In this document: piece after piece, positions 1-64,000 of the stretch | How the letters are laid out: each line of letters opens with the position of its first letter | Position numbering within the stretch: the first letter of the stretch is position 1 | DNA from: Azolla caroliniana | Taxonomy: Eukaryota > Plantae > Polypodiophyta | Length of the DNA: 64,000 bases | Assembly (NCBI GenBank): GCA_043228905.1 | Contig: JBHGNT010000002.1 | Span: 27,218,001 to 27,282,000, forward strand | Direction: 5' to 3' | The notes under the pieces: generated by a model | Seen by the model: the letters and a program-made list of their open reading frames with translations, nothing else | Databases searched by the model: none | What the model was told of the DNA's origin: nothing | Position numbers and translations under genes: made by a program

Positions 1-899
1 CTCTTCACTCTTGTTGTTGCTCTTTTCTTCCCACTTGTAGCTGCTTTTTTCTTTACACATGTAGGTGGTTTTTTTCTTTATGCCTATCTCTATTAGGTGT
101 GCCTTATCTTCTCTATAAAAATTTATCGTCATATTACATGTATAGCCTTCCCAAATTATAATTATGGTCTAGGCCATATCCCAAACATAACTCTCCTAGA
201 ACGTGATCCTTAAATTGCTTTATGATCCATTCTCCAATTTCTATGTTGTCAATGCCATTCACTTTGCCATTTGGATGTCCTCCACTTTTGATAAAAAATC
301 ATCGACACAATATATAACTCTACTTTGGTCGCATTAAACACTATCTCTCTCCATTAAACTAGAATTACACTTTGCCTACCTTCCTAGGTAATTTATCTTT
401 TATAGGAAAATGCTTTCTAAGAAATAAATGCTATATTATTTTGTTGGAGACCATTGGAATGAAATCTTCAGAAATTTGTTGCATTAAGGATGTGAATAAC
501 AGCATATTGTCCATGGTATGCATGAAGATTTTAAGAGAATAGTATTCAATGTGTACATGCCTTTATGAGACTAGAATGGTCTACACTTACAAAGAGAGAA
601 AATCAACAACACATGAAAAGTTTTAGATGATAACTGTTACCCAAAAATCACTTATAGCATAAAAGTTACATATATAGCTTGCTCAAATAACAAGAGCTTC
701 CCCAAAACATTTCCTTTTTTTTATTCTTGTTTTTGGGTTTTTTCTAACTTTCAGTGTTCACGAAATTTATCCAGTTTGTCTTAATATCCTCATTCACTCA
801 CAAATCTAAAAATCCTTACAGCCTTAATTTTTTTTGAAAGTGTTTAAATGTTCTGAGAAAAAGATGGATTGCAAAAGTTGCAATCCCAACATTATCTTG

Positions 900-1575
900 C
901 CACTATGTTTGAGAAAATAAAGATTTCATATTACCTTGTTGATATTAGATAATATGAAAACATTGTGCTTTGGGGCCCATTCAATCACTATCTCGTCTTC
1001 TTCCCATAGAGATATTGGCACCATGGAGAGTATATTGATACATTACAAAAGTCAAGAATATGCCAAATCATAGATTACCACATCTTGCTTGGAATGTGGG
1101 CTCTAAACTATAAAAGAATCATAAGAGCAAAACACTTTTATTTGCTTGGATAGTTTTCATCAAAAAATGGTTGAAAGGATGGGTGTGGAAGATCTCTTAG
1201 AGCTTTCCAATGATGCTATGCAATATGTAGGTATTGAGGAACGGTTAATGGAACCACTATGAAAGAAGTGGGAAGATGCTATGAGGACAAAATTAGAATA
1301 TTACATTGCAAACATCGACCCTGAATGTTGGGTTCAATTTAAGGCAAGAATTCCTATCTCAATATGATGGCATTCAACATTATCTCAATATGAACATGAG
1401 TATTAACTCTCACAGAGCCTTCACACTCCATCTCAATTGATCACACAAGCTACACATTGAAGTTGTATGTGGCATCAAAAAGTGTCAAAAAGGCATGTAA
1501 GTTCGAGAGGAATGGCTAGTAGAGGATGAATATCACTTACTTTTTACATGATCAACTTACAATGCAATACGACCT
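900..1575 (+). mobile_element. Degenerate non-LTR retrotransposon (LINE) ORF2 C-terminal fragment, probably in a SWI3 intron
   Basis: About 1519-1572 reads VEDEYHLLFT*STYNAIR, matching the LINE C-terminal E(D)ExHxxxxCxxYxxxR motif with the Cys lost to a stop. Boundaries approximate. Confidence 0.55.
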
Positions 1576-2187
1576 GAGGAGAACCCTTGTTCTTTCATCT
1601 CCCTTGCAATTTATTATGATAATGAAAGTATTACTAAAAGTTGGTTATGTATGGGCAATATCGTGCTGCGTTCTTGGATTTTAGTGGTGTTTCCCCCATT
1701 TCTGTTAGCGGTGCGGCTACTATGCTGGCATATAAAGAGGGGGGATGTAAGTGTGACATTAAAGGGAACCTCGAGCAAGTTGAATTCATACATGTATGCC
1801 TTATTTAGACATTGAGACTTACTGCTTTGAAGTATGAATATCCCCACTTAGGAAGAAGAAACATCAAGAATAGTTGTATACTGAAGGTCTCATGGGTCGA
1901 TATTGGCCTCACTATGGACTTAAAAAATATATATCTATCTTGTTCATTTGTGGGTGCTTCATTTCACCTGCAAGTATGCATAATCATGAATCCCACCCTC
2001 GAGTCAACTTTCAGAGTTGTTTCAGTGCCACTGCCTCTATTTCCAGGATCATCATCAGTGATCGCTTTCATCAAGGGGTTGAGATTGTGATTTTGAGCAT
2101 ATCTTTTTTGGATTGAAAGAAAGCAGGAAAATGTAGAGATAAAGTCAGATTTCAGGGATTAGAAGATGTGAAGGACAGAATCCTTAG

Positions 2188-2356
2188 AACTACTCTGAGA
2201 AATGGATGGATAAACGTGTCCTGCCTGAACCAGAGGTTTGCTATAAAACTACGAAATGGATGGATAAACGTGTCTTACCTGAACCAGAGGTTTGCTATAA
2301 AACTACTCTGAGAAATGGATGGATAAACGTATTCTACCTGAATCCGAGGTTTGCTA
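2188..2356. repeat. Tandem repeat, 3 x ~54-59 bp
   Basis: AACTACTCTGAGAAATGGATGGATAAACGTGTCCTGCCTGAACCAGAGGTTTGCTATAA-like units start at 2188, 2247 and 2301. Confidence 0.9.
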
Positions 2357-3189
2357 GCATTATCTAGATGCTGTTTAATTGGAATCAACGATCGTAGAGG
2401 TGGAATTGAGTTGCTACTCCAGGGTTTAGGGCTTAGGGTTTAGATGTTCCTTCTATTTTGGTTATTAGAGTCTGTCCTTCAGATAGTCTGTCCCATTTCT
2501 ACTATTTTTCACATTTAGCTATTGTGGGCAGTAGACTGCAAGTTTATGCTAGGTTGTCCACAGATTTGCAGATAATTTGTATTTCATCATCGAGGTTAGT
2601 CTGTTGAGGTAATCCTGTGTATTAATGGCCATGGTTGTGCTAAGTGATATATTCAGCTTTTTGTAATTTGCCGAAACTCATTGGAATAATATAAAGAAAG
2701 AGCTGTAGCTATTCAATGTGAAAGCTAATTTCATTTTAATATATCTATAACCAAAATAGTGCAATCATGATTTCCACCACTCTTTAAATTCCAAGGAACC
2801 TTTCAATGTCTTGTGAGGAAGAATATGAATATTTCTTGTCCTTAGGACAAGAAAGTAAAAGAGCACGGAATATGTTTAATTAGAGGCAACCTACTAGACA
2901 ACTGAACTCACCTTATATATGGCATGAATATGAAAAGGTACTATATGATATCCCTTGGCAACGCCCCCTCCCCCTCCCATTTGTATCTACCATTTTTAGT
3001 TTACAGAATGTAAGAAATGCCAATGATCAGATGATGGATTGGTAGGTGAGCACTTCATATGCCCATGCCACTTTGCTCCCTTGATAGCACACATCTTTAA
3101 TAAAGCTATGTGTGAAGGTTTCCTTACTAGCTGAATCTTCAAGAGCTGAGCTATTAGATGACAACCATGATTGGTCATTACTTGACTAA

Positions 3190-3720
3190 ATTATATGGCT
3201 CAATCCTAGAATCAGAATCGAGTGTATGGACAGAGGAATGGTTGCCATTCAACTGGACAAGTAGGCTTTTGAAAAGGGTTCACAACTTTGGATCACATAT
3301 TGACCTCTGAATACTTAACGAGTTGGCAGAGCCCTTTAGAGCAAATATTACTTATGCTGTTGAGGCATTTCAATGTGTAGCTAATAAGGTAGGTTCACTT
3401 TCATTTGAATTTTAACCTTGTAAACTAAAATAATATGCTTAGTTACTCGTTAAATGATGAGAAATGATTTATTTATGTTTGTCAATAAACCTGGATAAAA
3501 CTGGATAAAACTGGATGATGGTGTTTAACACCACTCACGCATGGGTAACAGAATCAGAATTCTTCTTGGTAGAGGAAAAGGTGGCATACATGATCCTCCA
3601 CATGCGTAGGAGGAACATTCACAGGGTCTTGTTTCTCCTCATGGCAGGTTGCCTGCGCTTGATTTTCTCGTGGATATCCAGCCCTTGTTGTTCTTGAAAG
3701 ATAATGTCCATATATATAGT
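3190..3720 (+). mobile_element. Degenerate LINE reverse-transcriptase fragments
   Basis: GQVGF*KGFTTLDHILT near 3255-3305 resembles the RT QxGFRxxxSTxDHIxTL motif; MMVFNTTHAWV at 3515 resembles the post-[10 protein letters not shown] motif. Contains stops and frameshifts. Confidence 0.55.
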
Positions 3721-3740
3721 TCCAAGAGTCCAAACTAAAT

Positions 3741-3894
3741 TCACTCCTACACACGCTATATATCAATTGAGGGTCACACAAGTAGATTCCTGAAGTGGAC
3801 ATTGCAAAGAATAATCACAGTTTGCGTTATCCCCATCACTCCTACATATGCTATAAATCAATCAACGGTCACGCAAGTGGGCTCCTGAAGAGGA
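3741..3894. repeat. Diverged direct repeat, 2 x ~58 bp, 95-bp period
   Basis: TCACTCCTACA...GGTCAC.CAAGT...TCCTGAAG.GGA at 3741 and 3836. Confidence 0.75.
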
Positions 3895-4437
3895 TTTCGA
3901 AAATAGTCGGATTCTTTAGTTCATTTTTATTTGCTTTTTTATTTAATTACATCTATTTGAAATGTTGTTAGCAAGAAGCGTAAGGTCTTATAAGCCATTT
4001 TGACCTCTCAAAAGACGGTGAAATATCTTTCTTTTCTTTTGCAGCAGTTTGTAAGAGAATGCCTTTGCATGTTTTTCTCATTGGAAACTTGAGGAACCAA
4101 TCTTTCAAATTCAAGGCAAGGAGTGTGATTATTAGATTGATTTTTGCTTTTACAGCAATTATAAGTCTCTATTTTGACTATATTCCAATATGTATAGCAA
4201 ATTGGAAATTAGTTTTTAAATATTGAACTATAGGCCCAGATTTAGCATTTTCAAATGATGTCAATTACAGTGCTTTTATTAAAATATCTGCACTGATACA
4301 GCTGGTGCATGTACGTGTATATATATACTACAGTTCTGATTTTGTATAAATTAATTTGATCCACTCATTAGTAACTTCTGAGACACTTGTCCTGTGAAGT
4401 ACTGTTATCATTCTTTGGAATCATTCTCCTGTTGCAG

Positions 4438-6503
4438 GACGGATTTCTGCTTTGTGAAGAGTGTTTCTCAACAGGCAATAACATTATAAAAGAGGACTTT
4501 GTGTTGAAAGAAGCCAAGTTGTCAACAAGTGATAACTTAATAAAAGGAGACTCTGTATTGAAAGAAGCTAAGGTGGATTCTCATATACCTCGGGATGATT
4601 GGACCAAAGAAGAAGTATTGCTATTGCTTGAGGCTTTAACAAAATACAGAGAGAACTGGGATCTTATAGCACATCATGTAGAAACAAGATCAAAGGCCGA
4701 GTGCATCATGCAGTTCATGAAGCTACCATTTGGAGATCAGTTTATTGATAGCAATAGTCTGGATAGCTCTATGCAATATGCTATGCCAACATCTGACACT
4801 AAAACAGAAACCATTCACAAGGATATAAATGCAGAACAGGAAAATAGCAGGGCTACTGCTGATATTTCGATGGAAGTAGATGGTGTTGGAAAAAACTTTG
4901 AATTCATGCCACCATCAAAGAGGAAGAGGACAACACCTCTTGCTGACACAAGTAACCCTATTTTGGCTCAGGTTAGTTTTAAGGAAAATCTCTGAAATAC
5001 CTTGTTTTTCTTTATTTCCAAACTTCTCCTAAGTTTTTGTTATTTCCCCAAATGTCATTGGTCAGGCCACTCTATAGTAATTATAAGTACGATTTGAGCA
5101 AGTATATGGTTGACTGGTTGAGGAGCATATATATATATGTGCTGTTTGAGCATATGTGAATTCTGTTTATCTCCTTTTTCTCTTAGTAAATTTTTGTTTT
5201 GTTGGGGATCTAAAGAAAAACCCTTGATCTAATTATACTCTAGACATTAATTTGGCTTGATATAAGGGGTCTCTGTTTGAACTCACTACTTTGAAGCAAT
5301 GGTGGTAGGTAGCCTTTTTATCAGCTATGGTGGGTCCACGTGTAGCTGCAGCTGCAGCACAGGCAGCTTTGATTGCCCTTGCCGAAGAGGACCCAGTGTC
5401 TTCTCAGTTCATGTCATCTATACTTCCGAGTCAGAAAGACACCTTGTTTAGTGGATCTCAAATTACAAGGTTGATGTCTGAATGCTTTTTCAGATTGTTT
5501 TGCAGTATTTTTATTTATGTTTCTAAATAAGATATTCTTTGCTCTCTAATCTAGTGGCAAAGAAATTTTAAAAAAAGAGGAATCGAATGAACCAAAACAC
5601 GATTTGACGTCCAGCAAAGGTGTGCACTAATAAATTACTTTTCAATAGTTAATAAGATGTTTAGAGAAATTTGTGAATCAATGCGAGTCCCTCTTTTGAT
5701 TATCATTACATTTCTTTGAACTGATTCTATAAAACTTAAGAGCTGCTCATCTTCCAAACTGACTCTCTATGACGTTGCCCGTTGGATACCAAAAATATCT
5801 ACATTTTCAGAAGTTCCAAATTCTAAAGATGTGGAAACTGAGTCTAGCCAACAAGCACTTCCTTCAGCAACCCAAATCAGGGCTGGCATTGCAACAGCCA
5901 TAGGTGCAGTTGCAGCAAATGCAAAGCTTCTTGCTGATCAGGAGGAACGTGAAATTGAGTACCTTATGGCTACTATCATTGACAATCAGGTAAAATTATA
6001 TGGTAAACACCATTAAGATTTAGTATATTTACTAGAATACTGCCAGTGGGTTTTGGAGTACTGCAATTTGCTTAGCATAATGTTTTTATTAAATGCCCCT
6101 AAGATTTTCCATACATTAACCAGAATGCCCCTCTATACTAAAACCTAGATTTGTGTCCTTGTCATTATGTCAAGCCTTGGTATTCTGGTAGAAAACAAAA
6201 GTTACTGGTATTCTGGTGTTTTGCGCAAACCATATCACCTTACATGTTTTCTGATCACCATAAATAATCACTGTTGTAGGTGATTAATTATCAAAATCTC
6301 TCATAGTTGATCATTGAAATATCCCTTTGATTAATCATAAAAATGTGCTGCAGTTAAAGAAGCTGTGTAGTAAAGTGGAACACTTTAAGGAGCTAGAACG
6401 CTTGCTAAAGGAAGAGCATACACAGATGGAAAGGACACAAACACAGGTGCTGGCTGATTGGATACGATTTTCTCATTACAATTACAATGCAGGGCGTGGT
6501 TGA
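4438..6503 (+). CDS. SWI3: SWI/SNF complex subunit SWI3 (SWI3A/B-like), 3' exons only; the 5' (SWIRM) part lies upstream of the window
   Basis: Exons read from GT/AG sites with frame conserved: 4438-4971, 5309-5469, 5555-5619, 5811-5989, 6354-6503 (TGA). Motifs: end of a ZZ-like finger (DGFLLCEECF), SANT domain (DWTKEEVLLLLEAL...WDLIAHHV...LPFGDQF), PLADTSNPILAQVAFLSAMVGPRVAAAAAQAAL, and the SWIRM-associated AKLLADQEEREIEYLMATIIDNQLKKL. Confidence 0.92.
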
Positions 6504-7258
6504 AGAGGCAGAAGAAACCTCAAAATGAGCAAAAGAAATGTGGTTCCTAGCTAATCCAAACAAAAATCCTCTCATTTTACAAGTGAAGATACTATCTATT
6601 TATGTTGTGCGCATGAGAGGTTTCATATGCAAAATAAAGCCCCACCTGGAGAAAAGCAGAAACGCTAATTTTGTCGAGCATGTGAATCAAAGCATAGCCC
6701 ATCCAACTCAATGAGCTATCCAGCCATATATAACACTGATATGCAATGCAATGCTTGGGTTTTCGTTTTCTCTTGTTGCTGTGGAAATGTTGAGTATGCC
6801 TCAGCTATGTAGAATATGCATAAAAAATTGGAAATTGTTATAGTGAGCATTTCGTTTTTACAATTGTAAGACCATGAAATGGGCATATTTTTATTGATCT
6901 AGATATATCTTTGAGTGGCTGTAAATTTTTTTGTTTTAACGATTAATCAGATCCTCTTAAGATAATGTAAGATAAGCCTACAGTGTATTCAACATATGAT
7001 ATTGTCAGCAATGTTTGTCAGGTAAGCCAACAGTGTACAGGAGTATGAATTGGAAGTATGAAATGGTTGGCCACGTGTAACCTGCTTCTTGAGTAAATGC
7101 ATCCATATTGGCTTGATATATAAACATCAATCTGTGGATGATACAATCAGTATTCTTAAAAGCCCAGTTTCGACAATTTCTAAAAGATATATATAATATT
7201 TAGAGGTCAAATTTCCTATATCTTATATAGTCTTCTTCACAAGGTAGCACTATAATAA

Positions 7259-7453
7259 ACCTTTCAGCTCAGAACCATAAAAGAGGCTCACTAGGACCAT
7301 CTCTCTATAAGTCCCACAATATTGACATTGCTACTCGAACTCTAATAAACCTTTATTACCTTTCAGCTCAGAACCATAAAAAGAGGCTCACTGGGACCAT
7401 CTCTCTAAAGTCCCATAACATTGACATTCCTACTCGGACTCTAATAAACCTTT
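7259..7453. repeat. Tandem duplication, 2 x ~97 bp
   Basis: ACCTTTCAGCTCAGAACCATAAAAGAGGCTCACT...CTCTAATAAACCTTT at ~7259 and ~7358. Confidence 0.9.
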
Positions 7454-8123
7454 GTTTTGTTATGTTGACAGACAGCCTTTGACATCCCCCCACAAGAGCC
7501 TTGCATATTGAACCCACAGAGACAGGGTTGATCCAAGTTCTAACATTTGATTTTTTATCCATTGCATTAAGCATGACGGAATCCATTTTTATTTAAAATG
7601 AACGAGTTTTGGCTACACAACCCAAATTTCATTGCTCGTCACCATAATCATCCTCTTCAATAGTAAAATCCTACAGTAAGTGACATTTTGATTAAAGGAC
7701 ATCATTATACAGTGCAAAATAAACTTAGATCCTTTAATCAAGAATAGGCATGTAAAATTAAATATTTCTGGTTATTGAGCACCTATATTCTTGGATGGTG
7801 CCATATAATAAGGTTCCCATGATGAATGACCTTTTGATCAATGAAGATCATTAAACCTAACAAAATTTATTGTGTTCCTCCTTTAAAAAGAAAAAGCAGC
7901 AACGGGCAGCTTAAAATGATCCCACAACCCATAAATGTATATCAAAAATCAGAAATAAAAACTAAATCAAAAATTATCCAACCATTTGACAGTTTCTTCT
8001 TGTTGGTATTGGTGGTGAATTCTAACCTAAAACTATCTCATGTTTCATCATCATCCTCACCTCACTCATCATTATTCTCAGGATCCTCCTTAGAAACATA
8101 AGGAAAGATTCCATGAAGAAGAC

Positions 8124-10157
8124 TTAACCGCCTCCAGAGCCATAGGTCTTGCCAAAGAAGATTAACTGAAGTTGATCATATCCAGCAAGGACACCTGCAC
8201 CTGCAACGGCTCGAAGGATATTCGCACCTGCTCCCTTAAATAGTGACTTGGTTCCTTCATTCTTCAGGATCTGAGAAAAGCAATCAAAAGAACCTTTGTA
8301 CTTCACAGCTTCACCAGATGTCATCATCATCCTACGCCTCACTGTATCAATGGGATATGAAGCTAGCCCAGCACCTGTTGTGATGCTCCATCCAAGTAGA
8401 AAACTAGCCAGAAAGTTGTCCTGTATATATATATGTCGAACAATAAAAAACCAATGGTGCGTAAGTTTAGGGAATGTTGAACGGGATCATAGATTTTGGG
8501 ACAAATCTTGAAACCACAATAAAAAAGATATCGCAATTTGGAAATTTATATATATATATGACAATAAAAAACCGATGGTGCTTAAGTTTAGGGAATATTG
8601 AACGGGATTATAGATTTTGGGACAGATCATGAAACCACAATAAAAAAGAAATCGCCACTTGGAAATTAATTCAAGGTAAAAAAGCTAAGTCAATCCTCAA
8701 AACCAACAAAATAACAACTTTGCCCAAACATTATGAGAAAATGAGACAAAATTCTAATTCAAATGCATCATAGATTAAACAGAAAAATCAATGAAATGCT
8801 AAGCCAAACTAGTAGCAATATAGGAGACAGCAAAATAATGAGTGTACAATCTTCTATGCTAAAAAAGAGCACAAACTTCTATATTTGGCAAAATCATGAG
8901 CATGGCTGAAATTTTCATGATTAATAAGAACTATTTGCAACATTCATTATTTTTAAAAAAACCATTAATAGGAAGTGAAGTGTTCACCTGGAGTGTACCA
9001 GTCAGGAGCACAGGTTTCAATGAGTCATACATTCCAAAGTAAAGACCCCGATACACAATGATCCCAACACAAGAGATGGTGAAACCACGATATAAACCAC
9101 CAATTCCATCAGAAGCAATAGTCTTCTTGTAAACATCAAGGAGACCATTGAACTGTCGCTCTCCACCTTTTTTGGCTGCTTTATTATCATTCGCAAGACG
9201 GGTTCGAGCATAATCAAGTGAATAAACAAACAACAGAGACGATGCCCCCGCAGCTCCTCCTGAAGCTAAATTACCAAAGAACCAAGGCCAGTAGCCATCT
9301 TTATCCTTCTTCTTGTTGAAGAGCTTCTTGAAGTAATCCTTGAACGCAAAGTTGAGTGCCTAGACCAAATGGAAAGGAGAGGAAAAAGAAACAGGTTACA
9401 TATGTTAATTCTAAAAGACGCAAATAAATCAGTCAGAGAAGAGGTTAAAAATAAGAGATCCAGAAAAAAAGTAACGCTAAACACTCTTATCTATTTCCAT
9501 GAATGCCCCTCAATTTTCGTTATTCCTAAACTGGCCTTATTCAACAACCAAGGGAAAACAAGGGATTCCATAGTGTGGACTCTTTACAATGTAAAATGCA
9601 CGAGTAATTTGGTTTAGGATTTACTTTTCCTGTGCATTTCCAACCAAGTATACAGTCTACTTTTTTTTCTTATTGGCATACATATATATGCCCCTAACCT
9701 GGGTTGGGAAGTATCGGATGACATTAGCAGTGTTCCCACGCCATAGGGAGATAAACCCTTCATCAGCCACAGTACGCTTGAAGCAATTCCCAATACCAGT
9801 ATATGGCTCACTGAGCCTACCAGCCTTGATCATCTCGTTCTGGTTCTGAATGAGCAATTTCACGCGCTCAATGGGCGCAGCAGCAGTCTTTGAGACCGCA
9901 GCAGAGACCCCACCCATCATGAAATCAACCGCAAAAGCATAAGGCCCATTCTTGTCGATTGGGGCCGCAGCAAACACATGATCTTCAGAATGGAAAGGGG
10001 AAGCTTCCCTTGACATCGTCGGTCTAGTATAGCAAGTGGATGGCAACCCTTGATATTGGTGGTAGTTCACCACACGGGTATCATACAAAGTTCTTGGTGT
10101 CATTCCAAGACCCATGTATCCCGAAAGCTTCTGAGCTCGAGATCTTTCGACCGCCAT
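8124..10157 (-). CDS. AAC: Mitochondrial ADP/ATP carrier (adenine nucleotide translocator), ~375 aa with a plant-type N-terminal extension
   Basis: Exons 10157-9699, 9359-8988, 8420-8124 (TAA), all phase 0. Motifs: [63 protein letters not shown], the AAC signature RRRMMM and [10 protein letters not shown]. Confidence 0.97.
8425..8666. repeat. Tandem duplication, 2 x ~120 bp, at the 3' end of the last AAC intron
   Basis: ACAATAAAAAACC.ATGGTGC.TAAGTTTAGGGAAT.TTGAACGGGAT...TTGGAAATT occurs twice. Confidence 0.9.
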
Positions 10158-12297
10158 TGTGACCCACCAATCACTGCTATGAAACAAAATATGGTTAGTC
10201 ACCAAAAACATAAGCAATAGGTGAAGAATACTAATTAGTCGAAATTAAAACAATGACTGGTCATCAGAAGGATAGCAATACTCTATTTCTGATACCTTTT
10301 ACTATTCTTTAGTTAAAATAGCTGAAAGGATACGTTATTCACAGCATTAATTTCATCCCATTTCGGCACTTAAGGAGCATAGTTTTCATATATAAATCAA
10401 TATACAACTTTCATCAAAGTTACTAGAAGATTAGCACAAGACATATATTGTGTGAAGCAATCATATGCGCTCTTTTATATAAACGAAACATACAATTTCG
10501 ATACGAAACCATATGCCGAATGCAATTTACCAAACTCAATATGTTCAGTTACTTCTTTACCTTCTCAATCTTTCATTTCTATCAAAAATAAAACTCAGAT
10601 GCACACAACCATCAATCATCGTAAAACACCCACGGGATGCCAAAACCCTCTTTAAATTATTAGACACATTAATCAAAATACAAATGTGTTATGCGACTCG
10701 AAGATCTGATATCTGATAAAGTCGTTAATAGATATATAGGAATGAAAAGAATGCTGGATGATTGAAGGACAAAACATGACCTAAGATCTAAGCTTTTAAG
10801 GTCAGGAAACAAGGAAAGGCCCAAAGAGGACAAAATCATGACGAGAGAGACAATTTTCTGCGAGAATTGAAACGAAATTCTAAAATATTTAAAATGAAAT
10901 TTACAATTACAAGGAATTTTGCGACATTTAAATTGATTTCTTCAATGTAAGAAGGAATTGTGCAATGATGAATATCTTAAAGCCTAGATCTGATTAAATT
11001 GACGCAGTTTAGAAAAGAAATAAAGAGAAATCCAGAAAAATAGAGGCAAATTGCCAAGATCTGACTGACAGACGAAGTTGAAATCGGAATATGAAGAGAT
11101 CAGACTGATTATTGGATCTGGTTATATGCTAAAAAGAATTTTTCTTATGAACAGAAAAGAAAAATGAAAGACACATTGCAATGTCCCTGACAAGGAGGAT
11201 GACATCTTGCCAATAATGGTTGTGAGCATATCACGGTTATGTGATCTGATTATCTAAGACTTGAGATATTTTTCTCAAGGTAAAGCGTATACAAAAGAGG
11301 AGTGCAGAGAAAAATACAGGTTGTTTACTCATATTCGTCGTTGTATGTTCGTTATCCTGAGACACATATTCATACATAGTACAAGAGAACACGTCAGATC
11401 CACAACAGACAATACAGAGAAAGTGAGATTAACAATCAAGTGTATATATAGAATCCAGGAGCGAGAGCTACGAAATTCTAAATGTCTACTCCAGATCGGC
11501 TAAACTAGACTAGGAGAAGAAGGAAAGAGATACTAGAAACAGTAATCTGCACCTATAACATCTTCCTGAAGTATGTTATTGTTCCGAAACAAAATTCAGA
11601 CGCACGAATACCATATCGTCGCACATAAACAGACAAAGAGAGAATAAAGAAGGACGTAGAGGCTTCCTTAGTTCACAGATCTAGATACATAAGGCGAGGG
11701 AGAAAAGAAAGCACGGAGAAGAGGTTACTTAACAGGACGGCAGGAGAGAGAGAGAGAGAGTGGAAGCATCTTTTGCAGAACCACGGACAAACAGAGAAAG
11801 AAAGATGTAACTTGATAGATCTACAGATAAAGAAAGAAAGAGTGCTTACAGGATGGCAAGATAGATCCGGAGATAAGAAAAACGCTAGAAGGGGAGAGAT
11901 ATTGTAAAGTTTGAGAGATCTAGAAAGATAAGCTATGTAAATAATGGGATCTTTACAATGTTAGGTGCCAGATCCATGGACAAGCTATGGAAAGGAAGAG
12001 ATCTTTACAATGATGTATGAGAGATCCACGGACAAACTAGAAAAAATTAAGCAGAGAGAGGGAACATTATCTGAAACGTTTACATACATAGAGAGGTATG
12101 TTGGAGAGAGAGAGAAATTCAAAGACAAAAAAACCCACACAAACACACAGAGGATAATTGGGAGATCTACAGACAGACAAACTCTAATCAAGAGAGCTTA
12201 ATAGATAGATCCACAGGAAAATACATTCAAGTGGAGAGAGCTTACCTGATAGATCAACAGAAATCTAGAGAGAGAGAGAGAGAGAGAGAGAAGTTAC

Positions 12298-12400
12298 CTG
12301 GCTCGCTCAGGCTCCGGGAGAGTGAGTGTGTGGAGTGGAGGAGGAAGAGAAGAAGCAGAAGGAGAAGGAAAGGAGGTGAAGAAAGCTCAGCGTTCTTATA
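12298..12400 (-). promoter_or_regulatory. Putative AAC core promoter and non-coding first exon
   Basis: On the minus strand: TATAAG at 12400-12395, a CT-rich leader, donor CAG|GTAAC at 12298/12297, then (CT)n. A ~2.1-kb 5'UTR intron ends at CTAAC...TAG/CAG near 10177-10174, just before the ATG. Confidence 0.6.
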
Positions 12401-12552
12401 CTCTCTCTTCTAATTTATTTATTTCTTTTTATTTAGTGGCTGATTGATTGGTTTAAATTAGATGTGTAGAGAGAGATAATATAATATGCTGTTTTTTGTC
12501 TTTTTCTCGGTCTCGTTATTACTATTATATATTTTTAATAATGGCCATTTCC

Positions 12553-12690
<138 letters not shown>

Positions 12691-12849
12691 TTCCATCGAG
12701 ATATATGTATGCACAAGCACCACATTATCGTTTTTTCGCACGTGACACACGCCACTCTCAATTTTGTTCTATATTTCCTGAGTCGCGAGTAGCTTTGTCA
12801 TGGTGTTATTAGAACACATTCGTACATTTATGCACAATCTCGGTCCATC

Positions 12850-14450
12850 TCATGTTTGTATTTTTTCCATTGACTCATTGCAAACCTGACCAATGAGCCA
12901 TTCTCTCATGACAACACTACCTTGTGTGTTTATGTTTTCTTGATTTATAACAAATTTGTTGTGTATGTGTATTGGATGTACTCGTAATAAGCATGTTGAT
13001 GAGTTTTTGTCTCTAAATTTCTTTGGTACATACATAGTACATAGACGTCCATGAGTATTGTTTAGGTCTACACATTTCATTGAGATACTGATGAGTCTCG
13101 AGTATCTACAAATAACAAACGCCTCATCGTGGATGATGTTAACTTGGAGCTATAAATTTTTGAGCCATAATTGGAGAATTAACCACTTTGCTTGTCCTCT
13201 CCGTCAACATTGCCAACCTCAATTCTTGGGCAACCTCAATGAATGCCCATTGCTTCTTCGTTGATTTGGTTTTATTCATTGGGCAAATATGAAACCCATT
13301 AGTGATTGGTTTAATTATAAAATTTGATGATGTTGTCACATATTTAACTACGAGAAATAAGGATGTCATCACTATTTGCTTGCAGGTATTGGATCCCCAT
13401 TATTTTCTATGAATCCAATTCGATAATGATAATCAAAACATGTTGTTCAACATAACTAATTCATGCAAACTATGACTCGCATTGTTTCTTTTGCACAAAA
13501 AAACGTGAGGAGTCTACTCTTCATCCACCTTCAACTAATTTTCAGCCCAATATACTAAACTCGTTGTCTCCTCTTGCTCACCTCGAGGCTTACTTTATCG
13601 AGTTATGTCAAAAGGAGGTTGCCAATTCCTACCCACACAATTAAAGCATTAGTAAGGAATTCATGCACTCAATGTGTGCATCTTGTGTCTTACTAAAAAG
13701 AACAAAAGACATGGCTTTTGGAATCCTTTTAGCATGAGCCTAGAACCCATCAACATTTTTTTATGATGGATTTGATGTATTCTTGTTTCTTTAATGTTAA
13801 TAGTGTCTTCCATGGCCCACGTCATACTTCAAACACACTCTCTTCTCCTTAGCCATGGGTTTGATGCATTTAGCCAACCCCATAATGATGTGATCGGGTA
13901 TCTCTCAACATAATTTGTGAGAAGTCATTGCTTCAATTGAATTATGCCTTCCATTTATCTCCATTCTAAATAATATTGCTAATAAGATTCCCAAGTTATA
14001 TCACTTAGCAACATTCTTCGTAGTGTAAATGTTATTTTCCTCCCTCTATGAAGCATGTTGATTGTATCATTGTAAAGGACATGCACAAGGAATCCTACGA
14101 CATCGAACAATCGTACACCACTCAATTCGGTTGTAGTAAAATTTTATGCGTGTCTCAAGCAACATGGTTTGACTACAAAAGCAAGCCAAATCCTAAATAA
14201 ACAACACATTCGAACTAGTTTTTAACTTGATGCAAGTTTCATGGTGATCATATTGAGATCAAAGGAACCAACATAATGTTATGAAGTCTATGACATGCAA
14301 TAATTTTTTGAATAGTCTAAGGAAAGATTGCTTATTTTTCAGCGCCGCCCGCCTTTGTCGTTAGCACTCTTTTGTCATGAATCAAGTGCTTTGTTTTGTT
14401 TGAGCATCTTTGCAAAACATGATACACATGATCCCATTATAAGCTCAATA
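12850..14450 (-). mobile_element. Highly degenerate LTR-retrotransposon pol-like remnant (tentative)
   Basis: Fragmented minus-strand peptides with only a weak resemblance to Ty3/gypsy RT-RNase H; no intact ORF. Confidence 0.25.
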
Positions 14451-14894
14451 TGTGAAAAAGCGTTTTATACCATATGCACTAATAATTTTAGGAGACGTGG
14501 TTCGACGGGCTGAACCCTTTCAAATCATATATACAATTGCCTAAAAGTTAGATATGAATTTGATATCAGCCAAAAACAATGGAAAATGCAAAAAGGCAAA
14601 TTATGGATGTGAAGACATGTTAGAACAGTGAATACACAATACCAATGATGTGTAAATCTTCGATTGGCATGCATTATCAAAATATATGTTCCTCACTCTT
14701 ACGCTCAAGTGAGTTAGGGAATTTGTTAGGGAAATCTAAAGTGTTAGTTGAATGATGCACTAAGAAAGGAGGAATGACGACGCCCTTCTTGCTTGTCGGG
14801 GGGGGGGGGGGGGTTCAAAATGTGCATGTGCAATGTGTGTGCACACAAAGGCAATTAATTGTGCACATGCAAAAGAAAAGGAAAAAGAAAGGGT

Positions 14895-14987
14895 GGTCTT
14901 GTGACCGTACTCCCCAGGCGGAGTGTTTAACGCGTTAGCTGGGCCCCTGATCCGAAGACCAAGGACGAACACTCATCGTTTACGGCA

Positions 14988-15023
<36 letters not shown>

Positions 15024-15183
15024 AGCTTTTGCACCTCAGCGTCAGTAAGACCCAGAAAGTTGCCTTCACTCCTTCGACGTTCCTTTGTATATCTCCGTAT
15101 TTTATCCCTACACACGAAATTCCACTCCCCTCTGTCCCACTCGAGTAAATTGGTTTTCAAAGCATTCTGCCAGTTGAGCTGGG
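14895..15183 (-). pseudogene. rrn18: Nuclear insertion of a plant mitochondrial SSU rRNA (rrn18) fragment (NUMT), V4-V5 region
   Basis: Contains the universal SSU motifs CCGTACTCCCCAGGCGG and GGACTACCAGGGTATCTAATCC (806R site, 14989-15010). The segments GGGCCCCTGATCCG..GACCAAGG.CGAACACTCATCGTTTACGGCATGG and CCCTACACACGAAATTCCAC look plant-mitochondrial to me. Truncated at both ends, with AT-rich nuclear flanks. Confidence 0.88.
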
Positions 15184-15923
15184 TATAGAAGCTCGTGTAA
15201 AAAGTAAGAGAGAGGGGAGATAAAAAGTAGATGGGAGACAGGTTATGAATTTGTAGATATAAAATTATATATTATATAAGAGAGAGTTAATGGGCTAGTA
15301 GATAGTCACATTGACTTCTAACTATAGGTGCTCTGTTCAAATCTGGTCTTACAATGCACTGTGATTTAAGGAATTTTATTCTTTTTTCATTGAAGACAAA
15401 ATTGGCGACCCCTCTTCTTTTTTTCCTATTAAAAGGAGGTAAAGGGGGGCTCATTTGGAAGGATATTTTTGGGAGGAGGAGACTATTGCCATTTTTCCTT
15501 CGGAGCTCTTCATCTTCTTCTTCACCACTTCCCTTCATCTCGTACCCCTTCATCCCCTCATCGCCACATGCTCGTCTTCTTCGTGTTGGCACTCGAAGTG
15601 CTCATGAGCTCGAGCTTCGTTGGTTCGACTTTGCGAGTCCCGTTTGTCGTTGCGAGCCCGTGTGCTCGCCGTTCGGGTGGTCGTGGTTTGTTGGGGTCAA
15701 CATTTTTGTGGTGCTCGTGTGTTCGTCTTCGTCATGTTCGGATTTGCTCTTTGTCTCTAAGGGTATTTAGTGTTTATGTTTTGTTGAGCTTGTGGTTAAC
15801 TAGAAGTTGTCACATTGTAATCAAACCTTTTTTATAAAGGGTCCTCTTGTGTTGGAATCGAACACGTATTTATTCTTTAGCCAATATCATTCGTGTTTTT
15901 CTTTCTTTCTTTGTTCTCGTCCA

Positions 15924-16866
15924 CTTGCACGTTTGGCCGCCTTGTGACGAGGGAGCGTTTTGGGCGTGCCCATGCACCTCTCCTCCTCATAAAGGCGTAC
16001 GAGCATTTGTGTGTGTGCTTGTGTCTTCCTTGTACGTTTGGTCGTCTTGTGACGAGGGAGTGTTTCGGGCATGCCCATGCACCTCTCCTCCTCATAAAGG
16101 CGTACAAGCATTTTGTGCGTGTGTTTGTGTCTTCCTTGTACGTTCAATTGTCTTGTGACAAGGGAGCGTTTCGGGCATGCCCATGCACCTCTCCTCCTCG
16201 TTAAGGCGTATGAGCATTTGTGCGTGTGTTTGTGTCTTCCTTGTACGTTCGGCCGTCTTGTGACGAGGGAGCGTTCGGGCTTGCCCATGCACCTCTCCTC
16301 CTCATAAAGGCGTACGAGCATTTTGTGCGTGTGTTTGTGTCTTCCTTGTACGTTCGGTCGTCTTGTGACGAGAGAGCGTTTCGAGCGTGCCCATGCACCT
16401 CTCCTCCTCATAAAGACGTACGAGCATTTGTGCGTGTGTTTGTGTCTTCTTTGTACGTTCGGCCGTCTTGTGACGAGGGAGCATTTCGAGCGTGCCCATG
16501 CACCTCTCCTCCTCATAAAGGCGTATGAGCATTTGTGCATTTGTGCATTTGTTTGTGTCGCCCTTGTACGTTCGGCCGTCTTGTGACGAGGGAGCGTTCG
16601 GGCGTGCCCATGCACCTCTCCTCCTCATAAAGACGTATGAGCATTTGTGTGTGTGTTTTGTGTCTTCCTTGTATGTTCGGTCGTCTTGTGACGAGGGAGC
16701 GTTCGGGCTTGCCCATGCACCTCTCCTCCTCATAAAGGCGTACGAGCATTTGTGTGTGTGTTTGTGTCTTCCTTGTACGTTTGACGTCTTGTGACAAGGG
16801 AGCGTTCGGGCATGCCCATGCACCTCTCCTCCTCATAAAGACGTACGAGCATTCGTGTTTGTGTTA
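15924..16866. repeat. GC-rich tandem array, 9 x ~105 bp
   Basis: The CTTGTGAC(G/A)AG anchor occurs at 15941, 16046, 16152, 16257, 16362, 16467, 16580, 16685 and 16788 (periods 103-113 bp). Confidence 0.97.
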
Positions 16867-18127
16867 TCGTCCCCTCGTGCGTTCATCTTGCGTGCTCATC
16901 TTTGCTTGTACCTGTTTGATCACTTGGCTCATGTGGTGATCTCGAAAACTCGACGAGTTGTGATAAACGAAAGCCACCAGTCTCACAAAAAGGGGCAACA
17001 AGCCCTTGCTCGGGAAGGGGTCAAGAAGTAGCATTGTCGTAAAGCAAACCTCAGGTCTCTCTATCCCTTCAGTACTCCCTAGTCCAAGACCCCCGTGGTC
17101 CCGCCCAAGTAACACACATGCGTGAAACTTCACGACATTGTCACCAAAAGAGAAATCACGAGCATGAATGTTATCGTACTAACACTAATAAAAGATACAT
17201 GAAATGTTCAAGGGTAAAATGTCACATTTCTTCGCTAATTTTTGGTCAACCTAAGTTGGGAAGTGCTTAATGATGGCTTATATACCCTAGTAACACACTT
17301 CAACAAAAACAAGGAGTCAAAAAACATGAAGGAAGCAAATGTTTCCAATCTTTGGCTCATGGCCATGCAACGGGGGGGATGCCATGGCCCTTGAGTTTGA
17401 TTTAAAATAACTTCTAGGTATAGGATGGAAAAGAGTTTTGCATGAATAGTCAACACCACAAATAAATATTGGAAATTGTGAATATATACATTATTAGCAA
17501 TGATTTGAAGGGTAATTGCAACAACGGGACAAAGAGAGACAACAAGTGTTTTGTGGTTGTCGAAATGAAGAGGGACAAAATGTATTATTTCTCAAGTCAT
17601 CACCAACATGTTTATGAGACCATCGACATTGGGTTGCATATGCATTGACTCTCGTGTTCTCGTCGGTCCCACTTGGAGGTAGACCAACAAGACGAACAAG
17701 CCAACTTGGGAGTTATTGGGAAATAATGGAAGGGCTTGAGCCAAGGTATGAGACAACCTTACCAGTGTTCAACAATGAAAAAGTGTTGAGTAACAAGTTG
17801 GATCACGAGAGAATATGACTATTCTCATGAGCAAAATTGGAGTACATGTGTGAGTGGAAAGGCACGTGATTAGGTTTGGAGCACCAAATGAAGCCCTTCA
17901 ACAAACTCCAAGGCATGTAAGAAATAGCATGAATGGTGTTTGATGTACCAGATCTCAGTGTTGCACTGCCAAAGAATTGAGAGAGTTGCCCATCGGTGAA
18001 TCGTGTGGGAAGTGGATGTAGGAGCTATTGTAGTTGGGGAGGGTAATATGAAGGCTAGTATGAGATGAAGGCATGCGAGCGAATGAACAAGATCTACGAC
18101 ATACGCAAATTAGTAACATTGATCAAT

Positions 18128-18320
18128 ATGGTTTCAAATTTCAACTTATTAGCTTGGTTTCAAATTTCAATTGATTAGCATGGTTTCACTTGATTAGTAT
18201 TGGTTTCAAATTTCAATTGATTAGTATGGTTTCAAATTATTAGTATTGGTTTCAAATTTCAATTGATTAGCATGGTTTCACTTGATTAGCGTGGTTTCAA
18301 TTGATTAGCGTGGTGGTTTC
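18128..18320. repeat. Short imperfect tandem repeat (TGGTTTCAAATTTCAATTGATTAG-like, ~8 units) upstream of FAS2
   Basis: Repeated TGGTTTCA...GATTAG units of 18-27 bp. Confidence 0.85.
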
Positions 18321-18418
18321 AAATTACGCGGAGAAGGAAAAATAAGGGAGGGGTATATATTTGTAAATAACCGAAACGGTAGGGCCTATTCTGCAGCTCA
18401 CATATTGAACTGGAGGGC

Positions 18419-18430
18419 TTTCCCGCCAAA
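18419..18430 (+). promoter_or_regulatory. Overlapping bidirectional E2F site TTTCCCGCCAAA in the FAS2 promoter/leader
   Basis: TTTCCCGC on + and TTTGGCGG on -, ~135 bp upstream of the ATG. E2F sites are typical of S-phase chromatin-assembly genes. Confidence 0.65.
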
Positions 18431-18562
18431 ACCTCACGCTTTCCTGCTACTGCTTTGCTCAGGGGCATCCTCCCTCCCTCCCGACGGCGAAACGCAGAGA
18501 CAGACAGACAGACAGATCGATCGACAGAGAGGGGAGGGAGAGGTTGTGAAGGGTTTTTCTCC

Positions 18563-21500
18563 ATGAAAGGGGGGACTGTGCAGATAAACTGGCACGGCTC
18601 CGATCCCGTTCTCTCTCTTGACTTCCATCGCTTCTCTGCTTTGCTTGCTACGGGCGGAGCAGATCACGACATCAAGGTACATGATCTCTGCCCCCTCTCG
18701 CTCTCATGCTTTCTTTCTCTCTCTCATTTGCGTTCCTTTTCTGTTTCGCAATTGGTTCTGCTAAGAAATTTCACCGAAATGTATTTTAATTCCTCTCTCT
18801 CTCTCTCTCTCTCTTTCTTTACCGAAATTTCATGCTTAGAAACCATATGGCCATTGCTTCTGCTAAGAAGCTCTCAGAAATGTGCTTTCTCTATCTCTCC
18901 TTTTTTTGCTTTCTTTCCGGACATGTTATGCAAAGACCGTCACATAGAATGCATTCTTATATCTGCCATTTCTTCTGCTAAGAAGTTCGGAAAAATGAAA
19001 TTTATGTCTTCTCTCTATTCTTCTTTCTTTCCGCAAATTCTTCTGCTAAGAAGCATGTAGCCACTGCTTCTGGTAATATGTTCACAGAAGTGATTTGTTT
19101 ATATATTTTCTTATCCTGTTGCTAAGAGTCTAATAGAAGGCTTTTTATGTCTTCTTTCTCTCATGCTTTCTGTGTGTTTATTTTCCTTAATTATATCTCC
19201 ATTTTCTTCTACTAAGAAGCAGATCACCATTTCTTTTGCTAAGTACATCATAAAGGAGGCAGTTATGTAGTTTCATGGATTCGGTGTTGTAGGCTTTTAC
19301 ATATGTCTAGCAATTACTTCTGCTAGGAAGTTCACAAGAGATATTTATCCCTTCTGGCTCATGGCTAATCCGTGCTCGTTTCCTCATGCTTTACAGTTTC
19401 TTTCGCTAAGAAGCTCACATAAGGCGTATTTCTTATTGATTATTTGTGCCTTTGTTTTGCAATTTCTTCTAATGAAGCTTACGTCAACCATTTTATGTAT
19501 GCTATGTCTTCTACTAAGAAGCTCATACAAGACAGTTTATATACTATCCCTCATGTTTCTCTGCACTGCTAATTATCATTTTGCTTCATAATTTCTTCTG
19601 GTAAGCAGTGGAGCTCTTTCTTTCTCTGTCATTTCAGGTGTTCAGTGTCACTCTGACTTCCTTTTCCTTCACAAATTCTTCTGCTCAGAAAAACATCATT
19701 ATCTGACTTCTTGTTTGTTCTGTGTCACTCCGTTTTCCCTTTCCTTCATCGATTGTCCTGCTTAGGAGCACACATCTTCTCATGGCACACCTTTGTTTTC
19801 CTTGGAATCCACAATTTCTTCTGCTAATCAACACACAATGATCTCTTTATTTTCTCCTTTTTGCAGTTCTGGACTTTGCACCAATCAGATGAAGCCCCAT
19901 TACCATCTGTAAGTTTTCATAGCTGCCTGTCGTACCACACTGCAGCTGTCAATGTTGTTCGTTTCTCACCGACAGGTAAATGTTCTCCTAATAGAAGTTA
20001 TTAGTAAAAGACAAAAATACAACTTCAAATTTGTATAATATCTATAGTGAATTTGGATTGAGGTTATGCTATTGAATGGAATATGAAATCTATAGTGAAA
20101 TCAGGGTGAAGGTTCTACTACCAATGGAACATGGAATCCATAGTGAAGTTGGAGGTGACGTTATGCTACTGAATGAAATATGGCTTCAATAGTGACGTTG
20201 GGCTTGATGTTATTCTACTGAATAGAACTTGAAATCTAAATGGAAATCCCTCAAAGGTGAAAAAGTATATATAAACGAGGGTCTAACGCTGCTACAATCA
20301 GCTCACTAAAGAGAGCAGATGCCACACTTGAGACAATGAAAAAGGGAAAGTGTGCAATCTATAGAGACCAAAGAGTGATTGCAACAGAGAGAACGCTCCC
20401 ATAATGAGGCATGACCTATGAGACCTTGCAGTTAATGCAATGAAATTGCAATGGAGCTTTAAACGTAGATGTAGGATACTGTGATTTACAGACATTGCTG
20501 TCTACACTGAGACACTTCGTTGTGCAGACAAGAATTCCAAAGGATGAGGATATCAATGGAATTCTGTGTTTTACCTAAGGCATGCCATTGAAGGTGGTGC
20601 TAGAGGATCTGTTGGAGTAGCTATATAGTACAAGATGTGGATGCATGGTAAATGTGAATAAGAATAAGCAGAAAGTTCTTCAAAGATATGTGTAGATTTT
20701 TGCTACTTTACACCAGCCTACTTGATGTTTATACCCAGTGGGGAATCACCCTATCTACCATTATGATAAAAATTCGAGGTTTAGGGTTTAAGAGGTTTGG
20801 CGTGCAGATGCAAGGAAGTTGTAAGATTTAGTAGAGCATCCCACTCTTTCCAAATCAACATTCAACATATCACACAATCACCGCACTCTACATTTTTCAC
20901 TAGGCTGATAGTGATTAATGCAATTAGACTCCACAACAGAATTCAAATACTATTGTGGCTTGTTAGGTGAGGTTTTGTGTATGCACACACTACTTTGGGT
21001 CCACGTTTAGAATCAGGAAAACATGGACAGAGAAACATGAACAGAGAAGCAGTATCTTAGACCGCATATTGACACTGCAATGGTGCCCATGTAAAGAGGA
21101 TATATTGCTGCTTTAAGACAGGGCCACAAGCTAAACTCATGCAATGACTGCAAATTGTAGAGGTAGCAAAGGATTTGCAGTGGGGATCTATGGACTCTAT
21201 GAGTTGGTGTCAGGAAATGTTAGGGCTCTGAGAGAATATCTGACAAGGTTGCCAACACCATTGGGTAAATCAAAGATGCCTCTTTCCACCCACTCCCTTT
21301 AGCTTTACATCTGTGAGATTTCAGATTACATAGATAGTTCAAGTGGGTACAAGTCCTGCTGGAGTATTCATACCCATACTTTTATTGCAGATGACATTGT
21401 CTTGATCTTGATCTACCTAGCGGGCTTACAAAAACAGTTAGACACTATACATGGATTTTGCGAAGGAATAAATCTCTGTAAGATTTGGCAAGACCATGAT

Positions 21501-23466
21501 ATTTAACAGAACTTAAGCATGGGTAATTAGGTTGAATCATCAAATTATATTTGATGAATACACAATCCTATTTATATTTGGGAATCACATTCAGAAGTCT
21601 CTATTTCTCACTGGTTGGCGTTTTACACTGTACCATCGAAGTAATAAATTGAGCAAACCCATCTTTGATCCCTGTCATGGGCTTGGCCCTGCCCATAGAT
21701 CGGAATTGGTATCCTGTGGGCATTAAATATATCTATCTCAAGTGGCCCAAAGGAAGACATCAGAATATAATGCATTCTGCAAATAAAGTGTCTGAATGAG
21801 TCACGGGTATAATAGCTTGTAAGTAGGAGATTCGAATATGAAGTTTGTAAAACTAAATTGCCTGTCATTACGGTACATTTGGGTTATGTTGTGCATGAAG
21901 AATACCTGACCACCAGAATTTGTAAATATATTGCTGAATATTCTTTTCATGTCCAAGGTGCTGTCAAGAAAACAAAAATTTTAAATTTGAATGAAATATT
22001 TGACTTATATAATTTGTTCTCCAATCACAGCACCAGACTTATCGTGGACATAAGCTATTACTTGACTTGTATAATTTATTCTTAAACAATAGCACCCGAT
22101 TTATGTTGCACATAAGATATTTCTTTGTGACAGCCTTGAGAAGTCCTTGCCTCCATCCATAAGGATTTTGACACTTTTCCTAGATCTAGAACCCCACAAC
22201 CACCCCTGCCCTGTAGACTCGTGAAGAGGCTACTAGGCATTGGTGTGCCAAAGGAGATGCAATAACGAATCTACATATTGCATATTCTCGGACAGGCAGA
22301 GTACAGGGACCAGAGATATCAAAGTCAGTGAATAATATGTTTGAACAAAACAAGACTGAAAATTCATCTAGAAGCATCAAAGACATTCTATATGGAGAGA
22401 GAACTTGAGCATTGGGAAAACCAAGGTAATGGTATTTAATACAACACAAACATGTGTTACTAGACAAAGAGGATCAATGCACATTCTATGGGGAACTAGT
22501 AGAGTATGTATAAAAAGGAAATGGTTGATCGCCCCCACTAGAACAAGATGGAATATCATGAGAATAATTTCCAACATCATCAGTTTGGTTTGTCACCGGC
22601 CCCAGCCAAAAGGATACCCACCTCCCACATATCATATGTAGCTGCATGATTAGACAGATCACCATGTCATCACAAAAACTGTGGATAGGGGCAGGTAGAT
22701 ATGAAGGGTTAGCAACAACATTTTTGAGAAATATGGAAAAAGGCAGAGGTCCTCACCTTGTTTGGGGAGAGAATAAAGTGGAGACATGCTCCACCAAGAT
22801 GGCTTTTTCTGCCCCCCGCCTTGGAAAGACCCTGATTTAAAGTTGGTAAGGTAGCTGCATGAGGGCTTTCGCTATTCAACATGTTGGTTGATGAGGGTAT
22901 GATGGTTATATTTTCTTGTATGAGTTCTTTATATCCTTTGGGCATCTTTCCATTAATACCAAGGTGAATCTTAAAGAAGAAGAAGAAGAAGAAGAAGATA
23001 CGAAGGGCTAGCAACGAATGATCACCTTTGCCAGCTATGCTCTCCAAATCTTGAAACAGAGAACTAACAATATATGTTGTTGCCCCATGTTCCATGTATT
23101 CAAAGGGAGATACCATTTCTTTAAGCTAGTCTTTGGACTCTTATAAAAATTGTGGGTTTTGAGGAACATAGATGCCTGCACTGCGTCCTGCTTGAAATTT
23201 GGCAGTACCAGGATAAACTCTTGAGATGTAATAAAATACACCTTCTAGTGGATGGGAAACCAGCCAAACCAGCTAGGGAACCTTCACTAACCTCTTTATA
23301 TCGACAGCACATCCATCCCTCAGATCTCGACATATAATAGACAACATATATATCTATATCTATCTATATATTTGAAGAGAGAGATTATGTTTTCTGGTGT
23401 TATGGAAAAAGTACCTGTATATGTATTTCATGTGTATATATATTCATGCATACTTCATGTGTGGGG

Positions 23467-23500
<34 letters not shown>

Positions 23501-26500
23501 TAATTCAGTTTCGTTATATACAGTTAGTAACTAAAATAAACTTATGAAACTTTAAGTATCTCATGGCTTTTTTCAACATTTTCTAAAACTTGAGAATTCT
23601 ATTTTTATGATGAGTAACTTCATAGTTTTTCTAGTCAGCCATAAGTTTATAATGTTTTTTTTGCGCGTTTAAAAGTTTTTATTTTATTGTTTTTATCTTA
23701 TTAATTGAAGTTAGTTTACAACAAAACTGTTCATGTATATATCTCTTCATGATTTAGTTTTATTCTCCTGTCTTGTAATGCAGGTGAACAGCTTGCCTCT
23801 GGTGCAGATGGTATGTATGGAACCTGATATTCATTTATAGGAACTTGACTGTTTAGACTTTAATTTTGAACAAATGTGTTATATAGGAGGTGAAATACTT
23901 CTATGGAAACTTATTGAGGACCAAGATGCTTCTAGCTCTTGGAAGCTCTCAAAAAATCTAAGGTATTCATTTTGAATACTTTTTTAATTGGGATCAGTGC
24001 ATGATAATGAATTAATGTGGAAGTTATCTACAGATTCCATGTTAAAGATGTCTTAGACTTGCAATGGTCTACTGAAGGAACCTTACTTGCATCAGCATCA
24101 GTTGACAATACTGTCATTATTTGGGACATCAACAAAGGTAAACATGAATTGGCAATTGTTTTTACCTGACATGCTGTCTCAAATGCAGTAATATAGCAAT
24201 TCCACAGCTTTCCACTTTTTCTCCATATATATGATCTAATTAGTAATAACTGTGGCTAGTCTCACAGAAAATTTGTTTGGACACTTCTATTGTCAATATT
24301 ACTGTATGCAAGTTTCCTTGTATTCATGTATTATGTTGTGCCCTTCCTTGTGTGTTGCTGAATGTTCTTTGTCCTTTCAGGTAATCCTCAACAGGTGCTG
24401 AAGGATCATATGCACTATGTTCAAGGAATTGCCTGGGATCCAATAGGTCAATACATCGCATCTATCAGTAATGATAGAACATGCAGGATCTATTGTAACA
24501 AGCCTCAGAATCTGAAGAGAAAATCAGAAGAACAATATGTTTTTACCTGCCAGAATGTGCTTGTGAAGGCAGAATTAGTGAAACAGGAAGAAGAAACATG
24601 TCCTAAGGTGAAGTTTTCGTTGACATCATATGTCTTGCAGAAGTTTATTTGAAAGCAAGGCACTGATATTGTGTTAATCAGGTTCCAGCAGCCAAGCATC
24701 ACCTTTTTCATGATGAAACATTGCCCTCCTTCTTTAGGAGGCTCGCATGGTCTCCTGATGGTTCTTTCCTTCTTGTGCCCTCTGGTATATCCCCTTTAAC
24801 CTATGATGTTTTTCTTAACTGCACTATGAATTCTCTGTATGTCAATATATTTGGTACATTATGTTCCATATTCTAATGTTCATATTTTTATTTTGATTAG
24901 GCATTTACAAATCTCCTTCTGATTCAACTTTGACAAATACAGCCTTCGTTGTTTCGAGAACAGATTTGTCAAGGTACATTAGACTAATTTTCTCATGTCA
25001 ATAATATAAAAGTTTTTCAATCACTGTTGGTCTAGTATGAGATCTCTAAGAACGTTAAGAAAAGACACAGAAGAGCAGCTGTGCACATATTTATGTGTCA
25101 AAAACTATGGGATTACCTCATCATTCTAAAGTAATGAGATGGATCTGAGAGATGAAGCAGCAGTTAATGCATTCATGGATGCGGAAGTATGGCTTTAGCT
25201 CATCAGTCTAGGTAGAGTGATGACGGCTTCATACTATGTGAGACTTTAAGTGATTGAGTGAGTGGGTGTTATGAGCCTTATGTTTTCCCTCTCTTTGGAG
25301 GATCTCCCTAATGAAGATGCAGTGAAGCCCTCCGATAACTCTAGGCATGACAAAAAATATACCTACATGTTTCAAATAATATATGTCTCTAAAAATCAGG
25401 TGTGTTGTTTTCAAGAATGTTTGGCTTTGAACAAAGATCAATGAGCCACTTTGTTTACGCAGGTACCCCTGACGTTTTGTATATTTATGAGGACACCTTT
25501 CTGGTTTTAAACTTACTGATCAGTTTTTTAAAATGATAAAAGAATTTCAATTCGAATTGTAATTAGGCTGAATAGTGATTAATAGTATACTAGCAAAACA
25601 ATTGTTTTAGGTGTGTAGAAGAAAAAGAAGTAATCATCCTATCAATCTCAAACTAGTTTAATTAATTAATCTGAATCCACAATTAGAACAATGCGGTATT
25701 TTACAAACTTCAAGAAACTGAAGTGTATTCAGAAATTTTGGGAACGAGATAATAATGACTATAGTCCAATGTCATTTACTATAAAAGAAGTAATCCAACA
25801 ACATACTGTTTTGGAAGCTCAATGTAAAGTAGAATTTGTATGTTATGACCTTGTTTGTATGATATATGACAGTTTGTTTTACATAAACAGGTTCCTTGTG
25901 TATGGTAGGTGTGCCCCTTAAAAATAACTCTAGGAAATTGATCTGTTTAGGGTCTAGGGTGTAGCCAAGTATTGAAACTTGATAACTCTGTACAGCAGTA
26001 GCCTATAGCTGTTTTTGTTGACCAAGAACTGTACTGAGAAACTTACGTTTATACAAGAATTCCAATGTACTACTAGCCTAATGTGCAAACATAATGATGA
26101 AAAAAGTGTTTAATAATTTGTCCAGATGGATGAACTTATTGCCTTCTCCAACATCACGTAACTTCCTTGTTCTGTTGGTTCAGTGCAGACCTTCAATGCA
26201 TTTGCCTGGAGCAAGTAAACCAATAGTGGCTGTTCGTTTCTGTCCAGTGGTGTTCTCATTAAATCCTAACATGAACCAAAATTTTGATAATGGTTCAAAT
26301 TGTATGTTAAAGCAAACTTTCTCTGGTGAATTTTGTTCATTTGAATTTGCTCTTTAAAATCTGACATTGTTGTGCTATTCCATTGTGTACACAGCTACGA
26401 GTAATTTCAAGCTTCCATATAGGTTCGTCTTTGCAGTGGCTACATTGAATTCATTATATGTGTATGACACTCAAAGTGATTACCCATTAGCGATCCTTGC

Positions 26501-27317
26501 TGGCATACATTATGCAGCAATTACTGATATTGCGTGGTATACTTCTATTCCATCAATTATCACCAATTTATATTTGTTTTTTTTCTTTTGTTCAAGACAT
26601 GTGATATTTGGTTTTTTCAGGTCATGGGATGCTAAATTCTTGGTGGTATCATCCCAAGATGGCTTTTGCACATTGGTCTCATTTGATAATGAAGAGCTTG
26701 GATGCCCTATGCCATCAAGCGGTAGGTTATTCTATGTTTCCCTTCATACAAGCCATTACTAACGGATATCAACTAATGGCATACAAAATTCAATTGTTGC
26801 ACCAGAGCTTCCTTCCTATGTTGCGAAGTTTTTGCCTATAGCCAAGGATTCAGTAGTGGATCTTCGGATTAAGTCATCATCTCAAACCACAACGAGCATA
26901 CAGGGCAAGGAAGTGCAACTGGACCAAATAAAGAAGGGTGATGTTCTGTCCAAAGAGAATATGGAGCATGAGGCCAAGAATGAAGGGAAAGATGAAACAG
27001 AAACAACACACCATGTATATTTAAAGAACACTGCCTTGGGTTCTGGTTCCCCAAAAGAAACTGCGCAAGGAGAAGCTGGAGTAATGAACCTCAAGAGTTG
27101 CAAGAAGCATTTGACTGATGCAAATATATCATCTGAATCATTATTGGGACGCACCACAGTAGTGAAGGATGATTCATCATCACAACTGCAATCTACAGAC
27201 ATTTCAGTAGACATCAAGAATGACAAAGTTTCTGATGATGTTGAAAAAGCCATACCACCAAAGCCTAGGCGAATAACACCTATTGCCATCACGACGAACT
27301 CTGCACAATCTTCATGA
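18563..27317 (+). CDS. FAS2: Chromatin assembly factor 1 subunit B (CAF-1 p60, FASCIATA2-like WD40 protein)
   Basis: Exons 18563-18676, 19867-19975, 23784-23810, 23887-23962, 24034-24137, 24381-24607, 24682-24784, 24901-24973, 26189-26301, 26395-26536, 26621-26721, 26806-27317. Motifs: [91 protein letters not shown], and the C-terminal Asf1-binding B-domain KPRRITP. Confidence 0.96.
20041..20240. repeat. Degenerate tandem repeat, ~4 x 48 bp, in FAS2 intron 2
   Basis: TC(T/C/A)ATAGTGA...GTT(A/C)T.CTA...AAT(G)GAA units at ~20041, 20089, 20137 and 20186. Confidence 0.65.
20950..22470 (+). mobile_element. Degenerate LINE reverse-transcriptase fragments in FAS2 intron 2
   Basis: FIADDIVLI at ~21381 (YADD-type catalytic motif), then [14 protein letters not shown] and YLGITF; [13 protein letters not shown] at ~22408; LDRILTL near 21056. 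Confidence 0.65.
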
Positions 27318-28299
27318 CGAACTTCACCAAAGGCTGCAGGAATATGATGAAGGATTGATCAGGGAAAAGCATATATAACTTGAAGCATCACACTTTGATT
27401 GCTTTGAGACTAGCATTCTTAGGTACATACAAGGGATGATTGTTAAAGTCAACAAATTGAGTGAAGGACAACTTTCTAGAGTGTCCATTGTCTAGTATGA
27501 TCATCATCACCATCATGATCGTCATCATTATCGGCGGATTAAATTTTTGCAACCGTCCCTGTCATAGATTATGTATAATATCAATGTGCAAATGCTCATT
27601 TTGCCGTGAAAATCTTAGTTTTCATGCCAGTCATTTCTGCCATTTGTGAAGTTGTAGCATGTTTTAGATCTTGGATCCCCAAAGAGCTCACTCACTCTGA
27701 CTTTGATGCTTGTTTATTCTTTTAACTTTTTGGGAGGAGGATTGACTTGGGTGGAAAATTTTATGAAACATGTCAGAAAAGAAAACAGGATTTTTAATGG
27801 ATTCCATTACCTTCTTGGAATAACTTTTGACTCTTTGGTATCATCAATATATAAATAACATTCAGACAGAATGCAAGTCTACGTATATGTGTTTGTCTCG
27901 TGAAGGATTGATAGTTGTTGTCATAATCTTCATTTACCAACTTACCTCCATATTCTCCCTCTTTGAGAATAGAAAAGCAATCATAAAAGACAAGCTTCAT
28001 ACGGTTAACTTGTGATCTCTCAATGGAGACTAATGTGGAATGATTTTGAGAGGTTGTTCAATTCATGCTTATGGTTTTGAGTCCATTTGTAGTGTCTGAT
28101 GACTTTAAATTATGTAAATGAAATATTTGAGGTAACACAAAGTTGTGTATGTTCTCTCGTGTCCTTGTTCTATGGGATCATGCCTCAATATATTTGAATG
28201 GCTTTATCAAACACAAATTCTAGTATAAAATCTTGGATGTCTTTTTTTACTTAGGTTTTGTAAAAGTCGCTAAAACTACGTTGGGGTTTATTGACACCT

Positions 28300-29610
28300 A
28301 AATGATCATGAATGCTTTGAGAATGAGGCCCTTAAACTCATTGTCCTTGTTTTACGTATGTTTTTTATTTTACCTCAACAAAGTAATCAACCCTCAAAGA
28401 TAGATTAGTGTTTTCATCTTTGCTTGAATTTTACTAAATTCTTCAAGTTTGGGATAGAGCTTGAGATTCGGTCTTGACCTCTTTGCCATACTCAAACAAA
28501 ACTATAGCCAATATGACATTCACCTAATATGCTCTCTGTAAAGATACCTCTATATGCATAAAATCAAGCTCATTGGATGTGGCCATGGACTTGAGGCATC
28601 TGTAAAAACATTGTATGTATCTTTGCGATACCCCAAACAAATTTCAAATGCGTGAAGAATTTGTGCTCCATATTCTTTTTTGTCTCTAGGTTCGATTTGT
28701 TTTGTAAGCCACGTAATGTTGTCGTGGTCAAATAAAACCTCAAATTGAGCACCATATTAAGAGTTTATAGAAATTGACAAATCCAAGAGAACAATAGATA
28801 TCTTAGAGTGAAGTGGGTGTTTGGCAATCTAAAACAGCATGAACTTTGGTTGGATTCCTTCTTACACCCGAAGGAGTGATGAAATATACCCATGGAACTT
28901 ATCAATTCTTTGATAAAGTTGAAACTTCTCCAACATTGCATGCAATTTATGCTCTCATAAAAATTAAAGGACCTATCATTCTTATTTCTTGTCTTTCTTA
29001 AGAGTTTTGGTGTTTCTACATCATGAGAGAAATATCCAAGAATTCTCACAAAACATTAGTAGCTGTGTCGTTGAAAAAATGCACGTGCATTAGTGAGCCC
29101 AAAAGGTATATATGTGTACTCAAAATGGTCATATCAAGTATGAAATGTTGTCTTCCCTTCATCATCTTCGCGGAAATGAAGCTTTGAGTTGTTCTGTTAG
29201 GTATGAGATATGAGGAAGTGGATACTCATACCAACCACAAAGAACCAACATTCTTTTTTACAAGGAAGACACACTCTATGATAAGTGATCGAGAGTGTCG
29301 GATAAACCATTAGCCAAATTCTCATCAATATAATTCCATGAAACCTCTAATTTAGCAAATAACAAGTTGAATAAGGGACCATATAATAACATCATCCCAT
29401 ATTGTGAATATGTTTTGACAATCTGTGGGATAATCAATTATCGAAACATTGGAGGATTCATGATACATGATCGGAAGTTTAGGAGCAAACTTCATAGGTC
29501 TAGAGCTAGTTGAAGGCGAAATCGAGACGAAGTAATACCAAAGCAAGTTCACGTTTGTCAACTTTTTGAAACTTGTAAAGAAACATCCACATGAGTGGGG
29601 GGGGAGCTCA
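28300..29610 (+). mobile_element. Degenerate Ty3/gypsy-like pol remnant
   Basis: QSVG*SIIETLED near 29420-29460 resembles the integrase QxDGQSERTIQTLED motif; purine tract GAGTGGGGGGGGAG at ~29593. Many stops. Confidence 0.35.
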
Positions 29611-30712
29611 GGCAAAAGTTCGAGCATGAAGTAGGTTGAGAACATACACATAAGGTGGAACAAGATCTGGGGGTAAGAGAGAATGCATACATTGGGGTAG
29701 AGTAAAGTGCATAGGTAGTGAACAAAGACTTATATGAGCTATAGTGAGAATTTGGAAACAAGAGGTATCAATATATTCTTTTATGTGAAGATTGAAGCCA
29801 TTCAAGGGCTCCGGTTGAGGTTTTTTGAAGTCAGAGGTTCGAATCCTACCTTCCTCCCTCTTCTCATTTCAAAAGTTATTATTATTATTATTATTATTAT
29901 TATCATCATAGATTCATATTCATTCAACATTAGACATAGACACCGGCCATAACTCAACTCTTTTTTGTTTTGTTTTGTTGTTTTTGGCTTCTGCTTCTTC
30001 CTTTAACTAGGTTAAAAGAAGAAGGTTTCTCTCTTTAGTTATATATCTCCCTCCTTTTCCTGCTCCTGTTCTCTTTTTCTTCTTCCCGAGCTTCTCCTAC
30101 TCTGTTCCTTCTCGATCTTTTACCAGGTAAACTCCCCCCCCCCCCCTCCTTGTCTTGTTTGATTTTAATCGTTTTGCTCTCTCTGCGTTTCTTCTTGTTT
30201 TCTTGCTTAACTGTTTCCCCTTCGAATCAATCTCTTTTCCCTGCCCTTACTTCGTCGGGTTTAATCTAATGTCTATGTTTCTCGTTTGTCCTTTTTACTC
30301 CATTCTCGTAATTGGTTTTTACTCTTTCTTGTTTAAATCAGTTCCATTCTGTTTCTTGTGTGTTTTGCCCTCCTTTTTCTTTGCTTTTGGAACATAAAAT
30401 TTTCGAATGTGGTCATTCTATTTCTTGTTAATCCAGAATAATTAAATGGCAGAAGGAATCATGTTGTAATAGGAAAAACAATCTCTCCAATAGCCTCGTA
30501 GTGTATGAATAGAAACTTTTCTTGATAGTTTTCTTGACAACTGTGTAATGCATGGTTAGAAAGTTTTTTGTGATATTTTCGATGAAATACATGTCCTTAT
30601 TTCGGAAACTTTGTAATGTACGATCAGAAATGAGTCAAGGATGAATTTCAAAACCTATTTCATCTTGTTTTTGTGTGGATTGTCGCAGTAAATAAAGGTC
30701 CAAAACCTCGTG

Positions 30713-33700
30713 ATGATGAATGGCAATGCCGATTCAGACATCCAGAGAGCAGAAGAGCTGAAAAACGCTGCAAATGTAGCGTTTCAAGGTTTGCATACAA
30801 AAATCAACCTTGTTATTCACATATATTGTCATTAACCATCCCTATACTTCTTCACTGCATGTATTCAACTATAAAAACTAGTAATTTTGTAGAGAAGGCA
30901 TTTAAGTCAGTTTACTACAGGAGCAACCACTTTGCTGTTGGAATTCCTCTGATTTGCTGTATTTTATATTATTTTGTAAATTTCAGCCCACAAGTTCTCT
31001 AAAGCAGTAGATCTCTATACTGAGGCGATAAATGCAAACAACAACAATGCTGTCTACTGGGCAAACAGATCATTTGCCCACACAAAACTTGAGGAATATG
31101 GAAGTGCAATTGCAGATGCGTCTAAAGCTATAGAAATTGATCAGAAATATGTCAAGGTAGATGATCACTATTTTGATAAAATTTCTAGTCACTTTAGAGG
31201 TTAGCTCATCCAGATTCTTATGTTGCTTGAGTTATATACTCCAGGGTTATTATAGACGCGGAGCTGCATTTTTAGCAATGGGCAAGTTTAAAGATGCATT
31301 AAAAGATTTCAAGCAGGTACTGGATCAGCACGTGGGCCTTGTCATAGAATCATTAGGATTAAGGATCATGATATGTTATGGGGTATTTTCTCTATTCTGT
31401 CAGGTTGTCAAAATAGTACCCAAGGACCCTGATGCTATCAAAAAACTACGGGAATGTGAAAAAGCAGTACAAAAGCTGAGATTTGAGGAAGCAATTGCTA
31501 CTAATGCAGACAATCATTCGATTGTTGATTCAGTAGACTATGAATCCATGTGTATGTATTTATGTCTAATTCTATTGCTATGGGTACTACTTCATGGTTT
31601 CAATTAGAATTGTTCTTCTTACCGTTGTAAATAATATCTTCTTTTCTTTATGTCTCCAGTGGTACCCGATTCCTACAAAGGGGCTAAAATTGAAGGTGAT
31701 GCAATCACGCTCGATTTCATAATGGCAATGATCAAGGACTTCAAAGAACAAAAACAGATACACAGACGGTGCATGCTTTTACGCATGTTTTAGTATGTGG
31801 TTTTAATTTCTTAGATTGTATTAATAACTAAAGTACACTGTCTGCAGATATGCTTTTCAAATTCTGCTTCAAATAAGGAAGATTCTAATCTCCCTTCCAT
31901 CTCTAGTGGACATTACCGTTCCTGAAAATTGTCAATTTACAGTTTGTGGTGATATTCATGGTCAGGTGTGTACATCCTTACTTGACCTGATTAGTTTAAG
32001 TTTCTGCAATTCTAGCTGATGGTATCACAATTTTCTACTGTGCAAATGAGTGCAGTTCTATGATCTGCTGAATATCTTTGAACTGAATGGATTCCCATCA
32101 AATGAGAATCCCTATCTCTTCAATGGAGACTTTGTTGATCGTGGGTCCTTCTCAGTGGAGGTCATATTCACTCTGTTTGCCTTCAAGTGCCTTTATCCAC
32201 AAGGTGAACCTTATCATGTCATTTTTCCTTGATTAACAATGTAGCAAAAGATAAGCAGCTGAGTAATCTGATATTACGATTCATAATAACACATGCATTT
32301 ATATACTCCCTATACTTTATGTACTTTGATGTTTAGTCAGTTATTCATAACAAGTGCTGCTGTTTTAAGTTAAACATTTTGTGTCTTGCTTGATTTGATA
32401 TTCTAATTCTGACTATAGTGGGGTTGAATATCCAGGTATTTATCTTGCAAGAGGTAATCATGAAAGCAAAAGTCTGAACAAGATTTATGGATTCGAAGGG
32501 GAAGTTAAGGCAAAATTTAACCAAATGATGGTTGAGCTTTTTGCTGAAGTCTTTTGCTGCTTGCCCTTAGCTCATGTACTGAACAACAAGGTCTTTGTGA
32601 CACATGGAGGTCTTTTTAGTAAAGACGATGTTAAATTGTCTGATATTAGAAGCATAGATCGCTTTGTGGAACCACCTGATGAAGGTAACTAACTTAAAAA
32701 TTTTGCTCTTTATTTAGCTGTTGTTTTTCTATGCTGGTCTTGGTTTATTGGTTTAAGATCAGACAGAAAGTATGTTATTGAGACTTTTACTTGGCCTTCA
32801 TTTCCCCTTGTTTTTTTTGTAATTTATCTCTTCAAGATCAAGTATATAATGAGTTTCTTATGTTTCTTTTAGGAATTATGTGTGAGTTGCTGTGGAGTGA
32901 TCCATCTCCAACATTGGGCAGATCACCTAGCAAACGTGGCGTTGGTGTTGCATTTGGATCTGATGTCACAAAGAATTTTTTGAAACAAAACAACCTAGGT
33001 AACTCAAGTCTTAAATGTGAGATATATGTATTTATTCTTGTTTGTGTCATTGTATGTTTATATATGTATAATGTATGCATGTGTGTATTTGCATGAGATA
33101 TGGTGTTCATCAAACTGCTGGTTCTGTTTGTCTTGTCACTGCAGCATGACTATTTTTATGTACACTTGGGCATTGGTTTCCCCAACTTTTAGCACTCTTA
33201 AGAGCATTGGTTTCAATGATTTCTAGTTCTGTGAATCTTTATATTTTGTTTCGGTACAATAGCTGTTAGAATTTAATTTATTGGTGCTTGTCTTCCATTT
33301 GGATGGATTGATTTGGAGTTGGGAAATCTTATTTTATATTTACAAATGCATATTTCCATATACTTGTCTCCCTATTTATCTGTGATCAATGACCTTGATC
33401 TCTTGTATACAAGTCTTTTGATTATTTCTCTGATTTTGTAGTTATAAAATATCAAGTAAAAAGTGTCTAGATTATTTCCTTGAGTTTTTCTGCACTGATA
33501 ATCTTGGCATACAAACTCCATCCTTCACTTATATTAACCAGAGGAAAGTTAAGCATTATGGCCGGTATATGCTACTTTTTCGCCAATGAATTGTCCGTTG
33601 TTTCTCTCAGCCATTATTGTATGAAAATGTTTCTTGAAAACTGCTTGGCATTTCAGTCATTTAATTTTGTCATTCGTTATCATTCTTCACAGTGCTACAG

Positions 33701-34628
33701 ACTTCAATAACTTGGATTTATCCAGGATGATTAAACCTCTAGTAGCCTTCAGTACAACCTTTTTCTTCCTTTATTTCTGCAAATATCTCTAAGTTTGCTA
33801 TTTCCCCTAACACTTCTGCTCAACCTCAAAAGAGAAAAAAGTGGATAAATTGAAGAGAATATACAATTAGAGCACATACAATTGAGAAGGCCATGAATCG
33901 ACCCAGTAATTGCTCAAATACCACATAAATTTTCGTTTATGGTGATTAGCCAAAGGCATTAGGGAAAATAAAGATACTCAGCATTTTGGAGTATTTCCAT
34001 AATTCAGGCATCATTTGAAGTTTTGGGCGGTTAGCCCAAACTTAAAGAGCAAAGAATTGAGATAGAGAAGAGACTAGTGATGATAGAAAGCAGGGTCAAT
34101 TCACAATTTGAAAATGCATTACCTGGTAATCCAATAATATAAAAATGGGAAAATTTTCTACTGAAGAAATAATTTTTAACCGGGTGAGGTGTTTTCTCAG
34201 AACTTGTTGTGAGATCTCATGAAGTTAAGGATGAAGGCTATGAGATTGAGCATGATGGCAAATTGATAACTGTATTCTCGGCGCCTAACTACTGTGACCA
34301 GGTAAGCAAATCTATTTATCTATTAAATGACGTTTAAAAAGATTATATAAATATTGAAAATAATGCCATTTTCTTCGTTGTACTTACATTTGCCAGATGG
34401 GAAACAAGGGAGCATTTATTAAATTCAAATCGCCAGAATTGAAGCCTGATATTAGGACGTTCAATGCAGTTGTAAGAGACCCATCTCCCATTGATAGTTC
34501 TTTCATGATTGGTTCTCTTGAAAATATATTTCTTAACTAGTTTTGTTGCGTTTTATAATGTGTGACAGCCTCATCCTAGTGTGAAGGCAATGGCGTATGC
34601 GAGCAATTTGTTTAGCCTATTGGGCTGA
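30713..34628 (+). CDS. PP5: Serine/threonine protein phosphatase 5 (TPR + PPP catalytic domain)
   Basis: Exons 30713-30788, 30987-31156, 31245-31316, 31404-31551, 31660-31768, 31848-31965, 32056-32203, 32436-32684, 32873-32998, 34201-34301, 34397-34471, 34569-34628. TPR motifs [18 protein letters not shown] and GYYRRG; PPP motifs GDIHGQ, GDFVDRG, RGNHE, HGG, RSHE and SAPNYC; C-terminal [11 protein letters not shown]. 5'UTR intron 30127-30688. Confidence 0.97.
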
Positions 34629-37600
34629 ATTTGTTATACCCTTGGCTTTGATATAGTGAGATTTTCCACGAAAAAATTCAATGCGTCTGCAAAAAAAGCA
34701 AGAGATTATCTCTGGCTGCAAGCAAATCACAAAGTCGGCAATCTTATGAATCAATGATATATGATATGCTTCTTCTTACCGTTGGTTTTTTTACCAATGG
34801 ATTCTTGTACAAGGCCAGCTTGTAAAAGAACTAAGTATTGTGATTTCTTTAACTATACCATTGGTTCATGTGATGTAGAGGTTTTAAGGCCAGCTGCTGT
34901 TGTGTGTCTCTCTCTTTCTTGGTTATTAAGAAGGGGTTCCTGTACCATGACCAGGTTGTGCTCTGATCCTTGTAATTTGTTGAACAAGTTCTAGAGCGAG
35001 CTTTTGTAAGCAAAATATATTGAAGGGAAATTTTTAAATTGTGTGATTAACCTAGCATATGTGCAATGGTTTCAGTTTTATGGTATGAACTTTGAAGTGT
35101 ATTTTGGAGTTTGTACTTTGGTATTATATGCATATCTATAACTAGATTGTTTGAGTGGTTAGGTGCAGGTGTTGTATGTACTATATTAAAATGTTTGTGA
35201 CAATAAGTTATGTTTAATAACCTAGTTACATTTCATACTATCACAGACTGCATTGACTATGGTACTGGCGTTTCAGGAAAAATGAAGTTATGAAGTTTAT
35301 TGGTTTATTTTATGATTGGTACAGGTGTATTAGGATGAAGTAGTCCTGAAGAGTGGAGACGTTTATTGGTTTCTCCTAAAACTCTACCCCCTGCCATGTA
35401 ATGAAAATGAAGGAATGTTATGTAGCTCCACTTTTTGTCCTAATACATGTTTTTTATGTGTGAAAGCTGCTGATGCTGTGTTCTCTTCTCTATGATTTGG
35501 CATGCATGTTCTCATATTGAGTATTCAGATTTTAGTTTTATTGCTGCAAGGTTGAATGAATTGTTTCTTGGTTAGATCTAAATACCAAAATAGCTGGAAT
35601 AATTCAATTTGGCATGGGAGAGTAGTGGGAAATATTTTGCTATAGATTTGCATCTTTGTAAATTCAATACTGATTTTATAAGCCCTGAGCTTCACTGTCT
35701 GTCTTCTTCTCAAGCCGTCTTCATTCCAATGGGTTTGAATTATATAGCCTCTTGGTTTGGAGGGTTTTACAATGTACGCCAATATGACATCATATTTCAC
35801 ATAAGCTTGTGTGCCAATGGGTAAGGGTCTCTTGAGCAGCAGTTCATTGAGAGACATGTGCCACATGTACCTTTATATATCATGTATATGACATATATGG
35901 GTGGTTGGTGTGCAACTTTTGGAGCATGAAATGAAAGATGAGTTCACATTGAAGTATGGAACATGAAATCAATGGTGACTTGATTTATGGGATTTGTATT
36001 GTAATATATTATAGATTTACTTAAATATTAAGGTTTTCTAAGAAACTCAACAAAATTGATTTCTAGATATTCCCAAGGACATTCATTCTAGGTTAAACAA
36101 GAGCTTTGGTGTTTTGAAATCTTCATAATATTCCATAATAGCAAAAATGTATAAGATTAAGTCGATATAGAGCTTTGCATAGGTTGATGTATAAGAAAAT
36201 GTGGATTAATTTAATATATTTTGGTTTCCTTTCTATATAGGGTGAAGCCATGCAAAACTCGAAAAGAGAATACATAATATAGGAGTATAAAAAAGAGTAG
36301 CAAAAACACTTCATCGTAAAATATTGTGGTTGATTTCGTAGAATCTATAATCATTAGGAGATGGGTTGAAAAAGGAAAACCATAAGGTTACATATAATTC
36401 ATAACTAGCTACTATAAGATCCATTTCACACAAAAGGCAATCTATAAATGGGATATCAAGATTGTTAAATGGGATATCAAGATTGTAAGTGATCCTAATG
36501 ATGCATAGAATCATCATATGCATGTTTATACATACATACACATATTTTCTTCTATCGAATATGGTTATGATGTGTGATTGTTTACACATGCACAAACAAA
36601 TTTCTGAATTAGGACAAATTTGAAGTTACTATAGGAAATGAACAATATGGGCAGTCCACACATTTAGTCAATAAATATGATTATGATCTTTGTAAGATGC
36701 CTCTTCCCATATTATTATTAGTGTGTTTCTTGAGAGTTAAGAATAATTATTCATTCTAGACATACTTGCGCACTAAGTTCATCTAATCATCGAAATTCGA
36801 ATATGTGGAAAAAATATGTTATATCATAGCTAAAAAAATGCCAAATATTATTTGTGGCAACCACATATACGATCATCATCATTTCTTGATCTTAATAAAC
36901 ACAAAACAATGCGTGAAAACATGAAATGGTAAAAGTTCACAAAGTATGATACGGGAATGTGGAGGTGTTGATGGATAGATACATGGATTTGATTGGAATA
37001 TAGTGGATATTGTATAATTGTATTGGCAAGAATATGTAATAAGGGTAACAAGTATTAACATGTTCTATAAAGCGATAGTAGATGTGCACACATCCTTTGA
37101 TTGGTCACACAATCTCTTTCATACCTAGATTTGTGTGGAAACACACATATTTACATGAAAGATTGCAACACTTGAATAACCTATCATTGTGCCTTCATCA
37201 TATTGTTTATGCAATAATATGAATTTGAAACTGATGCCTTCAAAGAATTTTGTGTAGGTTGTGGCATAATGGAGAAATGGAAATATACCATTGTAAAGAA
37301 AGGTCAACTAATTGCTAGTAAATTTAGTTTGTCATCTTTAAGGACTCGATATCTACATTTGAAGTGTTCGATATCATGTCATGTTCTATGACCATGAAAA
37401 TATGCATGTGATTTACTCTAACAAACTATAGGATGTTGTTATTTACGAAGATGAATTTAAATATCATGCAATCATAAGGTAGAAACCCTAATGTTCATGT
37501 GATTTGATACCCATTGAGGGCCAACATTTGAAATCATTATTCCATGCTAAAGAAATTTAGTTCAAACCTATTTAGAAACACCACAATGGGTTGCTCAATG

Positions 37601-39699
37601 TATCATGGTTGCTCAATGTATCAGAATAATGTCCACAAAAGTTTTAAGTCTCGGAGAAAGTTGATCCTTTCCTATTTGTTTAAATTGAGGACCCATAAAA
37701 GATGGGAAGTTGCTGATCCATTTGCTAAATGCTATAATCTAGACATTGGTGTTTATGGTTAGGGCTACATGATACTAAAAAGACTATAATACACCAAGTC
37801 CTAGTAAAGGTTATCCAAAGTCTTGCTTTTGTGTATCTTTATGGTGAGTAAAGGAGGGGCAAAGTAACAAAAAGAACTTAGAATCTTCTTTCCCTTCTTG
37901 TGGAGCATCTTTTGAACCCTCGATTATAGAAATGAAGAAAAGCAATGAAATGACATGAAAAGGACGTGTCATGGGTGGACTAAAGAAAGGTTAGGAATTT
38001 AAAGGGTCATGTTTCACCCTCGAATCACTTTAGAAGATTGAACTAAAGGACCCAAAGGTGGTGAATTCTTTCCAAGATTCTAAGACATCTCAGTGCTTGT
38101 ATGGCTAGAGAGACGAAGGACATAGAAAGAAATCCCAATGTGAGTCCAACTTCGAAAATAAAGCTTGTCGTTCTATTGGTCAGCTATTGATTGGTAATGC
38201 CACTATGATCAATATTTAATTAGTAGGGAAACTCCCTACTTGTGTTGGTTTGTTAGCATTGTCTCTCTAAAAAGAGACTTCTATTGATTTGAGAAGCCTA
38301 GTTTGAAAATTTATTTGTAATACATAATGATAAAAAGTGTATTAGTCTATCTAGTATGCTGAAATACTTTTGTGTAAATGTTTGCGTAACTTTGTTTCAT
38401 TTATTAAATGCTATAAGAACGAGGAGCATTGTCTCACATCTTGGTTCCATGCAATTTCTTGTTTTGCTTATGAACATTGGTAACAACATAATGTGGATGT
38501 GCACGATGGTAAAATAGGAATGAATATCTCTAAAGTAAATTGACTTAAGCCTTGAGGTTTAGGATTAGGATCATGACACACATTAATTACGAAGAGATAA
38601 GCACCATCAAGGCAAATTAACGAATACCTTAATATAATGGAAGCATCATGTTTTATGGCCATCATGCATGATAAAGTTTGTATTCAGATGGTGCACATTT
38701 CGTTACTTGTAACAAATCACTAAAATTGAACCTAATAATAAGTTACTATATCCTAGGTTGAAGATTATATACTTTGAGTCGGGTGTTCATGATCGTGTGC
38801 TTGAACATTTAAGCTTAACCAACTATATATGTTGAATACAGGTGGAACCATCTTAATATGTATATGGTTGACAACAAACATTGTAATGCATGAAAAAATC
38901 CCATGGGAGGTTGCTCATTTCATGTTATCCAGTAAATAGTAGTATAGTTGAAACAGAAACAATAAACTAGTATTAGTAAATAGAGAACCCATAGCATACA
39001 TTGATGAAAAGGACGTAGTATATTATAATCAAAATGACTATGCATGGATGGTATTGTAATCAATAACATTGGGAGATCAATAATAAGTAGTTAAAGTTAT
39101 ATAACTTATTGTGAACTGTTGAGATGAATTACTTTGAATATAAACATCTTGACATTATATGTATATATAACCAAGGCTTTGAGTTACTCAGAAATTTTAT
39201 TTATTTGTGTTTATTTTACTCTTATAATGAATGAGATATAATCTATACTTACATAGTCTACATTTTATTTTTTTTAAATTAGTACACGAACAAATCATTG
39301 ATTGAAGTGACTTGTCTAGTCATAAAAAAAAAAAACGTAGGGTTCAAAAAATGGTTCTTTCTTTTTGTCCTTTTCAGTTCAATTTAGTCTATTCTCACAT
39401 AAACTTTTATTTCACACTTTTAATCTACTTTTTAGAACTCAAAAATTTAAGTTTACCTCTATGTTGATTTTGTAACTTAAGTTATTACAACATGACATTA
39501 GCTAACAACCTAACCTTCTAATACACACTCATTTTCCCCAATACTCTAGCTTTATTGCTAAGTTTTGCACGTGAGGTTGCACAATTCCCCATGTACACTT
39601 GTCATGGTCCTCACACGTCTATTCCATACGTCTATTCCATTGGACAGAAAAGAAGACATACATAATAGGATTTGGCATTTTCATATGCCAAATATCCAA

Positions 39700-42600
39700 T
39701 TTACGTTCTTAATTATGAATGTTCCACATGCCAAAGAATGCATTTATGCCCCTTGATGATGATAAGACAAATTGTGCTAAGTTCAACTTCCTCTCGCTCC
39801 TAAGAAACCATAGCTCAACTTCTTGTTCTTCGCAAGTTGTCTGAAGTATCCAACATGGGTGAACGTGTTTCTTAGCTTGAGGCATTGCCAAAGTGTAAAA
39901 CATGGGTTTGGCCCCAACATCCACTTGCCTACCAATCATGCCATTAAGCTTTGGCAAAGAAGTTTCCATTCGAAACTTGGACTTTCATATTTTGTGGGTC
40001 AAGGTTAAGGTAGTTCCCCAAATTTTGTTCAATTCTAGTTTTAAGTGTTGGTACCTCTGAGAATGTAGCTAATTCTCACATTGGGCTACCTCATTCCATA
40101 ATTGGATAAATTGATTTGCATATGTTAGATTATATCGAGCTTTAATAAATTGGATAAGGGGTCAAGCTTAGATTTTATTATTCAATTTCTAGTCCTTTGT
40201 ACTTTATCCTTTCTTGATAGGGTTTCGGGGGTGTCTAATGACTCAAGAACAACCTTTCCAAATTTAGCTTATCCATAATTTATGAGTATGCTTCCCATTG
40301 TTTTCCATAAGGACCTTGTTGCTCTCATACTTGGAAAATGTCTTACCAAAACTAATACATCACCTCCATGAGGATTGGATGCTTGGACAAAGTTCAAACC
40401 AATTGGAGCTTCCTCATTGTTAGCATGAGAACAATTCTCTTTGGGGTGATGGAATGACCCTTATTTTCAATTTGATTGTTACATTACTACATTGTTGTCC
40501 AATCCCAAGGGCCCTTGGCCCCATCTTTCTTAGGGCACATGCAAGCATGTATCCACATCAATGAGAAAGTTCCTTTGCCAAATGTTATTCTTAACAATGT
40601 GTATGATTTGGTCCAATTGGTTCACTGATGGAATGGCAATATGTATGATGTAGGTGAGTTTGGAAACCTTAATATATATCGTGTGTCCCGTGAGAAGTGT
40701 ATTTTATCATCCAATTGATTTCTTGCTTTTCTAGCTTGTTGATCCATTGATACATTGATCCCACTATTATTTTGCATTAGATGACTATCCACAGAATTAC
40801 CAAACACTCACTAAGCATGACCCTCAAGAGTGAGAGGCACACACAAGTGGACGTTAATTTCCAAGGAGACTTTCTTTCTAGCATTTGTCTTATATGGACG
40901 ATTTGGTTGTCTTATCTAGGGAGCTCGATGCCACACCCAAATGTTATATTGCTTCACACACATTTTCTCGATCCATTCTTGATTCATCATATCATTTTTG
41001 CGAATGGTTTGTTTCTAGTAATAGCAATCCCATCTCTTCTAGGCCTTGTTTCGCTTTTCTCATGAAATCCTAGCCTAGAGCGTTCAAAACAATTGAAACA
41101 AGCAAGGAGAAACTGGAAAACTCTATATGGCAAGTTGTTAGGGCTATACTATTTCAAATCCCCTCCTATTGACATTGATGCTCAACGAGGCCCTTTCAAT
41201 GAGTATTTAGACCCATCCTTGTAACTGATCACCTACTTGGATTATTTTAGCGTATACTGATAAAACATGATTGGCAATCCTCAAAATCCTTTATCCACTC
41301 CTAGAGTTGGGGAGTTAGGGATGTGTCAATCATTGATGTATGAGACATTAAGGATGTCAATGGCCTCAAATTAGACATGTACATGAAAAATTTTCATGTA
41401 TGTACTATTGATATTTTTCCCCTAGAAAGTTACGACATTCGTATTAAGAAAATGCCCTAAGGCTATAATACATGAAATATGTACATTTATGTAATGAGCC
41501 CCCATGCGAAGTTTTAATTGTTGGCTTAAATAACTATTTCGGTGTAGAGTAGACCCACCCCATCTTATAAAAAAACCATCTATAAAATATTCCTTTGTCC
41601 CATATGGCATGAAACTCCAATAGTTGTAACTCTACTTGTTGTGTATTACCTTTTATATTATCCAAAGAACCTCTAAGATTATGCATGATCATTGTCCGAA
41701 TCGTAGAAATAATCTAGGTAGGTCTTTTAGTCACATTTTGGAATACCTTCAAACATCTAGTCTCCTAAATATACCAAATTGTGATACTACTTACCAATTG
41801 CCATATTTTAGGTTTATCAGTCTCAATTTGTGGATTCAGAGGTATAATTGTTTTTTGCAGTTGACCATTTCTCATAACAAGAGCATCTACAACATCCTCT
41901 TGTTCATATACCATTTGTTTATCTTGTACCACTACCCATAATACTATCCCCATGCCCCCATGTATACACAGTTAGAGGAAGGACTGATATCAACAATGTT
42001 ATGATTCTTTTCCATATTTCCATCGCAAAGACACAACTTTGTAAATGATGCTTAGTAGTCTCGACTAGTTCGTACAAAAAGGGCACATATTGTTTGCATT
42101 CACTCCTTTTCGTCAACCATTAATTGCTATAGCTATATGAACCAACAATAGTAAAAAAAACAAATTTCCTACTCATTTTTATGCTCCACAACCATTTCCA
42201 ATAATTGCTTGAGATGTTGTGGAGAAAGTTCATCTCGTCTCCAGAAAACATTTGTAGCTAGTTCCTTCCATGATCAAGCACCTAATATTTTCCTACCAAT
42301 CTTCATAGAATACTAAAAAGAACACATGTTTTATCTGAGCTTGAATCAACACTTTCCTATATAGTTCTCCAGGATCCCAAGCTAATCAAGATTTTGATCT
42401 CCTTTCCAGAATCAAAAACCTCCAAAATAGATTTGTGGATCTGGATCTAAGACCCAATTTGATCCATCATTTGCGACAATCCTCACTTCTTATGCAAACA
42501 ATAACTAAACAAATTAGTTTCGGTATATGTGAAAGTTAACCGACCATCGTATTGTCCACCAAAAGTCATAAAATCTTATTCCCCAATGTAGGCTTTTACT

Positions 42601-43450
42601 CCGGTCAAAACATCCAATGGTGCAAATAAAGATATCCACTTATGTGTAAACGGTCCAAATTGCACATGAATATTAGGAAGAGTGGCTTATATTGTAGAAT
42701 ACATAGTCTTTCCGTCCCTTATATTATTAAGCATTAGCATTCTTTGGTATATCGATGTGGACAAAAATGTTCTCCAAGCACTTATAGATTGTGCTAGCCC
42801 CCTATCTAATTCAACCCATGTGCATGAGTATGCCTTCCCAACTTTTAATTACACCAAGTTGTGATATAAGTGGCTACCAATATTCTTAGTCTCGTTGAAG
42901 ATATTATATATATATTTTATACATTGGCAATCCCTTGGAAACATTCAAATCTTTTGCCATCAGGATTGATGGTTTACCTTTTGTATTTGCCCTCTTTGAT
43001 ATGAATATATTAACCATTACATATAAATGAAAGGAAATAAAATGTGTTTAGGTACATACATACATGCAAATGTATGTATGTATGCACTAGCATGCATATG
43101 TGAACATGATATTTCCCTTTGGGCTCTCCAATGGGAGCAATTCCAACAAGGCTTAGACCATAAATTTTAAGATATACCAATACAACATAATTTTAGAGAT
43201 CACATAAGGGCATATCGCTTACCAATGGCAAGAGTTAACATGATGGAAATAAATCATAATAATATACCTCAGTGTATATTTAAGCACATTTTAGAGACAT
43301 TTACCATCCCGATGGAAGGAGTTGAATTCTCCAACAATGGTTTACAAAAGCAAGGGCCATAGAGGCCCCATTAAAAGGAACAAAACATATAAAAATATCC
43401 TTCAAGGCACATAAGCTTGAAAGATAGTCAATGCTACGACACTTTTACAT
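39700..43450 (-). mobile_element. Degenerate L1-type LINE remnants
   Basis: zf-RVT-like VETTKHHLQSCVFAMEIWK (41919-42116) followed by WQLVSSITIWYI; RT-like segments near 41150-41300. Heavily interrupted, boundaries uncertain. Confidence 0.45.
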
Positions 43451-43549
43451 GTATTATCAAAAGAATGATGCATGTGATATGTGATCTCTAATATTTTAAA
43501 ATAAAGTTTGGTGTTTGGACTTGGGTGTGCATCAACAAATAAATTGTTT

Positions 43550-43985
43550 ACAAATAACGCATTGTATCATCATTTAAATAACGTTTCTTTTGATCTTGAA
43601 AGGAAGACCTTGAAATTGCCAATATATTATTGCCTTCCGACGTTAGTTGTCTCTATATGAAGACCCAAGTTGAACTAAGAGAACATAATTTAAGATATGG
43701 TTGCATGAAGAAAGATGTGTCATGCTTGACTCTGATTGGGCACCAAATTTGAGGTCATCAGAGTAAGTATATTGATGAATTGGGATCATATTGCATGAAT
43801 TGATTTCAATGCCAAGGATTTGGCACTACATTTTGATGAATATGATGCGTCGTGCTAGAAAGATTGGGCTAATCGTAGTGACAATGTTACGAGCTTAGTC
43901 GAGATTTCAAAAGCATGGACAATTTTGGAAGGTACAGAGGTTAGTTATGTCCATTTGATCTACCAATCTTGAGGGGGGAGTGAAG
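43550..43985 (+). mobile_element. Possible Ty1/copia 3' remnant ending in a polypurine tract
   Basis: CTTGAGGGGGGAG-TG at ~43968-43982 resembles the copia pol end/PPT next to an LTR TG; weak RT-like HQSKYIDE upstream. Confidence 0.3.
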
Positions 43986-44237
43986 AAAGTATACCAAGCT
44001 GAAATGTCTCAAATGTATGTTGAAATAAGGTCTAAAACCTAATGCAACCACATTCACAGGCAATATTCATTGTAATAGTTGACTATTTTAATACCAATGG
44101 AGGATATTTTTTATGGAAAAAATAAAAATAAAAATAAAGATATGGTTGCAAGCTATTCATTCCAAAAAACTTTCAGATAATCACCTTCCACTCTTTATAT
44201 CCATGAACCAAATGTATTCGTACACATGGATAGGTGG

Positions 44238-44239
<2 letters not shown>

Positions 44240-44322
<83 letters not shown>
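44240..44322. repeat. Compound microsatellite (CATA)n(CA)n(CATACA)n
   Basis: Directly visible. Confidence 0.95.
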
Positions 44323-44353
44323 TGTATGTACGTGTGTAATCACAAATGGTTCT

Positions 44354-44533
44354 ATGTTTCAATATTCTTGTATGGATGTAGGTACTCCTGAGTGAATAAT
44401 GTTTCTATATTCTTGTATGGATGTAGGTACTCATGAGTGAATAATGTTTCTATATTCTTGTATGGATGTAGGTACTCATGAGTGAATAATGTTTCTATAT
44501 TCTTGTATGGATGTAGGAACTCATGAGTGAATA
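44354..44533. repeat. Minisatellite, 4 x 45 bp
   Basis: ATGTTTCTATATTCTTGTATGGATGTAGGTACTCATGAGTGAATA at 44354, 44399, 44444 and 44489. Confidence 0.95.
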
Positions 44534-46447
44534 GGGTGCATTATACACTTACAGATAAATATATGTCAGCTCTAGTTGGAGTTAACATGTGCTAGAAAAA
44601 TTCGAAACTCACAACTTTATTTGAGGTTTCGCCATGTTTTTTTCTTTTGGGTGATCCTTAATTTTTTGTGGGGGTGCTAGTGCCAACTAGGGTAAGCATA
44701 AGCCCATACACAAACACATTGTACATATATAACAAAATAGAATAACTGGTTTTAGACGAAGTCTCACTTGGAAATTGGCACTTAAATTTTAATAGTTGGG
44801 AGAATACAAATTTTTTAGACGTTATGGTCTTTTGGACAAATCGAAGAAGTGGGGTATGTGGTCTATGCATGTGCATGTATATTCATTCACGTCACGTATC
44901 CATACGAGATGGGGCACCATTGTATCTTTAAGGGACAAGCAAACTTCAACAAGTACATGAGGGAGCTCTATAAAAGGAGGTAGACTTTCGGTGTCTTTGG
45001 ATTATATTGAAATACTTAGGATTCTCTCGAATCTTCTTTAACAAATGTTCTCAAAACCTTACCCCACGACATTTTAATACATTTATGTTAAAACTTTAAA
45101 ATCTGCTAATACATCCCCTCTCACATGGTTTCATGTTTTAATAGAAAGCTTATTCTCTTGAAAGCTACCAAAATTCTAAAAACACCGGATTGAACTTACA
45201 ATCAAAACCAATCATCTCATGTTTTATCTGCAAGGTGAACCTACTTCTTAAATCAGTCCATTTCTCTTCTTCCTATCCTAAAGTTATTGTACAGTGTTAG
45301 GTTAGAATAGTTATTATTAATTTTCTTTCATATTCAACTCCCCATCTAGCTTTGGTGCATTCCATGTATTGGGAGAAAAAATTAGAAATCCTAGCATCAT
45401 GATGATGATTGGGGCCTCTTTTTACTCCCCAAATCTAGAGATTCCATGAATGTTTCCTAACAATTAGCTTGCTCATGGCTTCCATGTATGCCATGCCATG
45501 ATGAGGATGGTGGTGCATCATCATCATCACTATAGACATGTCTCATTCTAATGACCTTTACCATCATCATAATTCAGCATTCAGCATTCAGCATTCACCA
45601 TTCACCATTCATCATCACCATCACCATCACCATCTACATTTATGGTCCTTGAACCCCATGGGTGACACATCGACAAGGGCTTGAGGGTTCACATGATTGA
45701 TAATCATCATATTTATCATGTTCATTTTCATTGCATTTGAAGCAAGCCATGAACAAATCGAAGTCTGTGGCACCTATAATGGGTTTGTGTTAGTGGTCAT
45801 TCTCATGCCCATAGTATAGTCCATGATCATATGCTAATATAGCATATGACACACACCAACAAAACACTTCACAACACATAAAATCCATTTTTTAGTTAAA
45901 AAGACTAAATACTAAATAAATAAATAAGTAAAAAAGTAATAAAAAGGTAAATAAAATAAATTCTCCTTCTTGGATCTCTCAATCCACACCGAGGAAAAAA
46001 ACAGAAAGAGAAACAGAGTCTCCCCTGTTTCTCTACTTATTTAATCTGTGTATTGTACACACACATATAAACAACTCAGTTGCCATAGATTCTTTTCTGT
46101 TCGATGATATAGCACTCAATTTGGCTTCCCTTTCAAAGAGCATTCATTGAGATCTCATCATCTGCCTTTTCATTTTCTTCTAGTTCTGTTTCTGAGCTAT
46201 GGAAGAATTCCTTCCTTCTTTCATTATCCTTCTAAATTAGTTGAAGAAAAAGATTAAAATGAGCTTCTTCCTTTTAGAGTGCTCCTCTTATAGAAGCTTC
46301 TAATTCCTCTCTGTAAATAAGCTGTCTCGCAGTCCCTTTAGTTTTCTTTCTCTCTGTGTTTCTCTGTATTTCTTTCCTTTAGAGAGTATCAATCTGGCCA
46401 TCAGATCTGCTCTGCCTTAATCCTACTTTAATAAAAACTTACCAATC

Positions 46448-46453
46448 ATGTAA
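46448..46453 (+). promoter_or_regulatory. AUG-stop minimal uORF (ATGTAA) in the putative NIP 5'UTR; candidate boron-responsive element
   Basis: CAATCATGTAAAG lies 316 nt upstream of the NIP ATG; a second ATGTAG is at 46543-46548. The same element type controls AtNIP5;1. Confidence 0.6.
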
Positions 46454-46763
46454 AGCACTCAATCCTTAAACTTTAGATTTAACCCTCTTGTAGGGAACCT
46501 CAAAAAAAAAAAAAAAAAGATTTCATATGCAATAGCGTTAGAATGTAGTGAGGCAAATCAAAAGGTAAAATATCTCTAATTCAAGCCTAGAAAGCTTTTT
46601 AAAAAAAACCCTAAAACAAAAAAACCAAATTTCAAGTAATTAGTGATTTTTTGTTTGCATTTCATATTGTTATTTAGTATTTACATTGATGGTGGTTAGA
46701 TAAAACAAAAACAAGTGTGAAAATTTGTTAAGTGCTTTCATCACAAGAAAGAAACAGAAGAAA

Positions 46764-49700
46764 ATGGGATCAGAAGATGGATATAATAATAATGCAGGGT
46801 CCACAACACCAGTATCTACTCCCCAGACACCATTTACTCCTCTTCCTCTGCTGAACACTTCAAGGAATGCCAATTCATCATCAGTAGGAAGAGAGGTTGT
46901 GGTTGTGGATGGTGATGGTGATGGTAATGGTGGTGCTAGGAAGGTGTCTATAATACTAGGGCAATGCTTCGCCATTGACACGAATGGCCGGCATGGCGAC
47001 GAAGATCCTGAGAACATCACCTTCTCCCGCGCTTGCGTCCACCCTCCGGTCCCTTCAGTCTCTCTCACAAGGAAGGTTAGAATAGAAATTAGGGTTTCTT
47101 CCCTTCCCTTCACTTATTTCTCTCCATTCAAGCTCAACACCATGATCATGATATACCCCTCACTCATTCATGATTCTATTACTATATCATGAATGAATGA
47201 AGATGGTGCTTGCAAAACACTTTTGTTATGTACTTGCTAAGCTATTGATTCAGAAGATGTGTACCATGTGGTGTTGTTGTTTAAACTTTAAAATGCTATG
47301 ATCATTGATGCCTTTTGTTCATTTGTTTGTATTTGTAAAATGCTATTAAATGTCGTGTGCTCATTTTGTTTTTTGTGTTTGTAATGGGGTATCATTAGAT
47401 TGGTGCTGAATTTGTGGGGACATTCATCTTGATATTTGTGGCGACGGCCGCGGTGATCGTGGATGAGAAGACGGGCGGTTCGCTCACGATAATCGGGAAT
47501 GCCGCGGCCGCAGGCCTTGCCGTGATGGCCGTCATCCTCTCCGTTGGCCATATCTCGGGCGCCCACCTCAATCCGTGCCTCACCCTTTCCTTCGCCGCCC
47601 TCCGCAAATTCCCTTGGGTCCAGGCATGTACATACATATATATAACCTCTCATCTTTAGTAGTCACTAACAATCTCAACCATTGCATTACAATCAATGCA
47701 TGTCATTAAGCATATACCCTATCCATTATGGCATCTCATGAATTATCATCCATCATGTCATATCTAGAAAAACACAAAATTTGGGGGCATTAGCTCGTAT
47801 CATATCTAGATAGTCACGGAATTCTAATCCATCATGTCTACTCATGTCAACCATATTATGTGCTTGTTCGTCGCATGTCCAGCTCATAGTGTCTCATTGC
47901 TTCCTTTGTTTTGTGAGATAACTCATTGTCAATATCTGGGGGATCTCTTGTAATTATGTAAGCAACTGACCGCGAGGTACCACTTGAGGAATTCGATCGG
48001 AAGGGATTTCTTATGGGCCGAGTATGTTTGCACATATGCATAAAGAGTATCCTTGAGATTGGGGTACAAGCACATCCTCTAGGAAAAGGGGTACATTTTG
48101 ATTTTCTTATAATACCATGTCTGCTAGGTAACTCAAATCTTTGGCATTCATTTTGTTTTCAAATATGTTGGGTGGCATTTTATCCATTGTTCTTATCTTG
48201 TCTTCTTTTGTTCCATCTAGGTTCCCGCATATCTTGCGGCACAGATTGTTGGATCGATATGTGCATCTTTTGCTCTCAAAGGCATTTTCAACCCTGATCT
48301 CCATGGAGGTGTTACCGTTCCATCTGGCACTGACCTACAATCTTTTCTTCTTGAACTTGTCATCAGCTTCAACCTCATGTTCGTCGTCACTGCGGTCGCA
48401 ACGGACACTAGAGCCGTAAAAAAAACTCTCACATCCGGTTTTTTGCTTTTTGTAGTCAATTTGTTTTCATCAAAATGCATGAATCATAACACCATTATCG
48501 TCTTTGGCTTTTTAAATTTTGGTTTCATCCATCTACTACTCTTATGCTGGTATTTATATAATCTAAATTTCACCGACCCTTTTTCTCGATTCCATGTTGC
48601 TGGTACTCCCTAACGTTGGAAAAGAACTTTGTGCCATTTGGATTTGGATGCATTCATGTATATCTTATGTATCTATAACTAGTCTTGTTTATGCCAATTG
48701 CACACACTTTTAGGTGTTTGTAATGGACTCACCACATTATATAACATGTGTGTTTCTTTGATATATAGTCTAGAAGGTTCTCTCACCAATGCATTGGATC
48801 TCATCCACTTGGTGTTTAATTTGCAATTGAAGTGTGTGTTACTCTTTGTGTGCATATTATAATACTTTGTTGAAAGCTATACAAGTATAGACTACTCATT
48901 GCACTCATTCTAAAGCATTTTGACATGTCAACATGCTTGAATTTCCAATAATTGTTTTGGCATTATGGCATCATTGATCAATGCATCTAAATTTCTAGCC
49001 TTTCCAAGTATCAACCCATTGGCATTCCTAATTGACTTCTAGTATTAGCACATTCAAATTTCCCAATTCTTTACTAGATGTTTTAGTGTCAATCTGGTCT
49101 ATTGCTCATGATTCTAACGTCTCATCTTTTCGATTGCATTAGATAGTGTCTCCTCATCCAAAATTCCAACCATGCATTACATCAACCTTTTCTTAGATGT
49201 ATCATGCAATCAAGTTATAAAAGTTTGTTTCTCATATTACACTAGCAGTTGCGGTGTCAAAACTCATCCAAAATTGTAAAATATATTACCAACAATTGAT
49301 TTAATATTTTTGGAATGTCCTAGGTTGGTGAATTGGCTGCAATAGCTGTTGGAGCCACGGTCATGATGAACATACTTATATCGGGGTAAAGATTCTCTTT
49401 GCATTCGTTGAACAACCCATGTTTTGTTGCATTGGATTCATAACCAACAATACGTGCATGAAAGCACGTGTTACTACTTTTTAGCTCACTACTTAAATTA
49501 GGAGATGATACTCGTCAAAACCCGAGACATTGACAACTTGTTGAGAGCCTTGTCCCACTAAGATCTATATAAACAAATACTACGAGTATTTCAAAATCCA
49601 GTCTCCTCCATATAATCGACTGGGGATTTGAAAGCAAAAATGGATTATAAATAGGAAATTTGACATTTTACCTAACAAGAGGGAGAATTTCTCAATTAAA

Positions 49701-50712
49701 AATTGAGAGAAACTCGTAGGTTGTAAATTTCACACATAGCTAATAGCTATTGAAAAATGTGGGTGTCACACCATGTGGTTAGGTTGGGAAAACCACATAA
49801 GAAATATTGAAATTGTGTAGTTGGGGAATGGTTACTACAAGAGAGGTTAATTATAGTGATAAAAAGCAATAACACAAAGCCCATCAAAACCCGAGTGGCC
49901 AATATAGATGTCATGCTAGTGCTCACAAAGGATCTATAATCATCTTCTCTTCACAATGGAATCTTTGGGACATCGTGTGGAAAAATTGTGTAAATGGATG
50001 CCTTGATCCATAGCCATAAAATGTTAACTCTGACCAATATGGAGAAGAAACGTCTCTTTTTTGGCAAAACTTGTTTGCATCGTTGTTTTCCCCCCCTTAG
50101 TGCATCCTCATTCTAGTAGGAAACAATCTACTACAATCGAGAGGAAATTTCTTGAAAAGAAATCATATATTTATACTCACAATGAACTTCCTTTCTTGAA
50201 AAGAAGTCATATATTTATACTCACAATGAACAAACAGTTCTAGCCTTTTTTCCGCCTAATATAGAAATGTCATTGGCGAGCCAATGGCTTCAACCAAAAC
50301 CTAGGGATGTATGACTGCTTTTTTGCCTTGGGAATCATGGTATGAATTGGTAATCAATACCCATGACATGAATCATCTTTTGAAACTGAATTGCTAAATC
50401 ATGACATGAATTAGGGTTGTTTGGTGTCTAGGATTGAATGCCATATCCATCCCCAATACGGATTCTTTTGACACTTCTATGAAATAACTATGCAGTGCGA
50501 CGTCGGGGGGTTCAATGAATCCAGTGAGGACATTGGGGCCAGCCATAGCCGCGAACAATTACAAGGGGCTATGGCTCTACATGATCGGGCCACCGCTTGG
50601 TGCATTGGGGGGTGCTACCGCATATGCTCTCATCCGCCTTAGTGACGACGATCCAGGACCCTCGCGCTCCGTCCGGAGCTTCCGACGCTCTGCCACCACC
50701 ACCCCACGCTAA
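46764..50712 (+). CDS. NIP: NOD26-like intrinsic protein, NIP II subgroup (NIP5;1/NIP6;1-like boric acid channel)
   Basis: Exons 46764-47075, 47399-47623 (225 nt, GC donor), 48221-48415 (195 nt), 49324-49385 (62 nt), 50496-50712. Motifs: AEFVGTFILIF, GNAAAAGLAVM, HISGAHLNPC, FVVTAVATDTRAVGELA, GATVMMNILISG and SGGSMNPVRTLGPA; C-terminal RSFRR. ar/R filter A/I/G/R. Confidence 0.96.
50149..50231. repeat. Tandem duplication, 2 x ~39 bp, in NIP intron 4
   Basis: TTCTTGAAAAGAA.TCATATATTTATACTCACAATGAAC occurs twice. Confidence 0.9.
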
Positions 50713-51222
50713 ACAACCATCCACATAGAACCCTAAACCCCATCACCATCACAAACCCTACATATATCATTACAATGCCACCATTGTTCTATTCACTCAA
50801 ACTATCATCATACATCTTCCCATCACCATCAACCTTAATATCACTATTATAACCTAAGCTACATGACCTTTGTTTTTTCTTCCATGAACCCTTTCTTGCA
50901 TGTCACATGTTGACATTCATAAAACTTCATCAAGCCTACTACAACCACTCCCATCACCAGCAACTCAGGATCACTATCAAACCTAATGTAGCTCTTACCA
51001 TCACTATTATAATCGAAGTCGCCATTATATCAAATTACCTTGTTATAGCCAGTACCAACTATAATCTTGAGTATTGTGCATTTGAGATGCATCTTTACTC
51101 AGGGTCTACGATAAGTTGTTCAAGGGTGGATGGCCTCGACCACTCGTTTGGACACACACCTCAAAGCTTTCATTTGTGCTCTTCTACTTAGGCACCATTA
51201 TCTTCATCTTCTGCAAATTGCG

Positions 51223-51456
51223 ACCAATATCCTCATCTTTCCTCAATAAGATGTCCATCGAGGCTCCTTTCCTCCTTGTGGCTTACCTTATGTTACTTCT
51301 ATTTGCATGTAGCTGAGTGTTTGTTTTCAACCATGTCATTGTCACCAATATCCTCATCTATCCTTAATAATAATGTCCATTCAGGCTCCTTGCCTCCTTG
51401 TGACCAACCTTATGTCACTTCTATTTGCATGTAGCTGAGTGTTTGTTTTCAACCAT
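51223..51456. repeat. Tandem duplication, 121-bp period
   Basis: ACCAATATCCTCATCT...CTATTTGCATGTAGCTGAGTGTTTGTTTTCAACCAT at 51223 and 51344. Confidence 0.9.
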
Positions 51457-52489
51457 AGTAGTGAATTGTCTTTTATTGAATAAATATGTTTTATGCTATT
51501 ATTGCGTCCTTCACTTGAATTATGAAGCATGTTTTGTATGACTCCAAATTTGTCATTGTAATTTTCTTTATACATGCACAACACAAACATTTTGTATCTA
51601 GGAAGCGTGTCGACAACAATTTAAATTATCACTATATAACCATACTATGTGTTTTATTGTTACATCTAGAGCACTCCAACATTTATACACCAACTTCTAC
51701 TTCGTTAGTTTGACACCGAATAAGTTCAATATGTGCATGTTCTAACTTTAGTAACAAAGTCTGAGCCCAAGACTTGTTTTTACAAACATATTTGGAATAT
51801 CTGGCATTGTCATCGTTATATGGTATGCAAGTACCTAGGTGGAGGCTATAAGTCAAGGTCCATTACATAGCATGGTTGTCATGACACCAAGAACCAACAC
51901 ATACTCTTTGAAGGATAGAAAATGATGATAACGAGATTTTTAATAATAGCCAATATATGTACGAATCGATTTTCATTATTGAGCCATGAGGTATGCATTC
52001 TTTATAGCATTTGTCTAATGGCATAAAGAAATCTATATCTCCCATATAAATTGACAATCCTACAAGTTGATTTCTTCTTGAAAATAGGATTTTGGAACTG
52101 AAATATGTTTCACTACTATGAGAGTGATTGAATTATCCTCTATTGATCATTAAATAGAACAGATGGAAGGTAATGATCAATTTCATGAAATGATGACATA
52201 AGATACTGTACAAGGGTATGTGGTTCACCTCTGCCCAATTGTTGTTGTTCTCGCAATGTCGAATTGTAGTAGGAACCTTGTGGTAAGGTTCTTGCTCACC
52301 GAGTGACCCTATCTCAAGCATTATGACCCCTATATAAGTTACTATCTTAAGCAACATGAGAATGGGTTAGTGTTGAACATGATGGGATTGAAGAAATGCC
52401 ACTTGGGTTTTGTGAGGTTATACAAGTATGCGAAAGCAATGTTTGATGAGACAATGGGAAAAGTGGTGTCAAGGACTTTGCAAGCTGAG

Positions 52490-53028
52490 AGTGAGCTCAA
52501 TTGTGTCTTGATGATGTGGAAGTGCTTGAAATGGCATATATATATATATATATATATATCTTCTTCTCTCGTACAATGGTTGAATGCATGTGCTCTTCAT
52601 CCTCCCCAAAAGAGTTGGTTCGATGCAATGGCTTAAATGTCCTCCATGGAACTAGCCAGCTCTCAAGACTCATGTACATACTCAATGATTGCTTCCTTGG
52701 CCTTGTGACTCATGTACTTGGTGAACTCCTCTGTGATCTCGTGCCCTACGATAGGAATGTTTGAAAGTGAGCTCAATTGTGCCTTGATGATGTGGAAGTG
52801 CTTGAAATGGCATATATATATCTTCTTCTCTCGTACAATGGTTGAGCGCATGTGGTCTTCAGCCTCCCCAAAAGAGTTCATTCGATGTAATGGTTTAAAT
52901 GTCTTCCATGGAGCTAGCCAACTCTCAAGACTCATGTACATATTTAGTGACCGCTTCCTTGGCCTTGTGGCTCATGTACTCAGTGAACTCCTCCTTGATC
53001 TCCTGCCCTACAAAAGGAATGTCCGAAA
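52490..53028. repeat. Tandem duplication, 2 x ~270 bp (possibly of a decayed retroelement segment)
   Basis: AGTGAGCTCAATTGTG.CTTGATGATGTGGAAGTGCTTGAAATGGC(AT)n... at 52490 and 52766; the copies differ in (TA)n length. Confidence 0.92.
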
Positions 53029-56000
53029 TGCGGGATGCTTCAATACCTTGGGACATTGGAGGGGTATTATATGTAATATCATGATTCATAATATATATTA
53101 TCTCAACCCTACCCTTCCAAAAACCTCCTCCACTTTTTAATAATCTCTTTCTTCTGCCCTTCCACATTTCCTACTACTTCTTCTTCTCAATCTGTATGTA
53201 TGTTAGTATGTATGTATGACCTATAACAGAAAAGAAGTTCTGTGATTCTAGATCATCCAGGCTTGATCCGCCAAGCTTTACCGGTTCGCTTTATTTCTTT
53301 TCTTTCTTTCTTCGTTTCGTCTTTCTGTGTTTTCTCTTGCGTGATTTTATGGTCAGGTTTCTGACAGGGTTTTGAAGAGTGAAAAGCTGCAATTTCTGAG
53401 GAAAACTTAACATTGTTTAGACGAGGAAAATCAAATGTTTTGAGGCAATTGTTTTTGGAAATATGTGAATAGAAAACTATCTTGACTACATTTTTGCAAC
53501 GCGTGAACAGAAAATTACAATTTTTTGGTGAAACAATTAAAGTGTTTTGACATGAATCGGCGATTTATTTGGTTGAAAATCGCAATATATAATGATTGGC
53601 TTTTTTCATATTTACTTATTTATTTGAAACGCGTCATCTATCTAGCACATCCCGAGTTCTTGATATCCGTTTCCTGCTGTAACACGGAGGTGATTATTTA
53701 AGAAGCTCTGAACTTTTAAGGCTTTTTAAAGTGAAAATGCCACATGAAGGTTTTCTTTGGTCGAAGCCAGTTCATTTGATTTCGATTTCGTAAATGATCA
53801 AAATAACGTTATGAATTGTACATTGTACTACGGAGCTGAGAATCATAGCTTTTGTGTTCATATGCCTTCTGTCATTGATTTTCTTTGAATATGTGCTTTT
53901 CATTCCCCTTTTGCCTTCATATTAAATTCGTATGTTCAGACTCTTGGTTTATGATATAAGCTGGTTTCGTGCGAAATCTATTGAAGTCTATATAATACGA
54001 TATATTGTGGGATATTTATAAGTATTTAATGTTTCATGGACTATATAGTATGCATCTCTTTTGAATTCAAAATTGGAAAATGTCCAATCCTTTGATCCAG
54101 GAAGGGAACATGAAAACATCTGACGTTGTGGTTCCTCCAATACTCCAGTCTATTCCAGATGCAATTGTGGGTATCTCTTGTTCTGGTTTATGTATATTCA
54201 GGTAATGTAAAAGATTCAGGCATAAGTTTACTGAATAGATTTTATGTCCGTGAAAGTTTTGGGAACCAGAATCTACCAAGGATGGATTTTGGGGACTGAA
54301 CAGGTCCAGGATTGTAGAGTTGAAATCAACTCGAAATGTGAAAACCCTAAACCCAGATGAAAAAGGTTCTGACATCTGATACATCCAAACTGGAACATGT
54401 AGAACTGGTGTAAGTTTTGATGCTGGTGTTAGAAGAAGCCATTCATTTAAGCAAATAATACATCATATCATCCTGGTACAGACTCACGAATATTGGTAGT
54501 TTGCTATATAGTTTGTTGGCTGGTCATCTTATCAGACAGTGGTCAGACAGGGACATCTAGTCACCCATGATTTTTTGAGTTTAGTTCACAATCATATTCC
54601 TGTGGGTTGGAGTTGTTAAGGAGTTCAGACTTCATGCCATTTAAGGTAATCAATCCAGCTGGTAATACCAATGTTTCTAACAGTACAAGAGCCACAGCTG
54701 CTACGAAAACAGCAATGGCAGCAGTAATTATGACAAGCACAGCTTCCATAGAAACAGAAACAGCAACACCAATAACCACAACAGAGTTCCATTGCTTCCT
54801 TTGGTTGAATTGCTGAGACAGCAATAATTTCAAACCCTTGTTCATGTAGATCCACCACAGAATAACCTTTTTGTGTAGCTTATGTTCAAACAAAGGAAGG
54901 ATGGCTCAGATGTTGATTCTCAGCAGCCTCCTGTTGGGACTTATATAATGGAACAATGCATTCCTAATCTGCAAAGATGGTGAAGTCCGAGAGAAGAACA
55001 CCAGCCTTGCAGGCTTCGCATACGTGTTGAGACGTTTTACATGATATTGATAATTCAAATCTAAGTTCTCAGATAAATTGATCTATTAGGCTCTTATTTA
55101 TTTACTAGACTTCTGAAGTAAATGGAGAGAAAACCTTGAGAACAACCATCAGATTATTCATCTTTATATTCATCCATACCATATTGTTCTGGAAATGCCA
55201 GATGGGTTGAATGAGTATTGTGAAGTACCCGAAGTGAGTGCCACTAGGAAAATAACACCATCCATAAGACCAAGGTGAATACTTGAGATACAAGAACATG
55301 CAGAGCAAGAAGTGCAACAATCATGGGAAATGAAAGAAGAGTCATATGGTATAAATGTTGTATCAACTGAAAAAAATAGTGAATAGTATGATCCTTGGAT
55401 AATCCAAGATGGGATTTTCAGGAATGGATATCAGATGCAAAATATCAATGATTTACTGACTCAAAGTTAGTGAGGAAGGAGCTACTGGAGGAGGCTTGAA
55501 AGAATGCAAATAGGATCCAAAATACGAATAGTTTACATGAGTCAAAGGTGAGTCAAAGGTGCCAAGTCATGAGAAACTGAAGATACTTTTAAGAATGCAA
55601 ATAAGATGCAAAGTACAAAGGGTTTACATGACTCAAAAGATATAAGAAATAAGCAGAAACTAGAAGAAATTTTGGGGAATGAAAAAAAGATGCAAACTGC
55701 AAATGGCTTATGTGAATCAAAGGTACCAGTGGTTCGTTTGATGCAAAGATACAGAGTAAGGAAAACGGGATGCCTTTTCCACGACTACTACAATTACTGA
55801 AGTGGCTAGGCCAAAAGTGTTGAGGTTCATAGAAACCGTCAAATGGTCCTTATACAAAGACTCATGAAGATAATTTAATTCAGTGTGGCTACTATGGTGA
55901 TAAGCTTGCTGTTTCTGTACCGTTTTCATCTGAGGTTCTTGATTCTGATTGTGGGGAGACGAAGAAAGCTAAAAAGGGCAAGTGACACAATTATTCATGA

Positions 56001-56418
56001 ATCAGAGAAGAAGGTTAAAGAAGAGAGGAGAGAGGAAACGGCTGCCAATTGTTCATCAAAAAAAGCCACGAGTCCATGTGATCCCAAAACACCTTTTGAC
56101 ATAGTACCTCCAACAAATCCTGGAGAACTAGCACATTACCAGTGCCCCTGTCAGCAGCTCAAAACCTAAGAAGAGTGCTTTGACGAACTTTTCTGGGATT
56201 ACTCTGATGTCCCTAAGATTAATGGCAGCAATGAAAATAAGACTTCAAATGCGGATAAATAAATTGTCACATTACAGTATGTATAGAGATTTAATGTTTT
56301 TTTCTATTGTTAGCTTCATTTATTTCTCGACTCTCTGAGACGCTAGACAATGGTCTTATAACTGTTGAAGAAAGGCCAGACTTCCAAGCTGACATTGAAG
56401 AAGGAATCCTGAGAAATT

Positions 56419-56657
56419 GCTGAGGATATTGCATCCGGACACAATTAACACTGACTTCACATCCTTTGCAGAATCTTCTGCATTCAAGAACCTATCCACA
56501 GGTACGAAGCATAAGAAGCAAAAGGCTGCCATCACGTCTAGGCTGAGGATATTGCATCCGGACACCATTAACCCTGACTTCGCATCCTTTGCAGAATCTT
56601 CTCCTTTCAAGAACCTATCCACAGGTACGAAGCATAAGAAGCAAAAGGCTGCCATCA
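56419..56657. repeat. Tandem duplication, 123-bp period (41 codons, in frame)
   Basis: GCTGAGGATATTGCATCCGGACAC...AAGCAAAAGGCTGCCATCA at 56419 and 56542. Confidence 0.93.
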
Positions 56658-57422
56658 AGTCTATTGAATCATATACTTTGATCTATTTTATTGCGAGTTG
56701 TTTAAAATCATGGGATATTGCTCATGCTGATAATGCTATGTTGGATTGTAAGACATTCTGTGCATAGTATAAAGGAAAGAAAAAGAAAATTACATGCAAT
56801 GATGGTATAGGCAGTATGCTTTTTAAAGTAATGAGGTTGCAGCAACCTAATTGTATTGTAAATGTGGTTTCCAATTCTGAAAATTTAATTTGTAGGTCTT
56901 GCATGTCAAAGATTTATGCTCATTTTCTTTTGAGGAGCCAAAGTTGGAAGAAATCCTTGTCCTGATACCTTGTCCTTTCAAAACATCATTGTGAAAGAGA
57001 GACTTATAATTATCAAGCTCATAATGGGCATGGAAGCTAGTCAATTATAACGGTTGTCTAAGACCATAATGAAGGAATGAGCTTGTCTCATAAAAAAAGC
57101 CTAGGTGAAGAAATTAATGAATGATAATGCTCATATAATCTATCGCCAAAAAGTGAATGAGAACATAAATAAGTTTTAATATATATACAAAGTTAGGTTA
57201 TTGTTTGATGGATAGCTTTGGGGTGTGTAGATAAATCTGGTAATTTCATTTTTGTACACCTTAGCCCTTCCATTGAAGGCTAAAACCTAGTGTTTTCATT
57301 GTGGAAGTGTGCAAGCATTGGTTTTTAATATCTAGCATGATAAGTTGGCATTTGTCTTATTTTGTAGGATGTGAAAAAACATTTATGTAGATTCCATTAG
57401 AGGATGAAATGGTTTATAAGGC

Positions 57423-60400
57423 TCAAGGAGAACATGCAGTAAAATTACAAGATCCATTCGAGTTTGGTAGAGAGAGACGAACTTCACAAGCCTCCACATC
57501 TAGCCAAGTATCAGGGGCCTCATCCTCATATCGTTCTTGGGCGGTTTTAACATATCGTGATGCACGATGGAAGAAGCCATTGTAACGACATTGTAGGCCG
57601 GCTGCGTGCGAGTCAGCCAACAATGTATCTATAAGAGCCTCATCATCTTGAGCTGAATGAGTACCATTTGTTTGTTGTTGTCTCATGCGGTCAACGATGC
57701 GTGCTCGGAAGACCACAAGGCTCCAAGTTGATTGGCCACTACCCATGAAGGCCTTAGCACGCCTGCATAACTCTTGTTCTACCTCAGAGATGGCATGTCC
57801 ACTCCTCCTATGCACTAACTCTGCAATCTCTGGCTCTTGTTCGTAGCTCCGACCATCCATGAGATTGGGCAAGCCCATGATATTCCTCCACAAGCCAACC
57901 ACTTGGACTCCCCTTCTCTTCATTTCCTCCACCACCTTATTATGACAAAACGGAGAAGATATCAATCTCTTTCTCTCTCATGATAACTACAAGACATTGA
58001 CACCCACAAGGTCCTAATCTAAAAATTTGTCACAACCTTCCTCATCAGGCAAGGAAAAATATATAGCCTTGCTATACAAACATAGACCTCAGCTTGATGA
58101 GGTTGGATGTGAATTTTGTCTTTTGTTTTTGGTAGTAGTGTTAATATATTAAAGCAAAATGACAATACAAAAAGTGTGGTTTTCACTATAGCGATGAGGA
58201 TTTTTTGTTAGTGTTTCTCTCATCCATACATACATGTATGCTTATGCCATAAATGTTTGCGTGTATAGTGTATGGTGTGTATACATATGCTATGTGTATG
58301 CATGGATGCATATGCATATATGTATGTATGTGAGTACATATGAATGGATGAATATAATATGTTTGTATGTGTGAGAGTTGTGACAGTTTATGTAAATGTA
58401 TGAAATATTAAGATAGATCACTTTGTTGTATGTTTGAAATGGATGCATGACATCCATGTCTTTGATGCAATTCATTATGAACATATGCTCAATTTTCCAA
58501 CTACAGAATTATTAAATCAAAATCTATTAACTGTTTGTTCCAACATCTAATACTTTTTCAGACAAGTAGAGTAAATGAAAAGATGCATACCATGTTAAAA
58601 TAGTTAGTCATGTAAATATGAATTGCATTTCACTCAAACTTCACCTTCCAACTTCTGTTGTTCACTCCATGTGAAATAAACATAGGGTTCATATACACAT
58701 CATCATGTATATGCACATATACCTTTATTACTCACTTTGTTGGAACTTGGAACATATAAAAAAAAAAGCCCATTGTTGACATTTGTACACAATTGCATGT
58801 ATTCCCCAATTTCAGACATAACACATGCATCATAGTTATGTAAAATTGTTTCCATTTGCTTAAGATTCTATTTCACAAACTTTGTATTCATTTTGTTCTT
58901 GGATTTCAATTGATGTAAATTAAAGTATAGAATGAGATAAAGGTTTTTGTCTAGAAAAAAATTGAAAAACCTTTTTTAATGTGTTACATCGACTTTTGAG
59001 GTAAGTTGAATCCCTTTCCCTTTAAGAAACTACGTAGTCCAATCTATTCAAACAGTGTAGGGTGGACCGGTATTGTCATCATAATTGAGACAGCTTGGAC
59101 AAAGAGCCAAAGAATATCATCATCAATAAAATGAATCACTCATTACCAATGTTTTTGTTATGACATCTCTTGGAATTAACTACCTACTTTGGGTAAACAA
59201 TGGTAACATATTTCTTAGGAAGAAGGGAATGTCATGGCACATAACGTGTCTAAGATTTAAAGTTTCTATAAAAAATTATAGAGGTAATTTTTTATTGGGA
59301 ATTGCATAAATGAATTCGAGGGATGCCTTTGACGTTTTGTATCACACGATCATTCCGTCATTTAAATAACATCTATATATAACTACATATAAAAGGGGGA
59401 TGATGTCCGTCTAAGAATTCCTGAGTGAGACATATTGATATGTACTAACAAATAGTATACATTCATAACTCTATTTTCAAAAGAACTAAACATTTCAAAA
59501 GAATGTTATCATTTAGCATCAGCTATTTTGTCCATGACAATGTACATTCTCTATTCACATGACTTTATTTTTGTTTGAAAGTGAAATAGATTTCTAATGC
59601 ATCTAGCATATTCAGTTTAGATCTCTTGCTTTCATATGAGCTTTCGCTTATGGGTAACAACTAGGCGTCACTTCGAAAGAGGAGAGAAACTACATTCTTG
59701 AGTAACAAAACATTGTATTATTAAGACAAAGGACCCATGAAAAAAAAAAACATATTTTAATATCTAAGTTTGATTAAAAATTGGATGCTATTAATATAAA
59801 CACACATGGACATTAGGTTCATCATAGTTTCTCTAGAGTTAATTAGGCTACCAAAATGGATCAAATGACTCTAATAATGTGTCATCAATTCTATGAGATG
59901 ATACATAATGGGCCAACTTGTTTTTTATAGTGGGTTTTGCAAGGGGTGAAAGGATACGTGATGATGAGGTTGCCACAAAAACTCAATGGATAGGGAAAAG
60001 AAGGGACATTAGCTTCAAATTTCGGGCGGTTTTCAAGGGCTAAAATAAATCTTGATGGCACATGAGATTTGAATTACTGACCACACAATGCGAAGTGGGA
60101 TTTTTCCATGTAACAACTTTGGCTCCCCCCCACCTTCCCCCATGGAAACCAAAACATGATTTTTATTAATAACACTTAAATGTGGTTTCCCATGTGAACC
60201 CAACCTAAGATATCATGCATTTTCAAATATGTTTCTATTTAAGGCTCTTGATTTAACACAAAAACAATCTCTCCCTTACTACATTGGATTATATGGTGGT
60301 TTCAAAAGTCATAAAGTATGATCCTTCTCATACGCTTGATCTTGTCTTGTAGATCGTATGATTGAACTTAAGTGTTGCACGAACTTTAGAAAAAGTTATC

Positions 60401-63400
60401 TAGGATTATAACACATGATAAGACACATGCACACATAGCATGCCATTGTGCTTAGATATAAGTAAAACAATTACCTCTTTGACTAATGTTTGTTGAGTCG
60501 GTCCCCTCATCCATCCATCAGTGGCAAGGTAGATGATGCTCACATTCTCCTTAATGGATTTCACGTATATTGCTTCGATCAGATCCACTTTTGATACTAA
60601 AACACCTCGAGCGCCATCTCTTGGGCAGTTTTCCTTTTGTAAAAATGCATATGTCATATTGAGATTTTTCATTATAGGATGAAGTCCAGAATCAATCACC
60701 GAACCATCTCCACATCGTAGAAAGCATAACCCAAGTTGATGATCTTTGCAAAGGGACTCCTCAAACCTCCAATGAACTACACAAGGTTAAAGCCCATGTC
60801 ACAACATGTAGCTAATGATTGTGTGTTTGAGGACTTATAAAGTTGCGATTGAATTTTTATCGTAATTATAATGTTTAATGTATTGAATGTGATACATGTG
60901 AAATGATGGCACCATATAGTCTTTTCTTAAAATAAAACATGTTGTTTTGTGTAAGCTTTTCATACATGCAAATATCTTTATTGAAAATATTGCTAAAAAC
61001 ATGTTATCAACAAAGTCGAAAGTTATTTGTTGTGTTGCTTCATATGAATGCAAAAGTTTGGACGAAAAGGAGCACGTGAAACAACTTTCAATACTATTAT
61101 ATGCTATTTTGCTTCTCATGTATGCAATTGTTTGGATAGAACAAAACTATAGTGTATGAGAAATATATCTGCTATATTCACAAACCAAAAATTTATTTGA
61201 AGAAATGGTTGCAATAAATCTAATAAGAATTGGTTTGATACACGTAAGAGAAATTGAATTGAATTTTTGTTTCCTGTACCTGCAATAAAATCTTGATTTG
61301 CACCAACCATGATGTTTTGGAGTGTTGTAGCATCCATGGAAATGGATTTCGATGGGTGTATAAATAAAGAAGGGGCAAGATATGCACCCCTCCATCGAAA
61401 ACCCGGAAATAAACCTCCCATGGCCACACATTTCTCGTCATCGTAGTCATTGAGAGCTTGCTTTATATGACCGATTGATGTCCAATTGACATACGACCAT
61501 GCTAAATCATGAGTTTTCTATGGACACACAATCATCCATAAAAATAAGTATGGTTCTAATGGTAGTAGTCCATACTTCCTATAATTAGTTTTAGATTTGG
61601 ATTAATATCAACAGTTTTATTGCCTCTATAATATAACCTTCAAGAAACAATATGAATTGCCATACATTTAATATGTTGTCGAATATCATGAAAGTAATGC
61701 ATGTGTAAACACAACGTGCCAAGCATTAATGTTTTAACAATCTAAAAGAGTTTTACGCCATAAATGATTGGTTATAATTTCAAGCTGTCGTATTGAAACA
61801 TTCAAAATTCATATGTAGTGGAATATGTAGGTTTTGGGTTAAAGTATTGTGTCATGGCTTTGATTACATAATTGAAAACCCATGGTTATTTTAGATTGAG
61901 CTCATGGAAGCTCCCATTTTGCATCCATAGAAAAAACCTTAAAGCATTGTCATTGGTAAACATTTCACAATACAAAGAAAGTAACCGATAAAATTGTGCT
62001 TCAAAAGGAAATTCTAAAAAAGATAAATGGAATTGCGAGAAATAAGCTTACTGTTGTTTCTGAGTCCCACTTCCAATCCTTAGTTAATGAGGAGTAACTC
62101 TTGTGCAACCACCATACTGCATCTATATTCTTTTTGCAAGCTTGTAAGCACACTTCCAATGATGATGTTTCGACAAACTTGCTTAATAATTCCATGTCAT
62201 AACGTTCTTCCATGGTAAGGCCACCCTTAGGTAGTTGCACTAGTGACATCAAATAATTATAAAATGTTGAGTGTATTCATTATATGGAATCTCAAGATTG
62301 GCTTTCAAATAACAAACTTATTTTAACATCTTAGTGGATCAAGAAAGTGCTTACAATTTCCCGATAAGGAATGGAGATGAAGCACTTGCATGCTTATTGG
62401 TAAATGTTTCAATGCATTCAAGTCATAAACAATATTAGAGGACGAGAATACTTATTGTCGATTATTAATGAACCCTAAGGAGTCTCCAATGGAGTATATA
62501 CCCCAACTACCTAAATATCTTTCATAAAAATACATCGCAGAACAAATGCCGGTTGGTATATCCCTAATTAACAAATGTTGCAAACAAACCAGTTAAGACA
62601 CTACATTGTCCTATTGATTAAGAAAATCATGGACAATCGACCAACAATAGAAGACAAAGCATTAAATTGGTACATTATGTGAGGACGAGTAATAACTATG
62701 TATAAGAGAACTAATTCCTTCAAAGTCGAGTTTCTCTTACTTGAATGTCTAGGAGGGCCATTGAAGAAAGGAGTCAAGCAGAGGGTCCTATGAGTCGCAC
62801 GTGCGACCAAAGCAGCTCCCATGTACTCCATCAATTGGTTATTATCACCCACCACGTTGCTTAACATCGGCACTAGATATTGAACATTGTCCACCTATTC
62901 ATCATTTCAATAGATCCCCGAGAGTACCATTATTTAGTAAATTCATCTAATAATATTCAACATTCATCAAGTTTGATTGAAAACCTACCCCTTGTTTATA
63001 TTTTCGTTTGTTGGGATGCATGGCATGCAATATGTGTTTTGCATACTCTTACACACAAATGATGCACTATCATACACTAGTACCAATCTACTTGTGTAGC
63101 TACCCCTCCCACCCCATGACAACATTGTCTCATGAGCTTTCCACATTCATGGATAACACTCCAATGACCAAGGAAACTTCTAATGCATACTTCATCGACT
63201 ATACATGTTCTGTTTCCGAGTTAACCTCTACAGTCCCTAGGTCATTTAGATTGTAAATTCCAACCTATCCAAGCTTTGTCCACCATACACTTGAAGTTCC
63301 TGTAGACTTGCACTGCTGAAATTTACCCATGTTTTGTTTCATAAGATATGCCAAATTATCTTGCAACATGGATACCCCTCTTTCGATGAAGATCGTACCC

Positions 63401-63832
63401 TCTAATCAATCCAACCTTTGTTATTATTGTTAACATATGGAATTGCATTCTTAAACAAGCTTGCACTCATATCAGATTATCTGAATCAGCATGTATTCAA
63501 TTTAAGCCAATTGATTTAATTGAGTAGAGCTTATTTCAGATCTATGTCAACATTGATTGATCATATTCAATTTTGTACTCTAATAACATTGTGTATCTTT
63601 CTTGATTAAGTACCTTGGTCGGTTCGTTCACATGTTTGTGCTCGTGTTCCTTGATCGATTCCAAGATGGGATCATTTGGAGTTTCTAGATTCGGATCGCT
63701 CGGTTGGAATAAATTCGCCGCCAGATCAAGGATGGTAGATGCGCTCCATGAAGACACTAGAGTAGGATAATTACAAAGCAGTGTGAATTGTGCAATAAGA
63801 ACCAATACACTCTTAATCCACAACTTGCCCAT
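57423..63832 (-). CDS. GDP-fucose protein O-fucosyltransferase-like (O-FucT/POFUT-type GT-B) protein, ~537 aa, with an N-terminal hydrophobic signal/anchor
   Basis: Exons 63832-63614, 62894-62741, 62239-62052, 61517-61280, 60776-60475, 57935-57423 give consistent phases (1614 nt). O-FucT motifs occur in order: GDNNQLMEYMGAALVARATHRTLCL, AVHWRFEE, IYLATD, VEQELCRRAKAFMGSGQSTWS. Exon 1 assignment is the least certain. Confidence 0.82.
63100..63400 (-). mobile_element. Small Ty3/gypsy RT-like fragment in the first O-FucT intron
   Basis: The minus strand reads IRSFLGH near 63185-63165, resembling the gypsy xRSFLGxxGYY motif. Confidence 0.35.
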
Positions 63833-64000
63833 GATGATGGTGTAATTATGGTTAATGAGGTGCTATGCCATAATTAACCATGTACATGGGGAGGAAAAGA
63901 GCACTAATGAAAGAATGGTGTTGTAAAGCGTTGTCTCCATGTGTTTGAATGAGACAATGAAGGAACAGAGTTCTAAAACATTTAGCTTCAATTGCCACAA

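Follow-up and report, generated by a model that had tools for sequence, protein, structure and literature searches.

A candidate boron switch of the NIP5;1 type in the leader of a NIP-II channel gene that appears to lie outside the flowering-plant NIP5 group

The window, by which we mean the whole 64-kb stretch of DNA that was analysed, carries on its forward strand a gene for a NIP channel consisting of five exons and four introns. Exon 1 (46764..47075) encodes a lineage-specific N-terminus that ends in VSLTRK and is followed by a GT..AG intron (47076-47398), which is removed in spliced contigs of four runs from related species (X1-X4, X1 being the closest match to the window). Exon 2 (47399..47623), identified by the Pfam MIP domain and by the alignment with OsLsi1, contains helix 2 and the first NPA box, here NPC; a GC..AG intron (47624-48220), with the joint present in all four runs, separates it from exon 3 (48221..48415). 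Exon 4 (49324..49385; 62 nt) carries helix 5, and exon 5 (50496..50712) encodes GGSMNPVR, with the second box NPV, and ends in the stop codon TAA at 50710-50712. The Pfam MIP domain is found in exons 2, 3 and 5, and the exon lengths add up to a predicted product of 336 residues. The contigs are spliced at every intron of the coding sequence and the depth in the introns is zero, hence we consider the runs X1-X4 to be RNA. Between the window and these contigs, 22 of the 24 listed exon differences fall at third codon positions, and thus the gene is under purifying selection.

For the selectivity filter, we took Gly88, Ser207, Gly216 and Arg222 to be the filter residues of rice Lsi1. In the alignment with the Lsi1 structures (7cjs, 7nl4), Gly88 corresponds to an Ala in helix 2 of the window protein, while Gly216 and Arg222 correspond to the Gly and Arg of loop E; Ser207 of helix 5 corresponds to an Ile by the ungapped register of exon 4. 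Thus, the filter is A/I/G/R, as the first-pass annotation of this DNA had claimed. This is the combination that defines NIP-II channels (Ala / Ile or Val / Gly / Arg), and the product is predicted to be a channel of the boric-acid type.

Within the NIP family, NIP5 is the only group with three introns, and its boxes are NPS and NPV (PMC10674200, PMC4814485). If the window gene belonged to this group, it would be expected to share these features; it has four introns, including the one at 47624-48220, and its boxes are NPC and NPV. Exons 2 and 3 are fused in three legume NIP5;1 loci (L022, L030, L038). The NPC box recurs in a relative (P0009), and the angiosperm NIP5;1 exons L022, L030 and P0010 have NPS. 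The identity to legume NIP5;1 is 68% for exon 2, 62-66% for exon 3 and 65% for exon 5 (61-68% across the exons), and that of exon 2 to P0010, another angiosperm NIP5;1, is 75%. The N-terminus is unrelated to the NIP5 type (TPGGPL..RVDS..CKC..CFTDF), save for the final VSLTRK. Legume NIP5;1 genes differ from the window gene in three respects: their N-termini are of the NIP5;1 type, NPS is the first box, and exons 2 and 3 are not separated by an intron. Judged by introns, boxes, exon identity and N-terminus, the window gene is placed outside the flowering-plant NIP5 group.

The 62-nt exon is also present in SmNIP7;1 of Selaginella (PMC3355642), and the window gene retains the ancestral four-intron layout. 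It would then be either NIP6-like or a NIP-II gene of a lineage that split off before NIP5 and NIP6 parted; the protein mixes states that we assume to be typical of NIP5 and of NIP6, respectively. Exon 1 matches just two protein clusters (P0001 and P0002) among 1.84 billion metagenome representatives. Each search with a single exon likewise found two clusters, which, like the mixed states of the protein, is indirect support for a fern-like origin. Sampling of the lineage to which the gene belongs is poor.

Upstream of the coding sequence, TATAAA (46066..46071) is the likely TATA box of the gene, since the most upstream RNA contig, from X2, begins 26 nt downstream, at 46092. The 5' leader (46092..46763) is about 670 nt long and, judging from colinear RNA contigs, unspliced. 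These contigs cover 46092-46404 (X2), 46139-46404 (X3), 46529-46687 (X1) and 46643-46812 (X2 and X3), and no splice joint was found in the leader among the listed RNA contigs of X1-X4. A guessed 5'-UTR intron (46565..46678) is ruled out, as the X1 contig 46529-46687 is colinear. The leader contains seven upstream ATGs, all opening short frames: two AUG-stops, in which the stop codon directly follows the start codon; two uORFs of two codons, one of which (AUG CAA UAG, 46527..46535) is not seen in legume leaders; one uORF of four codons (46689..46703), whose AUG is retained in related contigs while the peptide is not; and two uORFs of 13-14 codons.

AUG-stop 1 (AUGUAA, 46448..46453) is situated 316 nt upstream of the main ATG, and AUG-stop 2 (AUGUAG followed by UG, 46543..46548) 221 nt upstream of it, so that the two are spaced by 95 nt; TGA at 46549-46551 directly adjoins the latter. 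Both have A at position -3. The context of AUG-stop 1 in the window is ...TTTAATAAAAACTTACCAATCATGTAAAGC, with flanks homologous to the NIP5;1 module described below. The A/U-rich box TTTAATAAAAAC (46427..46438) precedes it, and positions 46429-46436, which are 12-19 nt 5' of this AUG-stop, read TAATAAAA; the box of the window is UAAUAAAA, not UAUAAAAA. Between the two AUG-stops there is a run of 17 A (46502..46518), which breaks short-read contigs.

The first-pass annotation had reported the ATGTAA, the ATGTAG(TGA), their distances from the start codon and the TATAAA, and re-reading of the sequence reproduced all of these. It had also quoted AAUCAUGUAA as the Arabidopsis-like context, and this proved correct: the proximal NIP5;1 module of Brassica napus has ...CAAATCATGTAAAT, compared with CCAATCATGTAAAG in the window. 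As to the question it had raised, whether both AUG-stops are exonic, the answer is affirmative for AUG-stop 2, which is inside the X1 contig 46529-46687. AUG-stop 1 is located between transcribed unspliced contigs; positions 46405-46528 are without cover among the contigs listed, and RNA over this site is deduced from the bin depth and the flanking contigs.

A passage of PMC9208793 describes the AUGUAA, together with the sequence around it, as conserved between species, and according to a passage of PMC9831718 the NIP5 mini-uORF with its flanks shows high conservation and is translated in seven angiosperms. The Brassica napus NIP5;1 leaders contain two modules, each composed of TTTATAAAAA(A)C, a gap of 6-9 nt and ATGTAAAT (PMC6852077, Fig. 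S2); the proximal module reads ...CTTCAAATCATGTAAAT, with an A-run after it (PMC6852077). In the leader of Medicago MtNIP5;1, an A-rich stretch comes after TTTATAAAAACCATCCAATTATGTAA (PMC7724820, supplement 6). The sequence given as Arabidopsis NIP5;1 in the PMC7724820 supplement was left out, as it belongs to another locus id. The window shares with the Brassica module, compared by eye, and with the Medicago one the same box (in a register of +/- 1 nt), the A at -3 and an A-rich run in the same place, which is A17 in the window. The box corresponds to the TTTATAAAAA(A)C of NIP5;1 leaders from Brassica napus and legumes; these leaders have TATAAAAA in the box register of +/- 1 nt, and the window, with one extra A, is a near match.

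We scanned JGI metagenome contigs with a 23-nt pattern common to the window and Medicago and obtained 32 loci (L008-L039). About 20 of them represent one legume NIP5;1 leader family, in eight distinct versions, and the rest resemble chance matches. The leaders of the family precede NIP5;1-type N-termini (MPESE..TPGGPLF..RVDSL), with NIP exons further 3' in L022, L030 and L038. The alignment with the leaders of this family shows that the A/U-rich box, the -3 A, the A-run and the second AUG-stop are shared with legumes, and both AUG-stops of the window fall on the AUGUAA and the AUGUAG of the family. The legume leaders have the same order of elements as the window: CCTTA, the box, CCAAT-N-ATGTAA, the A-run, ATGTAGTG and the main ATG. 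The second AUG-stop, within ATGTAGTG, is invariant in all eight legume leader versions and lies 81-89 nt 3' of the AUGUAA; two versions (L019, L023) hold the AUGUAA module twice. In legume NIP5;1 genes the AUGUAG precedes the main ATG by 77-108 nt, vs. 221 nt in the window, and no synteny between the window and the legume loci was found beyond the NIP exons. The ENA contigs of the window's relatives (L001-L007, with P0001 and P0002) all end in the A-rich run, short of the AUG-stops. A search with exon 2 yielded contigs lacking a leader (L041-L049) and a lone NIP5;1-type exon-2 fragment beside P450 and NLR genes (L040).

The AUG-stops that Arabidopsis thaliana NIP5;1 (AT4G10380) carries in its 5'-UTR have reportedly been described in work by Tanaka of 2011, 2016 and 2024. 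Similarly to the window gene, Arabidopsis NIP5;1 has two AUG-stops before an A/I/G/R channel; position -3 is again A, an A/U-rich box is situated 12-19 nt upstream, and there is an A-rich stretch on the 3' side. The two leaders differ in the second AUG-stop (AUGUAG in the window, AUGUAA in Arabidopsis), in length (about 670 nt vs. 312 nt) and in the position of the AUG-stops relative to the main start codon (-316 and -221 vs. about -122, with UAUA at -139). The box UAAUAAAA and the host gene outside the NIP5 group also set apart the window. The Arabidopsis genes with a reported boron AUG-stop are NIP5;1, SKU5, BOR2 and ABS2, and NIP6;1 is not among them. BOR2, SKU5 and ABS2/NGAL1, whose leader AUG-stops are reported to be boron-responsive or translated, are unrelated genes and resemble the window gene in mechanism only.

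Ribosomes in Arabidopsis stall at the AUG-stop, re-initiation is reduced and the mRNA is cleaved 13-14 nt upstream (PMC12666852, PMC11915504, PMC5698777), and a conserved stretch (12-19 nt upstream, -139 UAUA) enhances the mRNA decay (PMC12666852, PMC11915504). On the 80S ribosome at the AUG-stop, it is eRF1 that boric acid stabilises (Tanaka 2024, as summarised in a passage of PMC13338717). Taking together the homology of the flanks, the A/I/G/R filter and the RNA contigs of an unspliced leader, all of which support the conserved NIP5;1-type AUG-stop module suggested by the first-pass annotation, we think it likely that the AUG-stops of the window constitute the known boric-acid/eRF1 stalling switch of the NIP5;1 type, carried here by a NIP-II gene that is placed outside the NIP5 group. 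For the window, ribosome stalling, its dependence on boron and the cleavage are transferred from the published Arabidopsis work. By this analogy, scanning ribosomes would start at the AUGUAA (and at the AUGUAG), both of which have a good context (A at -3), and would terminate at once. At high cytosolic boric acid, eRF1 would be stabilised on the 80S ribosome at the AUG-stop and the ribosome would stay there; re-initiation at the main AUG would drop, and the mRNA would be cut about 13-14 nt 5' of the AUGUAA, here at about 46434-46435, possibly aided by the A/U-rich box. As a result of reduced re-initiation and of cleavage, synthesis of the channel would fall when boron is plentiful.

There are three other possible variants. 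If the two AUG-stops were functionless chance occurrences in an AT-rich leader of 670 nt, with the likeness of the flanks due to coincidence or low complexity, their number should be close to the random expectation, and the surroundings should not resemble the known modules more than those of other ATGs. The first expectation largely holds, as the first-pass annotation had cautioned in calling ATGTAA common by chance: there are 58 ATGTAA in the window on both strands vs. 71 expected from shuffles and 218 ATGTRR vs. 215 expected, and the 93 AUG-stops on the forward strand (1.45 per kb) correspond to about one expected in the leader, where two are found; one or two would be in line with chance. 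No enrichment of AUG-stop hexamers was observed in the 64-kb window, hence it is context and conservation that carry the case. The second expectation fails: of the 17 nt preceding the ATGTAA, 13 agree with the Medicago-type module (binomial P about 6e-5), and in the ungapped comparison with the legume upstream 25-mer the ATG at 46448 narrowly takes the first rank among the 3470 ATGs of the window (16/25, five others having 15/25). An nhmmer profile of the eight legume NIP5;1 leaders has a single match in the window, 46410-46554, with E 6.4e-5, a value that is partly circular, since the pattern used to retrieve the family was itself derived in part from the window. When the searched pattern is removed, the downstream part of the profile has its single best match at 46498-46554, which is weak (E 0.27) and yet is at the one expected place, and the upstream-only profile gives no match at the AUG-stop site; the weak score and the missing match speak for chance. 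The circularity affects neither the comparison with Brassica nor the second AUG-stop. The Brassica sequences, chosen independently of the window, share the box, the spacing and the -3 A; the second AUG-stop is at the homologous distance, and ATGTAGTG occurs just twice on the forward strand of the 64 kb. The site, besides, precedes the one gene class known to use a boron element of this kind, and we consider a chance origin very unlikely. Conservation of the block could also reflect a role as DNA, for example as a CCAAT/TATA-like promoter or an intragenic enhancer element in which the ATGTAA is incidental. CCAAT is directly 5' of the ATGTAA in the window and in legumes, and STOP1 sites and Pol II pausing at the ATGTAA are reported within the leader DNA of Arabidopsis NIP5;1 (PMC11915504). 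However, Brassica has CAAATC or ACAAGC instead of CCAAT and still keeps the ATGTAA and the box, the region is transcribed, and in the Arabidopsis work stalled ribosomes and decay of the mRNA are linked even with the effect on transcription (PMC11915504), which makes such a DNA-level role highly improbable.

The remaining variant accepts the AUG-stops as elements of the mRNA and differs in what they do: they could be constitutive dampers or be mostly bypassed, lowering translation of the long leader together with the five other uORFs, while the main mRNA starts near 46690 and boron control is weak or tissue-specific. In X1, the main spliced contig begins at 46690, the depth is 14.1 from this position vs. 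3.6 over 46529-46687, and there is no contig 5' of 46529; thus, many transcripts there may begin downstream of both AUG-stops. In X3, on the other hand, the depth of the upstream leader contig (14) is about that of the contig spanning the start codon (14.4), which argues against bypass. A start site 3' of the AUG-stop is reported to be used in some conditions by Arabidopsis ABS2, and the seven upstream ATGs of the window leader would suit a damper. Start-stops repress in the absence of a metabolite in Arabidopsis and in human cells (PMC10896292, PMC13338717). In the human elements, an elongation-free uORF holds ribosomes and represses the main frame, as in the switch proposed for the window, whereas no metabolite dependence is described for them and the plant module shows no conservation with their flanks (PMC13338717). 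Against constitutive damping, stalling by boric acid at an AUG-stop is a ribosomal property that works in yeast too (Tsednee 2020, as summarised in a passage of PMC13338717), and the conservation of the flanks with the NIP5;1 leaders, for which the boron dependence is proven, exceeds what a generic damper would need. We regard this variant as unlikely, and the boric-acid switch of the NIP5;1 type as the probable function of the module.

Conservation of the AUG-stop module in angiosperm NIP5;1 genes is already documented in passages of PMC9208793, PMC9831718 and PMC6852077, and published conservation is limited to flowering-plant NIP5;1 orthologues. What is new here is the module on a divergent NIP-II gene that appears to be outside the NIP5 group, perhaps from a non-flowering lineage; the non-angiosperm origin that the first-pass annotation had set as a condition is plausible. 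In the papers searched, neither non-flowering plants nor NIP6;1 are connected with the AUG-stop, which is an absence of evidence only. As the gene is placed outside the flowering-plant NIP5 group, the module itself was probably present already in the ancestor of the NIP-II genes. For the fuller proposal, that the switch is ancestral to NIP-II channels rather than an invention of the NIP5 group, and has been kept with the box, the spacing and the second AUG-stop in a non-flowering plant, the sequence comparisons leave the chances in our estimate evenly balanced.

Among the cases in which a small molecule acts directly on a terminating ribosome, that of boric acid and the NIP5;1 AUG-stop is understood best. 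If the plant were a flowering one, the window would provide an ordinary extra example of the NIP5;1-type switch. If the lineage is that of a fern, the switch is older than the split of NIP5 and NIP6, and the diverged variants seen here (the UAG stop, the shifted box and the long leader) could help to separate the flank features required for stalling from those required for mRNA cleavage. Should the switch indeed be ancestral, NIP6-type genes would have lost it, and it would be among the oldest conserved metabolite-sensing mRNA leaders of land plants, with an age of several hundred million years.

In two legume NIP5;1 leaders recovered from metagenomes (L019, positions 311-497, and L023, positions 44-229), the module composed of the A/U-rich box and AUGUAA is tandemly duplicated, the copies being 163 nt apart, so that each of these leaders carries three AUG-stops, that is, the duplicated AUGUAA module and AUGUAG. 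In a published supplement (PMC7724820, supplementary file 6), the label AtNIP5;1 is given to AT2G47160, whereas according to other papers NIP5;1 is AT4G10380; hence, the "Arabidopsis UTR" of this supplement is the leader of a different gene. The Medicago leader, in the machine-read text of the same file, lacks the ATGTAG that is seen in the near-identical legume loci L029, L030 and L038.

In the channel encoded in the window, the first NPA box is NPC (47574-47582), and this variant is conserved in a relative (P0009); in one aquaporin survey (PMC10674200) the NPC variant was assigned to SIPs, not to NIP-II channels.

A plant contig from a JGI metagenome (L040) contains a NIP5;1-type exon-2 fragment at 10001-10270, with P450 and CC-NLR genes on either side; it stands alone, the other NIP exons being absent, and appears to be either a pseudogene or a remnant of a gene. 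In the window, NIP exon 1 is followed by a 323-nt intron and exon 2, whereas in a relative's contig (L006) a WD40-like ORF (701-1084, minus strand) lies immediately past exon 1 on the strand opposite to it. The L006 copy may be rearranged or paralogous.

Two other features of the window lie far upstream of the NIP gene, both on the minus strand. The 290-nt fragment at 14921-15211 matches bacterial-type small-subunit rRNA (Rfam RF00177, 151.7 bits), corresponding to its positions 567-869, and is probably a piece of organelle rRNA inserted in nuclear DNA. The region 15887-16823 features long overlapping ORFs composed of the repeated peptide unit …HKHTHKCSYAFMRRRGAWA…; it is a tandem DNA repeat, and the ORFs are probably not a gene.

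Closer to the NIP gene, a 45-nt tandem repeat (44354-44533; four copies, 97% alike) has ATGTAG in every unit, and the NIP start site is situated approximately 1.6 kb downstream of it. Inside the NIP leader, 3' of both AUG-stops, there is a telo-box, AAACCCTAA (46606-46614), also present in the related contigs L001, L005 and L006; its position might be that of a second start region.
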